Shown here piece after piece: positions 1-64,000 of a DNA stretch of 64,000 bases; positions within the stretch are counted from its first letter, which is position 1, and the number at the start of each line of letters is the position of its first letter. A program made the position numbers and the translations under genes. The notes under the pieces were generated by a model, which made no database searches, had not been told where the DNA came from, and saw only the letters and a program-made list of their open reading frames with translations. The DNA comes from Clostridiales bacterium (GTDB taxonomy: Bacteria > Bacillota > Clostridia > Oscillospirales > CAG-272): assembly GCA_021202555.1 (NCBI GenBank), contig JAJQCT010000032.1, positions 66,299 to 130,298 of the forward strand, written 5' to 3'.

Positions 1-62
1 ATTCCATGTGATAATGCGGTAATATGCCGTACTAATACAGCGTAAAGAGAGGAAAAAGCGAA

Positions 63-2030
63 ATGAGATCGAATTACGCATCGCACAAAAACGAAAAATT
101 CTATCTTACAACGGCGATAGCATATGCGTCAAGGAAGCCGCATTTCGGAAACACATACGAAATCATCATGTCGGACGCGGTCGCCCGCTTTCGCCGGCAG
201 ATAGGCTCCGATGTATTCTTCTGCACCGGAACGGACGAGCACGGCGAGAAAATAGAGCGTCAGGCGAAGGAGAGCGGAATCACGCCGAAGCAGCACGTTG
301 ACAGCGTATCCGCCGAGGTTAAGACAATCTGGGACAGGATGAACGCAAGCTACGATTACTTTATCCGCACAACGGATGAAAATCACGTAAAAGCCGTCTC
401 CGAAATATTCCGAAAAATGTACGACAAGGGCGACATCTACAAAAGCTCATATGAGGGCTGGTACTGCGTTTCCTGCGAGAGCTTCTTCACCGACACGCAG
501 GCGGCGGACGGCAAATGCCCCGACTGCGGAGGCGCAGTCGAGCGCCGCTCGGAGGAGGCGTATTTCTTCCGCATGAGCAAATACGCGCCCGCGCTCATAA
601 AGCATATAGAGGAAAACCCCGGATTTATCGAGCCGGAGGCGCGCAAAAAGGAAATGCTCAACAATTTCCTCTACCCGGGACTTCAGGATCTCTGCGTGTC
701 GCGCTCGTCCTTCACATGGGGCATTCCCGTCACCTTTGACGACAAGCACGTAATTTACGTCTGGCTCGACGCGCTTTCAAACTATATAACGGCTCTCGGC
801 TACGACCCCGCAAACGCGGAGCAGCCCGAACGCTTCAATAAATACTGGCCTGCGAACGTCCATATCATAGGCAAGGACATTCTTCGCTTCCACACAATAT
901 ACTGGCCTATATTCTTGATGTCGATGGGACTTTCGCTGCCCGAAAAGGTATTCGGTCATCCGTGGTTCAATTTCGGCTACGAGAAGATGTCAAAATCAAA
1001 GGGCAACGTCATTTACGCCGACAATATGGCTGACAAAATCGGCACGGACGGCGTGAGATATTACGCCCTCTCCGAGATGCCCTACGCCGCCGACGGAAAC
1101 ATCACGTGGGAATCCGTCGTCGAGCGGTATAACACCGACCTTGCCAACATTCTCGGCAATCTCGTGAGCCGCACAATTTCAATGACCGTGAAATATTTTG
1201 ACGGCACAGTCCCCGCACCCGCGGGAGAGGAGACGGAGACTGACAAATCGCTCAAGGCGTGCGCACTTTTGGCAGTTGACGCCGTATACGAGAGCATGAT
1301 GACGTATCACGTCGCCGACGCTGTTGACGCGATATTCTCGGCGCTTCGCCGCGCGAACAAATATATAGACGAAACCTTGCCGTGGTCGCTTGCAAAGGGC
1401 GGCGAGGAGGACCGCGCGCGCCTTTCGTCGGTGATTTATAATCTCCTTGAAACGATAAGAATATCGGCGGTGCTTCTCTTCCCCTTCATGCCCGAGTCAT
1501 CGGAAAAGATAGTTTCAATGCTCGGAACGAAGAATACGGATTACGACGCGCTTGAAGCGTTCGGCGGGCTTGAGGTCGGCACGAAGGTCACGCAGGCGCC
1601 CCCGCTTTTCGCGCGCCTTGATGAGCAAAAATTCCTTGACGAGGTCAAAGCGGAGCGCGAAAAAAATGCAGGCTCGGAGGCGGCGAGCGCGCCGCATGAA
1701 GATAAGCTCCCCGAAATTACAATTGACGACTTTTCGTCAGTCGAGCTGCGCACGGCGCAGGTTTTATCCTGCGAAAAGCTTCCGAAGGCGAAAAAGCTCT
1801 TAAAGCTCACCCTCGACCTCGGATATGAAAAGCGCACAGTCGTTTCGGGAATCGCAAAATGGTATTCGCCCGACGACCTTGTCAGAAAGAAGGTCATTGT
1901 TGTCGCAAATCTGAAGCCGGCGAAGCTCTGCGGGGAGATGTCGGAGGGAATGATTTTAGCGTCGGGAGAGGATGACGTCCGCGTCGTATTCCTCGGGGAT
2001 GATACTCCGCTCGGCGAGCGCATAAGATAA
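63..2030 (+). CDS. metG: methionyl-tRNA synthetase with C-terminal tRNA-binding domain
   Basis: 655-aa ORF. KMSKS motif (EKMSKSKGN). Zinc knuckle CVSC..CPDC. C-terminal Trbp111/EMAP-like tail (VVANLKPAKLCGEMSEGMILA). GAGAGG RBS upstream. Confidence 0.92.
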   Translation: MRSNYASHKNEKFYLTTAIAYASRKPHFGNTYEIIMSDAVARFRRQIGSDVFFCTGTDEHGEKIERQAKESGITPKQHVDSVSAEVKTIWDRMNASYDYFIRTTDENHVKAVSEIFRKMYDKGDIYKSSYEGWYCVSCESFFTDTQAADGKCPDCGGAVERRSEEAYFFRMSKYAPALIKHIEENPGFIEPEARKKEMLNNFLYPGLQDLCVSRSSFTWGIPVTFDDKHVIYVWLDALSNYITALGYDPANAEQPERFNKYWPANVHIIGKDILRFHTIYWPIFLMSMGLSLPEKVFGHPWFNFGYEKMSKSKGNVIYADNMADKIGTDGVRYYALSEMPYAADGNITWESVVERYNTDLANILGNLVSRTISMTVKYFDGTVPAPAGEETETDKSLKACALLAVDAVYESMMTYHVADAVDAIFSALRRANKYIDETLPWSLAKGGEEDRARLSSVIYNLLETIRISAVLLFPFMPESSEKIVSMLGTKNTDYDALEAFGGLEVGTKVTQAPPLFARLDEQKFLDEVKAEREKNAGSEAASAPHEDKLPEITIDDFSSVELRTAQVLSCEKLPKAKKLLKLTLDLGYEKRTVVSGIAKWYSPDDLVRKKVIVVANLKPAKLCGEMSEGMILASGEDDVRVVFLGDDTPLGERIR

Positions 2031-2032
2031 AA

Positions 2033-2872
2033 ATGAGGCTCCTTGACGCTCACGCGCATTACGACGACGAGCGATTCGGGTCTGAATACGAGGGCGGATA
2101 TATAAAGGCTCTCGCCGACGCGAAGCGCGCGGGTGTCGATATTATAATAAACGCGGGCTCGACGCTTGAATCGTCCGAAAAAAGCCTAAAAATCGCCTCT
2201 CACACGCCAGGACAGGTGGAATTGCCCGATGGTATACCCGAAGGACTGCCCACTATATTTGCCTGCGTCGGCGTTCATCCGACGGAAACACAAAAATACC
2301 CCGACATCGACGCTGCAATCGACAAGGTTCGCCTTATGTGCGAGAACCCGCTTGCAGTCGCCGTCGGCGAGATAGGGCTTGACTATCACTATCCCGACAC
2401 TCAAAGGGAAAGACAGCGCGAATTTTTCCGCCGGCAGCTCGCGCTTGCAAGGGAGCTTTCGCTCCCCGCCGTCGTTCATTCGCGCGACGCGACGGAGGAC
2501 ACGCTTGAAATTTTAAGGGATTTTGAGGGCGAGCGAATTATGCTGCACTGCTTTTCGGGCAGCGCTGAGACCGCGAGGGAATATTCAAGGCTCGGCTTTT
2601 ACTTTTCGTTCGGCGGCGTTCTGACGTTCAAAAACGCGAAAAAGGCGCGCCTTGCGGCAGCGTCGATTCCGAGGGATAGGCTCATGCTTGAAACTGACTG
2701 TCCCTATATGGCGCCCACACCGCACAGGGGCGAGATTAACAGCTCGCGCTATCTTCCGATAACAGCAAATGCCTTGGGAGAGGTGCTCGGCACCGACGGG
2801 GAGGACGCGGCGGCGCTCACATATGAAAACGGCTTGACTTTTTTCGATTTGTGTGGTAAAATAAGACGTTGA
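2033..2872 (+). CDS. tatD: TatD-family metal-dependent DNase/hydrolase
   Basis: Starts MRLLDAHAHYDD. Contains VGEIGLDYHY and ETDCPYMAP motifs. Standard position after metG. Confidence 0.88.
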   Translation: MRLLDAHAHYDDERFGSEYEGGYIKALADAKRAGVDIIINAGSTLESSEKSLKIASHTPGQVELPDGIPEGLPTIFACVGVHPTETQKYPDIDAAIDKVRLMCENPLAVAVGEIGLDYHYPDTQRERQREFFRRQLALARELSLPAVVHSRDATEDTLEILRDFEGERIMLHCFSGSAETAREYSRLGFYFSFGGVLTFKNAKKARLAAASIPRDRLMLETDCPYMAPTPHRGEINSSRYLPITANALGEVLGTDGEDAAALTYENGLTFFDLCGKIRR

Positions 2873-2890
2873 GGAATGAATCCAACGTCT
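2864..2890 (+). terminator. hairpin whose left arm contains the tatD stop codon (AGACGTTG-N11-CAACGTCT)
   Basis: 8-bp inverted repeat read directly. The TGA at 2870-2872 lies inside the left arm. Confidence 0.4.
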
Positions 2891-2970
2891 GTTACAGCAT
2901 TCAAAATCATGTCCTTTGACATCACGGCATCCCTATTGAAGCAAATTCATTTGATTACGGAAGATAACTG

Positions 2971-3099
2971 AAGGAGGAGAAAGTTTGAAAGATAAATCTT
3001 TCAAACTCCTCGTTTTGTGTCTTTCGTCGCACAAAAGGCAGTGCGACGAAAGACACAATTCCGAACGAAAGGAAGCTTTCGCTTACGCGAAAGTCATGG
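2971..3099 (+). repeat. type-3 modular hairpin leader, copy 1 (inverted partner at 11653-11802)
   Basis: Shares about 48 nt on the left (AAGTTTGAAAGATAAATCTTTCAAACTCC.CGTTTTGTGTC) and about 46 nt on the right (GACACAATTCCGAA.GAAAGGAAGCTTTCGC..ACGCGAAAGTCATGG) with the rarA-proximal copy. The central palindrome differs. Confidence 0.85.
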
Positions 3100-3109
3100 T
3101 AATAATTGA

Positions 3110-4426
3110 ATGTACGGTATCGGACCGAGAGAAGAACAGAAAAAGGAAAAACAGATAATAAGGCAGTTTACGCCGCGCTTCGTGACGGTGACGGTTGCTC
3201 TCGTCGCGCTTATTATAATCGGCGTATACTTTGTCGGCGCGGGAATGCGCGCGGACGCGGCAGCGGCGGAATCGACGCTTTCCGACGGAATAATCGAGGT
3301 ATCATATGCTGACGGCGGCACAGGGGCGGTCACATACGGCACCGTCGGCGAGCGGGAGACGGAGACGGATGACGAGGCGGCTTTAATTGACAACAGCCAG
3401 ACCGTAAACCCCGCAGAGGATTTTCTGACAGTATCGCGCATAGCGCAGCGCCTGGCGTCGGCAATTGAAATCGCGGAGGTCACGACCGAAAAGGAAACCG
3501 AGGCTGAAACGACGACAAAGGCGGAAACAACGACCGAAGCGGAGACTACAACAAAAGCCGAAACAACAACAAAAGCGGAGACGACGACCGAAGCCGAAAC
3601 AACCACAAAGGCGGAGACGACGACAGAGACAGCGGATGAGGCATCGGGCGACGATGCGTCGGATGAGGTCAGCTCGACTGTGACCTCCTCATCAACGACG
3701 ACGCAGGGCAACGTCTACATAGACGGCACGCTTGCCGCGTCATTCTGCGCAATATATATCGACTCGACCGCATACGTTCCCGTTGACAGCTTCGTTGAAG
3801 CGATTGATTCGGACGCAACGGCATCGTGGAGCGGAGCTAAGACGATTGAAATATCGGCAAACGGTCTTTACGCGACGGTAACGAGCGGGAATATTTACAT
3901 AACGGCGAACGACAGAGCGCTGCCCTGCTACGGCACGGTGTACATATCAGACGGGATAATGTGGGCGCCGGTGAGCGTGCTTGCTAAGATGTTCTCATCG
4001 ACCGTCACAACGAGCGGAAACGACGTCTATGTCGGCGCGAAGGGAGATTATCTTGCCTCGGCGGACGAATTTTACGACGAGGACGATTTATATTACCTCT
4101 CGCACATAATCGGCGCGGAGAGCGGCTCCGAATCGTTTGAGGGAAAGCTCGCAGTCGCGGCGGTCATAATGAACCGCGTTGACAGCTCGAAATTCCCGAA
4201 CACGATTTACGGGGTACTGACGCAGGCGGGGCAGTTCACGCCTATGTCTACCGGCTCATACAAGAAAACGCCGAACACCGCGAGCGTAATCGCGGCGAAA
4301 ATGACGCTTGAGGGCTATAGATACGACACAAAGCCCCTTTACTTCTCGGGAGATTACGAGTCGGGATGGATTTCATCGGGGCACACATACCTATACAAAA
4401 TAGGCTCGCACTATTTTTACTCGTAA
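3110..4426 (+). CDS. membrane-anchored SleB/CwlJ-type cell-wall hydrolase with Thr/Glu repeat linker and copper-amine-oxidase-N-like stalk domain
   Basis: N-terminal TM segment (VTVALVALIIIGVYFVGAG). AETTT[KE] repeats. C-terminal Hydrolase_2-like block (GKLAVAAVIMNRVDSSKFPNTIYGVLTQAGQFTP). Confidence 0.75.
   Translation: MYGIGPREEQKKEKQIIRQFTPRFVTVTVALVALIIIGVYFVGAGMRADAAAAESTLSDGIIEVSYADGGTGAVTYGTVGERETETDDEAALIDNSQTVNPAEDFLTVSRIAQRLASAIEIAEVTTEKETEAETTTKAETTTEAETTTKAETTTKAETTTEAETTTKAETTTETADEASGDDASDEVSSTVTSSSTTTQGNVYIDGTLAASFCAIYIDSTAYVPVDSFVEAIDSDATASWSGAKTIEISANGLYATVTSGNIYITANDRALPCYGTVYISDGIMWAPVSVLAKMFSSTVTTSGNDVYVGAKGDYLASADEFYDEDDLYYLSHIIGAESGSESFEGKLAVAAVIMNRVDSSKFPNTIYGVLTQAGQFTPMSTGSYKKTPNTASVIAAKMTLEGYRYDTKPLYFSGDYESGWISSGHTYLYKIGSHYFYS
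3503..3628 (+). repeat. in-frame 18-nt tandem repeat, about 7 units, encoding AETTT[K/E]
   Basis: Read from translation residues 132-173 of the 3110 ORF and from the nucleotide periodicity. Confidence 0.9.
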
Positions 4427-4436
4427 CGACAAATTC

Positions 4437-4470
4437 GGGGCTGCCGTGACCGCGGCAGCCTCACTTTAAT
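4437..4470 (+). terminator. intrinsic terminator-like hairpin after the hydrolase gene
   Basis: GGCTGCCG-N6-CGGCAGCC followed by a T-rich tract. Confidence 0.5.
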
Positions 4471-4488
4471 TTCGGGAGAGAATTCTTT

Positions 4489-5868
4489 ATGAAGGATAAG
4501 CCCACCGCCGCCGTTCTGACGCTCGGCTGCAAGGTAAATCAATACGAAAGCGTTGCCCTCACCGAGCGGCTCGCGGCGCTCGGATTTGAAATCGTCGGCG
4601 GCGATGATGCTGCCGACGTATACATTGTGAATACGTGCGCCGTGACGGCGGAGGCGGAGCGCAAAAGCCGCAATCTCGCGCGCCGCTGTATCCGCCGCAA
4701 TCCGTCCGCCTCCGTAATTGTCATGGGCTGCGCGTCGGAAACCTCGCCCGAGGAAATGGCGAAAATCGAGGGAGTACGCCACGTTTTCGGCACGAAGGAT
4801 AAGCTTTCCGCCGCCAATGTGGCGGCTGCCGATGTGGCGGCTGCCGAGGTGACATCCGAAAAGAGCGATAACAAGGGCGCGGCGGTGATTCACGTAAATG
4901 AAGGCGAGGTCGCCGCGCTGAAAAAAATCGAGCCGATGAAAATCACCTCATCGCCCCGAACGCGCGCATACGTTAAAATCTGCGACGGGTGCGGCGGGAA
5001 GTGTGCGTACTGCATAATTCCGAGAGCGAGAGGTCCCGTGCGCTCGCGTATGACAGGCGATATAATCGACGAGGTGCGCGGGCTTGCTGCGGCAGGCGTG
5101 CGCGAGGTCGTGTTCACGGGAATCGAAACCGCCGATTTCGGGCGCGACACGGGCGAGGATTTGATTTCGCTTCTTGCTGCCGCGTCGGATATAGACGGTC
5201 TTGACCGCATTCGCTTAAGCTCGCTCGAGCCGACGATTTTCACGCCCGAATTTGCCGCCGCCGTTGCGAAAATTCCGAAAATCGCGCCGCATTTTCACGT
5301 TTCGCTTCAAAGCGGATGCGACAGAACGCTTCACGCGATGAGGCGCAGATACGGCACCGAAAGAGTGCTCGAAAATATTGCTTTTCTGCGCGAAAAAATC
5401 CCCGATCTCATGCTCTCCGCCGACATGATTGTGGGCTTTCCGGGGGAGACGGAGGAGGATTTTGCGGAAACGCTTGAATTTATAAAGCGCTTTCGCCCGC
5501 TTCATCTTCATGTTTTCCCGTTTTCAAGGCGTCGCGGCACCGTCGCCGATACGATGGAAAATCAGGTGACGGAGACGGTGAAGCATGAGCGCTCGGCGCG
5601 GCTGATTTCGCTCGGCGAGCGTATGCGCGATGAGGAAATCGCGTCATATCTTGAAAGGACGGAGGTCGCAGACGTGCTTTTTGAGGCGGACGCCTCGGGA
5701 ATGCACTCGGGACACACGGAAAACTTCATCGAGGTGCGCACCGCGCCGACGGGTGCGAGCGTCACGGGGCAGATTCTTCCCGTAAAGCTCGAATGCGCCC
5801 GGGATGGTGTCGTTTACGGGAGGGCGCTGATTCCCGATTCTGGCGCAAATTGTCGCAAAAATTCATAA
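4489..5868 (+). CDS. mtaB: radical-SAM methylthiotransferase, MtaB-like (tRNA t6A37)
   Basis: N-terminal UPF0004 domain (VLTLGCKVNQYES). CxxxCxxC (CDGCGGKCAYC). C-terminal TRAM-like region. Confidence 0.8.
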   Translation: MKDKPTAAVLTLGCKVNQYESVALTERLAALGFEIVGGDDAADVYIVNTCAVTAEAERKSRNLARRCIRRNPSASVIVMGCASETSPEEMAKIEGVRHVFGTKDKLSAANVAAADVAAAEVTSEKSDNKGAAVIHVNEGEVAALKKIEPMKITSSPRTRAYVKICDGCGGKCAYCIIPRARGPVRSRMTGDIIDEVRGLAAAGVREVVFTGIETADFGRDTGEDLISLLAAASDIDGLDRIRLSSLEPTIFTPEFAAAVAKIPKIAPHFHVSLQSGCDRTLHAMRRRYGTERVLENIAFLREKIPDLMLSADMIVGFPGETEEDFAETLEFIKRFRPLHLHVFPFSRRRGTVADTMENQVTETVKHERSARLISLGERMRDEEIASYLERTEVADVLFEADASGMHSGHTENFIEVRTAPTGASVTGQILPVKLECARDGVVYGRALIPDSGANCRKNS

Positions 5869-5876
5869 ATTTACTC

Positions 5877-5906
5877 TTGACATGGGCGCGGAGAATGAGT
5901 TATAAT
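5877..5906 (+). promoter_or_regulatory. sigma-A-type promoter (TTGACA-18-TATAAT)
   Basis: TTGACA at 5877-5882 and TATAAT at 5901-5906, upstream of the 5945 ORF. Confidence 0.55.
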
Positions 5907-5944
5907 AGAGCATGGTTATTATGGGTAAAGAGAGGAGACGTACA

Positions 5945-6235
5945 ATGGCTGAAAAAGCGGTGGGAAAGCACCTTGAATACAAGGGCAAGCCTCTTGTGCG
6001 GGGCGAAAACAGAATTTACTACGGAAACATGAGCGACGATTACGTTCTTCTTCTGGTTGTCATGTCAACGAAGGAAGAATACGGACGTGATGTTCCCGAT
6101 ATGATTATAGTGCAGATACTTTCCACAAAGGATAATCTGAAAATCGTGAAGCAGGATGTCAAGCAGGGATTTTACGACGCATTCAACACGGGCGTTATCT
6201 GGCTTGAACGGTACCTTTCCGGTTCCGGTGATTAA
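5945..6235 (+). CDS. hypothetical small protein (96 aa)
   Basis: ATG preceded by an AGAGGAG RBS. Has its own promoter and terminator. No recognisable motif. Confidence 0.55.
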   Translation: MAEKAVGKHLEYKGKPLVRGENRIYYGNMSDDYVLLLVVMSTKEEYGRDVPDMIIVQILSTKDNLKIVKQDVKQGFYDAFNTGVIWLERYLSGSGD

Positions 6236-6282
6236 CGCTTTTGCAAAATTTGCGGCTGCGAATGTGCCTTATACTTTATACT

Positions 6283-6324
6283 AAAAAAATCCGCCTCGGG
6301 TTTCACCCGAGGCGGATTTTGCTT
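6283..6324. terminator. bidirectional intrinsic terminator
   Basis: A-run, then ATCCGCCTCGGG-tttca-CCCGAGGCGGAT, then T-run, between convergent genes. Confidence 0.8.
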
Positions 6325-6350
6325 TGCCGTTTACTTTTCACTTTTCACTA

Positions 6351-8657
6351 TTATCTTTTCTTTTTGGATACTCCTGTCACGACGAGCGCCGCACCCGATA
6401 CGATCGCGAGAATCGACAGCGATGCTATCGCATATCCCGTCTGCGGGGATACAGGCTCATCCGGCACGGTTGACGTAGATGCCAATGTATACGCATATGA
6501 TACGGTTGAAAGATTGACATTTTCACCTGTGAGGTGAACTGTCAGGTCAGCGTCCTCAAATTCCGCCACATACGCATTTGCCGTGAACATCTTGCCGCCG
6601 CACTGACATATAATTGTGATATTCGCGCCGTCCTTTTCAACCGTTACGGTGCATTCACTGCCCGCCGCCATCGCCGCGTTCCACTCTGCCCATTCGTCCT
6701 CTGTAAGTCCGTCGCCGAACGTGATTGTATCGGATGTGTCCGTCTGATTGGCAATCCAGCCGTAGTTGTCCGCTCTCACCGTCACATAAACGCCGTCGCC
6801 GTTATACACTTCAACGACGAAGTTGTCCCAGTTGTTTGAGCCGCTCGAGGTGTTCGTGAACGAATATGTGAGCGAGAAATCGTCATTGAACGTGAGCGTT
6901 CCGGTTGACGCGCCCGCGAATGTGCTGATTACAACATCGTCTGCCGTGCCCGTTACGGTGCTTGATGTATCAGGAGCGGTGGTGGTGTCGTCCGCTGCTG
7001 TTGTGTCATCGGCGGTGGTTGTATCGTCAGCCGTCGTCGTATCGTCAGCGGTGGTTGTATCATCCGCTGTTGTAGTATCGTCTGCTGTCGTTGTATCATC
7101 AGCCGCTGTGGTGTCGTCGGGTTCATCCGTTCTGACCGTGTACGCTACCCACGTTATAGTTCCGCCGTAATCCTGCAGCATTACGTCGTCCGTCCATGTG
7201 TCGTTGCCCGCGGGATAGTATGCGATAGCGGTAACATTGTAGAACACTTTATCACCTATGCTCGGAGCATCCCCTTCAAAGGTGATTTCCGTCAGACCAC
7301 TGTAACCGAATGCATAATTACCTATAGTTATCACACTGTCGGGTATTACTAAGCTCGTCAGACTCGTGCAATTTCTGAACGCAGAACCGGCTATTTCAGT
7401 TACGCTGTCGGGTATCGTTACATTTGTCAGATTTGAACAATAAGAGAATGCACTATCACCTATCAACGTCAAGCTGTCGGGCAATGATACGCTTGTCAAG
7501 TTTCCACAGATATAAAACTCTCCGATCGACGTAACGCCGTCCTCAATAACAACGCTTTTAACCAGGCTTGCGCCGCCATACCACGGAATGCCTAGGGCAA
7601 GCTCATAGCTGGGAATCTCCCCCTCGCCGCTTATCGTGAGCGTCCCGTCGACAAGCGTCCATGTTAAATCCTTGCCGCAGGAGCCGCTCACAGGGTACGA
7701 CGTCCACGTTATCGACCCGCCGTAATTCTGCATTACATCATCCGTCCATGTGTCGTTGTCCGCGGGATAATAAGCGGTTGCGCAAACGTCATAGAAAGTA
7801 TCCTGTCCAATGCTCGGCGCATCACCTTCAAAGATGATTTCTGTCAGACCTGTGCAGCCGGAGAAAACTTCCCAGCTTATCTCTGTTACACTGGCAGGGA
7901 TTGATATTCTGTATAGGCTTTTGCAGTTAGCGAATGACCACACACTTATGAACGTCACGCTGTCGGGTATTGTTACGTTTGCAAGGCTCGTGCAGCCCTC
8001 GAACGCTTCGCGGAGTATTTTCGTTACGCCGTTGCCGATTGTGGCACTTGTCAGGTTCGAGCATCCAAAGAACGCACTTTCGCTTATCGACATTATGCTG
8101 CCCGGAATTGTTATACCCGTCAGGTTTGTACAGTTGGAAAACGCAGAATTGGCAATGCCGACCGTACCGGATTTTATCGTATAATCGCCGGAAACAACAT
8201 CTTTGTCCGCTGCTATCAGCCAGTTATCAATGTAGAGAACTCCGTCCTCCCAGTTGTTCTCGTCATTATAGTATGCCGTAGTGACGAACACACCGCCGCC
8301 TATCGTTGTTACGCTGTCGGGGATTGTTACACTCGTGAGGCTTGTGCAGTCGTAAAACGCATTACTCCCTATCGTCGCTACACCATCCTCAACGACAACG
8401 CTTGTAATCACGCTTGCACTGTCATACCATGGAGTGTCTCCAGGGAAGTACTCGTTCATCATACCCTCGCCGCTGATGGTAAGCGTACCGTCGCTCGTGA
8501 GTGTCCACGTGAGATTGTCACCATAAGCTCCACACGTGCCGCTGTCGGTGACTGTCGAATCCTCCGCGCTCATGGATAGTGTCGACGCGAAAATTACGCC
8601 GATACACAGTACAAGCGCTAAAGTCAAGCTGAAAATAAGCTTCTTTTTGGTTTTCAT
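6351..8657 (-). CDS. BspA-type leucine-rich-repeat surface protein with sortase sorting signal
   Basis: Signal peptide (MKTKKKLIFSLTLALVLCIGV). Two LRR blocks (repeated IPDSVT.IG..AF..C..L). ADDTTT repeats. C-terminal SPQTG, then a hydrophobic stretch, then KKKR. Start chosen at the second Met, which has a GGAGGG RBS. Confidence 0.8.
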   Translation of the reverse strand: MKTKKKLIFSLTLALVLCIGVIFASTLSMSAEDSTVTDSGTCGAYGDNLTWTLTSDGTLTISGEGMMNEYFPGDTPWYDSASVITSVVVEDGVATIGSNAFYDCTSLTSVTIPDSVTTIGGGVFVTTAYYNDENNWEDGVLYIDNWLIAADKDVVSGDYTIKSGTVGIANSAFSNCTNLTGITIPGSIMSISESAFFGCSNLTSATIGNGVTKILREAFEGCTSLANVTIPDSVTFISVWSFANCKSLYRISIPASVTEISWEVFSGCTGLTEIIFEGDAPSIGQDTFYDVCATAYYPADNDTWTDDVMQNYGGSITWTSYPVSGSCGKDLTWTLVDGTLTISGEGEIPSYELALGIPWYGGASLVKSVVIEDGVTSIGEFYICGNLTSVSLPDSLTLIGDSAFSYCSNLTNVTIPDSVTEIAGSAFRNCTSLTSLVIPDSVITIGNYAFGYSGLTEITFEGDAPSIGDKVFYNVTAIAYYPAGNDTWTDDVMLQDYGGTITWVAYTVRTDEPDDTTAADDTTTADDTTTADDTTTADDTTTADDTTTADDTTAADDTTTAPDTSSTVTGTADDVVISTFAGASTGTLTFNDDFSLTYSFTNTSSGSNNWDNFVVEVYNGDGVYVTVRADNYGWIANQTDTSDTITFGDGLTEDEWAEWNAAMAAGSECTVTVEKDGANITIICQCGGKMFTANAYVAEFEDADLTVHLTGENVNLSTVSYAYTLASTSTVPDEPVSPQTGYAIASLSILAIVSGAALVVTGVSKKKR
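6972..7119 (-). repeat. in-frame 18-nt tandem repeat, about 8 units, encoding ADDTT[T/A]
   Basis: Periodic GTnGTnGTATCGTCAGCn on the + strand; translation DDTTTADDTTTA... Confidence 0.9.
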
Positions 8658-8742
8658 AAAAACCGCCTTTCCCTCCCCGCAGTCTGCGCGGGGAAAATCG
8701 CCTTTCGGCATAAGATTTTATGTGAAATGTTAAAAGAGCTTT

Positions 8743-8770
8743 TCGGTCAAAAAGTATACTTTTTGACCGA
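8743..8770. repeat. 28-bp perfect palindrome TCGGTCAAAAAGTA|TACTTTTTGACCGA
   Basis: Read directly. Part of an approximately 60-bp module that is duplicated at 8872-8932. Confidence 0.9.
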
Positions 8771-8895
8771 TAGCGCCGAATGTCAAAAAGGTAACCGCAG
8801 AGAAAACAAAATGTGAATTTTATGTAAAATACGTGGCGATTGCTTGATTTTTCCGACTTAATCTGCTAAAATATTTTATGTAATGGAAAAGGTGC

Positions 8896-8931
8896 GGCAT
8901 CGGTCAAAAAGTATACTTTTTGACCGATGCC
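8896..8931. repeat. 36-bp perfect palindrome GGCATCGGTCAAAAAGTA|TACTTTTTGACCGATGCC
   Basis: Read directly. Followed by GTTTGCTTTT, so it could also act as a terminator. Confidence 0.9.
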
Positions 8932-9065
8932 GTTTGCTTTTATCGTGCAAAAATAAGGGGGCTTTCAGTGTGTTTTATGATGTGAAAAGCCCGATTTTGC
9001 TTTGTTTTTCGATAATTTTGCTTTTGCGCGAAGTGTCAATGCGGCAAGTGACATCCCGCAATGCC

Positions 9066-9116
9066 TCAAAAAGTGCGAAAAATATCCCCCTTGAACGTGA
9101 TTCGTCCAAGGGGGAT
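9066..9116 (-). terminator. intrinsic terminator for the small ORF at 9151-9327
   Basis: ATCCCCCTTG-N13-CAAGGGGGAT, followed on the - strand by a T-rich run. Confidence 0.55.
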
Positions 9117-9150
9117 GCTGTATTGGCGAAATACGCCAATTTGCGCATTT

Positions 9151-9327
9151 TTACTTGATTCCGAGCCATTCCTTTACTGTTTTTTCATCATATCCAACCG
9201 CTTTTGAAATCTGCTCAATCGGAATTTGCATTTTATGCAGGTTCTGGGCAGTTTCCTGCGCCTGTTCTCTCTTTTCGCTCGCGATATAATCGCGAAGCAC
9301 TTCATCCTGATCGTAAAGCTTTACCAT
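9151..9327 (-). CDS. 58-aa protein resembling the C-terminal tail of Rpn / PD-(D/E)XK transposase-like proteins (possible remnant)
   Basis: MVKLYDQDEVLRDYIASEKREQAQETAQNLHKMQIPIEQISKAVGYDEKTVKEWL. The YDQ..(I/V)(L/M)R.Y...E start and the helix-turn-helix-like end recall such tails, from memory only. The longer ORF-track model runs into the tmRNA gene. Confidence 0.4.
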   Translation of the reverse strand: MVKLYDQDEVLRDYIASEKREQAQETAQNLHKMQIPIEQISKAVGYDEKTVKEWLGIK

Positions 9328-9484
9328 TATACCGACAACCTCCTTTTCTCTGCCCGCAAGGTAGCTTTCAAGCACATTACGCACGAAATATTCCTCCCTG
9401 CGTGCGCGTCGGACTATTCCGCTCCGCGGAATAGTCCCTACTTTCATTTCTTTGCTCGCTTTGCGGGCAAAGAAATGAATCGTT

Positions 9485-9835
9485 TGGAGGCGAGGGGAAT
9501 CGAACCCCTGTCCGAAAATCTCTCCCTGTGAATTTCTCCGGGCGCATGGCACCGAAAATCTCCCGCCGAGGCACACGATGCCCAAAGCACCTCGGGGAAA
9601 GCGCTTTAATGCGTGACCGCTTCAAGCGCGAAACGGCGGTTCACGTTCACCACAGTCGTGACGCCCGATATGAGGTCGTGGTCCCCCTCATAAAGGACGC
9701 GCCGCACTTAGGCAGCGAGTGCTAATTCTTCGTCGTTAGCAGTTAAAGTTTTAATTGGAGCCGTATTTAAGAACTTGCCCCATGCTCTGCCCGCTTATCA
9801 CCTATCAAAATCCCCGTCGAAACCTTTACGCCCCC
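9485..9835 (-). ncRNA. ssrA: tmRNA (SsrA), tag reading frame ANDEELALAA-stop
   Basis: 5' GGGGGCGTAAAGGTTTCGACGGGG. 3' tRNA-like end GGGGTTCGATTCCCCTCGCCTCCA. Tag GCTAACGACGAAGAATTAGCACTCGCTGCCTAA on the complement of 9708-9740. Lies 7 nt downstream of smpB. Confidence 0.93.
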
Positions 9836-9841
9836 ATTATT

Positions 9842-10330
9842 TCATCCTTTTTCGCTCATGCGCCTTGCACGCTCCATATCGCGCCGCGCCGTTTCAGCCG
9901 CCGCAGCGTCGCGCTTGTCGTAGAGCTTTTTGCCTTTGCAAAGCCCTACCTTCATCTTCACATTCGACCCCGAAAAGTAAAGCGACAGCGGAATTATCGT
10001 CATTCCCTGCTGCGTCACCTTCTCATGAAGCCGCATTATCTCGCGCTTATGCATTAAAAGCTTCTTTTTGCGAAGCGGCTCGCGGTTGTAAATATTCCCG
10101 TTTTCGTATGGGCTTATGTGAAATCCGCAGGCGAATATCTCCCCGTCCTCAATGCGGCAGTATGAATCCTTCAGATTCACCGTCCCCGCGCGAATGCTCT
10201 TGACCTCCGTGCCGAAAAGCTCGATTCCCGCCTCGTATGTGTCGATGATGAAATATTCGTGGCGCGCGGCGCGGTTCTCCGCGATTACCCGCTCGCCGTC
10301 GTTTTTCTTTTTCCCGTCGGACATCGCCAA
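9842..10330 (-). CDS. smpB: SsrA-binding protein
   Basis: NRAARHEYFIIDTYEAGIELFGTEVKSIRAG signature. Adjacent to ssrA. Confidence 0.95.
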   Translation of the reverse strand: MAMSDGKKKNDGERVIAENRAARHEYFIIDTYEAGIELFGTEVKSIRAGTVNLKDSYCRIEDGEIFACGFHISPYENGNIYNREPLRKKKLLMHKREIMRLHEKVTQQGMTIIPLSLYFSGSNVKMKVGLCKGKKLYDKRDAAAAETARRDMERARRMSEKG

Positions 10331-10414
10331 TCCCCCGCTTTCCGTTTAATTATACACCTCATGACGTCGCTTGTCAAGTGCGATTTGTAATTTTTTTCCT
10401 CATCCTCGGCAGGC

Positions 10415-11656
10415 TCACGTTTTTTTCTTTATCGCATCCCAGTAAGCCTCGGCGGCGCGCTCCGTTTTGTTGTCGCCGAATCTGTAATATTTCTTGTCCT
10501 TCACGTCGTCGGGCAGATACTGCTGCTCAACCCAGCGATTCGGGAAATCGTGCGGGTATTTGTACCCGTCGAAAAGCGGCGCGTGAAGATGATGCGGCAC
10601 CGTCTGCCCAAGCCCCGCCTCAACGTCCGCCATCGCCGTCTCGACAGCGACACAGGCTGTGTTCGATTTCGGCGCCGTCGCGAGCATAACGGCAGCGTTT
10701 CCGAGCGGAATCTGCGCCTCGGGCATTCCGAGCTGCTTTGCCGCCTCGCAGCATGAATACGTTATCGCCGCCGCCATCGGGTACGCAGCGCCTATATCCT
10801 CGCTCGCAATTACGAGAAGCCGCCTGCATACGGAAAGAATATCGCCGCCCGCGAGAAGCCGAGCCACATAAAACACTGCGGCATCGGGGTCGGAGCCGCG
10901 AATCGATTTCTGCAGCGCCGAGAGCAAATCATAGTGAACGTCACCGTCGCGGTCAAATGAGCCGTATGACGCGGACGAGAGCGCCGCGAACGTCTCGGGC
11001 GTTATCTCCTCCTCGGCAATGTAAAACGCATTTTCAAGCAGCGTTATCCCGTGACGCACGTCCCCTGCCGCAAATGACGCAAGCTTCATAAGTGTGTCGT
11101 CGCTCGCCGTCACCGTCCGTCCCTCCTCGGCGCATAAAAAATCGAGCGCGCGGCGAAGTGCCGGCGCAAGGTCTCTCGGCTCGACGGGCTTGAATTCAAA
11201 GACGCTGCACCGTGAGAGAAGCGCCGAATAAATGGAGTAGTATGGATTTTCCGTCGTCGAGGCGATGAGGGTCACGCGCCCGTCCTCGATATATTCGAGA
11301 AGCGACTGCTGCTGCTTTTTGTTGAAATACTGAATCTCGTCAAGATAAATTAAAATCCCGCCCGCGCCGAATATATCGGAGGTTGATTTGAGCGCGCTTT
11401 TCACGTCGGACAGCGTCGCCGTCGTCGCGTTGAATCTGTAAATCTTCATCTCGGCGTGCTTCGCGACGATTTCGGCTGCGGTCGTCTTTCCCGTGCCCGC
11501 GGGACCCGAGAAAATCATGTTCGTCACGCGCCCCGCATCAATGAGGCGGCGAAGCGCGCCGTGACTTCCCAGAAGATGGCGCTGACCGACCATTTCGTCG
11601 AAGCTTTGGGGACGAACTGCGTCCGCGAGCGAGCGATTTCTCATATTTTTAACCAT
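10415..11656 (-). CDS. rarA: replication-associated recombination protein A (AAA+ ATPase)
   Basis: Walker A GPAGTGKTT. Walker B IYLDEIQYFNK. MgsA C-terminal block (LHAPLFDGYKYPHDFP). Confidence 0.92.
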   Translation of the reverse strand: MVKNMRNRSLADAVRPQSFDEMVGQRHLLGSHGALRRLIDAGRVTNMIFSGPAGTGKTTAAEIVAKHAEMKIYRFNATTATLSDVKSALKSTSDIFGAGGILIYLDEIQYFNKKQQQSLLEYIEDGRVTLIASTTENPYYSIYSALLSRCSVFEFKPVEPRDLAPALRRALDFLCAEEGRTVTASDDTLMKLASFAAGDVRHGITLLENAFYIAEEEITPETFAALSSASYGSFDRDGDVHYDLLSALQKSIRGSDPDAAVFYVARLLAGGDILSVCRRLLVIASEDIGAAYPMAAAITYSCCEAAKQLGMPEAQIPLGNAAVMLATAPKSNTACVAVETAMADVEAGLGQTVPHHLHAPLFDGYKYPHDFPNRWVEQQYLPDDVKDKKYYRFGDNKTERAAEAYWDAIKKKT

Positions 11657-11802
11657 GACTTTCGCGTCAGCGAAAGCTTCCTTTCATTCGGAATTGTGTC
11701 CGATTCCGCTTTGCGGAATCGCTACGTTCCGCGCAGCGGAATCGTTTGCGAAGGACACAAAACGTGGAGTTTGAAAGATTTATCTTTCAAACTTTCCCTC
11801 CT
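11653..11802 (-). repeat. type-3 modular hairpin leader, copy 2, ending at the rarA start codon
   Basis: Its reverse complement matches 2971-3099 in both flanks. The core holds two TTCCGC-N3/4-GCGGAATCG hairpins enclosed by GTGTCC/GGACAC. Confidence 0.85.
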
Positions 11803-11861
11803 TAAAAAATTGCCGTGAACGGAAAAGGCACTGCGGCAATCACCGCAGCACCTTTTCTGTA

Positions 11862-11934
11862 CGCGCCCTAAAGGATTCGAACCTTCGACCTACCGGTTCG
11901 TAGCCGGGCACTCTATCCGCTGAGCTAAGGGCGC
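11862..11934 (-). tRNA. tRNA-Arg (anticodon ACG)
   Basis: Cloverleaf read by hand: acceptor GCGCCCT/AGGGCGC, anticodon loop CUACGAA, T-arm GAAGG-TTCGAAT-CCTTT. CCA is not encoded. Confidence 0.9.
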
Positions 11935-12119
11935 ACGCTTTCTCAAGCATTTAATATTATATCACGTTTTTTTCGGTTGTCAAGGGGTAAATCGAAAAAA
12001 ATCAAAATTTTTGTTTCGCAGGCTTTCGCCCCGTTGTGATTTACCGCAATTTTACCGTTTTGTTTACAGTTTGTTCGCACATATTCGCGCCGCGTGTGGT
12101 ACAATATCAGCGTAATGAT

Positions 12120-12138
12120 TCGATACTGATAGTATCGA
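12120..12138. promoter_or_regulatory. 19-bp perfect palindrome TCGATACT-GAT-AGTATCGA (candidate operator)
   Basis: Sits between a TGgTACAAT extended -10 (12097-12105) and the RBS of the SDR gene. Confidence 0.45.
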
Positions 12139-12158
12139 TTGAGAAAAGGAGATTTTTT

Positions 12159-12899
12159 ATGAAAACAGCAATTATTACAGGCGGCTCCCGCGGAATCGGC
12201 GAGGCGATGACGCTGAAGCTCGGCGAGATGGGCTATAACGTAGTCATCAACTATCGCTCCGAAAGCTCAAAGGCTCTCACGGAGAAGCTCGTGGCGACGC
12301 TCAGCGAAAAATACGGCGTTGAAGGGTACGCGGTGCGCGCGGACGTTTCAAAATATGAGGACTGTGGCGCGCTCGTCAAGGCTGCTGTCGAGAAATTCGG
12401 CGAGAAGATTGACGTTCTCGTAAATAACGCGGGAATCACGAACAATTCGCCCTTCTGCGAGCTTTCGCACGACAGCTACATGGCTGTTATCGAGACGAAT
12501 ATGTTAAGCGCGTTCCATATGTGCCACTTCGTCGTGCCTTATATGGTAAAGGCGAACGAGGGCTGCGTCATCAGCACGTCCTCAATCGGCGGCTTGATGG
12601 GAGTTGCCAATCAGGCTGACTACTGCGCTTCCAAGTCGGGCTTAATCGGAATGACAAGAGCGCTCGCTATGGAATTCGGCAAGCAGAACATCCGCTTCAA
12701 CTGCATTTGCCCCGGCATGATCTGGACTGATATGCTCCGCGGCGTGAATCAGGACGAGGTCGCGGCGCTCGCGCAGTCAATCCCCGCCGGAAAAATCGGC
12801 GACGTCGATGACATCGCAAACGCAATGGAGTTCCTCATCAAGGATAAGTATATGACGGGACAGTACGTTTCGCCGAACGGCGGAATTTATATGCCGTAA
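12159..12899 (+). CDS. short-chain dehydrogenase/reductase, FabG-like
   Basis: TGGSRGIG cofactor motif, NNAG, and catalytic S...YCASK. Start moved to the ATG that has an AAAGGAG RBS. Confidence 0.85.
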   Translation: MKTAIITGGSRGIGEAMTLKLGEMGYNVVINYRSESSKALTEKLVATLSEKYGVEGYAVRADVSKYEDCGALVKAAVEKFGEKIDVLVNNAGITNNSPFCELSHDSYMAVIETNMLSAFHMCHFVVPYMVKANEGCVISTSSIGGLMGVANQADYCASKSGLIGMTRALAMEFGKQNIRFNCICPGMIWTDMLRGVNQDEVAALAQSIPAGKIGDVDDIANAMEFLIKDKYMTGQYVSPNGGIYMP

Positions 12900-12967
12900 G
12901 CGCATTATTGTCAAGGTATTATAGCTAAATTTGAGCCGATTGAAAATTTCAATCGGCTCGTCTTTTA

Positions 12968-14404
12968 TTAAATTCCGTATTCTTTCCTCGCCCCGCGGCG
13001 CATGATTAGATAGAATACAGCGGCGACCGCCGTCACAGCTGCTGCGGCAGCGCATACGGCAAGGTAAACCTTTCCCGTCGGGATGACGGTTTCGATTGAT
13101 GTTACATCCGACGGATTTATCATCTCAACGAAAAACTCATCCGTAACCTCAATGCGGCAGCTTCCCGAAAAGACGCAGTTTCTGATGTAAAATGTCTCAT
13201 CCTCTCCCGTTTCCTCATTTGTGTATCTCCACTCCTCAAATTCAAGCGTCAGAGTATATGTCCCGTCATCGACGGATACCGCCTCCGTGCCGTAAAGCCC
13301 GGCATATTCAAGCAGCTCGTCAATTTCCTCCTCCCCGCTCCCGCTTTTGAATGTATACGCCTCAATATTTCCCGTTCGCGTGAGGCTTGAGGTCTCACAG
13401 CCCTCCGTCTCGACCGTGTATCTTTCGGCAAAATCATATTCTGTATCATGCTCCGCCCTCTCATACCCGAATTTGTCGAAAAGCGCGCACTCCTCCATGA
13501 AATCGACAAATTCTCCCGTCGTCAGAAACGTCTGATACGAGCCGTATGTCGTCGTCACCGCGTTTTTGTTGACAAACGCCGCTGTAATGATGAAAGCTGT
13601 TAAAAGAAGCACCAAAACCGACGCCGCGAGCGTACACGCCTTGCGCGGGAGTATATATTTATTGTAGCTCCGCTCGTTTTCTGAATAAAAGCTGCGGTGT
13701 CCCTTGCCGTATGTAAGCGCAAGCGCCATTAAAATAACCACGAGCAGCGCGAAGGGCAGACCGTACATAAAGGTCCGAAGGAGCGGCGGGGCATAATTGT
13801 CCTCAACAAACAAATAAGGGATGAGAAGCGCCGCCTCCACGGCTGCCGCCGACCTTATTATGAAATTTTTCACGTACAGCTCGCGGCAAAGCCCGCTTAT
13901 TCCCTCCTCGTTTATATCCTCTCCCGCAAGCGAGAGATTTGTGCGCGACGACGACACCGCGTTCACCGTCACGGCGGCAATGATGAAAACGAGCGCGGCA
14001 AAATATCCGGCGCGCCCTCTGTAAAGCACGTATGTGCAGAAAATCTCAGAGATGAGCGCAAGCGCCAGCAGCGCCGCCGATACCTCCGCCGATGTCACAA
14101 AGCGTCCCCGCTCGCGCGCAAGCATATATTCAAGATTTTTGCGGTATCGCCGCGATTCGGCACCCTCGCCCGCCTCATCGTCCCTTTTGCGCTCTCCCGC
14201 GATTATCTCGTCGCACGTAACACCGTAAAGCTCCGCTATTGCGGGAAGCATACTTATATCGGGACATGACGCGCCCCTCTCCCAGCTCGACACGGTTTTA
14301 TTTGAAATCAGAAGCCTGTTGGCGACCTCCTGCTGCGTGTATCCCTTTGATTTTCTCATGGCGGCTAAAAAATCGCCCATGACGTTGACTCGCTCTTCCT
14401 GCAT
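12968..14404 (-). CDS. membrane-tethered XRE-family HTH regulator with extracytoplasmic domain
   Basis: N-terminal HTH_3 (KGYTQQEVANRLLISNKTVSSWERG). About 5 TM segments, an approximately 190-aa acidic extracellular region, and a C-terminal TM. An alternative start at MGDF (14380) is possible. Confidence 0.7.
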   Translation of the reverse strand: MQEERVNVMGDFLAAMRKSKGYTQQEVANRLLISNKTVSSWERGASCPDISMLPAIAELYGVTCDEIIAGERKRDDEAGEGAESRRYRKNLEYMLARERGRFVTSAEVSAALLALALISEIFCTYVLYRGRAGYFAALVFIIAAVTVNAVSSSRTNLSLAGEDINEEGISGLCRELYVKNFIIRSAAAVEAALLIPYLFVEDNYAPPLLRTFMYGLPFALLVVILMALALTYGKGHRSFYSENERSYNKYILPRKACTLAASVLVLLLTAFIITAAFVNKNAVTTTYGSYQTFLTTGEFVDFMEECALFDKFGYERAEHDTEYDFAERYTVETEGCETSSLTRTGNIEAYTFKSGSGEEEIDELLEYAGLYGTEAVSVDDGTYTLTLEFEEWRYTNEETGEDETFYIRNCVFSGSCRIEVTDEFFVEMINPSDVTSIETVIPTGKVYLAVCAAAAAVTAVAAVFYLIMRRGARKEYGI

Positions 14405-14550
14405 AAATACCTCCGAAACAAAAACTCAATTTCGCCGCGGCGTGCCGGCGACACTCTGATTCTAACCCTGCGGGACAAAAAAATCAACCCGAGATACATA
14501 GAATATGTCGCGCATCCTTAGAATTTCCGCCAAAAGCCCCCTTTTCACGC

Positions 14551-14592
14551 AAAAACCCCGCCGTTTTTTATAAAAAACAGCGGGGTAATTTT
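14551..14592 (-). terminator. intrinsic terminator after the EEP gene
   Basis: CCCCGC..GCGGGG stem with a T-run on the - strand. Confidence 0.6.
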
Positions 14593-14643
14593 TCGCGTCA
14601 GCAAGCTTTGCGATAAACAAATGGCAAAGCACGCTTCTTTTTT

Positions 14644-15486
14644 TTAGTTTTCCTCGGTGCCGCTCAATTCAAAGCGCGCCGCGACGGGATAGTGGTCTGA
14701 AAGCCACACACCGTCATGCTCGTCCCGCCACAGCTCACACTCGCCAAGAGGTTTCAGCCCGCGGCAAAGCCTGCTTTGCTCCCGCGCGTCCTTCAGAAAA
14801 ATGAAGTCGATTTTGTCGCACCTTTTTCCGTATTCGTGAAACGTGCCGCCCGTTCCCTTTGTTATACACACAAATTCGGGGTGATTTGCCATTTCATGTC
14901 CCTCTGGCGTTTCGGGGTCTGATGCATCCGCGTTGAAATCCCCCGCGAGAATGAGCGGAACCTCGGGAAGAAGCTTCATCTGCGATATTCTTTCAAATAT
15001 CACACGGAGCTGCTCGACCCGCGCGCCCATATGGTCAAGGTGCAGGCTCATCACGCGCAGCGCGCAGCCATGGGCAGTATCAAAAAGAAGCGTTTCCGTG
15101 ACGGCGCGCGGACATTCGGACTGCATGGGAGAGCATCCCGCCGCACTTTTTTCAAACCGCGAGCCGGGAATATCCGGCGTCGGCGACAGCCAGAAGGTGT
15201 CGGCGGCGATTACGTCAAATCTCTGCTTTTTTATCAGAATCGAGGTTGCCTCATCGCCAAGAGAGGCGCTTCTGTGGCATCCGAGAAGTATATACTCGGG
15301 AAATTCGCATTTCAGCCATGCGCCGACGTGCGGCAGCACCTCCTGAAAGCAAATGATGTCGGGGCTCTCATCGTTTATCTTTTTTGTTATCCCGGGCTTG
15401 CGGCGTGAGAACACATTCTCCCCGTCCTGCCCGAAATCGCACCGTATGTTGAACGATACGATTTTCAATTCCTTCACTTTACTCAA
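14644..15486 (-). CDS. endonuclease/exonuclease/phosphatase (EEP) family protein
   Basis: IVSFNIR, CFQEV, LAGDFNA and SDHYPV motifs. The start overlaps the MORN gene stop by 4 nt. Confidence 0.8.
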   Translation of the reverse strand: MSKVKELKIVSFNIRCDFGQDGENVFSRRKPGITKKINDESPDIICFQEVLPHVGAWLKCEFPEYILLGCHRSASLGDEATSILIKKQRFDVIAADTFWLSPTPDIPGSRFEKSAAGCSPMQSECPRAVTETLLFDTAHGCALRVMSLHLDHMGARVEQLRVIFERISQMKLLPEVPLILAGDFNADASDPETPEGHEMANHPEFVCITKGTGGTFHEYGKRCDKIDFIFLKDAREQSRLCRGLKPLGECELWRDEHDGVWLSDHYPVAARFELSGTEEN

Positions 15487-16367
15487 AGCTCGTCGTTTTC
15501 GCTCGCCGTCGTGTCGGTGACGGTGCTTGTGTCCTCCGTTTCCTCATCATCGCTGCCTGCAGAGCGCACGATTACGCCGTTTTCAAAATATCCCGTGTAA
15601 ACTCTCCCCGACGGCCATGTGTACGTTCCCTCGCCGTTCGGCAGATTGTTGAGAAATGCTCCCGTGTAGCTCTCGCCGTTCACCCATGTGTACGTTCCCG
15701 TCCCCGAGCGCACGTCATTTTTGTATTCGCCCTCGTAAACGTCTCCGTTCACGTATGTGTAAACGCCGTAGCCCTCCTTGATGTTCGCGGAAAATTCGCC
15801 GAGATACGAGCTGCCGTCCGTCCAGTAATATTCGCCGTAGCCGTCCTTTTTGTCGTCGGAAAAGCCGCCCTCATATATGCTGCCGTCAGCCCATGTGTAC
15901 TTTCCCTCGCCCTCCTTGACGCCCGAGACGAAATCGCCCTCATAAACGTCGCCGTTTGTGTATGTGTAAACGCCCGTTCCCGTCAGCTCGTCATTCAAAA
16001 ATTCTCCGACGTAAACGTCTCCCGAATTGTACGAGAGCCGTCCCTGACCGTTTCGCAGAAGATTTTCAATCTCACCGACGTAAACGTCGCCGTTTGAATA
16101 CGTTATCGAATTTGTTTCGGCGTCAAGCTCGCCCGTTATGCCGCTCGGGTATGTTATGCTCCCCGAATAAGGCACGCCGTCCGAATCGACGACACCGAGA
16201 AATTTAATGTACTGCGTCTCCCCGTCAACAACGTCGGTCGCAATTCTGATATATCGATAGCCCGCCGCGTAAATCACCGCGAAGGTGACTGTGACGGCGA
16301 CAGCAGCAATCACGAATATTACCGCAATTACGACAAACGGCGAGGTGGGTCGTTTTCCTCTTGCCAT
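15483..16367 (-). CDS. membrane-anchored MORN-repeat protein
   Basis: N-terminal TM segment, then about 8 repeats of Y.G.(F/W).(N/D)G...G.G, then an acidic tail. Confidence 0.8.
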   Translation of the reverse strand: MARGKRPTSPFVVIAVIFVIAAVAVTVTFAVIYAAGYRYIRIATDVVDGETQYIKFLGVVDSDGVPYSGSITYPSGITGELDAETNSITYSNGDVYVGEIENLLRNGQGRLSYNSGDVYVGEFLNDELTGTGVYTYTNGDVYEGDFVSGVKEGEGKYTWADGSIYEGGFSDDKKDGYGEYYWTDGSSYLGEFSANIKEGYGVYTYVNGDVYEGEYKNDVRSGTGTYTWVNGESYTGAFLNNLPNGEGTYTWPSGRVYTGYFENGVIVRSAGSDDEETEDTSTVTDTTASENDEL

Positions 16368-16386
16368 ACTGTGTTATCTCCCTTTT

Positions 16387-16935
16387 TCACGAAAAATAGA
16401 TTCCGATATAATTGTCGAGAAGCTGTAGCAGCTCGGGTACGAGGAAAAGCACTCCGAACGCCGCGGCGGCGAGTATTACAATCGTTACGATAAGCGATAT
16501 TATATTCGTTCCCCGACGCGAATATCTCACCTCCGCACGGTATTTCAGCTCCTCGGGAATATAAAATCTCGCCGTCTCAAAGTCGATTATGTCATGCCCT
16601 CCGCGCGATTTTTTCGGCACCACGGGATTTCCGTTCTCGTCCGGCGCGTCAACGCGGCTCACAAACCGCAAAAGCACCGTATTTGTGCGAAGCGCGCTCC
16701 TGACGAATCTGTCAGTCCCGTAGCCAAGCTCCGTTATGGTTTTCGCGCTCGCCTCATCGAAGCATTCGTTTGACAAAATCGCCTTGACAAAGCCCCCGAT
16801 AAGCCCCTTGTTGTAGACTGCCATCAGCGAGGCGACCGCAAAGCCGATAAAAAGCCCCCACACGACGACCTCAAGTGACTCTGTCGGATAGGAAATATTG
16901 ACGTAATCGTATAAAAGCGCACTTTCCATTTCCAA
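16387..16935 (-). CDS. hypothetical membrane protein (2 TM)
   Basis: Hydrophobic segments at both ends. Tightly packed after serS. No motif recognised. Confidence 0.55.
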   Translation of the reverse strand: MEMESALLYDYVNISYPTESLEVVVWGLFIGFAVASLMAVYNKGLIGGFVKAILSNECFDEASAKTITELGYGTDRFVRSALRTNTVLLRFVSRVDAPDENGNPVVPKKSRGGHDIIDFETARFYIPEELKYRAEVRYSRRGTNIISLIVTIVILAAAAFGVLFLVPELLQLLDNYIGIYFS

Positions 16936-16952
16936 GCTCCCCGGAATCTGCC

Positions 16953-18248
16953 TTATTTTTTGCCCTTCGGCACGAGAATTTCAGCCCCGCCCATGTAGGG
17001 GCGCAGCGCCATCGGCACCTTTACGCACCCGTCCGCCGTAAGATTATTCTCGAGCAGCGCGATGAGCATACGCGGCGGCGCGACGACGGTATTGTTCAGC
17101 GTATGCGGCAGATATGTCTTGCCGTCCTTGCCCTTCACGCGGATTTTAAGCCGTCTTGCCTGCGCGTCGCCGAGATTCGAGCATGAGCAGACCTCGAAAT
17201 ACTTTCCCTGACGCGGCGACCACGCCTCGATGTCGCAGGATTTCACCTTCAGATCGGCAAGGTCGCCCGAGCAGCATTCGAGCTGGCGCACGGGTATGTC
17301 GAGCGAGCGGAAAAGCTCCACCGAATATCTCCACATTTTCTCGTACCACTGCATTGATTCCGTAGGTTCGCACACTACAATCATTTCCTGCTTTTCAAAT
17401 TGATGTATACGATAAACTCCGCGCTCCTCGATTCCGTGCGCCCCCTTTTCCTTGCGGAAGCATGGCGAATAGCTCGTCAGCGTCATCGGAAGCGAGCTTT
17501 CAGGCAGAATGCGGTCTATGAAGCGTCCAATCATCGAATGCTCGGAGGTGCCGATTAAATAAAGGTCTTCACCCTCGATTTTATACATCATCGCGTCCAT
17601 TTCGGTAAAGCTCATAACGCCCGAGGCGACGGCTCCGCGAATCATAAAGGGCGGAATCACGTACGTGAAGCCCTTGTTTATCATAAAATCGCGCGCGTAT
17701 GCTGTCACGGACGAATGAAGCCGCGCAATATCGCCCGAAAGATAGTAAAATCCGTTGCCCGCGACGCGGTGAGCCGAATCGAGGTCAAGTCCGTCAAACG
17801 ATTCCATTATGTCAGTGTGATACGGAATCTCAAAATCGGGAACGATAGGCTCGCCGAAGCGCTCGACCTCGACGTTTTCACTGTCATCGCGCCCTATCGG
17901 AACTGACGGGTCGATTATATTCGGCAGCGACATCAGAATCTGCGTGAGCTTTTCCTCTGTTTCACGTGAAACATTTTCAAGCTCCGCGAGCCTCTCGGCG
18001 TTTTCCGTCACCTTTGCTTTCGCAGCCTCAGCCTCCTCGCGCATTCCCTTTGCCATGTACGCGCCGATGGATTTTGAAATTTTGTTTTTCTCCGCGCGAA
18101 GCTGCTCCATCTCGCCTATCGTTTCGCGGCGCTTCGCGTCAAGCGCAATCGCCTCGTCAACGAGCGAAAGCTTCGCATCCTGAAATTTGTTTTTGATGTT
18201 CTGTCTTACAACGTCGGGGTTTTCCCTGACAAATTTAATATCGAGCAT
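16953..18248 (-). CDS. serS: seryl-tRNA synthetase
   Basis: N-terminal coiled coil (MLDIKFVRENPD...). Class II motifs (FRKEKGAHG, GDLA..K.D.E.W). Confidence 0.95.
   Translation of the reverse strand: MLDIKFVRENPDVVRQNIKNKFQDAKLSLVDEAIALDAKRRETIGEMEQLRAEKNKISKSIGAYMAKGMREEAEAAKAKVTENAERLAELENVSRETEEKLTQILMSLPNIIDPSVPIGRDDSENVEVERFGEPIVPDFEIPYHTDIMESFDGLDLDSAHRVAGNGFYYLSGDIARLHSSVTAYARDFMINKGFTYVIPPFMIRGAVASGVMSFTEMDAMMYKIEGEDLYLIGTSEHSMIGRFIDRILPESSLPMTLTSYSPCFRKEKGAHGIEERGVYRIHQFEKQEMIVVCEPTESMQWYEKMWRYSVELFRSLDIPVRQLECCSGDLADLKVKSCDIEAWSPRQGKYFEVCSCSNLGDAQARRLKIRVKGKDGKTYLPHTLNNTVVAPPRMLIALLENNLTADGCVKVPMALRPYMGGAEILVPKGKK
17958..17973. promoter_or_regulatory. parS site (perfect TGTTTCACGTGAAACA) inside serS
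   Basis: 16/16 palindrome read directly. Confidence 0.85.
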
Positions 18249-18311
18249 ATATGCTCCTTTCCGTATATATAAAATAAAAATATATGCTTTTTTTCCCGCA
18301 AAGACGCTTCT

Positions 18312-19190
18312 TTAATCCAAAATGTCCGTCCCGCAGATTTTCGTGAGCAGCGCCTTGAGGTCCTCATTGTCCTCAAATCCGATGCTCACATATTTTGTCC
18401 TTCCGCCCGCCTTAATCGTGACGGGGCGTCCGAGCGCGTTCTGCGCCGCTGCCGCTGCCGCCGCCGCATAATCAATACCGCCGACCGGCTCGCTCTGTGT
18501 CTCCCTTTTCTGTGCGTTCATCCGCTTCGCCTGTCGCTCCGCCTCGCGCACCGACATTCCCTCCGCGATGATTCTGTCTGCAAGAACGCTTATATCGTCC
18601 TTGTTTTTGAGCGAAAGCAGCGCCCTCGCGTGTCCCGCCGTAATCTCGCCGCTTTTGAGAAACGGAATTATTGCCGCGGGCAAATCAAGAAGCCGCAGAC
18701 TGTTCGCGACAGCGGAGCGCGAGCGCCCGATTTTCTCCGAAAGCTCCTCCTGCGTGAATCCGAACCGCTCAATCAGAAGCTTGTACGCCTCCGCCTCCTC
18801 GTAGGGATTGAGGTCTTCGCGCTGAATATTTTCAATAAGCGATATTTCCGCCGTCAGAACCTCGTCGGGCTGCATTATCATCGCGGGAATTTCGGAAAGC
18901 CCTGCCGCCTTTGATGCGCGCCAGCGCCGCTCGCCCGCGATTATGACGTATCGTCCGTCCTCGCCCTCGTAGACTAAAATCGGCTGAAGCACGCCGTAGC
19001 GCGAAATCGAATCTGAAAGCGCCGCGAGCGCTTCGTCGTCGAAGCTCTTTCGCGGCTGATCGCGGCGCGGCTCGACCATTGAAATATCAAGCTTATATAT
19101 TCTGCCCTCATCGGGCGAGGAGGGGTCATATGATGTGTTATCAAGGAAGATTGAATCTATTCCCCGTCCGAGAGAGGGTTTTTTCGACAT
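18312..19190 (-). CDS. spo0J: ParB/Spo0J chromosome partitioning protein
   Basis: ParB box GERRWRAS. HTH QEELSEKIGRSRSAVANSLRLL. Confidence 0.93.
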   Translation of the reverse strand: MSKKPSLGRGIDSIFLDNTSYDPSSPDEGRIYKLDISMVEPRRDQPRKSFDDEALAALSDSISRYGVLQPILVYEGEDGRYVIIAGERRWRASKAAGLSEIPAMIMQPDEVLTAEISLIENIQREDLNPYEEAEAYKLLIERFGFTQEELSEKIGRSRSAVANSLRLLDLPAAIIPFLKSGEITAGHARALLSLKNKDDISVLADRIIAEGMSVREAERQAKRMNAQKRETQSEPVGGIDYAAAAAAAAQNALGRPVTIKAGGRTKYVSIGFEDNEDLKALLTKICGTDILD

Positions 19191-19214
19191 TGCGTAATCT
19201 CACTTTCAATTTTG

Positions 19215-19230
19215 CGTTTCACGTGAAACA
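19215..19230. promoter_or_regulatory. parS site (CGTTTCACGTGAAACA, 15/16)
   Basis: Lies between soj and spo0J. Confidence 0.8.
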
Positions 19231-19232
19231 TT

Positions 19233-19997
19233 TTACTTAATCCGCGCTATAAGCTCGTCAGTCACGTCGAGATAGCACTGCGTGCCCTTTGAGGTCTTGT
19301 CATGATATATTATCGGCTCGCCGAAGCTCGGCGCCTCGGAAAGCTTGACATTGCGCACAATCTGCGTTCTGAAAAGCTGATCGGCGTAATATTTCTTCAG
19401 CTCGCCGACAACCTGCGTCGTCAGATTCAGGCGCGGATTATACATCGTAAGAAGAATTCCCGTAATCTCAAGCTTGCGGTTATAAAGCTGCTTGATTTTG
19501 CGAATCGTGAGCATAAGCTGCGAAAGTCCCTCAAGCGCGTAATATTCGCACTGCATGGGAATCAGCACGCCGTTTGAAGCTGCAAGCGAATTTATCGTCA
19601 GAAGCCCGAGCGACGGCGGGCAGTCGATGACCATCACATCATAATTATCGGAAACGTCCGCAATCACGTTTTTCAGGCGATACTGCCTGTCGGGAAGGTC
19701 TGATAAGTCAAATTCCGACGCCGCAAGCGATATTGTCGCAGGAATCACGTCAAGGCGCTCGAACTTTGTATGCGCTATAACCTCAGAGGCTGTTTTCTGC
19801 CCGAGCAGAAGCTCGTACATGGACGATTTAAGTCCGCGCTTTGAAATCCCAACTCCGCTCGTCGAGTTGCCCTGCGGGTCTGCGTCAAGCAGCAGCACAC
19901 GCCGCCCGCGATACGCAAGGCAAGCGGCGATATTGACGGCAGACGTCGTTTTGCCGACGCCGCCCTTCTGATTTGCGAATGAAATAATGTAAGACAT
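19233..19997 (-). CDS. soj: ParA/Soj partitioning ATPase
   Basis: Deviant Walker A KGGVGKTT. Start set at MSYIISFANQ, which has a GGGAG RBS. Confidence 0.93.
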   Translation of the reverse strand: MSYIISFANQKGGVGKTTSAVNIAACLAYRGRRVLLLDADPQGNSTSGVGISKRGLKSSMYELLLGQKTASEVIAHTKFERLDVIPATISLAASEFDLSDLPDRQYRLKNVIADVSDNYDVMVIDCPPSLGLLTINSLAASNGVLIPMQCEYYALEGLSQLMLTIRKIKQLYNRKLEITGILLTMYNPRLNLTTQVVGELKKYYADQLFRTQIVRNVKLSEAPSFGEPIIYHDKTSKGTQCYLDVTDELIARIK

Positions 19998-20144
19998 AGA
20001 CGCTCCCGCAAAAATCGGCACAGCCAAAGGTAATTATACATATTATAATCGCACGGCGGCGTTTTGTCAAGCCCCGAGCGAAAGTTTCCGCCCCACGCAA
20101 AAAAATTTACTTTTGCATATAGCGTGGAATGGCGCTCCGCCGAC

Positions 20145-20160
20145 TGTTTCACGTGAAACA
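20145..20160. promoter_or_regulatory. parS site (perfect TGTTTCACGTGAAACA)
   Basis: Lies between noc and soj. Confidence 0.85.
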
Positions 20161-20185
20161 ATCGGCGGAGATGCGCGCCTTTCAG

Positions 20186-21028
20186 TCATGCCGAACATTC
20201 GTTCTTTCTTTTGCAGTCAATTGAGACGACGATAGTCACAACACCCTCATTTTCGCGCTTTTCGACCTCGACTGGAACGCCGCCGCCGCGAAGTGTCTCG
20301 GCGGCATGGTCGATGGCGTTATAAAAAAGGCGAAGGTCTTTTATCGCGTATTTCTGGCGCTGGCGGCAGACGCCGCGCGAGTTATCTACCATATTAGATA
20401 ACAGTCCGTCAACGTATCTTTCGGATGATGATACGTTGAGCTTTCGCTTTATAATATGTAAAAGCGCGCTTTTCCTCGCCCCCTCGTCGCGAAGGCGCAG
20501 AAGCGTCCTCGCATGGCGCTCCGTCAGCCCGTTTTCGAGAATGAGCGCCCGCTCCTCATCCGAAAAGCGCAGCATACGAAGCTTGTTCGCAATATAGGGC
20601 TGGCTCACAGAAAGCCTCGCCGCCGCCTGCTCCTGCGTCATCCTATAAAGGAAGATAAGCGATGAAATCGCCGCCGCCTCCTCAAACATATTCAGATCCT
20701 CCCGCTGCAAATTCTCGATAATCGCGAGCGCCGCGGACTCCTCCTCCCCCGCGTCCATCATAATGCACGGCACCGTCAGAAATCCCGCGAGCCTCGCCGC
20801 CTGCCACCGCCTCTCACCGGCGATAATTTCATAAGACCCCGTCCCGTTTCGCCTGACGGTGAGCGGCTGCAAAATCCCGTAGCGCCTGATTGATTCTGAA
20901 AGCGCCTTCAGTTTCCCCTTGTCAAAGACCTTTCTTGGCTGGCGCGGATTCGGCACAAGCGCCTCAACCGGCACCTCAATTGTCGCGCCTCCTACGGCTG
21001 CGGCATAATCAACATACTTTTCGTTCAT
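20186..21028 (-). CDS. noc: ParB-family nucleoid occlusion protein
   Basis: ParB box GERRWQAARLAG. Second ParB paralogue upstream of soj-spo0J. Start set at MNEKYV, which has a GGGAG RBS. Confidence 0.8.
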   Translation of the reverse strand: MNEKYVDYAAAVGGATIEVPVEALVPNPRQPRKVFDKGKLKALSESIRRYGILQPLTVRRNGTGSYEIIAGERRWQAARLAGFLTVPCIMMDAGEEESAALAIIENLQREDLNMFEEAAAISSLIFLYRMTQEQAAARLSVSQPYIANKLRMLRFSDEERALILENGLTERHARTLLRLRDEGARKSALLHIIKRKLNVSSSERYVDGLLSNMVDNSRGVCRQRQKYAIKDLRLFYNAIDHAAETLRGGGVPVEVEKRENEGVVTIVVSIDCKRKNECSA

Positions 21029-21325
21029 ATCAAATCTCCCTTTCTTTTGTCGGGTGATACCCCGAAATTCACTCACAGCGAGTATATCAATATGATAAAG
21101 CACGACCGGGCGAAAAAACGGGCGAGACACGGTGTTTGAAAATAAAAGTTACGGGAAATGTATCGGGGATTCTGCGGGGATATGTTATAGCCGAAAATTT
21201 AAGCGGGAGATTTGCAAAGAGGTGAAATTGCGTGTTGATTTTGGAGCAAAAGTGTGTTATTATTTAGTCAGATGAGACGTTTTGCGCGACGGCGCAGAAA
21301 AATTTAATTAAAGAGGAGAAATTAC

Positions 21326-23515
21326 ATGAAAAAAGGCGGATTTACGCTTCCGGGAGAGGCGGGATACGAGAAGCTTACGCTCGAGCTGTGCGAAAAATGG
21401 GGTGCGGACTGCATTCGCGACAGCGACGGAACGGTGCTGTCGGACGAGATTCTGTCGTCAGGGATACCGATTTACTCGACAATTTGCCTCGTGCGCAGCA
21501 TAAACGGCTGGGCAAAGGAAAATCCCGACAAGCTTCAGCGCTGCTTTCTTTCAAGCGACCCGAAGCACGCAACAGGAAATACGCTTGAAATAGACCCGCT
21601 CGAAAAATATTTCCGCCCGCAGATGACAATCTGGCGGGGCGACGACAAAAAGAAGCTCTGGGAGGTATGGGACAGAACGTCAGGCGAGCAAATCGACAAA
21701 GAAAAGTGGAGCTGGGACGAGGAGCGCGGGGTCGTAACAATAAATGAAACGATACCGTACCACTTTTATACCGTCAGCTTCATGGCAACGCGCGTGTGGG
21801 AGGAAATTTCAATGTACAACCACATCACAAACGACTGGGGCGACCGTGAGCGCCTCTTGGCTGTCGAGCCGCGCTATCCCGAGGCGCAGGAGGCGCTACT
21901 GTCATATCTTGACGAGTGGTGCCGCTCGCATCCGGCGACAAAGGTCGTGCGCTTCACCTCGCTTTTTTATAATTTCACATGGATATGGGGCGCAGATGAG
22001 CGTCACCGCAGTATGTATACGGACTGGGGCAGCTATGACTTCGCCGTAAATCCGCCGGCGCTTGACGAATTTGAGGCTGAATATTCGTATCGCCTCACCG
22101 CCGAGGATTTTATCAACATGGGACGCCGCAACCCGACCCACAATCCCCCGACAAAGCACTATCGCGACTGGATGGAGTTCACGGGAAAATTCGTGCGCGC
22201 ATTCGGTAAAAAGTGCATTGACATAGTACACAGCTACGGCAAGCTCGCCTATATGTTTTACGACGACACATGGATTGGAACTGAGCCGTGGAGCGGATAT
22301 TACGGGGAATTCGGCTTCGACGGGCTTATCAAATGCGTATTCAACGCCTTTGAGGCGCGTCTTTGCGCTGGAGTTAAAGAGGTAAAAACGCACGAGCTTC
22401 GCCTTCATCCGTATCTTTTCCCGACGGGACTTGGCGGCGAGCCGACCTTTGCCCCGGGCGGTCATCCCGAGCGCGACGCGAAGCGCTTCTGGGCGTGCGT
22501 GCGCCGCGCGCTTCTGCGCGTGAAAATCGACAGAATCGGGCTTGGCGGGTATCTTTCGCTCACAGAGTCGTTCCCCGAATTCAGGGACGAAATTGAGCAT
22601 ATAGCGGACGAATTCCGCACGCTTCGCGACCTGCACGAAAACGATTCGCCGTGGTCGACTGAAATCCATGTCGCCGTGCTTCACTCATGGGGTTCGCTTC
22701 GCACATGGAACTGCGCCGGTCATATGCACGAGCATCCCGAGCTGCCTCTCAATCACATTTACGAGGCGCTCGCGGGTCAGCCCTTCGAGGTTTCCGCGAT
22801 TTCATTTGAGGATGTTGAGAAAAACGGCGTGCCGGAAGACGTTGACGTGATAATAAACGCGGGACGCGAGGGCGACGCTTGGTCAGGCGGGGATGCGTGG
22901 AAATCCGCAGCTCTCAAAGCCGCAATATGCGAATTTGTGGCGCGCGGCGGCGGCATTATCGGCGTGTCGGAGCCGTCGGCACTTCGCTGCGGCGGCAGAC
23001 ATTTCCGCCTTGCCGACATTTTCGGCGTTGACCGCGAGGTTGGCGCGACGATTTGCCACGAAAAATATAAATACGAGCGAAAGCCTCATTTCATAACAGC
23101 GGAAATGACGGAGGAGCAGCGTCGGGGAGTGCGCTTTCACAATCATACCCCGGGAGTATACGCGCTTTCGGGAGACGCCGACATAATCCTCTCGGACGAG
23201 GCGACGGGAGACATTATAATGTCAGCGCGCGAATTTGAGGCGGGACGCGCCGTCTATATGTCGGGCTTCACCTACAGCTCCGAGGACGCAAGGCTCTTGT
23301 ACCGTTCCCTTCTTTATGCGGCAGGTCGAGAGGAGCTTGAAAGCTCGTATATGGCGAAAAGTCCCTATGTCGAATGCGCGTATTTTCCGAAAAGCGGAAC
23401 GCTTGTCGCGATAAACAGCTCAAAGGTTGATGTCGCGACGGAAATAAAAACGCCAAATGGAAGCATACCCGTAAATGTTTCGGGCGAGGGAACGGTGATA
23501 CTGAAGCTTTCATAA
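21326..23515 (+). CDS. GH112 1,3-beta-galactosyl-N-acetylhexosamine (lacto-N-biose/galacto-N-biose) phosphorylase
   Basis: 729 aa. The N-terminus GGFTLPGEAGYEKLTLELCEKWGADCIRDSDGT matches the family signature as I recall it. Confidence 0.8.
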   Translation: MKKGGFTLPGEAGYEKLTLELCEKWGADCIRDSDGTVLSDEILSSGIPIYSTICLVRSINGWAKENPDKLQRCFLSSDPKHATGNTLEIDPLEKYFRPQMTIWRGDDKKKLWEVWDRTSGEQIDKEKWSWDEERGVVTINETIPYHFYTVSFMATRVWEEISMYNHITNDWGDRERLLAVEPRYPEAQEALLSYLDEWCRSHPATKVVRFTSLFYNFTWIWGADERHRSMYTDWGSYDFAVNPPALDEFEAEYSYRLTAEDFINMGRRNPTHNPPTKHYRDWMEFTGKFVRAFGKKCIDIVHSYGKLAYMFYDDTWIGTEPWSGYYGEFGFDGLIKCVFNAFEARLCAGVKEVKTHELRLHPYLFPTGLGGEPTFAPGGHPERDAKRFWACVRRALLRVKIDRIGLGGYLSLTESFPEFRDEIEHIADEFRTLRDLHENDSPWSTEIHVAVLHSWGSLRTWNCAGHMHEHPELPLNHIYEALAGQPFEVSAISFEDVEKNGVPEDVDVIINAGREGDAWSGGDAWKSAALKAAICEFVARGGGIIGVSEPSALRCGGRHFRLADIFGVDREVGATICHEKYKYERKPHFITAEMTEEQRRGVRFHNHTPGVYALSGDADIILSDEATGDIIMSAREFEAGRAVYMSGFTYSSEDARLLYRSLLYAAGREELESSYMAKSPYVECAYFPKSGTLVAINSSKVDVATEIKTPNGSIPVNVSGEGTVILKLS

Positions 23516-23638
23516 AATTTTCACAAATATCTCGTCCGAAAGTCACGCAAAGGGACTTGTAAAATCGGCGTAAATCGATTATAATATCATCACCGAAAAA
23601 AACGGCGCCGCACTCAGCGCGAAACGGAGGAATTTACT

Positions 23639-24631
23639 ATGAAGAAGATTATTTTGACGGCAGTAGCGCTCATGCTCGCTTTGTCAATGCTCGCGCTCCC
23701 CTCATGCACGACGGAGGGAGAAGGTGACGACACCGACGCGGCGGGTACAAATTCGTCGGACACGACGTCAGGAAATGTAAGCTCGGGCGACACAACGTCT
23801 GACAGCGACGGAAACGACGACAGCACGGCAACATCGTCGCGCTACACAAACTTTGACCTGCGCACTGATTACGACGAGGATGAGGCAGTGACGGTCGTAT
23901 TCACCGACGAGGCGATAACGCTCTCGGGAAATGACACGTCGGGCGCGACGGTGGACGGCACGACGCTGACGATAACGGCTGAGGGAACGTATGTGATTTC
24001 AGGCTCATGCAGCGACGGACAGATTATCGTCGAGGTATCGGACACCGAAAAGGTTCAGCTTGTATTTAACGGAATTTCGCTCATGTGCAAGACGAGCGCT
24101 CCCGTATGGGTAAAGTGTGCCGACAAAACGTCGATAACGCTCGCTGACGGCACGACGAACACAATGCAGGACGCAGCGTCGTACACCGACGTAAACACTG
24201 ACGGCGAGCCGAACGCCTGCATTTTCTCAAAGGACGACCTGACAATCAACGGCACGGGAACACTCAACGTCTACGCGAACTGCAACAACGGAATAACCTC
24301 AAAGGATGACCTCAAGATTATAAGCGGCATAATCACAGTAACGGCTGAAAATCACGGCATTCGCGGAAATGACAGCGTTACAATAAAGGACGGCACAATT
24401 TCGGTTTCATGCGGAAACGACGGCATCAAGGCGTCGAACACGACGAAATCAGACAAGGGCTATATCTACATTGAGGGCGGCACAATTACAATCGACTGCG
24501 GCGACGACGCGCTTCAGGCAATAACGTCAATCGACGTGACGGGCGGCTCGATTACAGTCTCCGCCGCGGGTGATGTCACAAACTGCGAGGGCACGGTAAA
24601 TCTCGCCGACGGCTGCGTAACGGAGCAGTAA
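23639..24631 (+). CDS. lipoprotein with Cthe_2159-like beta-helix carbohydrate-binding domain
   Basis: Lipobox LALPSC. Ser/Thr/Asp linker. Repeated G(I/D)..(K/N)D.(L/V).I..G motifs. Confidence 0.55.
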   Translation: MKKIILTAVALMLALSMLALPSCTTEGEGDDTDAAGTNSSDTTSGNVSSGDTTSDSDGNDDSTATSSRYTNFDLRTDYDEDEAVTVVFTDEAITLSGNDTSGATVDGTTLTITAEGTYVISGSCSDGQIIVEVSDTEKVQLVFNGISLMCKTSAPVWVKCADKTSITLADGTTNTMQDAASYTDVNTDGEPNACIFSKDDLTINGTGTLNVYANCNNGITSKDDLKIISGIITVTAENHGIRGNDSVTIKDGTISVSCGNDGIKASNTTKSDKGYIYIEGGTITIDCGDDALQAITSIDVTGGSITVSAAGDVTNCEGTVNLADGCVTEQ

Positions 24632-24635
24632 TTGA

Positions 24636-24914
24636 GTGAAATCGAGACGGTTGACATCGGTCAACCGTCTCGGATAAATCCGCGCTTCGCGCGGGTAAAA
24701 TCCGTCGCTGACGCGACGGGTTAATGAAAAAAGCCACCTCAACGCTTCGCTTTTGAGATGACTTTTATTCAATTAAAAGTCCGTAGGACTTTTTACCTTA
24801 ACCCGCACAAAGTGCGGATTTCACCGAGTATTCGCCGCAGGCGGATGCTCGATTTCACCTGCCCGAAGGGCAGATTTCACCGTCTCAAAAGCTTTGCTTT
24901 TGAGACGATTTAAC
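24636..24914. repeat. type-1 hairpin array A (9 hairpins on GTGAAATC / GATTTCACC linkers)
   Basis: Linkers at 24636, 24673 and 24695 (GTGAAATC-type) and at 24818, 24851, 24873 and 24907 (GATTTCACC-type). Parsed by hand. Confidence 0.85.
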
Positions 24915-25007
24915 TCCCCGTATTCTTTTCAGCTTGCATAAACGCAAAAAATGAGTTATACTATATATGCGAAAAAGCCATCGCGGAGCATTTCGGAGGA
25001 CAATTAG

Positions 25008-25205
25008 ATGAAAATACGCTACAATGACGACAAGGAAATCGTGCGCCTCGTGAAGGAGGGACTGCGCGAGCGCGGCGGATACTGTCCCTGCCGCCGTGAA
25101 ATATCCGAGGACACAAAATGTATGTGCCGCGAATTCAGAGAGCAGATTGCAGACCCCGAATTTGAAGGCTACTGCCACTGCCGTCTCTACTATAAGGAAA
25201 AATAA
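25008..25205 (+). CDS. small ferredoxin-thioredoxin-reductase catalytic-subunit-like Cys-rich protein
   Basis: CPCR, CMC and CHC cysteine pattern in 65 aa. Lies immediately upstream of thioredoxin. Confidence 0.55.
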   Translation: MKIRYNDDKEIVRLVKEGLRERGGYCPCRREISEDTKCMCREFREQIADPEFEGYCHCRLYYKEK

Positions 25206-25253
25206 CAAAGTCTGAAAGATACATCCTTCAGACTTCAGAAAGGAGAATCGAAA

Positions 25254-25565
25254 ATGGAAGTTATAAAGGTAACAGGCGATACCTTTGAGGAAATTGTAAT
25301 CGGCTCGGACGTGCCCGTGCTTGTCGATTTCTGGGCAACATGGTGCGGTCCCTGCCGCATGATGACGCCCGTAACGGAGGCGCTCGCCGCCGAATCTGAC
25401 GGGAAATACAAAATTTGCTCCGTCAACGTGGACGAGGAGCCCGCTCTTGCCGACCGCTTCGGCGTAAACTCGATACCGATGTTCATATCGTTTTCGGGCG
25501 GCGAGATGAAGGGAAGCACAGTCGGCGTCACGCCTAAGGAGACGCTTCTTACGCTTCTTGCGTGA
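25254..25565 (+). CDS. trxA: thioredoxin
   Basis: WCGPC active site. 103 aa. Confidence 0.93.
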   Translation: MEVIKVTGDTFEEIVIGSDVPVLVDFWATWCGPCRMMTPVTEALAAESDGKYKICSVNVDEEPALADRFGVNSIPMFISFSGGEMKGSTVGVTPKETLLTLLA

Positions 25566-25707
25566 TTTAATCCGAAAATTCACGTTTTTTTGGCGTTTTT
25601 ACCCGCGGGCACTTGAAAATCCTCCGTTTTTGTGATAATATTATAGAGGAAATTTTCATGCCGTGCGGCAAAACGTCCCGCTGACCGGCAAAACCCAAGG
25701 AGAAGTC

Positions 25708-25968
25708 ATGCAGAATATTCCAAAAGACGATACATTGACATTTTCACTCCACAAAACTGCGGAGGAGGAGATGCACGACACGCTTAGGAGTGTGTATGAC
25801 GCGCTCGTTGAAAAGGGCTACAACCCCGTAAATCAGATAGTGGGCTACATTCTCTCCGAAGACCCAACCTATATCACGAATCACAACGGCGCGCGCGCGC
25901 TTATAAGACGAATCGACAGGGACGAGCTTCTGAACGAGCTTGTCAGATGCTATCTCGGCGTAAAATAA
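25708..25968 (+). CDS. ireB: IreB-family regulatory phosphoprotein (UPF0297)
   Basis: [27 protein letters not shown] signature. Start at MQNIP, which has a GGAGAAG RBS. Confidence 0.8.
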
Positions 25969-25971
25969 AAA

Positions 25972-26388
25972 ATGCCGCCAATATACGAATTTACCGCACC
26001 CGTCATAAAAGGAAACGGACTGGGGCATTCCTTTGGTACGCCCACCTTGAATCAGACGCTGCCGGACGATGAGGCGGCGGCAGCACTCACCTACGGCGTT
26101 TATTTTTCGCGCTGTGAGCTTGACGGGACGGATTATCCCGCCGTTTCAAATGTAGGCGTAAAGCCCACAATAAACGGTATCCCGTCCCCCGCCGTCGAAT
26201 CGTTTCTTTTCGGATATTCGGGCGACGCATACGGCAGGGTCGTCAGAACGTCGCTTCTCGAATTTCGCCGACCCGAGAAAAAATTCCCCGATAGGGAATC
26301 TCTTTTTTCGGCAATTTCAAAGGATGTCGATGCGGCGGCTGAATTTTTCGGCATGGAGAACATCTCCCGGGAGGACAAAACAAAATGA
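25972..26388 (+). CDS. stand-alone riboflavin kinase domain protein
   Basis: VIKGNGLGHSFGTPTLN ... GVKPT ... E.FLF..SGD.YG pattern of the RibF C-terminal domain. No FAD-synthetase half is present. Confidence 0.65.
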   Translation: MPPIYEFTAPVIKGNGLGHSFGTPTLNQTLPDDEAAAALTYGVYFSRCELDGTDYPAVSNVGVKPTINGIPSPAVESFLFGYSGDAYGRVVRTSLLEFRRPEKKFPDRESLFSAISKDVDAAAEFFGMENISREDKTK

Positions 26389-27761
26389 AAAAAGACCGTT
26401 TTTTCAAAAAAGCAGCATTCGCCCGCGCGGTGTCGGCTATTCTGGCGGTTTTTTTTATTTTTCCTGTAATTTCAAACCGCGCGAGTGTCACTGTCGGAGC
26501 GGTCAATCTTTCATCTGCGACGACAAGCGAGGTGGGGGTTGATGTGGGCGTATTCACAAGCGCATATTTATATAATATCGAAAACGATTTCATCGTATAT
26601 TCCTACGAGCCGGACGATCTCGTTTATCCGACCTCGACCGTCAAGATAATGACGGGAATTTTGGCAATCGAGGCGCTCGGCGAAAATCTTGAGGACACGG
26701 TGACGATTACCTCCGAAATGATAGAGGACGCGACGGGAAATACCATAGGCTTTGAGGAGGGCGAGACGGTCACAATCGAGGATTTGCTCTATTCGCTTCT
26801 CGTCGGCGGCGCGAACGACGCGGCGTACATCCTCGCGTATCTTGTGGGCGGAACCGTTGACAACTTTATTTCCATGATGAACGCGCGCGCATGGGAGCTT
26901 GGCGCCACCTCCACAAGATACACGAATCCCTCGGGAGTGCATGACAGCGGCATGGTGACGACCGCGGCGGACACGGCGAAAATCGCGCTCGCGGCGTATT
27001 CCCTCCCGCTTTTCATGACAATATCGTCAACCTCATCCTACGTCATCCCCGAGACGAACATGAGCGAATACAGGTCGGTCTACAACCGCAATTATCTCAT
27101 AACGTCAAGCGGAAACACCTACAGCTACGTCTATTCGGGCGCGTCGGGACTGAACGCGGGCGCGACGACTGACGGCGGCTACTGCGTTGTGACAACGGCG
27201 GAATCAGACGGGCTGACATATCTCGCCGTCGTGATGGGAGCGGACGCAAGCGACGACGGCACGCAGATTTACTCATACGAGACGGCGACGACGCTGCTCG
27301 ATTACGCATTTGCGTCATATGAAAACATAACCCTCGTCGAGGAGGGCGAGATAATATGCGAAATCCCCGTCGAGCTGTCAGGCTCCGCCGATTACGTCAC
27401 CCTCGTCACCTCCGAGGAGCTTACTGTTTACCTTCCCTCGGACACAGACCTTGACGTTGACATCAAGCGCACATACAAAACGACGTCAGACTCGCTCGAA
27501 GCGCCCGTATATGAAAATCAGGAGGCAGGCTCGCTCACGGTGACGTATAAGGATGAGATAATCGGCAACATCCCGCTCGTCACGACGACGGCAGTCTCGC
27601 GAAGCACATTTTTATATACTCTATCGCAGATTGAGAGCTTCGCGACGGGAAGATTTTTCATTATCGCCGTCGTCTCGGCGGCATCGCTCACAGTGATATA
27701 CGTCATAGGCAAGGCAATTTACCTCGGACACAAGAAAAAGTACCGCGGGCGGTACAAATAA
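26385..27761 (+). CDS. D-alanyl-D-alanine carboxypeptidase (PBP5-type, C-terminal membrane anchor)
   Basis: STVK (SxxK) and a SGxHD region. C-terminal TM plus a basic tail. Confidence 0.8.
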   Translation: MKKDRFFKKAAFARAVSAILAVFFIFPVISNRASVTVGAVNLSSATTSEVGVDVGVFTSAYLYNIENDFIVYSYEPDDLVYPTSTVKIMTGILAIEALGENLEDTVTITSEMIEDATGNTIGFEEGETVTIEDLLYSLLVGGANDAAYILAYLVGGTVDNFISMMNARAWELGATSTRYTNPSGVHDSGMVTTAADTAKIALAAYSLPLFMTISSTSSYVIPETNMSEYRSVYNRNYLITSSGNTYSYVYSGASGLNAGATTDGGYCVVTTAESDGLTYLAVVMGADASDDGTQIYSYETATTLLDYAFASYENITLVEEGEIICEIPVELSGSADYVTLVTSEELTVYLPSDTDLDVDIKRTYKTTSDSLEAPVYENQEAGSLTVTYKDEIIGNIPLVTTTAVSRSTFLYTLSQIESFATGRFFIIAVVSAASLTVIYVIGKAIYLGHKKKYRGRYK

Positions 27762-27814
27762 GAAGATAATTTGCCGCCGCGAGCGGCAAATTTTTCAAAG
27801 AAGGGGGGACACTC

Positions 27815-28681
27815 ATGAAAAATTCAATGCGCAAATCAGCCGCTGTGTTGATTGTGACGGCACTTATTGCCACACTGCTGTCCTCATGCACGGAAACGAC
27901 GCAATACCCTTTGATTTCCGATTACGAATACTGCGTCGTTTTTCTCAACATCGGCTACGGCGACTGCACAATAATAAAGGCGGGCGGCGACTATTACATG
28001 ATTGACACCGCATCCGCCGACCATGCGCGCGATGTGACGTCATTTCTTGCGGCGGAGGGAATCACGGAGCTGGCAGGGCTGTTCCTCACGCACACGGACA
28101 GCGACCATACGGGCGGGCTGTTCTACGTCTCCGACGTCGTGAAAATCGACTGTATTTACTATCCCTACTATTCCGAGCCTGATGACAAGGGTCAGAATCA
28201 GCTTGAAATGAAGGCGGAAAGCCTCGGCGTTGAGCATTCGGCGCTTTCGGGCGGCGACACTGTTGAAACAGATAATATAACATTTGAAATTCTCGGTCCC
28301 ACGGAATATTACGAGTATGACGACAACGACAATTCGCTCGTCATTCGCGCAGAAATCGACGGAATAGTCTATCTTTTCGCGGGAGATATGCAGTTTTATG
28401 AGGAAAATCTCGTGCTTGCCTCGGGCGCGGACGTATCATGCGATGTGCTGAAGGTGGGCAATCACGGCAACCGTGACGCAACCTCGTCGGAATTTCTGTC
28501 GGCGGCATCGCCGTCAGTCGCGGTGATTTCCGCAAATACGACGGAAAAATCGACATCGGCGTCGCTGCGCGTCACAACCCTTCTCTCCTCCGTCTGCGAT
28601 TATTACGTCACCGAGGACTCGGAATATTGTATAATCACATACAAAAACGAAAGCGGAGAGATAATAGTTGAAGTTGATTGA
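27815..28681 (+). CDS. lipoprotein with ComEC-C-terminal-like metallo-beta-lactamase fold
   Basis: Lipobox LLSSC. HTDSDHTGG motif. NHGN later in the sequence. Confidence 0.65.
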   Translation: MKNSMRKSAAVLIVTALIATLLSSCTETTQYPLISDYEYCVVFLNIGYGDCTIIKAGGDYYMIDTASADHARDVTSFLAAEGITELAGLFLTHTDSDHTGGLFYVSDVVKIDCIYYPYYSEPDDKGQNQLEMKAESLGVEHSALSGGDTVETDNITFEILGPTEYYEYDDNDNSLVIRAEIDGIVYLFAGDMQFYEENLVLASGADVSCDVLKVGNHGNRDATSSEFLSAASPSVAVISANTTEKSTSASLRVTTLLSSVCDYYVTEDSEYCIITYKNESGEIIVEVD

Positions 28682-28719
28682 TTACTTAAGGGGGTATTTT
28701 TGCAAAAATACCCCCTTAA
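28650..28719 (+). repeat. direct repeat DR1 (last 10 codons of the MBL gene plus its terminator palindrome)
   Basis: AAAGCGGAGAGATAATAGTTGAAGTTGATTGATTACTTAAGGGGGTATTTTTGCAAAAATACCCCCTTAA. Repeated at 29284-29352. Confidence 0.9.
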
Positions 28720-28741
28720 CATCCCCCAAAAAACTTCTACC

Positions 28742-28765
28742 GCGAACATACTTGCGTATGTTCGC
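28742..28765. promoter_or_regulatory. palindrome GCGAACATAC-ttgc-GTATGTTCGC upstream of hicB
   Basis: 10-bp perfect arms. Candidate operator or terminator. Confidence 0.4.
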
Positions 28766-28888
28766 TTAAAAAAATATTCAGCCCACCATGTAACGGTTGC
28801 TCACCGTTGACAATACCGAAGCATAGTCCCATCAAAAAGGTATATGTTGCGATGGTAAAACAAGTCGTAGAAAGCGAGGAACAAAACG

Positions 28889-29266
28889 ATGCGGACATTA
28901 GATGAATATATGGCTTTGCCGTACAAGATGGAAATCGTAGAGGACAAAGAAGACGGCGGATTCGTCGTTTCCTTCCCTGACCTTCCCGGATGCATTACCT
29001 GCGGCGATACAATAGAGCAAGCGCTGTCAAACGCGGAGGATGCGAAAAGGTCGTGGCTTGATGCAGCGCTTGAAGAAGGATACGCGATAAAAGACCCTCA
29101 GGGTCAGGAGGAATATTCGGGACAATTCAAATTGCGTATGCCGCGCAGCCTGCACAAAGCGTTATCGGAGCATTCAAAGCAAGAAGGAATTTCAATGAAT
29201 CAATATTGCGTTTATCTGCTTTCGCGAAACGACGCAATTAACACCGCAACAACAAAGCGAAGCTGA
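28889..29266 (+). CDS. hicB: HicB-family antitoxin (no HicA partner seen)
   Basis: YKMEIVEDKEDGGFVVSFPDLPGCITCGDTIEQALSNAEDA (HicB fold), plus a C-terminal RHH-like RMPRSLHKALSEHSKQEGISMNQY. Confidence 0.8.
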   Translation: MRTLDEYMALPYKMEIVEDKEDGGFVVSFPDLPGCITCGDTIEQALSNAEDAKRSWLDAALEEGYAIKDPQGQEEYSGQFKLRMPRSLHKALSEHSKQEGISMNQYCVYLLSRNDAINTATTKRS

Positions 29267-29283
29267 TGCTGCGTCCTTTCCAC

Positions 29284-29352
29284 AAAGCGGAGAGACAATA
29301 GTTGAAGTTGATTGATTATTTAGGGGGTGCTTTTTCAAAAGCACCCCCTAAA
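29284..29352 (+). repeat. direct repeat DR2 (copy of DR1)
   Basis: AAAGCGGAGAGACAATAGTTGAAGTTGATTGATTATTTAGGGGGTGCTTTTTCAAAAGCACCCCCTAAA. The hairpin is kept by compensatory changes. Confidence 0.9.
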
Positions 29353-29362
29353 TAATTCCCTC

Positions 29363-29950
29363 TCATATATTCTTATCCATATACTTCCCGTATACCTTCA
29401 GATAATTCACGCCGCTGACGACAGTCATCACCACCATAAACGCCATTGTGACATACGTCACGATATGAAGCGTATCCTCAGCGACGAAAGCAGCGTAAAC
29501 CGACGGCTCAAGGAATGCGGCGAGAATAAACACAATCTGCGACACCGTCTTAATCTTGCCGAGCATATTCGCCGCAAGCGTCGGCGCCTTGCCCGATACA
29601 ACAATGCGGATTGACGTCACCGCCAGCTCGCGCAGAATCACAATAAGCGTCGCCCAGATCAGCACATTTTTCATAAATGCGTATCTGTCCACGATAAGCA
29701 TCGTGATGAGCGCCGAAAATACCATGAATTTGTCGGCGACAGGATCGGCAACCTTGCCGAAATCCGTAATCATGTTGTATTTGCGCGCGATTTTGCCGTC
29801 GAGCATATCAGTCAGCGAAACAAGCCCGAATATGACCGCGGAAATAATTCCCGCCCACGGCTCCGCGATGTCAAGCATCATCACAACAACAAATATCGGA
29901 ACGCATATAACACGCAGAATCGTCAGCGTGTTCGGTATGTTCATCTTCAC
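29363..29950 (-). CDS. pgsA: CDP-diacylglycerol--glycerol-3-phosphate 3-phosphatidyltransferase
   Basis: CDP-alcohol phosphotransferase motif DMLDGKIARK....DFGKVADPVADK. Confidence 0.9.
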   Translation of the reverse strand: MKMNIPNTLTILRVICVPIFVVVMMLDIAEPWAGIISAVIFGLVSLTDMLDGKIARKYNMITDFGKVADPVADKFMVFSALITMLIVDRYAFMKNVLIWATLIVILRELAVTSIRIVVSGKAPTLAANMLGKIKTVSQIVFILAAFLEPSVYAAFVAEDTLHIVTYVTMAFMVVMTVVSGVNYLKVYGKYMDKNI

Positions 29951-31335
29951 TTCCCGTCATCTCCCCCTTTGACGTATTCGCCGACCAGATCATAGTCGAG
30001 CGTATCCGTAATTCTGACCTTTATGTGAGTGCCCTCGCAGGGACGGTCCTTTGCCGCGCAGGCAAAATAAACCTTCCCGTCAACGTCGGGCGCGTCAAAT
30101 TCGCTTCTGCCGTAGCACGTCCCCGAAACGTAATCGAACCCCTCGTAAATTACGTCGAGCGTCTGCCCGACCCTCGCGCGGTTAAGCTCCACCGATATAT
30201 CAAGCTGAAGCGCCATAATCGTGTCGTATCTGTCCTGCTTTGTCTGCTCGTCAATCTGATCGGGAAATTCCGCTGCCGGCGTTCCCTCCTCGGGCGAAAA
30301 CATGAACGCGCCGAGCCTGTCAAATTTCACATCCTTGATAAACTCGCAAAGCTCCTCAAAATCCTCATCCGTCTCGCCCGGAAATCCCACCATTACCGTC
30401 GTGCGTATAACAATGTCGGGAATCTCATGGCGAAGACGCGAAATCGCCTCGCGCACCACCTTCGCGCCGCCGTGGCGGTTCATGCGCGAAAGCACCCTCT
30501 CGCTCACGTGCTGAATCGGCATATCTATGTACCTGCAAACACGCGGGTTATTTTTTATTTCCGCGATAAGCTCGTCCGTTATCTTGTCGGGATAGCAGTA
30601 AAGCAGCCGCACCCACGGAATGCCTGAGACCTCCGTGATTTTATGCACAAGCTCCGCAAGCTTATATTCCCCGTAAAGGTCAAGCCCATACCGCGAGGTG
30701 TCCTGCGCCACAATATCAAGCTCGCCCACTGAAAGCTCCGCGAGCTGACGCGCCTCCTCGACTATATCTTCCATCGGACGTGAACGGTGACGTCCTCTTA
30801 TTGACGGAATAAGACAGTACGTGCATTTGTTGTCGCATCCCTCCGCGATTTTAAGGTATGCGTACCCTTCCGTCGTCAGAACTCTCTCCCCGCCAAGCTG
30901 CGAGGTCTCCTTGCAGTCGAAAAATGCATATTTTTTCTTATTTTCAACGGATTTTACCGCCTCGACGATATTGTAAATCCCGCCGACACCTATCGCCGCG
31001 TCAACCTCGGGCAGCTCGCGGAAAATCTCGTCCTTCACCATCTCCGGCAGACATCCCGTCACAATAATCCCGCGAAGCGTCCTGTGCTTTTTGAGCCATG
31101 CCACGTCGAGAATGTTGTCGATTGCCTCTTTTCGCGCCGATTCGAGAAACGCGCACGTATTTATGATTATAATGTCCGCGTCCGTGTCCTCCGATACGAT
31201 TTCATACCCCGCGTCAACAAGCAGCTTCAGCATGACCTCCGTATCGACCAGATTTTTCGCGCATCCGAGCGAAACAAAGCCCACCTTTGTGGGAGAACTG
31301 CGGTTCTTTTTCACCTTTGCCTTATTTTCTGCCAC
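29947..31335 (-). CDS. rimO: ribosomal protein S12 methylthiotransferase
   Basis: VGFVSLGCAKNLVDTE N-terminal domain. CDNKCTYC radical-SAM cluster. C-terminal TRAM domain. Confidence 0.88.
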   Translation of the reverse strand: MAENKAKVKKNRSSPTKVGFVSLGCAKNLVDTEVMLKLLVDAGYEIVSEDTDADIIIINTCAFLESARKEAIDNILDVAWLKKHRTLRGIIVTGCLPEMVKDEIFRELPEVDAAIGVGGIYNIVEAVKSVENKKKYAFFDCKETSQLGGERVLTTEGYAYLKIAEGCDNKCTYCLIPSIRGRHRSRPMEDIVEEARQLAELSVGELDIVAQDTSRYGLDLYGEYKLAELVHKITEVSGIPWVRLLYCYPDKITDELIAEIKNNPRVCRYIDMPIQHVSERVLSRMNRHGGAKVVREAISRLRHEIPDIVIRTTVMVGFPGETDEDFEELCEFIKDVKFDRLGAFMFSPEEGTPAAEFPDQIDEQTKQDRYDTIMALQLDISVELNRARVGQTLDVIYEGFDYVSGTCYGRSEFDAPDVDGKVYFACAAKDRPCEGTHIKVRITDTLDYDLVGEYVKGGDDGK

Positions 31336-31352
31336 ATCCGTAGGGCGGGGAT

Positions 31353-32060
31353 TCAGTCTCCCGCCTCCTCCTTTATGATTTTCGCAGCTCCCTTGATTTG
31401 CTCGGAGCCGTAGCCTATACGGTAAAGCCTCGATATAACCCGCCGCTTTTCCTCAATCTCATATGGAATCCCGCCAAGCTTTTTTATCTGCTCCGCGCAC
31501 ATCCTGTCGTAATCGATTTTCGCTCCCGCGCCGCGCATCCACGCCTCGATTTTCTCCGGCGCGAAGCCGCGGCTGTGAAGGTCTGCAAGCACCTTGGAAG
31601 GACCGTACCCCTTTCGCAGGGAAATCTCCGCGCGCCTGCAAATCCCGCGCTCCTCGTCAATATATCCGCGCCCGTCAATATAATCGACCGCGCGCGCCGC
31701 CGCGTCTCTTCCGAAGCCCCGATGGCAAAGACTGTCCCGGAGCATTTTCTTTGATTTGTCGCCGACGGAAAGCAGCCTCATTTCCGCTCTCACCGCCTCG
31801 GATACCTCGCCGCTTTCGGCGAGAATACCATATGCCTCCTCGTCGATTAAGTCTCCGAGGGAAAGCCCGAGCGCGTCAAAATCCTCTTTGACTACGGAAA
31901 TCTGGTGCCGAACGCTCTCGCCCTCGGAAATCTCAATTTTCACCGTCAGCCCGTCGTATCCGTCCCTCACCGAGGAAAGCGTCAGCTCGGGCGCGACCGC
32001 ATCCGCTTCAATATCGGCGTCCGTCATGCCCCCGGCGCCTATATAATTTTTATATCTCAA
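31353..32060 (-). CDS. recX: RecX regulatory protein (long N-terminal extension)
   Basis: Three-helix repeats ([22 protein letters not shown]...). The start overlaps the recA stop by 4 nt. Confidence 0.75.
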
Positions 32061-33175
32061 ACCTCATCCTCGTCAAGGTCAAGAAGCCTTATGTCAAGCT
32101 CGTCCTCAAGCTCGTCGGGATTGATTTCCTCGCCTATGCCCTCGTTGTCCGAGAGATAATATTCCTTGATTTTCGCCTCGATTTCATCCGCAAGCTCGGG
32201 CTTTGCTTCAAGCAGCTTTCTCACCCCGTCGCGCCCCTGCGCAAGCCTCTGCTCGCCGTATGAAAACCACGAGCCGCTCTTTTTTATAACGCCCGAATCG
32301 ACGCCGAGGTCTACAATCTCACCCGATTTGGAAATTCCCGTACCGTAAAGTATGTCAAACTCCGCTATCCGAAACGGCGGGGCGACCTTGTTTTTCACAA
32401 CCTTTACCTTTGTCCTGCTCCCGTAAACGTCGCTTCCCGATTTGAGCGTCTCCGTCTTGCGTATATCAAGCCTCACGGACGAATAGAATTTGAGCGCGCG
32501 TCCGCCCGTCGTCGTCTCGGGATTTCCATACATAACTCCGACCTTTTCGCGAAGCTGGTTTATGAATATGACAATGCAGTTTGTCTTTGAGATTGAGCCT
32601 GAAAGCTTTCTCATCGCCTGCGACATAAGACGCGCCTGAAGTCCTACAGTAGCGCTTCCCATATCGCCCTCGATTTCCTGCTGCGGCACGAGCGCCGCGA
32701 CTGAATCGACGACAACAATGTCAATAGCGCCCGAAAGCACGAGCGCCTCTGTAATCGAAAGCGCCTGCTCGCCGCTGTCCGGCTGCGAAACCAAAAGCTC
32801 ATCCGTATTTACGCCGAGCGCCTTCGCATAAACGGGATCGAGCGCGTGTTCCGCGTCGATGAAGGCGGCTGAACCGCCCGCCTTCTGCACCTCCGCCACC
32901 GCGTGAAGCGCCACCGTCGTCTTACCCGATGATTCGGGACCGTAAATCTCGACGATTCTTCCCTTCGGGTATCCCCCGATTCCGAGAGCGAGGTCGAGCG
33001 AGAGCGAGCCTGTCGGAGATGCCGACACGTTCATATGCGTCGTCTCGCCGAGCTTCATTATAGCTCCGCTGCCGTAATCCTTCTTTATTTTGTCAAGCGC
33101 CGCCGAGAGCGCCTTTTCCTTATCCTCCGCAGCAGCGGGAGCCGCACTCGACACAGCCTTTTTTGCTTTCGCCAT
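32057..33175 (-). CDS. recA: recombinase RecA with acidic C-terminal tail
   Basis: GPESSGKTT Walker A. Canonical RecA core. Confidence 0.97.
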
Positions 33176-33196
33176 GATATCTCATCCTTTCAAATC

Positions 33197-33247
33197 CGAA
33201 CATTTGTTTTGCATTTATATTATACACTGCCCGCGCCGAAAAATCAA
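33197..33247 (-). promoter_or_regulatory. recA promoter (-35 TTGATT, -10 TATAAT) with LexA/Cheo-like box
   Basis: On the - strand: TTGATT (33242-33247), 17 nt, TATAAT (33219-33224), then AAAACAAATGTTCG (33197-33210). One half-site is perfect. Confidence 0.6.
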
Positions 33248-33285
33248 TACCTTTTTCCCGCGTCCGCTAAATTTTTTTGCCGCTT

Positions 33286-33879
33286 TTAATAGGTAGCAGA
33301 GTTAATTCTCCAGATTGTTTCACCGTCGTCATCCTTTTCGCTTGTAATTGTTATCTCAATCACCTCGTCAGCCGTCCCGTCAAGATATGACTGCGCCGTG
33401 AATACGATAAAGCGCGAGGAAAGCGACGTAATCTCCACACTTTCAAGGTCATACGTCCTCTCGTAGCTTACAAGCACCTCCGCCTCCGTGTCAATATAAA
33501 GCCTGTCGCCGTATTCGTAATATCGCGCGTATATAATCGACCCCGTGTCGTCGTCACTGTAGCCCGTCAGATAAATATCGAATATCGACTCGCAGTAATC
33601 GGATGAAAAGACTGCCTCTGTCGCCGTGCGAAGCTCCTCCTCCGTCAGATACGGACTGTCGTCGGAAACGGGCATATATTTGCCCTCGCTCCCGTCGTCA
33701 ATATAGTCCATACCAACGCCAAAATAAATCTCGTTGAGAAGATATGTCCTCGGCAGAAGATTTTCGATAATACCAATCGCCTCGTCCTCCGTCGGCGCCG
33801 CCTCGCATGAAACAAATGAAATCGGAAGCACTGCCGCAAAAACAAGCGCCAAAGCAACAGACAGCGCCTTATTCCTCAT
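33286..33879 (-). CDS. hypothetical lipoprotein
   Basis: Lipobox ISFVSC. Start taken at MRNKALSV. Overlaps the gyrA 3' end by about 11 nt. Confidence 0.55.
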
Positions 33880-36427
33880 CCTCGCCCTCGTCAATTTCGT
33901 CCTCCTCGTATTCATCCGGGTCTATGTCACCGTCATCTGACGCACCGTCATCTGTCGTGACGTCTCCCGGCGTCTCCGTTTCCTCCGCCTCTGCTGCAAT
34001 CTGCGTAAACGACGCGACCCTCGCGCCCTCGCCCGTTTTCATCACGATAACGCCCGAAGCCGACCGTCCCATCACGCCGATTCCGCCGGCTGACGTTCTC
34101 ATTATGATTCCCGTGTCTGAAATAACGATAATGTCGTCCTCATCCGAGATCGAAGCGATTCCTATAAGCTTTCCCGTGCGGCTCGTGAGCTTATGCGAGA
34201 TAACGCCCAAGCCGCCGCGGTGCTTCGTGTCGTAATTTGAAAATTCCGTCCGCTTGCCAAGCCCCTTTTCCGTCAGGGTAAAGAGCGTCTTGCCCTCCTC
34301 GACGACGGCGGCGCCCGCTACGTGCTCGCCATCTGAAAGCTTGATTGCGCGCACGCCCATCGCGGTGCGTCCCTGCGGTCGAATCGTGCGCTCCGCAAAT
34401 CTCACGGCGCGTCCGTTTTCACCTGCGACGATAATTTCGCGCTCTCCGTCCGTTACCTTGACGAAAATAAGCTCGTCGTCGCCCTCAAACGAAATCGCGC
34501 GCTTGCCGCCGCGCCTCTGATACTCAAATTCCGTGAGCGGCGTGCGCTTGATTTTGCCGTTTTTCGTCACCATCGTGAGATAAAGCCCCTTCACGAAGCC
34601 GTCAACGGCTACAATCGCCGTGAGCTTCTCGCCCGGCTCCGTCTCGATGATGTTCGCGATGTTCGTTCCCTTTGAGGTGCGCCCCGCCTCGGGTATCTGA
34701 TACGCCTTTTTCATGTAGACGCGCCCTTTGTCGGTGAACATCAGAATATAGCTGTGGCTGTCAACGGAGATAACGCGCTCGATGAAATCCTCCTCGCTCT
34801 TCGTCGTGCCGATAATGCCCTTGCCGCCGCGCCGCTGCGCCGAATATACGTCGGAGCGCTGACGCTTTACATATCCCTCGTGCGTAATCGTGATAATGCA
34901 GTTGTGGCGGTCGATTAAATCCTCAATCATAATCTCGTTTTCGACAGGAACAATCTCCGTGCGCCTTGCGTCCGCGTATTTCTGCTTTATCGCGAGCATT
35001 TCCTCCTTGATAAGCGCCTTCAGCTTCTCCTCGTCGGAGAGAATGCCGACAAGCCGCTCGATTTCCTCGTAAAGCGCCGCGAGCCGCGCCTCGATTTTCT
35101 CGCGCTCAAGACCCGAAAGCCGCCCGAGCGTCATTTCAACAATCGCCTGCGTCTGAACGTCGTCAAGCCCGAATCTCGCGCCGAGCTTTGCCTTCGCGTC
35201 GGGAATCGATGCCGAGCCCTTGATTATCTCGATTACCTCGTCGATATTGTCAATCGCAATCTTGTAGCCCTCGTAAATATGCGCCTCGCGCCTTGCCTTT
35301 TCAAGCTCAAACTTGAGACGGCGCGTGACGACCTCCTCCTGATGGCGTATATGCTCGCCGAGCATATCGCGAAGGGAGCAGGTTTTCGGCTCCCCGCCTA
35401 CAAGAGCTACCATGTTGACTGCAAACGTGTCCTGAAGCTGCGTATATTTGAAAAGCTGATTTAAAAGTATCTGCGGGTTCACATCGCGCCTGTATTCGAC
35501 GACGATTCTCATTCCGCCTCGCCCCGACTCGTCGCGAAGCCCCGTGATTCCGTCAACTCGCTTATCCTTTACAAGATTCGCAATCGATTCGACAAGAACG
35601 GATTTGTTGACGGCATACGGAATTTCCGTCGCGATGATTCTGCGGTGCTCCTCGTCAATCTCCGTTTTTGAGCGCACGGTGATATGACCCTTTCCCGTCA
35701 TATACGCCTCGTAAATGCCCGCCGTGCCGTATATAGTCGCTCCCGTCGGGAAATCGGGACCCTTTATATAGCGCATAAGCTCATCAAGCGTCGCCTCGGG
35801 ATTGTCCATCATGTAAATTTCCGCGTCGATTGCCTCGCCGAGGTTGTGCGGCGGAATATTTGTAGCCATACCGACAGCAATTCCGACGGAGCCGTTGACG
35901 AGCAGATTCGGTATTCTCGACGGCAAAACGACAGGCTCCTTCAGCCTGTTGTCAAAGTTCGGTCTGAAATCGACGACATCCTTTTCAATGTCCGCCATCA
36001 TCTCGTTGGCGATTTTTGACATTCTCGCCTCCGTGTAACGGTAAGCAGCGGGCGGGTCGCCGTCAACGGAGCCGAAGTTGCCGTTTCCGTCAATCAAGGG
36101 ATAGCGGTATGAGAACGGCTGCGCCATTCTCACCATCGCCTGATAGACGGAGGAATCTCCGTGCGGATGATACCGACCGAGAACATTACCGACCGTCGTC
36201 GCCGATTTGCGGTACGCCTTGTCGTATGTCAGCCTGTCCTCGTACATCGCGTAAAGTATTCGCCTCTGCGACGGCTTCATTCCGTCCCTTATATCGGGAA
36301 GCGCGCGCGCCGTGATTACCGACATCGAATACGCGATGAAGGATTTTTTTACTTCATCGTGCATTCCGACGTCAATAATCTTCTGGTCGGGAAACTCTAT
36401 ATCCTTTATCTCTTCCTCATGCTTCAT
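33869..36427 (-). CDS. gyrA: DNA gyrase subunit A
   Basis: [25 protein letters not shown]; catalytic Tyr in AAYRYTE. Acidic tail. Confidence 0.97.
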
Positions 36428-36473
36428 AAATATCAATCATTCCTTTTGCAAGTATTATATAGGGCAGTGAATC

Positions 36474-36553
36474 GTGAATATTTTTCACCAATCTATGATT
36501 TGGTGAAAAATATTCACCAACTTTAAGAATGAATCTACGATTCATTCTTAAAG

Positions 36554-36555
<2 letters not shown>
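36474..36555. repeat. type-2 double nested palindrome, copy a (right arm overlaps the gyrB stop codon)
   Basis: GTGAATATTTTTCACCAATC-tat-GATTTGGTGAAAAATATTCAC, then AACTTTAAGAATGAATC-tac-GATTCATTCTTAAAGTT. Confidence 0.85.
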
Positions 36556-38581
<2,026 letters not shown>

Positions 38582-38857
38582 TCAGTACTCATAATTTCCG
38601 GCGGACGCGCTTTTTGTCCGCGCGGCGACGGTGACTGACATCAGCTCCGAGAGCGTAACCATGTCGTCCCCCGTCAGAATAAAGCTTTTCGGCAGCTCAT
38701 GCGTCAGAACAATAAGCCTGCCCTCACTCTGGCTTTTATTAAGAAAATCCTTCGTCGTCCCCGACACGGTCGCGCTGTCCATGTCGAAAATTCCGATTAT
38801 ATCGGGAGAAAATATAAGCCTTCCCCCGCCCGCGTGTACATATGCCATAAAGTTCAC
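38582..38857 (-). CDS. DUF370 / RemB(YaaB)-like small protein
   Basis: Conserved recF-(DUF370)-gyrB position. IIGIFDMD motif. GTG start overlaps the recF stop; the ATG at 38848 is an alternative. Confidence 0.7.
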   Translation of the reverse strand: MNFMAYVHAGGGRLIFSPDIIGIFDMDSATVSGTTKDFLNKSQSEGRLIVLTHELPKSFILTGDDMVTLSELMSVTVAARTKSASAGNYEY

Positions 38858-39981
38858 CTCGCGCAGCTTTCCTTGGCGCTCCCGTCCTTGATGTAATATT
38901 TCCTTCCGTTCGGTATTCGCCTTGACGCGGAAAGGTCGCAGGCTGTTATAATCACCTGCCGCTCGCCAAGCCCCGAGGCGACAAACGAGCGCCTTTGCGG
39001 GTCAAGCTCCGAGAGCACGTCGTCAAAAAGAAACACGGGATATTCCCCCGTCCGCCTTCGCGAGCATTCCCCCTCAGCAAGCTTCATCGAAAGCACAATT
39101 CCTCTTTCCTGCCCCTGCGACGCGAATGATTTCGCCTCGCGCCCGTCAAGCGTAATCTCAATATCGTCCTTGTGCGTCCCGTACTGCGTCGAGCCTAAAA
39201 TTATCTCACGCTCCGTGTTTTCCGTGAGAAGCGACGAGTAAATTTTCCTTATGCGCGCCTCGTCCCTGTATTCGCCGCCAAGCCGCGAACACCCGCGGTA
39301 TGAAAGCCCGAGCGTCTCCGCCCCGCCCGTCATATCGGAATATATCTCACCTGACGCCAAAGCGAGCGAATCTATATATTCGCACCTTTCGACCGTGATT
39401 TTCGCGGCAAGCTCTGCGAGCTGCTCAGACCATGCCTCCAGCAGCAGCCGTCTGTCGCCTCCCTCGCGCGCCCTTTTAAGCTCCGCGTTCCTTCCGAAAA
39501 GCACCTTATTGTAGCGCTGAAGCGTCCTCATGTAAAGCGGCTTAAGCTGCGATATTGCCACGTCGACAAACGCGCGCCTCTCGGACGGCGAGCCCTTCAC
39601 GATAAAAAGATGCTCGGGACAGAAAAGAACTGCCCTGAAGCTCCCTATAAGCTCGGATAACCTTTCAAGCTTTACACCGTTTTTTGAAATTTGCTTCCGC
39701 TTCCCGCCTCCGAAATTCCCGATCTGCATTATGAGCGTGTTCTCGCTCCCGCCGCTCTCGTAAACGATTCTGACAAGCGCATAATCCGAGCCGAATCTCA
39801 CCATTTCCTCGTCATGGACAGCTCTCATGCTTTTTCCCTGCGCGAAAAGGTAAATTCCTTCGAGCATATTCGTCTTTCCCTGCGCGTTTTTTCCGAAAAG
39901 AATCGTCGATGTCGGAGAAAAATCGAGCCGCGCGCTCTCTATGTTGCGAAAATCAGTATATTCGGCGCTTTTAATTATCAT
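38854..39981 (-). CDS. recF: DNA replication and repair protein RecF
   Basis: Walker A GKNAQGKTN. Signature GQERGIVLSMKLAE. Walker B FLFDDVLSELD. Confidence 0.95.
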   Translation of the reverse strand: MIIKSAEYTDFRNIESARLDFSPTSTILFGKNAQGKTNMLEGIYLFAQGKSMRAVHDEEMVRFGSDYALVRIVYESGGSENTLIMQIGNFGGGKRKQISKNGVKLERLSELIGSFRAVLFCPEHLFIVKGSPSERRAFVDVAISQLKPLYMRTLQRYNKVLFGRNAELKRAREGGDRRLLLEAWSEQLAELAAKITVERCEYIDSLALASGEIYSDMTGGAETLGLSYRGCSRLGGEYRDEARIRKIYSSLLTENTEREIILGSTQYGTHKDDIEITLDGREAKSFASQGQERGIVLSMKLAEGECSRRRTGEYPVFLFDDVLSELDPQRRSFVASGLGERQVIITACDLSASRRIPNGRKYYIKDGSAKESCAR

Positions 39982-40021
39982 CTGTCATTTCTTTTTGTAT
40001 CTTCATTTTCCTCACTTACAG

Positions 40022-40380
40022 GTTTGAAATCTTCACTTCCATCGCTATCCGACTTTATAGCTTGAAAGATTCCATCTTTCAAGCTGTGAAGTCGATAGGT
40101 TGCAAGTTTGAAATTTTTCAAACTTGCAATCCTGTATAGTCGTCAGGTTTGAAAGATGGAAAAATTTATTTTTCCGTCTTTCAAATCCTATGCTGTCGGT
40201 TCCGCGAAGCGGAATCGCCGTCTTACTTTCTGACGGCGAAGACAGCAGCGAATCAACCGCCTATTCAACCTTTGCTGTTGTTTCCGCGAAGCGGAATCGT
40301 CGTCTTACTTTTTGACGACGAAAACAGCAAAGTTGACAGTTTTGTAATTTTGAAAAATTCTTTTTCAAAATTACAAAACT
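40022..40380. repeat. about 360-bp field of nested hairpins between recF and dnaN, including a tandem pair of three-way-junction-like units
   Basis: Hairpins at 40059-40085, 40100-40129, 40146-40188 and 40338-40380. Units at 40192-40246 and 40274-40328. All parsed by hand. Confidence 0.85.
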
Positions 40381-41527
40381 ATTCCTTCATTCTCACGGGC
40401 ATCATGAAGAATACGAAATCTCCCTCGTCCTCATCGCTCTTTTCGTCCGCGCTCGTTATCGAAATTCCCATAAGCGGCGTGGACAGCCCTATATGAAGCG
40501 TCTTTGCGTCGGTTGCCGCAACGGCGTCGAGCAGGAATCTGCAATTGAAGCCGATTTTAATGTCGTCGCCCTGCTTTTTAATCGGAATCTCGTCGTAAAC
40601 CGAGCCGGAAACGCCGTCGGAGGTTATGATAAGCCTGTCGTCCTCAAAGGAAAGTTTGACGTATCCGCGGGCAGACCCCGCCTTTTCCTCAATCATCAGA
40701 TTCGCTCTTTCAAGCGACGCGCCGAACTGACCGCGGTCAATCTCGACCGAAATCATATGCGACTTCGGCAAAATCCTTTCGTAGTCTATATATGTGCCGT
40801 CAATCAGGCGCGAGAAGAATATAATGTCCCCGACTGTGAATATTACGTGCTTTAATGTCAGGGAGACTGTCATCATGTCCTCCGTATCAGCGACGCGGCG
40901 TGAAAGCTCCGTGAGAGTCGTCCCCGGAACTATAAACGAAACATCAGTCTCGCCGACACCGTGGGCGTTTGAAATCTCGCACCTTGAAACGCATTTTGAA
41001 AGCCTGTTTGCGTCGCATGAAACGACAGTTATCTCGCCGCTTGAAATTTTGAAATACGCGCCCGTGAATATGGGACGCTGATCCTTTGCCGCTATCGCAA
41101 AGCGCGTCATCTCAATAAAGCGCTTCATCACGTGCTGCGGAATATCAAATCCCGTCTCGCCCGAAAGGACGGGCAGCGACGGAAAATCCGACCCCGGAAG
41201 CGCATGAAGCTCAAAGCAGCTCTTGCCGCTCGTAATTTTCACATTCATTCTGTCATTTACGGTCAGAAGCAGCTCTCCCGACGGAATCGTTTTGATAATC
41301 GAGTAGAATTTCTGCGCGTTTATAATATAGCTGCCCGGCTCAATGACCTCGCATTCAAGTGACGTTCTGATTCCCTTTTCAGTGTCATAGCCCGTAATGA
41401 CGCATACTCCGTCCTTTGCCTCAAAGAGCAGTCCCTCAATAGCCTGTATCGTGCTTTTTGACGAGACAGCTCCGAGAGCGGGTGTTACTGCCGCTATAAG
41501 CGGCTCCTTTTCAAATCTTACCTTCAT
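40379..41527 (-). CDS. dnaN: DNA polymerase III beta sliding clamp
   Basis: 382 aa with three-domain clamp pattern. Position downstream of dnaA. Confidence 0.95.
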   Translation of the reverse strand: MKVRFEKEPLIAAVTPALGAVSSKSTIQAIEGLLFEAKDGVCVITGYDTEKGIRTSLECEVIEPGSYIINAQKFYSIIKTIPSGELLLTVNDRMNVKITSGKSCFELHALPGSDFPSLPVLSGETGFDIPQHVMKRFIEMTRFAIAAKDQRPIFTGAYFKISSGEITVVSCDANRLSKCVSRCEISNAHGVGETDVSFIVPGTTLTELSRRVADTEDMMTVSLTLKHVIFTVGDIIFFSRLIDGTYIDYERILPKSHMISVEIDRGQFGASLERANLMIEEKAGSARGYVKLSFEDDRLIITSDGVSGSVYDEIPIKKQGDDIKIGFNCRFLLDAVAATDAKTLHIGLSTPLMGISITSADEKSDEDEGDFVFFMMPVRMKE

Positions 41528-42049
41528 CCTCTTTCCTCTCCTCCCACAGTAAGCTTCACAGCCTGCGATTCGCAGCTTTTTTCACCCCTGTGGAAAATTT
41601 TTTGTCCGAGCGCGAACGCGCCCACAATATAATATATTATATATATCAGCAGCCGCAGCAGTAGGCTCTGTGGAAAATGCGGAAAACTCGCCGCAGCCCT
41701 TTTATTTGCTCAATTTTCCGACCGCAAATCATGTTGAAAACAGCCGGCAAATCATGTTGACGCCCAAAAGCTTATCAACAGCCCCCGAAAAATCCCGCTC
41801 AGCTGCCGCTGTGCCACCGCTGTCAAATTTAAGCCTTGACTTCCACAAAAAGGGACGAAAATCGGCTGATTTTTGTCTTATCAACAGCCCCCGGCGAAAT
41901 TTGCCGACAGGAAATTTTCGTGTTATGGCGGGAATTTCCGAAGTCTTCGTGAGCTGTAAACCCGATTTTGCGGCAGGTTTTCCACAGACTTTTCCACAGA
42001 CTGTGGAAAAGTCGGGCGATAAAATGCCTTCGCAGACGCCCCCAAGCGG
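41528..42049. other. oriC (dnaA-dnaN spacer): DnaA-box cluster plus AT-rich unwinding element
   Basis: TTTTCCACA/TGTGGAAAA at 41589, 41669, 41978, 41990 and 42002. TTATCAACA at 41772 and 41878. A weaker ACTTCCACA at 41839. Confidence 0.8.
41626..41646. other. candidate DNA unwinding element (21 consecutive A/T)
   Basis: AATATAATATATTATATATAT, flanked by DnaA boxes at 41589 and 41669. Confidence 0.6.
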
Positions 42050-43450
42050 TCAGATTTCAATATCGTTCAGAAGATCGTTTATCTCAACCGCGAAGGCTGG
42101 ATTCGATTCGATTTCGCGGTCGATTACGCCGATTGATGAAACTATCGTCGAGTGGTCGCGCCCGAATATCTTCCCGATGGCGGGCAGTGAAAGCTCCGTC
42201 TTTTTCCGAAGCACATATACGGCGATATGACGCGCCCATGAAATATTTTTCATTCTGCTCTTGCCGATAATATCCTTCGATTCGACGCCGTAGCGGGAGC
42301 TTACCTCGGAGAGCACGCGCTCCACCTTAGCCTCCGTCGGCACCTCCTCGGGAATCACGTCCGCAATGCATCTTGCCGCCATGTCAAGCGTAACGGGACC
42401 GCCTGAGACAAAGCTCGTCGCCGAAAGGCGCTTGAGCGTCCCTTCAATCTGCCGCACGTTGCTTTTCAGCTTATCCGCCAAAAATCCGACGACATCGGAT
42501 GAAAGTGAAAGCGACATCGCCTCCGCCTTTTTCTTTATAATCGCCGCGCGAAGCTCGGGGTCGGGCGGCTGAATGTCAGCTATAAGCCCCCATTCGCACC
42601 TCGTCTTGATTCTGTCCTCGAGGAGCTTTATGTCGCGCGCCGGTCTGTCGCTTGTGAAAATTATCTGCTTATGCGCGTCGTAAAGCGTATTGAAGGTGTG
42701 AAACAGCTCCTCCTGCGTCGAGGTCTTGCCCGCTACAAACTGCACGTCGTCAATCAGCAGCACATCAGCCCGCCTGAATTTCTCGCGGAAGGTCTGCGTG
42801 CTTCTCTCCGAAATCGCCGCTATAAGCTGATTTGTGAAATCCTCGCATTTCGTGTAAACGACGTTGAGCGTTGGATTTTTGCGCTTCAGCTCGTTTGTGA
42901 CGGCGTACATCAGATGCGTCTTTCCAAGCCCGCTGTGACCGTAAATGAAAAGCGGATTGTATACAGACCCCGGCGTGTTCGCGACCGCAAGACAGGCAGC
43001 GTGAGCGAATTTGTTTGAATCCCCGACTATGAAATTTTCAAACGTGTACTCTGTGTGGAAAACGAAATCCTCTGTCCCAGATGTCATCGCAGATGTCATC
43101 TGGGTTGACATCTGTGCCGAGGCGGCGGCATCCTTCTGAAAGGAGGCGGGAACTGTTCCCATTCCGATTCCCGTCGGCGTGCGCGCCCTTTCAAGCGAGC
43201 GGACGGTGACGAAGCAGCGCTTGTTCGTCGTGAGCGAGAACAGCTCCTCCAGCAGCCGCTTATAATTCCTGCTTACAATATCAGCCTTGAAATCCGCGCC
43301 GACTGTAACCTCGGCGAAAAGATCGCCACTCTGCTCCTTGAGCGAGGAAAGCTCCATATCAGCAAACCAAAGCCCGTATGTCGAATCAGAGAACTGCCGC
43401 CGCAGCTCGTTTTTAACGGTCGTCACCGTTTCCGATAAATCATAGTTCAA
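42050..43450 (-). CDS. dnaA: chromosomal replication initiator DnaA (TTG start)
   Basis: Walker A GHSGLGKTHL. Walker B LLIDDVQF. C-terminal DnaA signature HSTIVSSI. Confidence 0.97.
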   Translation of the reverse strand: MNYDLSETVTTVKNELRRQFSDSTYGLWFADMELSSLKEQSGDLFAEVTVGADFKADIVSRNYKRLLEELFSLTTNKRCFVTVRSLERARTPTGIGMGTVPASFQKDAAASAQMSTQMTSAMTSGTEDFVFHTEYTFENFIVGDSNKFAHAACLAVANTPGSVYNPLFIYGHSGLGKTHLMYAVTNELKRKNPTLNVVYTKCEDFTNQLIAAISERSTQTFREKFRRADVLLIDDVQFVAGKTSTQEELFHTFNTLYDAHKQIIFTSDRPARDIKLLEDRIKTRCEWGLIADIQPPDPELRAAIIKKKAEAMSLSLSSDVVGFLADKLKSNVRQIEGTLKRLSATSFVSGGPVTLDMAARCIADVIPEEVPTEAKVERVLSEVSSRYGVESKDIIGKSRMKNISWARHIAVYVLRKKTELSLPAIGKIFGRDHSTIVSSIGVIDREIESNPAFAVEINDLLNDIEI

Positions 43451-43504
43451 AATATCATACCCTTACCGTATTTTTTATTTAAGCGCAATGCGCGAATATT
43501 CAAC

Positions 43505-43544
43505 AGACTTGAAGAATAAGGCTGTGCCTTATTCTTCAAAGTCT
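43505..43544. repeat. type-2-related hairpin AGAC-TTGAAGAATAAGGC-tgt-GCCTTATTCTTCAA-aGTCT
   Basis: Same frame (ACAGAC TTGA..GC tgt GC..TCAA .GTCT) as 52414-52456. Preceded by AATATTCAAC. Confidence 0.7.
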
Positions 43545-43654
43545 TACCCTTATATTATACCATAAACTCTTCTGTAAGTCAAGAGTTAATATGAAAACAA
43601 TGCCGAAAACGGCGCCGAAATATCGGCACACAAAAGGGCTTCTATTCGTCAAAA

Positions 43655-43668
43655 TGAACATATGTTCG
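43655..43668. promoter_or_regulatory. near-consensus LexA (Cheo) box TGAACATATGTTCG
   Basis: GAAC-N4-GTTC with ATAT spacer, in the dnaA-rpmH divergent region. Confidence 0.55.
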
Positions 43669-43782
43669 CTTTTTGCGCCCCTTCCATGCGAAAAAAGCGC
43701 AGAACACACAGCGGAACGCTTGTGAGAGGGAAAAAAATTCGGGCGCGGGAGGTGCAAATATCATACTTTTTGAGAAAAACGC

Positions 43783-43812
43783 TTGACAAACGGGGAAAAT
43801 ATGCGCTATAAT
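43783..43812 (+). promoter_or_regulatory. rpmH promoter (TTGACA-18-TATAAT)
   Basis: TTGACA at 43783-43788 and TATAAT at 43807-43812. Confidence 0.65.
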
Positions 43813-43883
43813 AAAAAGCGCGCCGTGCGGCGCGGCGCGATTTTACGTTTTATTATGCGCATATAAAGTGAGGAGGTGCCGAA

Positions 43884-44018
43884 ATGAAGAGGACATACCA
43901 GCCCAAAAAGCTCCAGAGACAGAAGGAGCATGGCTTCATGAAAAGAATGAGGACAGCAAACGGGCGCAAGGTTTTGAAGAGAAGGCGCGCGAAGGGCAGA
44001 GCGAGACTTTCTTATTGA
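43884..44018 (+). CDS. rpmH: 50S ribosomal protein L34
   Basis: [53 protein letters not shown]. Too short for the ORF track, which shows an out-of-frame GTG ORF instead. Confidence 0.95.
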
Positions 44019-44032
44019 GAATCGTAACCGAA

Positions 44033-44068
44033 CCTCAGAAGCGGAGCCAACGGCAGCCGCTTCTGAGG
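44033..44068 (+). terminator. hairpin between rpmH and rnpA (possible attenuator)
   Basis: CCTCAGAAGCGG-N12-CCGCTTCTGAGG. The T-run lies only about 25 nt further on. Confidence 0.35.
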
Positions 44069-44115
44069 AAAAGCGTCATTCTGCCGATTTTTTTTGAAGG
44101 ACCGCATTTGCCGCT

Positions 44116-44451
44116 ATGAGGGGAACAATCAAAAAAAGCGGAATTTTCACCCGCGCGTACAGGCGCGGAAGAAAATACGTCGGAAAATATTCGGTTTTGT
44201 ACGTGCTGTCGGGAAAACCCGATGAGGAAAGCGTTTACGGTATTACCGTGACGAAAAAACGAGGGGGAGCGGTAACGCGCAACAGAATCAGGCGCGTGCT
44301 GCGTGAGGCGTACAGACAGAACGCGGGCGATATTGTGACGGGAAAATACATCGTCATCACCGCAAGAGACGCGGCAAGGGACGCTAAATCCTACGACGCT
44401 GCCCGCGATATGAGAGCAGGCTTTGGGGCTCTCGGAATTTTGAAAAAGTGA
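44116..44451 (+). CDS. rnpA: ribonuclease P protein component
   Basis: Basic 111-aa protein with an RNR-type motif ([16 protein letters not shown]), after rpmH. Confidence 0.93.
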
Positions 44452-44687
44452 AGTACCTTTGCATAAAGCTCATCGAGCTTTACCAGAAATACGTCTCGCC
44501 GCTGAAAAGGTATCCGTCGTGCCGGTTTACCCCCACCTGCTCGCAGTACGCGAAGGAGGCGCTTTTGAAGCGCGGATTTTTTGTAGGCACGGCACTCACC
44601 GTGTGGCGGATTCTGCGCTGCAATCCCTTTTCAAAGGGCGGGTACGACCCGGTACCCCCGAAAAAGGAAAGGGGAAAGCATTCATGA
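44448..44687 (+). CDS. yidD: membrane protein insertion efficiency factor YidD
   Basis: [30 protein letters not shown] signature. GTG start overlaps the rnpA stop. Confidence 0.9.
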
Positions 44688-44736
44688 TTGACCGCGCCTT
44701 ATATCATGGTGCGGATTAAAGGAGAAATTTACGGAG

Positions 44737-46263
44737 TTGAAAACAAAGGAATTTCGCGTGCGCGCGTATATCGCGTTTATTTTGTGCGCGGTTATGATAT
44801 TAGCCTGCTCTTTTACAACATCTGTTTTTGCCGATGACACAGCTTCAGACGTCACGTCTGAAGCTGACGAGACGTCAGAAGCTGACGAAACTGATACCGA
44901 AACGGAGCTGACGGAGATAACAATCGAGGAGGAGGATTCGAGCTTTTCGATTCTCGACATTCTCTATATCCCGATGGGCTTCATCATGCGCGTATGCTAC
45001 AGCATAACGAACAATTACGCTTTCGCGCTTCTGCTTTTCGCGCTTGTAATGCAGCTCATTTTGCTCCCGCTCGGGGTAAGACAGCAAAAGGGAATGATAA
45101 AGCAGGCGTCGCTTCGCCCGAAGGAAAGCGCGATTCGCAAGAAGTACGCGGGGCGCACCGATCAGGCGACGCAGAAGAAGATGAACGACGAGCTGATGGC
45201 GCTCTATCAGGCGGAAAATTACAATCCCGCGAGCGGATGTCTGCCACTTCTCATTCAGCTTCCGATAATTCTTGCGCTTTTCACAGTTGTGCGTCAGCCG
45301 CTCACGTATATAACGCGGCTTGACGAGGGAGTTATCGACGCGCTCAAATCCGCAGTCGAGCAGCTTGGCGGCACTCTTACGACCTCATACGAGGAAATAA
45401 GCGTTATCACCTTCATACGCGACAACGGGCTTGACGGAATCCGCTCGATAATAACGAATTTCGACGAGCTTTCGGGAATCACGGATTCAACCGTTTTCCC
45501 CGATTTCACGATGTTCGGAGTATTTGACCTGTCCGTTATACCGTCAAGTCAGTTCATACCGTATATTCTCGTTCCTATACTGACGGGAGCGGTCATGCTC
45601 ATAACGACGAAGCTTCAGCGGAAATTCACCTATCAGTCCGAGGCGACGATGGACGCGCAGAATCAGTCCTCGATGAAGATAATGATGTGGATTTCGCCTC
45701 TCATGTGTGCGTATTTTGCCTACATTGTCCCGTCCGCCATCGGCGTATACTGGATTTGGCGAAATCTGCTCTCATTTTTGCAGCAGGTGATTCTCTCAAA
45801 GGTGATGCCGACGCCGAAATTTACAGAGGAGGAGCTTCTGGCGGCGGAGCGCGAATATCTCGGGAAAAAGCCCAAAAAGTCGGGCGCATCCGTAGAGGGC
45901 GGTCAGAAAAAGGTTTACGACGCAGACCATCCGCGTCCGCGCTCACTGCACCGAATTGATTTTGAGGACACAACACCGTTGGACGAGGACGTGTCGTCCT
46001 CGTCCAAGGTGGCGAAGACGGCGCAGCCGTCTTCGAGTAAAGATGCTTCGGGTGAGGAAAGCACGGATTCGTCAAAGACAGGCGAGGAAAGCGGAGGCGC
46101 GTCGGGCGGGCTGATTGAGGCGGCGCCGCTCAAGACTGACACCCGCTCCGACAAGGCGGCGGGAAGGAAAAAGAAAAAGCGCTCGGACGACAAAACAGAC
46201 GACAAAACAGAAGAGGAATCCGCAGCTGATGCGGAAAAAACGACAGAGAAAGAGAAGGATTGA
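44737..46263 (+). CDS. yidC: YidC/Oxa1-family membrane insertase with acidic N-terminal and long charged C-terminal extensions
   Basis: Core MQLILLPLGVRQQKGMIK...NPASGCLPLLIQLPI. TTG start with an AAAGGAG RBS. Confidence 0.88.
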   Translation: MKTKEFRVRAYIAFILCAVMILACSFTTSVFADDTASDVTSEADETSEADETDTETELTEITIEEEDSSFSILDILYIPMGFIMRVCYSITNNYAFALLLFALVMQLILLPLGVRQQKGMIKQASLRPKESAIRKKYAGRTDQATQKKMNDELMALYQAENYNPASGCLPLLIQLPIILALFTVVRQPLTYITRLDEGVIDALKSAVEQLGGTLTTSYEEISVITFIRDNGLDGIRSIITNFDELSGITDSTVFPDFTMFGVFDLSVIPSSQFIPYILVPILTGAVMLITTKLQRKFTYQSEATMDAQNQSSMKIMMWISPLMCAYFAYIVPSAIGVYWIWRNLLSFLQQVILSKVMPTPKFTEEELLAAEREYLGKKPKKSGASVEGGQKKVYDADHPRPRSLHRIDFEDTTPLDEDVSSSSKVAKTAQPSSSKDASGEESTDSSKTGEESGGASGGLIEAAPLKTDTRSDKAAGRKKKKRSDDKTDDKTEEESAADAEKTTEKEKD

Positions 46264-46265
46264 CC

Positions 46266-47009
46266 ATGAAGAAGGAATTTACCGTAACGGGAAAAACAAT
46301 AAGCGACGCGATTGCGGCGGCGAAGGCGGGTGCCGAGGCGGGAATCGACCCCTCGGGAATGCAGTTTGAAATTATTGAGCAGCCGAAGAAGGGAATACTC
46401 GGAATCGGCTCATCTCCCGCAGTCGTGAAGGTTACATACGAGGTGCCGGACCCCGACGCGGCTCTCGATTTCGTGAAAACGGTCGTTTCGGCTATGGGAC
46501 TTGACGCGTCGGTTACAAAGACTGTCGGCGAGGACGGCTCCACGATGATAAGCGTCGAGGGAGAGGGGACGAGCTATCTCATCGGACATCACGGCGAGAC
46601 GCTCGATTCGCTTCAGTATCTCGCGTCCCTCGCTGCCAACAGGCGTATTTCAAAGGAAAATGCCGCTGAAAACGGCGGCGATGCAGATGACGACGGCGAG
46701 AAGAGCGGTCGAAAATATACGCGCGTGACTGTTGATATTGCGGGGTATCGCGCAAAGCGCGAGGAGACGCTCCGCTCGCTCGCAAGGCGCACGGCGTCCC
46801 GCGTCAAAAAATCAGGGCGCAGCGTGACACTCGAGCCGATGTCGTCGTATGAGCGCAGAATCGTGCATTCGGAGATTCAGGGAATCGACGGGGTGACGAC
46901 GCATTCCGTCGGAACCGACACGGAGCGCAGAATCGTAGTCGCGCTCGACCGCGGCGGCTACAGGCGCACGGGCGGCTATCAGAGAACGTCCGAGCCGAGC
47001 GCAGAATAA
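46266..47009 (+). CDS. jag: Jag/KhpB RNA-binding protein (Jag_N, KH, R3H)
   Basis: R3H motif LEPMSSYERRIVHSEI. Position after yidC. Confidence 0.88.
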   Translation: MKKEFTVTGKTISDAIAAAKAGAEAGIDPSGMQFEIIEQPKKGILGIGSSPAVVKVTYEVPDPDAALDFVKTVVSAMGLDASVTKTVGEDGSTMISVEGEGTSYLIGHHGETLDSLQYLASLAANRRISKENAAENGGDADDDGEKSGRKYTRVTVDIAGYRAKREETLRSLARRTASRVKKSGRSVTLEPMSSYERRIVHSEIQGIDGVTTHSVGTDTERRIVVALDRGGYRRTGGYQRTSEPSAE

Positions 47010-47041
47010 GCATTTATTTCGGATTTCAAGAAAAAACACTG

Positions 47042-47068
47042 AAAAAGGGGACGCTGAGTCCCCTTTTT
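47042..47068. terminator. intrinsic terminator AAAAAGGGGAC-gctga-GTCCCCTTTTT
   Basis: Read directly. Flanked by A/T runs. Confidence 0.75.
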
Positions 47069-47089
47069 AATCGTAAAGAAGGGGTACGC

Positions 47090-48514
47090 ATGGATATAAA
47101 CGAGACTGTCGCGGCAATATCGACACCGCACGGAACGGGCGGGATTTCCGTTATCAGGGTATCGGGCGAGGATGCCGTCAATATCGCCTCCCGCGTCTTT
47201 GTTCCCGCGTCGGGAAAGCCGCTCCTCGCCTCGGAGCACGCCCGCGCCGGATACGGGAAAATTTACTCGCGGGGGAAGGTCATTGACGACGGGATTGCAG
47301 TCGTATTTTACGCGCCCCGCTCGTACACGGGCGAGAACGTCGTCGAGATTTCATGTCACGGCGGCATTCTTGTGACAAACCGCGTGCTTGAAGCGCTTTT
47401 TTCGGCGGGAGCGGCGCCTGCTCCGGCAGGCGAATTTACGCGGCGCGCGTTTCTGTCGGGAAAGCTGACGCTTTCCGAGGCGGAGGCTGTCGGCGACAGG
47501 CTTTACGCGCGCACGGACGCGCAGCTCTCGCTCGCCTCGCCCGAGGCGGCAGGGAGGGTTTCGCGCGCCGTATCGGGCATCGCTGAGCGCATTATGTCGC
47601 TCATCTCCTCGCTTTCCGCCGTAATTGATTATCCCGACGAAGAGCTGACCGAGACGGGACGAGAGGACGTGTCGGCGGAGTGCGAAAAAATCGGCGCAGC
47701 TCTCACATCGCTCCTTGCGACATACGATACGGGACGTGCCGTCACGCTCGGAATCGACGCGGCTATAGTCGGTCGCCCGAACGCGGGCAAAAGCACGCTT
47801 TTCAATCTTTTTGCCGGCTGCGAGCGCGCGATTGTGACAAATATTGCGGGAACGACGAGAGACGTGATAACGGAGGACGTGTCTGTTGACGGCGTGATGC
47901 TGCATATATCGGACACTGCGGGCGTTCGCGGGACGGATGACGAGATTGAGGCGCTCGGAGTTCGCCGCGCCCGCGCTGCGGCGGCGGGCGCCGAGCTTGT
48001 GATTATAGTTATCGACGCGACAGACACGAACACGTCGGCAGACGTGTCTGCGGATGTATCCACGGATATATCCGTTCTACTCGACGAGCTTGACGTGGCG
48101 GGCGGGGACAGGACAGCTCTCGCGGTAATCAACAAAACGGACGAGGCGGAGCCCTATCGCGTCGAAAAGATAAAAAAAGCGCTCGATTTGCGCGGAATTT
48201 CCTCCGTTGAGGCGTCGCTTTTGAGGGGGGAAGGGTTTGATGAGATAAAGCGCTTCATAAAGGAGCGGTTCACCGACGGGGAGCTGTCGCTCTCGGAGGA
48301 CGCGATAATCTCAAACGCGCGGATTTCGGCGGAGATTTCGGCGGCGGCTGACGGGGTGATTTCCGCCGGACGCGCGTCGTCGGCGGGAATGCCGGCGGAC
48401 ATTGTTATAACGGAGCTTGAGGGCGCATACGGGGCGCTTATGCGCGCTGACGGACGAGAGGTAACGACTGCGGTTGTGGATGAAATTTTCGGCAAATTCT
48501 GTGTAGGCAAATAA
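47090..48514 (+). CDS. mnmE: tRNA modification GTPase MnmE
   Basis: G1 GRPNAGKST, DTAG, NKTD, and a C-terminal FCVGK. Confidence 0.95.
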   Translation: MDINETVAAISTPHGTGGISVIRVSGEDAVNIASRVFVPASGKPLLASEHARAGYGKIYSRGKVIDDGIAVVFYAPRSYTGENVVEISCHGGILVTNRVLEALFSAGAAPAPAGEFTRRAFLSGKLTLSEAEAVGDRLYARTDAQLSLASPEAAGRVSRAVSGIAERIMSLISSLSAVIDYPDEELTETGREDVSAECEKIGAALTSLLATYDTGRAVTLGIDAAIVGRPNAGKSTLFNLFAGCERAIVTNIAGTTRDVITEDVSVDGVMLHISDTAGVRGTDDEIEALGVRRARAAAAGAELVIIVIDATDTNTSADVSADVSTDISVLLDELDVAGGDRTALAVINKTDEAEPYRVEKIKKALDLRGISSVEASLLRGEGFDEIKRFIKERFTDGELSLSEDAIISNARISAEISAAADGVISAGRASSAGMPADIVITELEGAYGALMRADGREVTTAVVDEIFGKFCVGK

Positions 48515-48543
48515 ATCGCGTGAGCGATTTATTTGCCTACACA
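48500..48543. repeat. 20-bp perfect-stem palindrome built from the last 15 nt of mnmE and the 5 nt that follow
   Basis: TGTGTAGGCAAATAAATCGC-gtga-GCGATTTATTTGCCTACACA. The stop TAA at 48512-48514 lies inside the left arm. Confidence 0.9.
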
Positions 48544-48550
48544 GTTAAAT

Positions 48551-48591
48551 CAAAGTAATCGTCAAGTGCTATGCACTTGACGATTACTTTG
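48551..48591. repeat. 19-bp perfect-stem palindrome, possible terminator
   Basis: CAAAGTAATCGTCAAGTGC-tat-GCACTTGACGATTACTTTG, followed by TAACTTTTT. Confidence 0.85.
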
Positions 48592-48603
48592 TAACTTTTT
48601 CAC

Positions 48604-48632
48604 TTGAAAAAAAATTATTTTTGTGCTATAAT
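48604..48632 (+). promoter_or_regulatory. promoter TTGAAA-17-TATAAT
   Basis: Upstream of the CarD-like gene. Confidence 0.6.
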
Positions 48633-48670
48633 ATAAGCGTATAAAAATAACCTTTGAAAGGGGGGCAGCC

Positions 48671-49174
48671 ATGTTTTCAATCGGAGACACCGTTATGTAC
48701 GGCGCCGACGGAGTATGTCGTATAGCTGATATTACGACGCTCGATCTTACGGGAAGCGACGAATCATATTACGTCCTAACGCCCGAATCCGAAAACGGAT
48801 CGAAAATTTTCGTTCCCACGGAAAACAGTGCTCTAACCGAACGGATTCAGCCGCTTCTCTCAAAAGATGAGATTATGGAGCTTGTCGCAAACGTCAAGCC
48901 GTGCGAGCCGTTCTGGTCGGAGAATTCCGGGGAGCGCAGACAGCGCTACAGCGAAGCCGTAAAGGGCGGGGACAGAGGCGTTCTGATTGCTATGATTCGC
49001 GAGCTTTACGAAAAGCGGAGCGGACTTTCGGGCAAGCGCAAGCGCTTTTCTGTGACGGACGAGAAATACTATAAGCTCGCGCAGAAAATCCTCTACGATG
49101 AATTTTCCCGCGTAATTCCCATGAAATTCGACGACCTTGTTCCGTTTGTATGCAAAACAGCCGCGGAAACGTGA
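48671..49174 (+). CDS. CarD/CdnL/TRCF-domain transcription factor
   Basis: MFSIGDTVMYGADGVCRI....YYVL.P......KIFVP N-terminal Tudor-like RNAP-interaction domain. Confidence 0.75.
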   Translation: MFSIGDTVMYGADGVCRIADITTLDLTGSDESYYVLTPESENGSKIFVPTENSALTERIQPLLSKDEIMELVANVKPCEPFWSENSGERRQRYSEAVKGGDRGVLIAMIRELYEKRSGLSGKRKRFSVTDEKYYKLAQKILYDEFSRVIPMKFDDLVPFVCKTAAET

Positions 49175-49188
49175 AGCGGTGAAGTCAC

Positions 49189-49223
49189 AGTGTTCTCTAA
49201 ATGCTCCGCATTTAGAGAACACT
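49189..49223 (+). terminator. hairpin AGTGTTCTCTAAATGC-tcc-GCATTTAGAGAACACT
   Basis: 16-bp perfect stem after the CarD-like gene. Confidence 0.6.
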
Positions 49224-49358
49224 TTGTGTCTTAAAAGGAAATTTTCGCGGCAGGGGTTGAAATCAAACGGTTTTTGTGGTAAAATGGACTGAAGGGATTA
49301 TAAGATTGCCCCTCGGCGCTTAAAGCCCAAAGAAAATGAAAGGAAAAGGAATTTGATT

Positions 49359-50084
49359 ATGGAGGAAAATGAACTGCTCAGACGGGCGAAATACTATATG
49401 GACTGCTTGGCGTCGGGCGTAAATCCGATAACTGAAAAGCCGTTTGAGGACGTGAAGGAGCTTGACGATCCGCGGTTCGCAAAGTGCTTTTCGTTTATAT
49501 CGGGGGCGCTGTGGAGCAAAATGTCGGGCTTTGGCGGAGGGTCGCAGAGGCGCTCCGAGAGGGAAATCATGCCGTCGCGCGAGAAATTCAGCCTGACGGA
49601 GGAACAGAAGGCGAGCGTGACGATTTCCGACGATTATGTCGGAATAAACACTGTCGCGGCGCATATCAATGAGGTTATAGACCAGAACCGTATGTACGGC
49701 GTATCGGGCGGAAAGCTCGCCGAAAGCCTTGTCGCACTCGGCTTTCTTTCGGTGACGGACGCGCCCGATGGAAGTCATATCCGCACGGCGACCGAAAAGG
49801 GAACCGTTGCGGGCATAATGACGGTGCAGCGCCTTGACGCGCTCGGCAGGGATTTCAGGCAGAATGTGTACAGTCCCGAAATGCAGCGCTATATTGTTGA
49901 CAATATCGAGAGCATTATCGAGGAAGGGCAGATTCGCAAGCGCGCGGCTGCTGCCGCAGCGAAGGCTGAGGAGGCGTCGGGAGACATTTTTGACGGCGCA
50001 GAGGGCGCTGATGAGAGCAGCGAAAAGGAAACCACACAATCGGAGGCTCCGAGCGAGGAAACGGAAACGGGTCTTTTATTCTGA
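49359..50084 (+). CDS. hypothetical protein (241 aa, acidic C-terminal tail)
   Basis: ATG with a GAAAGGAAAAGG RBS. No motif recognised. Confidence 0.55.
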   Translation: MEENELLRRAKYYMDCLASGVNPITEKPFEDVKELDDPRFAKCFSFISGALWSKMSGFGGGSQRRSEREIMPSREKFSLTEEQKASVTISDDYVGINTVAAHINEVIDQNRMYGVSGGKLAESLVALGFLSVTDAPDGSHIRTATEKGTVAGIMTVQRLDALGRDFRQNVYSPEMQRYIVDNIESIIEEGQIRKRAAAAAAKAEEASGDIFDGAEGADESSEKETTQSEAPSEETETGLLF

Positions 50085-50098
50085 AAAATCGCATAATT

Positions 50099-50140
50099 CA
50101 GGCGGCGGTCGCTCATTTTGCGACCGCCGCCTGTTTTTTT
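50099..50140 (+). terminator. intrinsic terminator CAGGCGGCGGTCGC-N7-GCGACCGCCGCCTG plus T7
   Basis: Read directly. Confidence 0.85.
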
Positions 50141-50149
50141 GCCTGTATT

Positions 50150-50902
50150 TTAAGAGAGAAGCTCGTCCGCGTATGTATCGACCATTAAAAACCACCAGTT
50201 CCAGTCGTGATTCACGTCAAATCCCCAGTAGTTGATGCTCGCGCGTATGCCCTTTTCGGCAAGCACGCGGTCAAGACGGCGTGTACTTGCGAGCGTCTGC
50301 TCCTCCCACGCGCCCTGACCGACCGCGGCGATGATTTTCCGCTCGCCGTAAATTTTAATATACGGATGCTCCGCCGGCATTCCCGAAAGATAGACTGCGG
50401 GGGAGTTATTATAGAGTATGTCGTCCATGTAATCGCCGAAATAATAGCCCGAATCGAATACGCCCGAAAGCGCAAGAGTGCCGCGGAATATGTCGGGACG
50501 GCGGAAGAAGAAATTCGCCGCGTGAAGCCCGCCGAGCGAGCAGCCGAACGTGCATATCATGCTGTCGTACCCGTTCATTCTTCGCGATATTTCCTTTATT
50601 TTCGGTACGGTTTCAGAGATTACGGAGTTATACCACCTCTCGTGCTGCTCCGTGCGTCGGCGCGGATTGCCGTTTGCGTCGGCGTATGTCTCGTTGTCGA
50701 TTGTGTCAATGCTGAAAATTGTGCATTTTCCCGCCTCGATTCTGCCGCGCCAGCAGTCGAGCATACCGAAATTCTCAAAATCGTAAAACCGCCCGCCCTG
50801 ACAGGGGATGAAAAGCACGGGGACGCCGCCCCAGCCGTATACCTTGAATTCGACCTCGCGCGACAAAATGTCGCTTTCATACTTGTAATACTCGGTATTC
50901 AT
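50150..50902 (-). CDS. esterase-family alpha/beta hydrolase
   Basis: GCSLGG nucleophile elbow. Start at MNTEYYKY, 1 nt after the murD stop. Confidence 0.7.
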   Translation of the reverse strand: MNTEYYKYESDILSREVEFKVYGWGGVPVLFIPCQGGRFYDFENFGMLDCWRGRIEAGKCTIFSIDTIDNETYADANGNPRRRTEQHERWYNSVISETVPKIKEISRRMNGYDSMICTFGCSLGGLHAANFFFRRPDIFRGTLALSGVFDSGYYFGDYMDDILYNNSPAVYLSGMPAEHPYIKIYGERKIIAAVGQGAWEEQTLASTRRLDRVLAEKGIRASINYWGFDVNHDWNWWFLMVDTYADELLS

Positions 50903-50903
50903 G

Positions 50904-52340
50904 TTATTCTCCGTCCTCGCTCGCAAGACCGTTTACAATCGATTTATAAAATCGCCCGCGCTCCTCGAAATTTTTGAATCTGTCAAAGCTTGCCGCGGCG
51001 GGGGAGAGCAGCACCGTGTCGGCGTAAAGGCGCTTTGCGTTTTCAGACGCGGAAATTACAGCCTCCTCAAAGTCGCCGATAATTTCAAACGGGGGCAGCG
51101 TGCCGCGAAAATCAGCGAATGCGTCAGCCATCAGCTCCGAGGTCGCGCCCGTGAGGGTGACGGAAACGACGCCGCCGTGAGCCGAAATCGCCTCCGCGAG
51201 GGGTTTCATCGGTATATGCTTGTCGTAGCCGCCGCATATGAGCGAGATTTTGCGGTCGGGGAGCGCCGAGAGAGCCGCCGCCGTGCGCGTCGGCGTCGAA
51301 TCGATGCTGCCGTTATAATACGTTATCCCGTCAAGCTCGCGCACAAATTCGAGCCTGTGCTCAACGCCGCCGAATTCGGGCGCGAGCCTCTCCATTGCAG
51401 ACACAAGCGCGTCAGGGCTTAAAAGCGCGCTTGCAAGCGCCGCTGCCGTCATGTAATTTTCGACGTTGTGAGCGCCGGGAAGCTTTATTTTTTTGCGCAC
51501 TATTATCGGAATTTCCTCCCCGCCGCGCCGCAGCGTGATAACGCCGTCCTTAAGATATACGGCGTCAAGCCCTCTCGGAATCTCGCGCTTTGCGGAAAAG
51601 AAGATTATGTCCGCTCCCGTGAGCGACGCCGCCTCCCTTGTGTCCCCGCAGCCGTAATTCAGCACCGCTGTCCTGCACCCCGAGCCGAGTATATTATATT
51701 TTGCGTTCCTGTATTCGTCCATTCCCGTGTGCCAGTTTAAGTGATTCGGCGTGATGTTCGTTATTGCCGCGACCTCGGGCGCTTTTTTCATCGTCATGAG
51801 CTGAAAGCTCGAAAGCTCCGTCACGGCAATATCAGCGGATGTCATTTTTTCGACCTCGGGCAGAAGCGGCGCGCCGATGTTGCCGCCGAGCCATACTTTG
51901 CCCTCGCTCCCCTCGCCCGCGAGCGAGAGCAGCTTATGCGTTATTGTCGTCGTCGTCGTTTTGCCGTCGCTTCCCGTAATTCCGACTGTGCGGGCGGGCG
52001 TCATTTCATAGAAAAGCTCCATTTCGGAGGATAAAACTGCGCCGCGCCGCACGGCGGACGAAAGCTCGCCCGCGTCGGGGCGTATTCCGGGCGTGCGGAA
52101 TATCACTTCATTGCCAAAGTCCGAAAGATAGCAATCTCCCGTTATCACCTTTACGCTGCGCGAGATGAGCGCAGCCTCATCCTCGATGGGCTTTGCGTCG
52201 CGGACTGTCACCTTTATTCCGCACGCGAGCAGAAATTCGAGCAGCGGGCGGTTTGATATTCCAAACCCGACAACAGCCGCGCCCCGCTCGCGGCATATTT
52301 CAAGCGTTTTGCATTCATTTGCCATATATCTATACCTCAT
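50904..52340 (-). CDS. murD: UDP-N-acetylmuramoylalanine--D-glutamate ligase
   Basis: GITGSDGKTTTT P-loop. Mur ligase middle and C-terminal domains. Confidence 0.92.
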   Translation of the reverse strand: MRYRYMANECKTLEICRERGAAVVGFGISNRPLLEFLLACGIKVTVRDAKPIEDEAALISRSVKVITGDCYLSDFGNEVIFRTPGIRPDAGELSSAVRRGAVLSSEMELFYEMTPARTVGITGSDGKTTTTTITHKLLSLAGEGSEGKVWLGGNIGAPLLPEVEKMTSADIAVTELSSFQLMTMKKAPEVAAITNITPNHLNWHTGMDEYRNAKYNILGSGCRTAVLNYGCGDTREAASLTGADIIFFSAKREIPRGLDAVYLKDGVITLRRGGEEIPIIVRKKIKLPGAHNVENYMTAAALASALLSPDALVSAMERLAPEFGGVEHRLEFVRELDGITYYNGSIDSTPTRTAAALSALPDRKISLICGGYDKHIPMKPLAEAISAHGGVVSVTLTGATSELMADAFADFRGTLPPFEIIGDFEEAVISASENAKRLYADTVLLSPAAASFDRFKNFEERGRFYKSIVNGLASEDGE

Positions 52341-52374
52341 AAGTAGATTATATCATAAAAGTGCGCTAAACCGC

Positions 52375-52645
52375 AAATATTCAATGAAAAACATAGATTT
52401 TCATTGAATATTTGACAGACTTGACGATGCAAGCTGTGCTTGCATCGTCAATGTCTTGCGCTGTACCGTGAATATTGCGCTGCGCGCAATATTCATCAAC
52501 TTGCAGAATGAATCTGCGATTCATTCTGCAATGTTGTGTTATCATAAATTGAGCGGAAAACCGTGAATATTTTCCGCGAATCACAGATTCGCGGAAAATA
52601 TTCATCAACTTGAACAACAAAGCTATGCTTTGTTGTTCAATGTTG
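52375..52645. repeat. type-2 nested palindrome array (lead hairpins plus two full double units)
   Basis: Hairpins at 52375-52413 and 52417-52456. Units at 52468-52536 and 52563-52645. Confidence 0.85.
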
Positions 52646-52647
52646 TG

Positions 52648-52845
52648 TTAGTTTTGTTTCTGTACGCTTTTATATTCGTCATAGAAGCGGAAATACGGGC
52701 ATTCGCGCGAGCCGGCGCGTCCGACACGCTCCGATTCGTCCTCGTCAAGCGTAATCATGCATCCGTATTCCTCTGTTTCCTCATCAAAATCGTACCATTC
52801 GCAGTCCTCACAGCGAACTGTGCGTTTTTTCTTTTGCTTCACCAT
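52648..52845 (-). CDS. small acidic Cys-rich (zinc-ribbon-like) protein
   Basis: CEDCEWYDFDEETEEYGC ... RECPYF. GAGG RBS. Confidence 0.6.
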   Translation of the reverse strand: MVKQKKKRTVRCEDCEWYDFDEETEEYGCMITLDEDESERVGRAGSRECPYFRFYDEYKSVQKQN

Positions 52846-52944
52846 AAAAATCGCCTCGTTAAATTGAGTGTGTCGCAGTGAATATTTTACCTCACAAGAA
52901 CCGATTTGTCAATCGGCATTGTGTGAAATTTCGTGGCTATTAAA

Positions 52945-52980
52945 AACTGTTGACCCCAAACGCGCAGTGTTTGGGGTCAA
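52945..52980 (-). terminator. intrinsic terminator TTGACCCCAAAC-N6-TGTTTGGGGTCAA
   Basis: T-rich on the - strand after the stem. Downstream of the lipoprotein gene. Confidence 0.7.
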
Positions 52981-52988
52981 AGTGTGCT

Positions 52989-53612
52989 TTATTCCTCTGT
53001 GATGTTCCACTCGACTTCAAGCTCGCCGAGCTCGTACCCTTCTATGTCCGCTTTCGCGACCTCTGCGGTGATATACCAGTAAACTATGTCAGTCGTTGAA
53101 TCTCCGCCAAAATTCATCAGGATAACAGGAGTGAGTTTTGAATCCTTAATCACAATATGCGTCAGTCCGTCGGTATCGGTTGAGCTTGCACCCGGAATCT
53201 CAATAATTAAAAGCGATTTTTCTTCAAAGAAATCTTCATTATAGTCAAGAGAAACATACGACGAAATTTCTTCCCATTTTTCACTCGATTCTATAATCGA
53301 CAGGTGCGCAGTTACTGAATAGCTGTCATAATTTACAGTATACGACTCATCAAACAATGCCGTTCCGTCCTCATTGCTGTTTCTTACGGAGGCGTTTTCA
53401 AAATTTATCGATTCGTATTCAGCGTATGAGTCCTCGGTCGTCTCATCTTCAGTGGCTTCAGTTTCAGTATCTGAAGATGTGTCGGACACGGTATCAGCCT
53501 CGCCGTTTAACGTATCATCCGTGTCACTGTCCACACTGTCCGCGCATGAAATAACGCAGATGCAAAGCGTAAGGCAAATAAGCATAAGTATCAGTTTTTT
53601 CATGATAATCAC
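52989..53612 (-). CDS. hypothetical lipoprotein, low-GC
   Basis: Lipobox VISCAD. Acidic Ser/Thr/Asp linker. 9 nt downstream of the S8 gene. Confidence 0.6.
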   Translation of the reverse strand: MIIMKKLILMLICLTLCICVISCADSVDSDTDDTLNGEADTVSDTSSDTETEATEDETTEDSYAEYESINFENASVRNSNEDGTALFDESYTVNYDSYSVTAHLSIIESSEKWEEISSYVSLDYNEDFFEEKSLLIIEIPGASSTDTDGLTHIVIKDSKLTPVILMNFGGDSTTDIVYWYITAEVAKADIEGYELGELEVEWNITEE

Positions 53613-53621
53613 CTCCAGATA

Positions 53622-55388
53622 TTATTCCGTTACCCAAGTGACTGCTACATAGTCGGTGTAAGAATTTGCTTTTTCACCGCTTTGGTATAGCTTAACTTTC
53701 AATGTTGAGTACGACGAATTAGAATAGTTAATATACTCAATGTTAAACGCCGTGCTTCCATACGAAAGAATCGTTCCGCCTGTGGTAGTCAAATTTATAT
53801 AATAATTTGTGAAATTATTAAGAACGACTGTGTCAGATGAACTTTGAGTCATAGAATTTGTCAACCAAAAAGCTACCACTTTAACTCTGGTTCCAGTTGA
53901 AACAGAGGCGGTCTTTGTTGCTCTCAAACCAGTATAATCGGTATTAAACGTGTATGTAGAACAATTTGCCACTGCTTCACGGGCTTTTTCGTAATCGATA
54001 ATGCCCGCACCTGCATAAATATCCCACGAATTGCTTTGACCTGTTACCGGAGTTGCAGAAGCAATTAATGCTGCCATCACTATTTCAGGGTATAGTTTTA
54101 GCGATGGAGTTTCACACATCAATTTTGCAACCACGCCCGCTACCATTGGTGCGGCATAACTCGTTCCTGAACCGAGATTAGTTCCACTTATGGTGATTTT
54201 TGTGCCAGGCGCAGACACGGTTGGCTTTCTCGTATAAATACCGCTTTGAGTGCCGTATGAGGAATATGTACTTATATTGCCCAAACTATCTGTTGCAGCA
54301 ACTGCAATTACATTATATCCCATACCATAATTGCTCGTATAGTGCTCATATTCTTCATTGACACCGGTATTTCCTGCTGAATTTACATATGTCACAAACA
54401 AAAGTCCAACGTAATAATCAAGAACGGCACTTGTCCAATGATATTGTCCTTCAAGTCCCAAAGTACTACGACTCGAATTTATGACATCGCATTCGTTGTC
54501 TGTAAGCCAATCCATACCTGAAACAAGATAACTCGTACTTTTTGCATAATAAACATAAACCTCATCAACTCCAGGCGCCACACCATTTGTGCCGCATAGA
54601 ATCCGAGCTACTGCTGTCGCATGGTCGCTAATGACGGAACTGCTGGCATATATGGTTAAGTTGTTCAAGTCATCGTTCTCACTCGATGTCGTAACCCCTC
54701 CAGCTTCAATTATTCCAACAGTAACTCCCTTTCCGTTAGATGTTGTACTAGAAGCATTAATATCAGAAATGGCATCTGAAATTTGATACTTTGAAGCGCT
54801 GCTCGAACTTACTCTTGTAGCTGAGTCATCTCCATATTCTACAGGAATGGTTATATCTATCGCAGACACTTCATCACATTCTGCGATAGCAATTATGTCC
54901 GAAAAGTAATCCGTGTAATCAACGTAGCTTTCAAAAGAGATTTGTACAAACGGGGAATAAATGCTTGCATATACGGTATAATCGTCTGAATCAACAGATA
55001 TTCCGTTCTCTTCAATAAAAGCCTTGTTTGCAGCGGTGTTTGCATCCTTAACCTTTGCATGGTATGCGGCTTTTACAGCATTAACCTCCTCGTGTGTTGA
55101 TTCAAGCGTTAAGCTTTCTCTTCCCGAAGAATCGACTTCGGGATATTCAAGCTCAAATATAACGTCAACCGAATCGGTCGATGCCATGTTTGCGTCAAAT
55201 GTTTCCGAATCATCGGTCAGCGCAAGTGCGCCGTCCGAATCTTTATAGTAATATCGAATTTTGGGCAGATCGCTGTCTGCCGTTTCGTCAGTCTCCGTCG
55301 TTGTGGTATATTCCGCAATGCAGATGACACCAACAAAGCACGCGAGCAAGAGTGACATAGCCAGCAATAAAGAAATTGCTTTTTTCAT
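53622..55388 (-). CDS. secreted S8 (subtilisin-like) serine peptidase, low-GC
   Basis: Signal peptide. DHATAVA (His), SAGNTG (oxyanion Asn), GTSYAAPMVAG (Ser). Start at MKKAISLL, which has a perfect AAGGAGG RBS. Confidence 0.8.
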   Translation of the reverse strand: MKKAISLLLAMSLLLACFVGVICIAEYTTTTETDETADSDLPKIRYYYKDSDGALALTDDSETFDANMASTDSVDVIFELEYPEVDSSGRESLTLESTHEEVNAVKAAYHAKVKDANTAANKAFIEENGISVDSDDYTVYASIYSPFVQISFESYVDYTDYFSDIIAIAECDEVSAIDITIPVEYGDDSATRVSSSSASKYQISDAISDINASSTTSNGKGVTVGIIEAGGVTTSSENDDLNNLTIYASSSVISDHATAVARILCGTNGVAPGVDEVYVYYAKSTSYLVSGMDWLTDNECDVINSSRSTLGLEGQYHWTSAVLDYYVGLLFVTYVNSAGNTGVNEEYEHYTSNYGMGYNVIAVAATDSLGNISTYSSYGTQSGIYTRKPTVSAPGTKITISGTNLGSGTSYAAPMVAGVVAKLMCETPSLKLYPEIVMAALIASATPVTGQSNSWDIYAGAGIIDYEKAREAVANCSTYTFNTDYTGLRATKTASVSTGTRVKVVAFWLTNSMTQSSSDTVVLNNFTNYYINLTTTGGTILSYGSTAFNIEYINYSNSSYSTLKVKLYQSGEKANSYTDYVAVTWVTE

Positions 55389-55563
55389 GGGTTTATCCTC
55401 CTTATCAATAAATTTTAGCTGTGTCAAGCAATACTGTTCGCGTTCAGCCATGAAACCGCTCGTTTTGCGGTTCACGGCGTTTAACTGCGGAAAAGAAGAT
55501 GATACCGTATCCTTTCAGCTATATTTTTCATTTTATTGCCCCTCCGTTGTTCTTTCTGGTTAT

Positions 55564-55592
55564 ATTATACACTGCAATTTGCTTCTTGTCAA
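55564..55592 (-). promoter_or_regulatory. promoter for the S8 gene (TTGACA-17-TATAAT on the - strand)
   Basis: Complement of tgtcaa at 55587-55592 and attata at 55564-55569. Confidence 0.6.
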
Positions 55593-55791
55593 GCGTTTTT
55601 TGAATAAAAATTCCGCAAAAATCCGACTTTTTGTGCGAAAAATAAAAATTTTCGTAAAAGGCAGGCTTTTCCTTGCCGGCATATTATGCGTCAAACTGCA
55701 AATATTCGATTTTGGGTGCAGAACCATTCAAATCCCGAAGGTAAGCGAGGGGAGCTTTGTTTTAACCATATGTAAATTTTACATCATGCTC

Positions 55792-55820
55792 TTGATTTTA
55801 TGCGCAGCTTTTGATATACT
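55792..55820 (+). promoter_or_regulatory. promoter TTGATT-17-TATACT
   Basis: Upstream of the LRR lipoprotein gene. Confidence 0.45.
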
Positions 55821-55874
55821 TTTGCTTGCGTATTTTATTTGCGCAATAAAGATAATCCGAAAGAGGGAATTACT

Positions 55875-57614
55875 TTGAAGAAAAAGCTTTTTTTCATTTT
55901 GTTTGTTACAGCGGCTGCGGCTGCGATATTAATGTTTTCGTCATGCAGCTCGGGCGACAGCACGTTCGGCGTGAGATTCAACGTCTATGACGATTACGCG
56001 GAGGTATCCGAATATGTGGGCGGCTCGGCTGATGTCGTCGTGGGAGACGAATACAAGGGCGTTCCCGTCACGAAAATCGCCGACGGCGCCTTCAAGGATG
56101 AGGAAATCACCTCGATAACGCTTCCCGATTCGCTCACGACAATAGGAGCGAACGCATTTGAAGGCTCGACGCTCGAAACGGTCACATTCGGCTCGGGGCT
56201 TACCGAAATAGGCGATTTTGCGTTTTTAGGCTGCACGTCGCTTTCGTCGGTTGAGATTCCCGAGGGCGTGACTAAAATCGGCGAGGAGGCATTCGCGGGC
56301 TGCACTTATCTTACGTCAGCGACGCTGCCCTCGACGCTGACAAGCCTCGGCATGAGCGCGTTTTATCAGTGCGCGTCGCTTTCGTCGATAACGCTTCCCG
56401 ACAGTCTCACGTCAGTTCTGTACGGCACGTTCTGGCAGTGCATAGCGCTCAAATCTGTGACGCTCGGAGATGCCGTGACGGAGATAGGCACGAGCGCGTT
56501 TGCCGAATGCACCTCGCTTTCATCGATAAATATCCCCGACACCGTGACCGAAATCGGCGCATACGCCTTCATGAGCTGCTCGGCTTTAACGGAGATGGTG
56601 ATTCCCGAGGGCGTGACGGTGATTGAGACGGAGTGCTTTTATCATTGTACGTCGCTTGCAACCGTTTCGATACCCTCAACGGTGACCGAAATCGGGGATT
56701 CGGCGTTCATAAACTGCACCTCGCTTTCATCGATAACTCTTCCCGACGGGCTGACAACTCTTGGGGATTCCGCGTTTGAGGGCTGCACGTCATTGACGGA
56801 GCTTATTATTCCCGAGTCTCTCACCTCGCTTTCGACAAGCGCGTTTTATAAATGCTCATCTATCGAAACCGTATCATTCCCCGAAAATTTCTCCTCCTTC
56901 GGAATAAGCTGCTTTGCATACTGCTCGTCCATAACGGAGATTGTGATTCCCGATACGGTGACGGCAATTCCGATAAGCTGCTTTGCTTACTGCACCGCTC
57001 TTGAAAGCCTGACAATCCCCGACACGGTGACGTCGATTTCCGACACGTGCATTGACGGGGACACGAATATTGTGATTTACACATGGTCGGATTCATACGC
57101 CGACTATTGGTCAAAGGAAAACGGAAAGACGATAGTATATCTCGGAGAGGCTGAAAATGTCTATGAGGAGCCTGATACGGGGACTGTATGGCTCTCATCC
57201 TCGGAGCTTCTCGAGCTTGCCGAGTATTACGCCGACATCTGGGCGGATGAAATTCTCGCATACGACGTGAGGTTTGACGGCGGGTCGTATTCCGTCGAGA
57301 TTGAGACGCTCACGGGAAAGCATACGTTTGCAGTATCAAACAACGGGGAGATTACCTCGTACACGTTCGACGAATACGCAAGCGCGCTTTCAAGCGTCTG
57401 GGGTACTGCCGATGAGGCGGAGGAGCTTGCGCTTGCGGACGCGGGATATACGAGAGATGACGTATGGTACGTCAATTCGTATATCGAATATTCCGACGGC
57501 ACGCCGTATTTTTACGTCGTGAGCTTCAGACTGCGCGACGAGGATGTGTCGTTTGAGTATAAAATCCACATTGTAAGCGGCTCGATAACAAGCAGGGCAC
57601 AATATGAGCAGTAA
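55875..57614 (+). CDS. BspA-type LRR lipoprotein with C-terminal PepSY-like repeats
   Basis: Lipobox MFSSCSS. About 14 LRR units (IP..VT.IG..AF..C..L). C-terminal region with TGKHTFAVSNNGEITSY and FEYKIHIVSGSI. TTG start with an AGAGGGA RBS. Confidence 0.75.
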   Translation: MKKKLFFILFVTAAAAAILMFSSCSSGDSTFGVRFNVYDDYAEVSEYVGGSADVVVGDEYKGVPVTKIADGAFKDEEITSITLPDSLTTIGANAFEGSTLETVTFGSGLTEIGDFAFLGCTSLSSVEIPEGVTKIGEEAFAGCTYLTSATLPSTLTSLGMSAFYQCASLSSITLPDSLTSVLYGTFWQCIALKSVTLGDAVTEIGTSAFAECTSLSSINIPDTVTEIGAYAFMSCSALTEMVIPEGVTVIETECFYHCTSLATVSIPSTVTEIGDSAFINCTSLSSITLPDGLTTLGDSAFEGCTSLTELIIPESLTSLSTSAFYKCSSIETVSFPENFSSFGISCFAYCSSITEIVIPDTVTAIPISCFAYCTALESLTIPDTVTSISDTCIDGDTNIVIYTWSDSYADYWSKENGKTIVYLGEAENVYEEPDTGTVWLSSSELLELAEYYADIWADEILAYDVRFDGGSYSVEIETLTGKHTFAVSNNGEITSYTFDEYASALSSVWGTADEAEELALADAGYTRDDVWYVNSYIEYSDGTPYFYVVSFRLRDEDVSFEYKIHIVSGSITSRAQYEQ

Positions 57615-57629
57615 TGCTCATATTGAGCA

Positions 57630-57937
57630 GTGAAATCGCCGCTACGCGGCGGATAAATCCGCACTTCGTGCGGGTGAAATCACAGCAAATGCAAAGCATT
57701 TGCTGTGGTGAAATCCGTCGCTTTAGCGACGGGTTAAAGAAGCCTCTTAAAAGCTTTGCTTTTAAGAGGCAGTTTAATTTAATAGTCTTTTCAAAGTCTA
57801 TGCTTTGAAAAGACTTCATAAACCGCTGCGAAGCAGCGATTTCACCCTGCCTGTGCGATAGCACGGGCAGGATTTAACCCGACCGTAAGGTCGGATTTCA
57901 CCCCGCGGGAGCTTTTATGGCTCCCGCGGGATTTCAC
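57630..57937. repeat. type-1 hairpin array B (10 hairpins on GTGAAATC / GATTTCACC linkers)
   Basis: Linkers at 57630, 57652, 57674 and 57708 (GTGAAATC-type) and at 57839, 57871, 57894 and 57931 (GATTTCACC-type). Confidence 0.9.
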
Positions 57938-58995
57938 TTAATGTATGTAATATATCTGTCGCTGATTTTCGCGGTATTTTCATCGCCCTCGAAGAATATA
58001 ATTCTGTACTTATATTCAAGGCGACCGCCTGCGGGAATTTCAAGTCCGCCGCGGAAATAAAGGTTATTCGCAGCGAAAAGCCCGTAATTTCTTATGTGCC
58101 ACGTCGTCGGGAATCTCTCGTTTTTCGGGTTGTCGAACACTGCGATGCCGACGGGGTGTCCCGAAAGCTCGCCGCCGTAAATAGAGTAGTTCGCCGCGCG
58201 ACCCCAGCATTCCTCCTCGCCTGTGGCGCCGTATGAGTTTTTCATGTACCCGCCGCGCTCGACGCGAAGCGGATCGGCAACTCTCACGCCGAGAGGTCCC
58301 GCCTCCTTTGTCGCGCCGAAGGTGAGCTTGCCGTATGACGCCGTGAACGCGAGCGTCACGTCAACAGTCCTTGTCTTGTGCGGCTGCGAATATACGGTGA
58401 AGGAGGATTCCGCGTCCGCCATAGGCTCGCCGTCGTGCGAGGTCCATACGGTTTCGGCATTTACCCTCATCTGCCCGCCGCCTGCCGAAACTGATGCGGA
58501 TTTATGTTTCTGAATGCCGCAGTTTAGAGGCTCATTCCAGAAATCGACGTGCTGCGCGCCGCCCTCAAGCGACACGTCGCCGACGCCGAAAAATACAGAG
58601 CGATGATGCGGATGCTCCGTCGCCTCAAAATCAAGGCGCGTGTAGCTCTCGCCGAATGAGGTCATGACGGGTCCGAAATATGGCTTATAAAATTTGTCGG
58701 AATATACGTATTCCGCAAACTTTTTCCCGCCGATATGAAACCTGAATCGCTTGTCCGCCGCCTCGATTTTCATGTCGTACTTTGGCGCCGTTTGCTCGCC
58801 GGTCAATGTGAGTGTATGCTCGCCCGCGCCGAATGTGCCTACGAAATGAAGCTCCCCGTCACGGTATGCGGCGGAGAGCGCCCTGCCGTCCTCGGTGATG
58901 ACGCTCCCGAACTCAAAATCGGGCGCTTCCTTTAATCTGAGCGCTATCGGCTCATCCTCGACGCTGCGCGTCAGCCTGAATTTTGCCTCTTTCAT
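57934..58995 (-). CDS. PmoA-like / DUF6807-family protein
   Basis: HPHHRSVFFGVGDV....VDFWNE motif typical of the family as I recall it. Confidence 0.6.
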   Translation of the reverse strand: MKEAKFRLTRSVEDEPIALRLKEAPDFEFGSVITEDGRALSAAYRDGELHFVGTFGAGEHTLTLTGEQTAPKYDMKIEAADKRFRFHIGGKKFAEYVYSDKFYKPYFGPVMTSFGESYTRLDFEATEHPHHRSVFFGVGDVSLEGGAQHVDFWNEPLNCGIQKHKSASVSAGGGQMRVNAETVWTSHDGEPMADAESSFTVYSQPHKTRTVDVTLAFTASYGKLTFGATKEAGPLGVRVADPLRVERGGYMKNSYGATGEEECWGRAANYSIYGGELSGHPVGIAVFDNPKNERFPTTWHIRNYGLFAANNLYFRGGLEIPAGGRLEYKYRIIFFEGDENTAKISDRYITYIK

Positions 58996-59013
58996 GATAT
59001 ATATCCTCCGATA

Positions 59014-59856
59014 TTAAAAATATTTGTCGGTGAAGTCGTGCGCGAGGGGCGCTTCTTTTTCAAAATCGTCGATTTTACACTCGACGGAAATCCTTCCCGC
59101 GTATGACGTTTTTTTGAGAGCGTCGGCAAAGGCGATGAGATATTCGCTGCCGTTCTTCCCGGGATATGACCTGTCAGGCTCGGATATATGAATATGAACG
59201 GGGAGAATTTCAGCCGAAAGCAGCGCGTCTGGCGCCTCACCGCCGTGAAACATATGAAATGCGTCGGCAAGATACTTTATTTTCGGGTGATTCACGCGCG
59301 ATGAAAGCGCGCAGCCCTCACCCGTCAGATTCACCGCGTTACATTCGGAGGGGCGAAGCGGCTCAACGGCGACTGTCACGCCGTAAGCCTCGCCAAGGTC
59401 GCCGCACATCGAAAGAAAGTCCGCGATATGTGAAAGTCCCTCCTCCTTTGTCATGCCGTCGGGGATTTTTCGCGCGCCGCCCGAGCCGAAAACAACAGTG
59501 TCGGCGCCGAGTATGCGCATTCTCATCATCGCGCCCTCGACATAATCATAAAGGGGCGAGCCTTTTTTAAGCTCCCCGCCGATTATTTTCAGCGTCGGCG
59601 GGATGAAGCTGTTGCATGATTCAATCCGAAAGCTGCCGCCGTATTTTTCGGAAAGTGCATCCGCCGCCGCCGTCGTTTCGTCAGCCGAAAGCTTCATAAT
59701 CATTCCGACACCGACCTCGGCATAGTCAAAGCCCGCGCGCTTTACAGTCTCCGCGCCCGCAAGCAGCTCCGAGAGTGTATCGCTTTTTGTTCCCGCTATG
59801 CCCTCGGGCATGAATGACGCCCCCGGTACACAGCATCCGATTTTGTAGTGTGACAT
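59014..59856 (-). CDS. xylose-isomerase-like TIM-barrel sugar phosphate isomerase/epimerase
   Basis: AP_endonuc_2-type pattern (VAVEPL, HIHISE). Start at MSHYKIGC, which has an AGGAGG RBS. Confidence 0.65.
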   Translation of the reverse strand: MSHYKIGCCVPGASFMPEGIAGTKSDTLSELLAGAETVKRAGFDYAEVGVGMIMKLSADETTAAADALSEKYGGSFRIESCNSFIPPTLKIIGGELKKGSPLYDYVEGAMMRMRILGADTVVFGSGGARKIPDGMTKEEGLSHIADFLSMCGDLGEAYGVTVAVEPLRPSECNAVNLTGEGCALSSRVNHPKIKYLADAFHMFHGGEAPDALLSAEILPVHIHISEPDRSYPGKNGSEYLIAFADALKKTSYAGRISVECKIDDFEKEAPLAHDFTDKYF

Positions 59857-59876
59857 AAAAGGTCCTCCTATTGTGT

Positions 59877-60137
59877 TCAGTCGTCGTAGTGACCCCTGCA
59901 TGAGACAATTTCAAGTACGCCCGCCCGAATGCGATAGACAAGCCTGTTTGTTTCGTCGATTCGTCGGCTCCAAAAGCCGCTCAAATCGCCTTTCAGCGGC
60001 TCGGGTTTGCCTATTCCGCCGAAATTTTGACGTTCAATATCTTTCAACAAAGCATTTATACGTTTGAGAGTTTTCTTGTCCGTCGTCTGCCAGTACAGAT
60101 AATCCTCCCACGCTTCGTCAAACCAAATCTTTTTCAT
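59877..60137 (-). CDS. yoeB: YoeB/Txe-family type II toxin (mRNA interferase)
   Basis: FDEAWEDYLYWQTTDKKTLKRINALLKDI......GIGKPEPLKGDLSGFWSRRID..NRLVYRI signature, ending in HY. Confidence 0.9.
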   Translation of the reverse strand: MKKIWFDEAWEDYLYWQTTDKKTLKRINALLKDIERQNFGGIGKPEPLKGDLSGFWSRRIDETNRLVYRIRAGVLEIVSCRGHYDD

Positions 60138-60394
60138 TCGTCGTCCTCGAGCGTCTCATGCTCCGTTCCCTTTCCCGCGTTAAGCGCGGCGATTCCGCGA
60201 AGCAGATGCTCCATGTTTGTGTCCGAATAAAACGGGTCTGCCGTAATCTCAAACGGGATTCTGCGCTCCCTGCCGACCTTTGTCGCGAAAATCGTGAATG
60301 CCGTCGTCATGCTCATTCCCATGTCGCGGCAGACGCTCTCCATTTTCTCCTTCACCGCCTTGTCCATGCGGAAATTAACCATTACCTGCGCCAT
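60134..60394 (-). CDS. type II antitoxin with RelB/DinJ-like N-terminal RHH
   Basis: MAQVMVNFRMDKAVKEKMESVCRDMGMSMTTAFTIFATKVGRERRIPFE resembles DinJ. Acidic C-terminal tail. 4-nt overlap with yoeB. AAGGAGG RBS. Confidence 0.75.
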   Translation of the reverse strand: MAQVMVNFRMDKAVKEKMESVCRDMGMSMTTAFTIFATKVGRERRIPFEITADPFYSDTNMEHLLRGIAALNAGKGTEHETLEDDE

Positions 60395-60483
60395 CAAATC
60401 ACCTCCTTTGCTTCGGCTACGTATATGATACCACATTGTAAAGCAAAAGTCAACATCTATCTTTACGGCTTTCAAAAAATTTT

Positions 60484-60581
60484 CGTGAAAAATTTCAGCA
60501 CACCGTGCCATGCACGGTGTGCGGGTGAAAGCTTTTGAAGATTTTCTTGAATGGGGCTTGGGGCAAAGCCCCAATTTCAGC
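60484..60581. repeat. mini type-1-like hairpin cluster
   Basis: GTGAAAAATTTCA, then GCACACCGTGC-cat-GCACGGTGTGC, then GGGTGAAAGC, then TGGGGCTT-ggggca-AAGCCCCA-ATTTCAGC. The esterase stop TGA is the complement of 60577-60579, inside ATTTCA. Confidence 0.6.
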
Positions 60582-61353
60582 TAACCCCGAGGCATTCCAT
60601 AAAAATCGGTATCTGGCGCTCCCATGACGCCTCGTTATGCGTCCCGTCGGGGACGATGCGGAAGGTGAGGAATGCGTTCTTTTTAAGAAGCAGGCCCGAC
60701 ATTGAAATCAGCGCGTCGTGCGACATGAAATGATTCGACATTTCGCGCGAGCCGTAGTCCATATATATGCGTGTGCCGCGGCGTATCGTCGAGGACTCGA
60801 CAATGCTCGTTATTTCCTCGGGAATTGCCCAGAGGCTCGGTGAAAGGCAAGCCGCGCGGCTGAATACGTGATTATACGCCGTCACAGCGTAAAGCGACAT
60901 CAAGCCTCCCATCGACGAGCCGCATATAAACGTGTTCTCGCGCCCGGGAATCGTGCGGAAATCCCTGTCGATTTGAACCTTCAGGGTGTTTATAAGCCAG
61001 TCCATGTAAATTTTCCCGCGTCCCTTAACCTGACCGAGCGTTTTGTTGTCAATATCGGACGGGGAATATTCCGAAAGCCGCGCATTTCCGCGGTGACTGC
61101 ATTCGACGGCGACGATTATAAGATGCTTTCCCGTCCGCTCCATGTACTGCTCCATGCCCCATGATTTGCCGTATGTCGCGTGACTGTCATAAAAGACATT
61201 ATGTCCGTCGAACATATACATGACGGGATAGCGCGCCTCGCCGCCGTCAAAATCGTAGCATTCCGGCAGAAAAACATATACCTTACGCTTGTCGTCTCCC
61301 GAAAGCTCGGGAATTTTTACGTCCCATTCCTGAATCAAAGAAATCGCCTCCAA
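60577..61353 (-). CDS. esterase-family alpha/beta hydrolase
   Basis: YPVMYMFDGHN. GSSMGG nucleophile elbow. Confidence 0.72.
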   Translation of the reverse strand: MEAISLIQEWDVKIPELSGDDKRKVYVFLPECYDFDGGEARYPVMYMFDGHNVFYDSHATYGKSWGMEQYMERTGKHLIIVAVECSHRGNARLSEYSPSDIDNKTLGQVKGRGKIYMDWLINTLKVQIDRDFRTIPGRENTFICGSSMGGLMSLYAVTAYNHVFSRAACLSPSLWAIPEEITSIVESSTIRRGTRIYMDYGSREMSNHFMSHDALISMSGLLLKKNAFLTFRIVPDGTHNEASWERQIPIFMECLGVS

Positions 61354-61356
61354 ATC

Positions 61357-62139
61357 CTATACTTTTTGCTTTTTGTTATTCCGCGCTTCCTTTTTCACCG
61401 CGATGTAAAACCTCGGCAGAACGAGCATTCGCCGCCATCGCCACGGCTCGCGCAAAAGCCGCCAGAACCATTCAAGCCCGAGCGAGATGAAAATCCTCGG
61501 CGCGCGTCTCACGCCGCCCGAATAGACATCGAGCGCGCCGCCAAGTCCCATCGCGAGCGATATTCCCGCCGCCTCGAGGGCTTTTTTGTTGTCGTAAATC
61601 CACAGCTCCTGCGTCGGCATACCGAGACAGACAAAAAGCAGCTTTGCGCCCGATTTGGCGATTTTCTCAATCACCGCGTCGCTCGCCTTTCCCGTTTTTT
61701 CAAAATATCCGTCGGCGGTGCCGAGAACGGAAAGCCCCGCATATTTTCCCGATAGCCTTTCCGCCGCCGCCTCGGCGACGCCGGGCTTGCCGCCGAGAAG
61801 ATAAACGCCGATACTGTTCTCCGCCGCGTATTTTATCATCCGCTCGCCAAGCTCAACTCCGGCAACCTTTTCATAAAGCGGAAGCTTCAACATCTTTGCC
61901 GCCTTGATAATCCCGACGCCGTCCGCGACGACAAGCTCCGCTGCCTTGGCGGCGCGGAAAAGCCGCCCCGTTTCATCCCGCCTTGCCGCTTCGAGATATT
62001 CGGGATTGAGCGTATACACGGCGGCAAGCCCGCCGCCCGCCTGAAGGTGGGCGGACAGCGCCGACGCCGCCTCGTTTTGCGTCAGGGCGTCAAAGCCGAC
62101 GCCGCGAATTATTACACGTTTTTTTTCCGACAGTCTCAT
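61357..62139 (-). CDS. tagA: WecB/TagA/CpsF-family glycosyltransferase
   Basis: VVADGVGI, VYLLGGKPGVAE, GMPTQELWI and REPWRWRRM motifs. Confidence 0.82.
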   Translation of the reverse strand: MRLSEKKRVIIRGVGFDALTQNEAASALSAHLQAGGGLAAVYTLNPEYLEAARRDETGRLFRAAKAAELVVADGVGIIKAAKMLKLPLYEKVAGVELGERMIKYAAENSIGVYLLGGKPGVAEAAAERLSGKYAGLSVLGTADGYFEKTGKASDAVIEKIAKSGAKLLFVCLGMPTQELWIYDNKKALEAAGISLAMGLGGALDVYSGGVRRAPRIFISLGLEWFWRLLREPWRWRRMLVLPRFYIAVKKEARNNKKQKV

Positions 62140-63866
62140 ACTCCGAGAAAGCTGTAGAGCGATTTCTGGTAGACATCGATTTTTTCATCGGCTGCCTCGG
62201 CGCTCACGTCGCCCGCGAGGAAATAAAGCTTTATTTTCGGCTCCGTTCCCGACGGACGGCAGACGATGACATCCCCGCCCTCAATGCTGAAATACATGAC
62301 GTCTGATTCGGGAAGTCCCGTGTCCGAAACATTTCCCGTCGCCGTCTCCGTAATCGTCCGCGCAAGATAATCGCGCACATGAGTGACGGCTCTCCCCGCA
62401 AATTCAGCAGGCGGCGTTTTGCGAAGCTTATTCATAAGCCCCTTTATCTTTTCCGCGCCGTCAAGCCCCTCCATCATGATTGATTTTGTAACCTCACGGT
62501 AGCAGCCGTAGCGCTCGTAAAGGGATGCGAGCGCGTCGGCGAGCGTCATTCCCTTAGCGGAATAATACGCCGCCATTTCCGTTATGAGCATCGACGCGAC
62601 GACGGCGTCCTTGTCGCGCGCGTATGTGCCCTTGAGATAGCCGTAGCTCTCCTCAAAGCCGAATATATATGTGCCGTGACCTGCCGCCTCGTGCTGCTTG
62701 ATAACCTCGCCGATAAATTTGAAGCCCGTTAAGACGTTATAAAGCTTAACGCCGCCGCTCTCGCAGATTTTCGACGCCATTTCCGTTGTCACTATCGTTT
62801 TGACGGCATACGGCTCGGGCGGCATCGTCCCGCGCTCGCGGTATGCCGCTATGATGTAGTCGAGCAGAAGCGCTCCCATCTGGTTGCCCGTTATCGTCAC
62901 AAATTCGCCCGACGCGGATTTTGCCATAACGCCCACGCGGTCGCTGTCGGGGTCTGTCGCGATTATGAGATTCGAGCCGACCTCATCCGCAAGCATAAGC
63001 CCGCGGGTGAAAGCCTCCTTGAATTCGGGATTCGGATTTTTAAGCCCGGGAAAATCTCCGTTCGGAATCGACTCAAATTCCACGGGATATAAATGCTTTA
63101 CGCCAATCTCTTTAAGAACGCGCGGCACCATTTTATATCCCGCGCCGAAAAGCGGCGTATATACGATTTTGAGATTTTCAGCCTCGGCTTTTACCGCGTC
63201 GGGATTTACAGCCTCGGCAAGCACGCATTTCACGTATGCGTCGTCGGTTTCCTTTCCGATGACGGTGATGATTCCCTCATCAACTCCGCGGTCGAAATCA
63301 AGGCGCTTCACGCCGTCGAAAATATCGACCCTTGACATCGATTCGGAAACGACGGCAGCCTGCTCGGGCGCGAGCTGCGCTCCGTCCTCCCAGTATGCCT
63401 TGTAGCCGTTGTATTCCTTCGGATTGTGCGAGGCGGTGATGTTGATTCCCGCAATGCAGCCGTGGTATCTCACGGCGAAGGAAAGCATCGGCGTCGGGCG
63501 CAGACTGTCGTAAATATAAACCTTGATTCCGTTGCCCGCAAGCACCTCGGCAGCGGTTTTTGAAAAGCGCTCCGAATTGTTTCTGCTGTCGCAGGCGACG
63601 GCGACGCCGCGCGCCTCGCAGCCCTCGCTTAAAATAAGCTCGGCAAGCCCCTGCGTTGCGTGCGCGACAGTGTAGACGTTCATGCGGTTCGTGCCTGCCG
63701 CCATGTGACCGCGAAGTCCGCCCGTTCCGAACGAAAGATACGAAACGAAGCGCGATTTTATCTCGTCCTCGTTCCCCGCGATAGCTACAAGCTCCGCTTT
63801 TGTCTCCTCGTCAACAGACGGCGATGCGCACCATCTTTCGTATGCGTCGGTGATGTACTTTTCCAT
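62136..63866 (-). CDS. phospho-sugar mutase (phosphoglucomutase/phosphomannomutase family)
   Basis: Active-site TASHNPKEYNGYK. Mg loop DPDSDR. Confidence 0.9.
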   Translation of the reverse strand: MEKYITDAYERWCASPSVDEETKAELVAIAGNEDEIKSRFVSYLSFGTGGLRGHMAAGTNRMNVYTVAHATQGLAELILSEGCEARGVAVACDSRNNSERFSKTAAEVLAGNGIKVYIYDSLRPTPMLSFAVRYHGCIAGINITASHNPKEYNGYKAYWEDGAQLAPEQAAVVSESMSRVDIFDGVKRLDFDRGVDEGIITVIGKETDDAYVKCVLAEAVNPDAVKAEAENLKIVYTPLFGAGYKMVPRVLKEIGVKHLYPVEFESIPNGDFPGLKNPNPEFKEAFTRGLMLADEVGSNLIIATDPDSDRVGVMAKSASGEFVTITGNQMGALLLDYIIAAYRERGTMPPEPYAVKTIVTTEMASKICESGGVKLYNVLTGFKFIGEVIKQHEAAGHGTYIFGFEESYGYLKGTYARDKDAVVASMLITEMAAYYSAKGMTLADALASLYERYGCYREVTKSIMMEGLDGAEKIKGLMNKLRKTPPAEFAGRAVTHVRDYLARTITETATGNVSDTGLPESDVMYFSIEGGDVIVCRPSGTEPKIKLYFLAGDVSAEAADEKIDVYQKSLYSFLGV

Positions 63867-63896
63867 ATTGTCCTCCGGATGTATGTTAAATTATAG

Positions 63897-64000
63897 TCAA
63901 GCTGTCAGGTCAAGAATCGATACCTCGCCCGAGGAAAGCAAAATCCGCTCGCCCCCGCGAAGTATCACAAGTCTGCCGTCGGGGCAGACGTCAATCGCGC
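63897..64000 (-). CDS. 3' end of an unidentified CDS that continues beyond the window
   Basis: Open frame ...AIDVCPDGRLVILRGGERILLSSGEVSILDLTA-stop on the - strand. Confidence 0.35.
   Translation of the reverse strand, partial: AIDVCPDGRLVILRGGERILLSSGEVSILDLTA

Follow-up and report, generated by a model that had tools for sequence, protein, structure and literature searches.

The window analysed here, a 64-kb stretch of DNA, contains a gap between two converging genes that is filled by a chain of short hairpins. The gap is bounded on the left by the stop codon of a BspA-type LRR gene, and on the right by the stop codon of a minus-strand gene of the DUF6807/PmoA family. A first-pass annotation of the same sequence had placed the second stop inside the last ATTTCAC of the chain, and it was found there (TGA, complement of 57934-57936), within the linker of unit 8.

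A mirror-image hairpin array in the gap

The first-pass annotation had seen a chain of ten hairpins strung on a constant linker of 8-9 nt. Reading of positions 57400-58200 bore out its anatomy of a short constant linker, a variable palindromic filler and two mirror halves. The gap was indeed a chain, but of 11 hairpins instead of ten: eight flanked by linkers, two central and one at the edge (57615-57937). The linker was constant as described, but its core was 7 nt long, GTGAAAT or the reverse complement, and the eighth and ninth bases were the C and G that close the hairpins. In a first set of related loci, 94 of 97 hairpins started with C and ended with G. The array, called array B here, consists of two mirror halves of four units each around two central terminator-like hairpins (Table 1), the first of which has the GC-containing stem and the T-rich tail of an intrinsic terminator on both strands.

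Table 1. Coordinates of the features of array B and of its sister array A in the window
Feature	Position	Strand	Content
Array A (sister array)	24636-24914		three units of linker + hairpin, AT-rich centre, four units of hairpin + linker
LRR gene stop codon	57612-57614	+	TAA that ends the BspA-type LRR gene (55839-57614) and bounds the gap on the left
Edge hairpin	57615-57629		TGCTCA-tat-TGAGCA, immediately ahead of the first linker
Unit 1	57630-57651	+	linker GTGAAAT + hairpin CGCCGC-tac-GCGGCG
Unit 2	57652-57673	+	linker GATAAAT + hairpin CCGCAC-ttc-GTGCGG
Unit 3	57674-57707	+	linker GTGAAAT + long hairpin CACAGCAAATGC-aaa-GCATTTGCTGTG
Unit 4	57708-57732	+	linker GTGAAAT + hairpin CCGTCGC-ttta-GCGACGG
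Degenerate inner linker	57733-57739	+	GTTAAAG
Central hairpin 1	57742-57770		13 bp, terminator-like on both strands
Central hairpin 2	57784-57815		AT-rich, AGTCTTTTCAAAG-tctatg-CTTTGAAAAGACT
Degenerate inner linker	57816-57823	-	plus strand reads TCATAAAC
Unit 5	57824-57845	-	hairpin CGCTGC-gaa-GCAGCG + ATTTCAC (GTGAAAT on the minus strand)
Unit 6	57846-57878	-	26-nt hairpin with one T.G pair on the plus strand + ATTTAAC
Unit 7	57879-57901	-	hairpin CCGACC-gtaa-GGTCGG + ATTTCAC
Unit 8	57902-57937	-	hairpin CCCGCGGGAGC-ttttatg-GCTCCCGCGGG + ATTTCAC

The annotation had made its finding depend on an enrichment of the linker beside hairpins, and this was observed. A perfect hairpin with 5 bp or more stood immediately behind GTGAAAT nine times in the window against 0.14 expected, and the highest count in 200 dinucleotide shuffles was 2. 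The sequence GTGAAATC was present in 14 copies against 2.9 expected, and 10 of the 14 fell in array B and its sister, array A. Relative to shuffles, the folding z-score of array B was -20.7 on the plus strand and -17.8 on the minus strand.

In array A, the left units carry the linkers GTGAAAT, GATAAAT and GTAAAAT and the right units ATTTCAC and ATTTAAC, and the AT-rich centre contains a hairpin (24775-24793). The left halves and the centres of the two arrays were homologous, with one extra unit in array B. The counterpart of unit 2 (24673-24694) differs from it by a compensatory stem change (CGCGC/GCGCG in array A, CGCAC/GTGCG in array B), and that of unit 4 was found at 24695-24719. Unit 3 was present neither in array A nor in a close relative, L305. 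The statement that all stems differ therefore holds within array B, but two of its stems, CCGCAC.. and CCGTCGC.., reappear in array A.

Array A lies between the stop codon of a plus-strand gene (24629-24631) and the start of the next plus-strand gene (ATG 25008). Because the same mirror layout stands between co-directional genes, the symmetry is a property of the element and not of convergent genes. The proposal that each half faces one gene was not upheld, as the layout also occurs between a tRNA terminator and a promoter (see below). Every linker in the window holds a stop codon, as had been noticed, but this does not extend to relatives, since GAGAAAT was found in three of them (L096, L037 and L140).

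Gut-1 membership, hosts and turnover of units

The annotation could not match the architecture to any known repeat class. Both halves of array B, however, matched the Rfam family RF01706, Gut-1, at permissive thresholds, with 43.1 bits on the plus strand and 36.9 bits on the minus strand (E 3e-7 and 1e-5). Array A gave 43.5 and 29.2 bits, and the E values over the two arrays ranged from 3e-7 to 1e-3. In both arrays the left half matched on the plus strand and the right half on the minus strand. The consensus of the model, CAaUGAAAU-hp-GUGAAAU-hp-GUGAAAU-hp-GUGAAAU, aligned over positions 1-77 to both halves of array B, which has the three hairpins and the (G)UGAAAU linkers of Gut-1, with units that abut directly. 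The scores of arrays A and B fall under the gathering score of the family (50 bits) because of their long hairpins and linker variants, and arrays of the same architecture in relatives reached 50-76.5 bits, above this score. These results firmly showed that the array in the gap is real and non-random, has mirror-image halves and belongs to the Gut-1 kind.

The annotation had itself stated that its finding would fail if the repeats were copies of an already described family, and by this standard the match weakens its claim of novelty. The idea of an unmatched class is refuted, and what is new is the mirror-image, orphan form of a known motif without known function. Gut-1 was reported with 43 representatives, from human-gut metagenomes only and in no sequenced organism, and was classed as RNA with stem covariation, probably a non-coding RNA (Weinberg et al. 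2010, PMC2864571). Like the window arrays, the motif has at least three short GC-rich hairpins with (G)UGAAAU between them, comes from gut Clostridia metagenomes and shows stem covariation. Unlike the mirrored window arrays, it was published as one half only, without host, gene context or function; the anatomy in the first-pass annotation is more complete than that description. The 2010 seed alignment already includes a tRNA, a terminator, the array and a mirror half, with GUGAUAU/AUAUCAC as the linker. Our literature search found no later literature on Gut-1.

A locus was counted as a true array when it had at least three abutting units with distinct stems. Species-representative genomes and metagenomes were scanned for the pattern and gave 27 such loci, and all of those with an organism title came from gut or rumen Clostridia, so that this is firmly shown to be where the family lives. 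The three-linker pattern matches outside Clostridia that were inspected were plain tandem repeats. The window comes from an uncultured bacterium of the Clostridia (Bacillota), and its nearest species representative showed only 80% identity in the lacto-N-biose phosphorylase. Among GTDB representatives, no array was found at the syntenic site of the DUF6807 gene locus at 59% protein identity, nor at lacto-N-biose phosphorylase loci at 62-80% protein identity. The arrays are lineage-restricted, and these loci were of no use for following turnover. Contigs nearly identical to that of the window were present in two Logan assemblies.

The turnover of units was seen by comparison with L305, a MAG (GCA_021199515.1) whose flanks share 92.5-96.6% nucleotide identity with the window. 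Units 8, 7 and 5 and the centre were essentially identical in the two genomes, with one different loop base in unit 8 and one substitution in the centre, and the loop of central hairpin 1 was flipped (AAA/TTT). Unit 6 was swapped in L305 for an unrelated 42-nt hairpin with a change of the linker from GTTAAAT to GTGAAAT, and three of the four left-half units were missing. These differences indicated that whole-unit events at linker boundaries outnumber point changes, and the expectation of the annotation that hairpins turn over while linkers persist was borne out. The hairpins downstream of mnmE (48500-48612) were likewise replaced in L305.

Replacement of whole units by unrelated sequence between close relatives would also be produced by a CRISPR-like acquisition array, in which the hairpins are captured foreign fragments made palindromic by snap-back synthesis. 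A comparison of the long hairpins with 50,697 phage records, however, gave no match, a donor was not seen in the window or the related sequences compared, and none of the 25 pattern matches on viral contigs contained a true array. Most arms are 5-7 nt long, too short to carry information, and no cas-like genes were among the annotated neighbours. We give this explanation practically no credence.

Prototype arrays beside a four-helix-bundle gene

In relatives, many arrays of this kind were found in one arrangement that we regard as the prototype. A tRNA gene is followed at its 3' end by a bidirectional terminator and then by the array, whose distal half is made of [GTGAAAT-hairpin] units and whose proximal half is made of [hairpin-ATTTCAC] units; behind the array come a promoter and a gene of the PF05635/TIGR02436 family. 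The product of this gene has 110-115 aa and belongs to the 23S rRNA intervening-sequence (IVS) protein / four-helix-bundle protein (4HB) family. A scan with the 4HB protein alignment gave at least 588 relatives, of which the best 80, each from another species and with 4HB genes 68-100% identical, were analysed. In these best 80 of at least 588, a mirrored array stood directly upstream of the 4HB gene in 76-78, and a tRNA gene just ahead of the array in 60, representing at least 12 tRNA types. The module begins directly after the encoded CCA of the tRNA, and the outer end of the array, which is ~185 nt long, forms a sharp boundary of homology between loci. A strong sigma-70-type promoter starts at the last linker or overlaps it, as in GATTTCAT followed directly by TGACTT-17-TATAAT, and 10-12 of the 12 consensus positions were matched in 45 of 79 loci from the same best 80. 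It is thus firmly shown that the prototype has its home behind a tRNA terminator and ahead of a PF05635 gene promoter.

No PF05635 gene was found in the 64-kb window by tblastn. In 362 kb of genomes bearing the 4HB gene, orphan arrays occurred about once per 28 kb, and some modules had orphan arrays of a different linker type less than 1 kb away. The 4HB protein had no match in a search against a defence-system library, and its nearest solved relatives, 2rld and 2gsc, were each deposited with five chains. The PF05635 family is regarded as Avd-like (PMC10053308). A link between Gut-1-type arrays and PF05635 was not found in our literature search.

Dispersal of this sort is what a selfish or neutral palindromic repeat of the REP or MITE type would leave, if it spread and was reshuffled by recombination or by a mobilising activity, if palindrome self-correction and gene conversion kept its stems and linkers, and if it had no host function at array B. 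The array has sharp homology boundaries in unrelated contexts and is found twice on one contig, the terminator-array-4HB module sits right behind the CCA of many tRNA types, whole units are inserted, deleted and replaced between very close relatives, and the syntenic loci of relatives at 62-80% identity have no arrays. Against this, no target-site duplication was visible by eye at array A or B and no transposase-like gene was linked. In addition, the retention of the linker across distant Clostridia lineages and the strand-specific loops described below point to selection by a reader and not to drift. We consider this explanation rather improbable, and rank it after that of a structured RNA, which is treated below.

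The linkers of the prototype loci fell into types. In the best 80 of at least 588 relatives, the proximal linker was ATTTCAT in 48 loci, ATTTCAC in 26, ACTTCAC in one and ACATCAT in one, and the distal half was the reverse complement of the proximal type in 65 of 70 loci. Two modules of one genome, L225 and L282, had different linkers. The type of the linker was associated with residue 4 of the neighbouring 4HB protein: among the same best 80, this residue was Ser in 24 of the 25 loci with the G-start linker GTGAAAT, and Asn in all 47 loci with the A-start linker ATGAAAT. Two loci with rarer linkers also fit the rule (L286, GTGAAGT with Ser; L166, ATGATGT with Asn), and the exceptions were L230/L111 and L171. 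A tree computed with those columns left out showed the association in several of its branches. Residue 7 was Arg in 19 of the 25 G-type loci from the best 80. Codon 4 is only ~60 nt away from the array, so that what looks like co-evolution could be due to mosaic recombination covering the array together with the 5' part of the gene. On the sequence comparisons it is firmly shown that the conserved, co-varying element is the linker and not the stems.

These observations bear on a further explanation of array B, in which it would be no more than several redundant intrinsic terminators in a row that insulate the convergent genes from each other. Terminator-like scores were indeed obtained for the central hairpin and for hairpin 8, which has the tail ATTTCACTT, and the units read outward as a GC hairpin followed by AUUU. 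A stack of terminators leaves unexplained, however, why a 7-nt linker is invariant across species, why arrays stand downstream of a strong terminator and upstream of a promoter, and why linker types track the neighbouring protein. We regard it as very improbable.

Folded strand, candidate reader and comparison with known systems

The stems were paired almost entirely by Watson-Crick pairs. In the first set of loci, 581 of 599 pairs were Watson-Crick, 2 were G.T and 3 were A.C, and in the 4HB modules 966 were Watson-Crick against 12 G.T/T.G. Among 23 related arrays, 13 of the 38 consensus pairs showed double compensatory changes. Wobble asymmetry was uninformative as a strand test (2 G.T against 3 A.C in the first set), and loop classes and G.A pairs were informative. 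On the ATTTCAY strand the loops were of the GNA type (GAA, GCA, GTA and GGA) or the GNRA type (GAAA, GCAA, GTAA and GTGA); the loop of unit 7, gtaa, is of the GNRA type on the plus strand. The non-canonical pairs of the 4HB modules, read on the same strand, were A.G/G.A in 76 cases and T.C/C.T in one, and the G.A pairs came mainly from one conserved position of a proximal hairpin and are hence not independent. The strand-specific loops and the G.A pairs suggest that the selected folded strand is hairpin-ATTTCAY, the reverse of the orientation in which Rfam lists Gut-1. This strand is on opposite DNA strands in the two halves of an array. The signature of loops and G.A pairs demands a folded single strand, of DNA or RNA.

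In 57 of 74 prototype arrays, an inverted repeat of 10-13 nt encloses the distal half. The repeat has many sequence versions, and at least five of these have clearly different stems. Its analogue in array B is formed by the linker and 5' arm of unit 1 (57630-57642), which pair at 12 of 13 positions with 57833-57845. Pairing between left and right linkers within one strand was also considered and rejected, as the variants in A and B showed no position-by-position co-variation by eye. A promoter scan found no promoter-like site inside the arrays, and transcription from the centre outward is thus not supported.

The main rival to a protein-read linker is that the arrays are structured RNA, namely 3' UTRs or small RNAs whose hairpins block exonucleases and whose single-stranded GUGAAAU/AUUUCAC linkers are sites of binding or cleavage for an RNA-binding protein or RNase, possibly the 4HB protein. 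The array would then be a sponge or a stabiliser. In diversity-generating retroelements Avd proteins act on RNA, Gut-1 was classed as RNA for its covariation, and compensatory changes were seen here as well. GNRA loops and tandem G.A pairs are typical of RNA, and the left halves of arrays A and B lie between a stop codon and a terminator-like hairpin. On the other hand, any single transcript would contain one half in each orientation, the favourable loops are on the strand opposite to the Rfam orientation, and the prototype arrays, for which no separate promoter was detected, are flanked by a strong terminator and the 4HB promoter. G.U pairs are also very rare (2 sense-strand wobbles in 599 pairs and 12 in ~1060), which suggests that both strands must stay pairable. 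We think that structured RNA is a possible but unlikely explanation of the arrays.

The reading that we prefer, at a probability of about 0.45, is that an Avd-like 4HB protein reads the linkers, and that orphans such as arrays A and B are further docking platforms around bidirectional terminators. Array B would then be one of the orphan (satellite) copies of a family of modular cis-elements, of the Gut-1 type, that uncultured Clostridia of gut and rumen carry. The specificity would lie in the 7-nt linker, which the closing C-G pairs of the adjoining hairpins clamp, and the different GC-rich hairpins would serve as self-contained spacers, unable to cross-pair. On the hairpin-ATTTCAC strand, the linkers would be exposed as single-stranded stretches between the hairpins, in RNA or in DNA that is extruded or transiently single-stranded, and we infer that an oligomeric Avd-like 4HB protein docks on them. 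In the prototype, the -35 box adjoins the last linker or overlaps it, so that binding of the 4HB protein would control its own promoter too. Dispersed copies would accumulate on both flanks of bidirectional terminators, where they probably reinforce insulation or 3'-end definition of the adjoining transcription units, and units would be exchanged by recombination at the linkers. It counts against this reading that tblastn found no PF05635 gene in the 64-kb window, that mosaic recombination could account for the residue-4 association, which also has exceptions, that orphan arrays of a different linker type lie close to some modules, and that the halves in the window, if transcribed at all, carry the poor loop orientation.

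A wider form of the docking proposal, which we put forward as doubtful and tentative, is that Gut-1 arrays and the PF05635 4HB protein make up a two-part system. An oligomeric Avd-like protein would read an evolvable linker code, with Ser or Asn at residue 4 matching G or A at the first base. The terminator-array-promoter-gene module would move among tRNA 3' ends and seed orphans genome-wide, as RAYT does with REPs, with a non-nuclease protein and variable stems. If true, this system would be previously unrecognised, and would provide the large orphan family PF05635/TIGR02436 with its first partner outside diversity-generating retroelements. The window and its relatives give Gut-1 hosts, a full mirror architecture and a conserved genomic home, and also a candidate reader with a candidate specificity residue, so that what was an unknown motif becomes a question of binding that can be answered with two proteins and four oligonucleotides. 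For annotation, dense intergenic hairpin chains in Clostridia are to be treated as a family with rapid turnover of units and not as assembly noise.

Several known systems were compared with the arrays. CRISPR arrays consist of identical direct repeats of 23-50 nt that alternate with unique spacers of similar size; here a constant part of 7-9 nt is combined with a palindromic variable part, and the orientation flips in mid-array. Integron attC sites have RYYYAAC ... GTTRRRY core sites on either side of an imperfect palindrome of 55-140 nt with extrahelical bases, next to intI. The units of the arrays are 20-36 nt long, almost fully paired and flanked by GTGAAAT, and no integrase was among the annotated neighbours. 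The ends of the arrays are inverted (GTGAAATC ... GATTTCAC), but the absence of a visible duplication at A and B sets them apart from MITEs.

The antitoxins of type III toxin-antitoxin systems, ToxI and CptI, resemble the prototype in having short structured repeats directly upstream of a gene for a small oligomeric protein, with a terminator nearby. ToxI, however, has identical direct repeats of 34-45 nt, its own promoter, and a terminator between the array and the toxin gene, whereas the prototype has dissimilar, mirrored units, its terminator comes ahead of the array, and the protein gene has a strong promoter of its own between array and gene. The sponge RNAs CsrB, RsmZ and CrcZ also repeat one short single-stranded motif many times, on different hairpins or between them. 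They differ in being transcripts of a single orientation with a promoter, a terminator and GGA or A-rich motifs.

The prototype gene belongs to PF05635/TIGR02436, the family of the 23S rRNA IVS proteins, and its Avd-like character invites comparison with Avd of the diversity-generating retroelements. No reverse transcriptase or template/variable repeat was noticed among the few module loci with neighbouring ORFs examined. Genes of the IVS proteins, like the prototype 4HB gene, are inside or beside genes of stable RNAs, but within 23S rRNA instead of after tRNA genes.

REP/BIME elements share with the arrays an extragenic position, often at gene 3' ends near terminators, a hairpin with a short conserved flanking motif, and inverted orientation in clusters. 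REP stems are conserved copies of one sequence, whereas the stems differ within and between the arrays, two homologous units excepted, and the linker alone is constant. Orientation alternates in REP/BIME and switches once per Gut-1-type array. The gene beside the prototype arrays is PF05635 and not RAYT, so that a 110-aa four-helix bundle stands in place of an HUH Y1 nuclease, and the GTAG motif is absent from the arrays. Even so, REP/BIME elements with RAYT (TnpA-REP) and the Gut-1-type arrays have the same overall arrangement, in which a "master" protein gene is flanked by the element and many orphans are dispersed.

Position of the 4HB module relative to tRNA genes

The gene for 4HB, a four-helix-bundle protein (PF05635/TIGR02436), lies in a module consisting of a terminator, a hairpin array, a promoter and the gene itself. 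The module started directly after the encoded CCA of a tRNA at L164, L140, L142, L171, L177 and L166, and at 60 of the 80 loci that gave the best matches to the 4HB protein, each from a different species (L225-L304). At least 12 different tRNA types preceded the module, and its own terminator was homologous from locus to locus; judged from these sequences, this suggests that the compact terminator-array-promoter-4HB module relocates to tRNA 3' ends. In one genome (L069, 500-2212), the array-4HB module was located directly 3' of a large serine recombinase gene, a position which hints that this copy is carried on an integrative element. In the window, no Gut-1 array was found after the tmRNA gene or after the tRNA-Arg(ACG) gene. 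On each of two metagenome contigs, L173 (2.1 kb) and L156 (2.3 kb), a stretch of about 2 kb contained two or three arrays of the Gut-1 type with short ORFs between them, and a methyltransferase in L156 had a copy of the same array on each side.

Features of the window, with their positions
Feature	Position	Strand	Remark
tmRNA gene	9484-9835	-	tag ANDEELALAA
tRNA-Arg(ACG) gene	11861-11935	-
Second type-1 (Gut-1-like) mirror array	24636-24914
Two long perfect hairpins	48500-48612		20-bp and 19-bp stems; downstream of mnmE
Type-2 hairpin array	52374-52640		distinct from type-1
RelB/YoeB toxin-antitoxin pair	~59877-60394	-

Linker sequence, 4HB residues and stop codons

At L225-L304, G-initial linkers were paired with Ser4, often together with Arg7, of the PF05635 protein, and A-initial linkers with Asn4 and Ala or Val at residue 7. 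Residues 4 and 7 are a candidate specificity determinant; the pairing could otherwise be a linkage artefact.

Every linker variant of array B (57630-57937) and of the second type-1 array included TGA or TAA, and with the common unit length of 22 nt, consecutive linker stops fall in all three frames. Since GAGAAAT linkers at loci outside the window carry no stop codon, those in the window linkers may be a by-product.

Hairpin groups in the window and in a close relative

The second type-1 array shares homology with array B in its left half and centre. On one side of it is the stop codon of a Cthe_2159-domain gene; on the other, a ferredoxin-thioredoxin-reductase-like/thioredoxin operon begins with its promoter and start.

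Downstream of mnmE, a single GTTAAAT linker joins the two long hairpins, followed by a T-rich hairpin; the corresponding gap in the close relative L305 (17495-17800) holds different hairpins. The type-2 array is made of paired long hairpins, TGAATATT...AATATTCA and TTG...CAA, in alternation with the constant joints CCG, TCAAC and TGTTGTGTT; the pattern occurs three times. This family is plentiful between genes of L305, with arrays at 8820-9190, 13030-13345 and 13530-13850.

The RelB/YoeB pair, common to the window and its Logan twins (L123, 8251-8768), was missing from the equivalent site in L305. Between the window (57754-57758) and L305 (~11250-11260), the central terminator hairpin has identical arms but a loop of opposite orientation, AAA against TTT, which looks like a palindrome flip.
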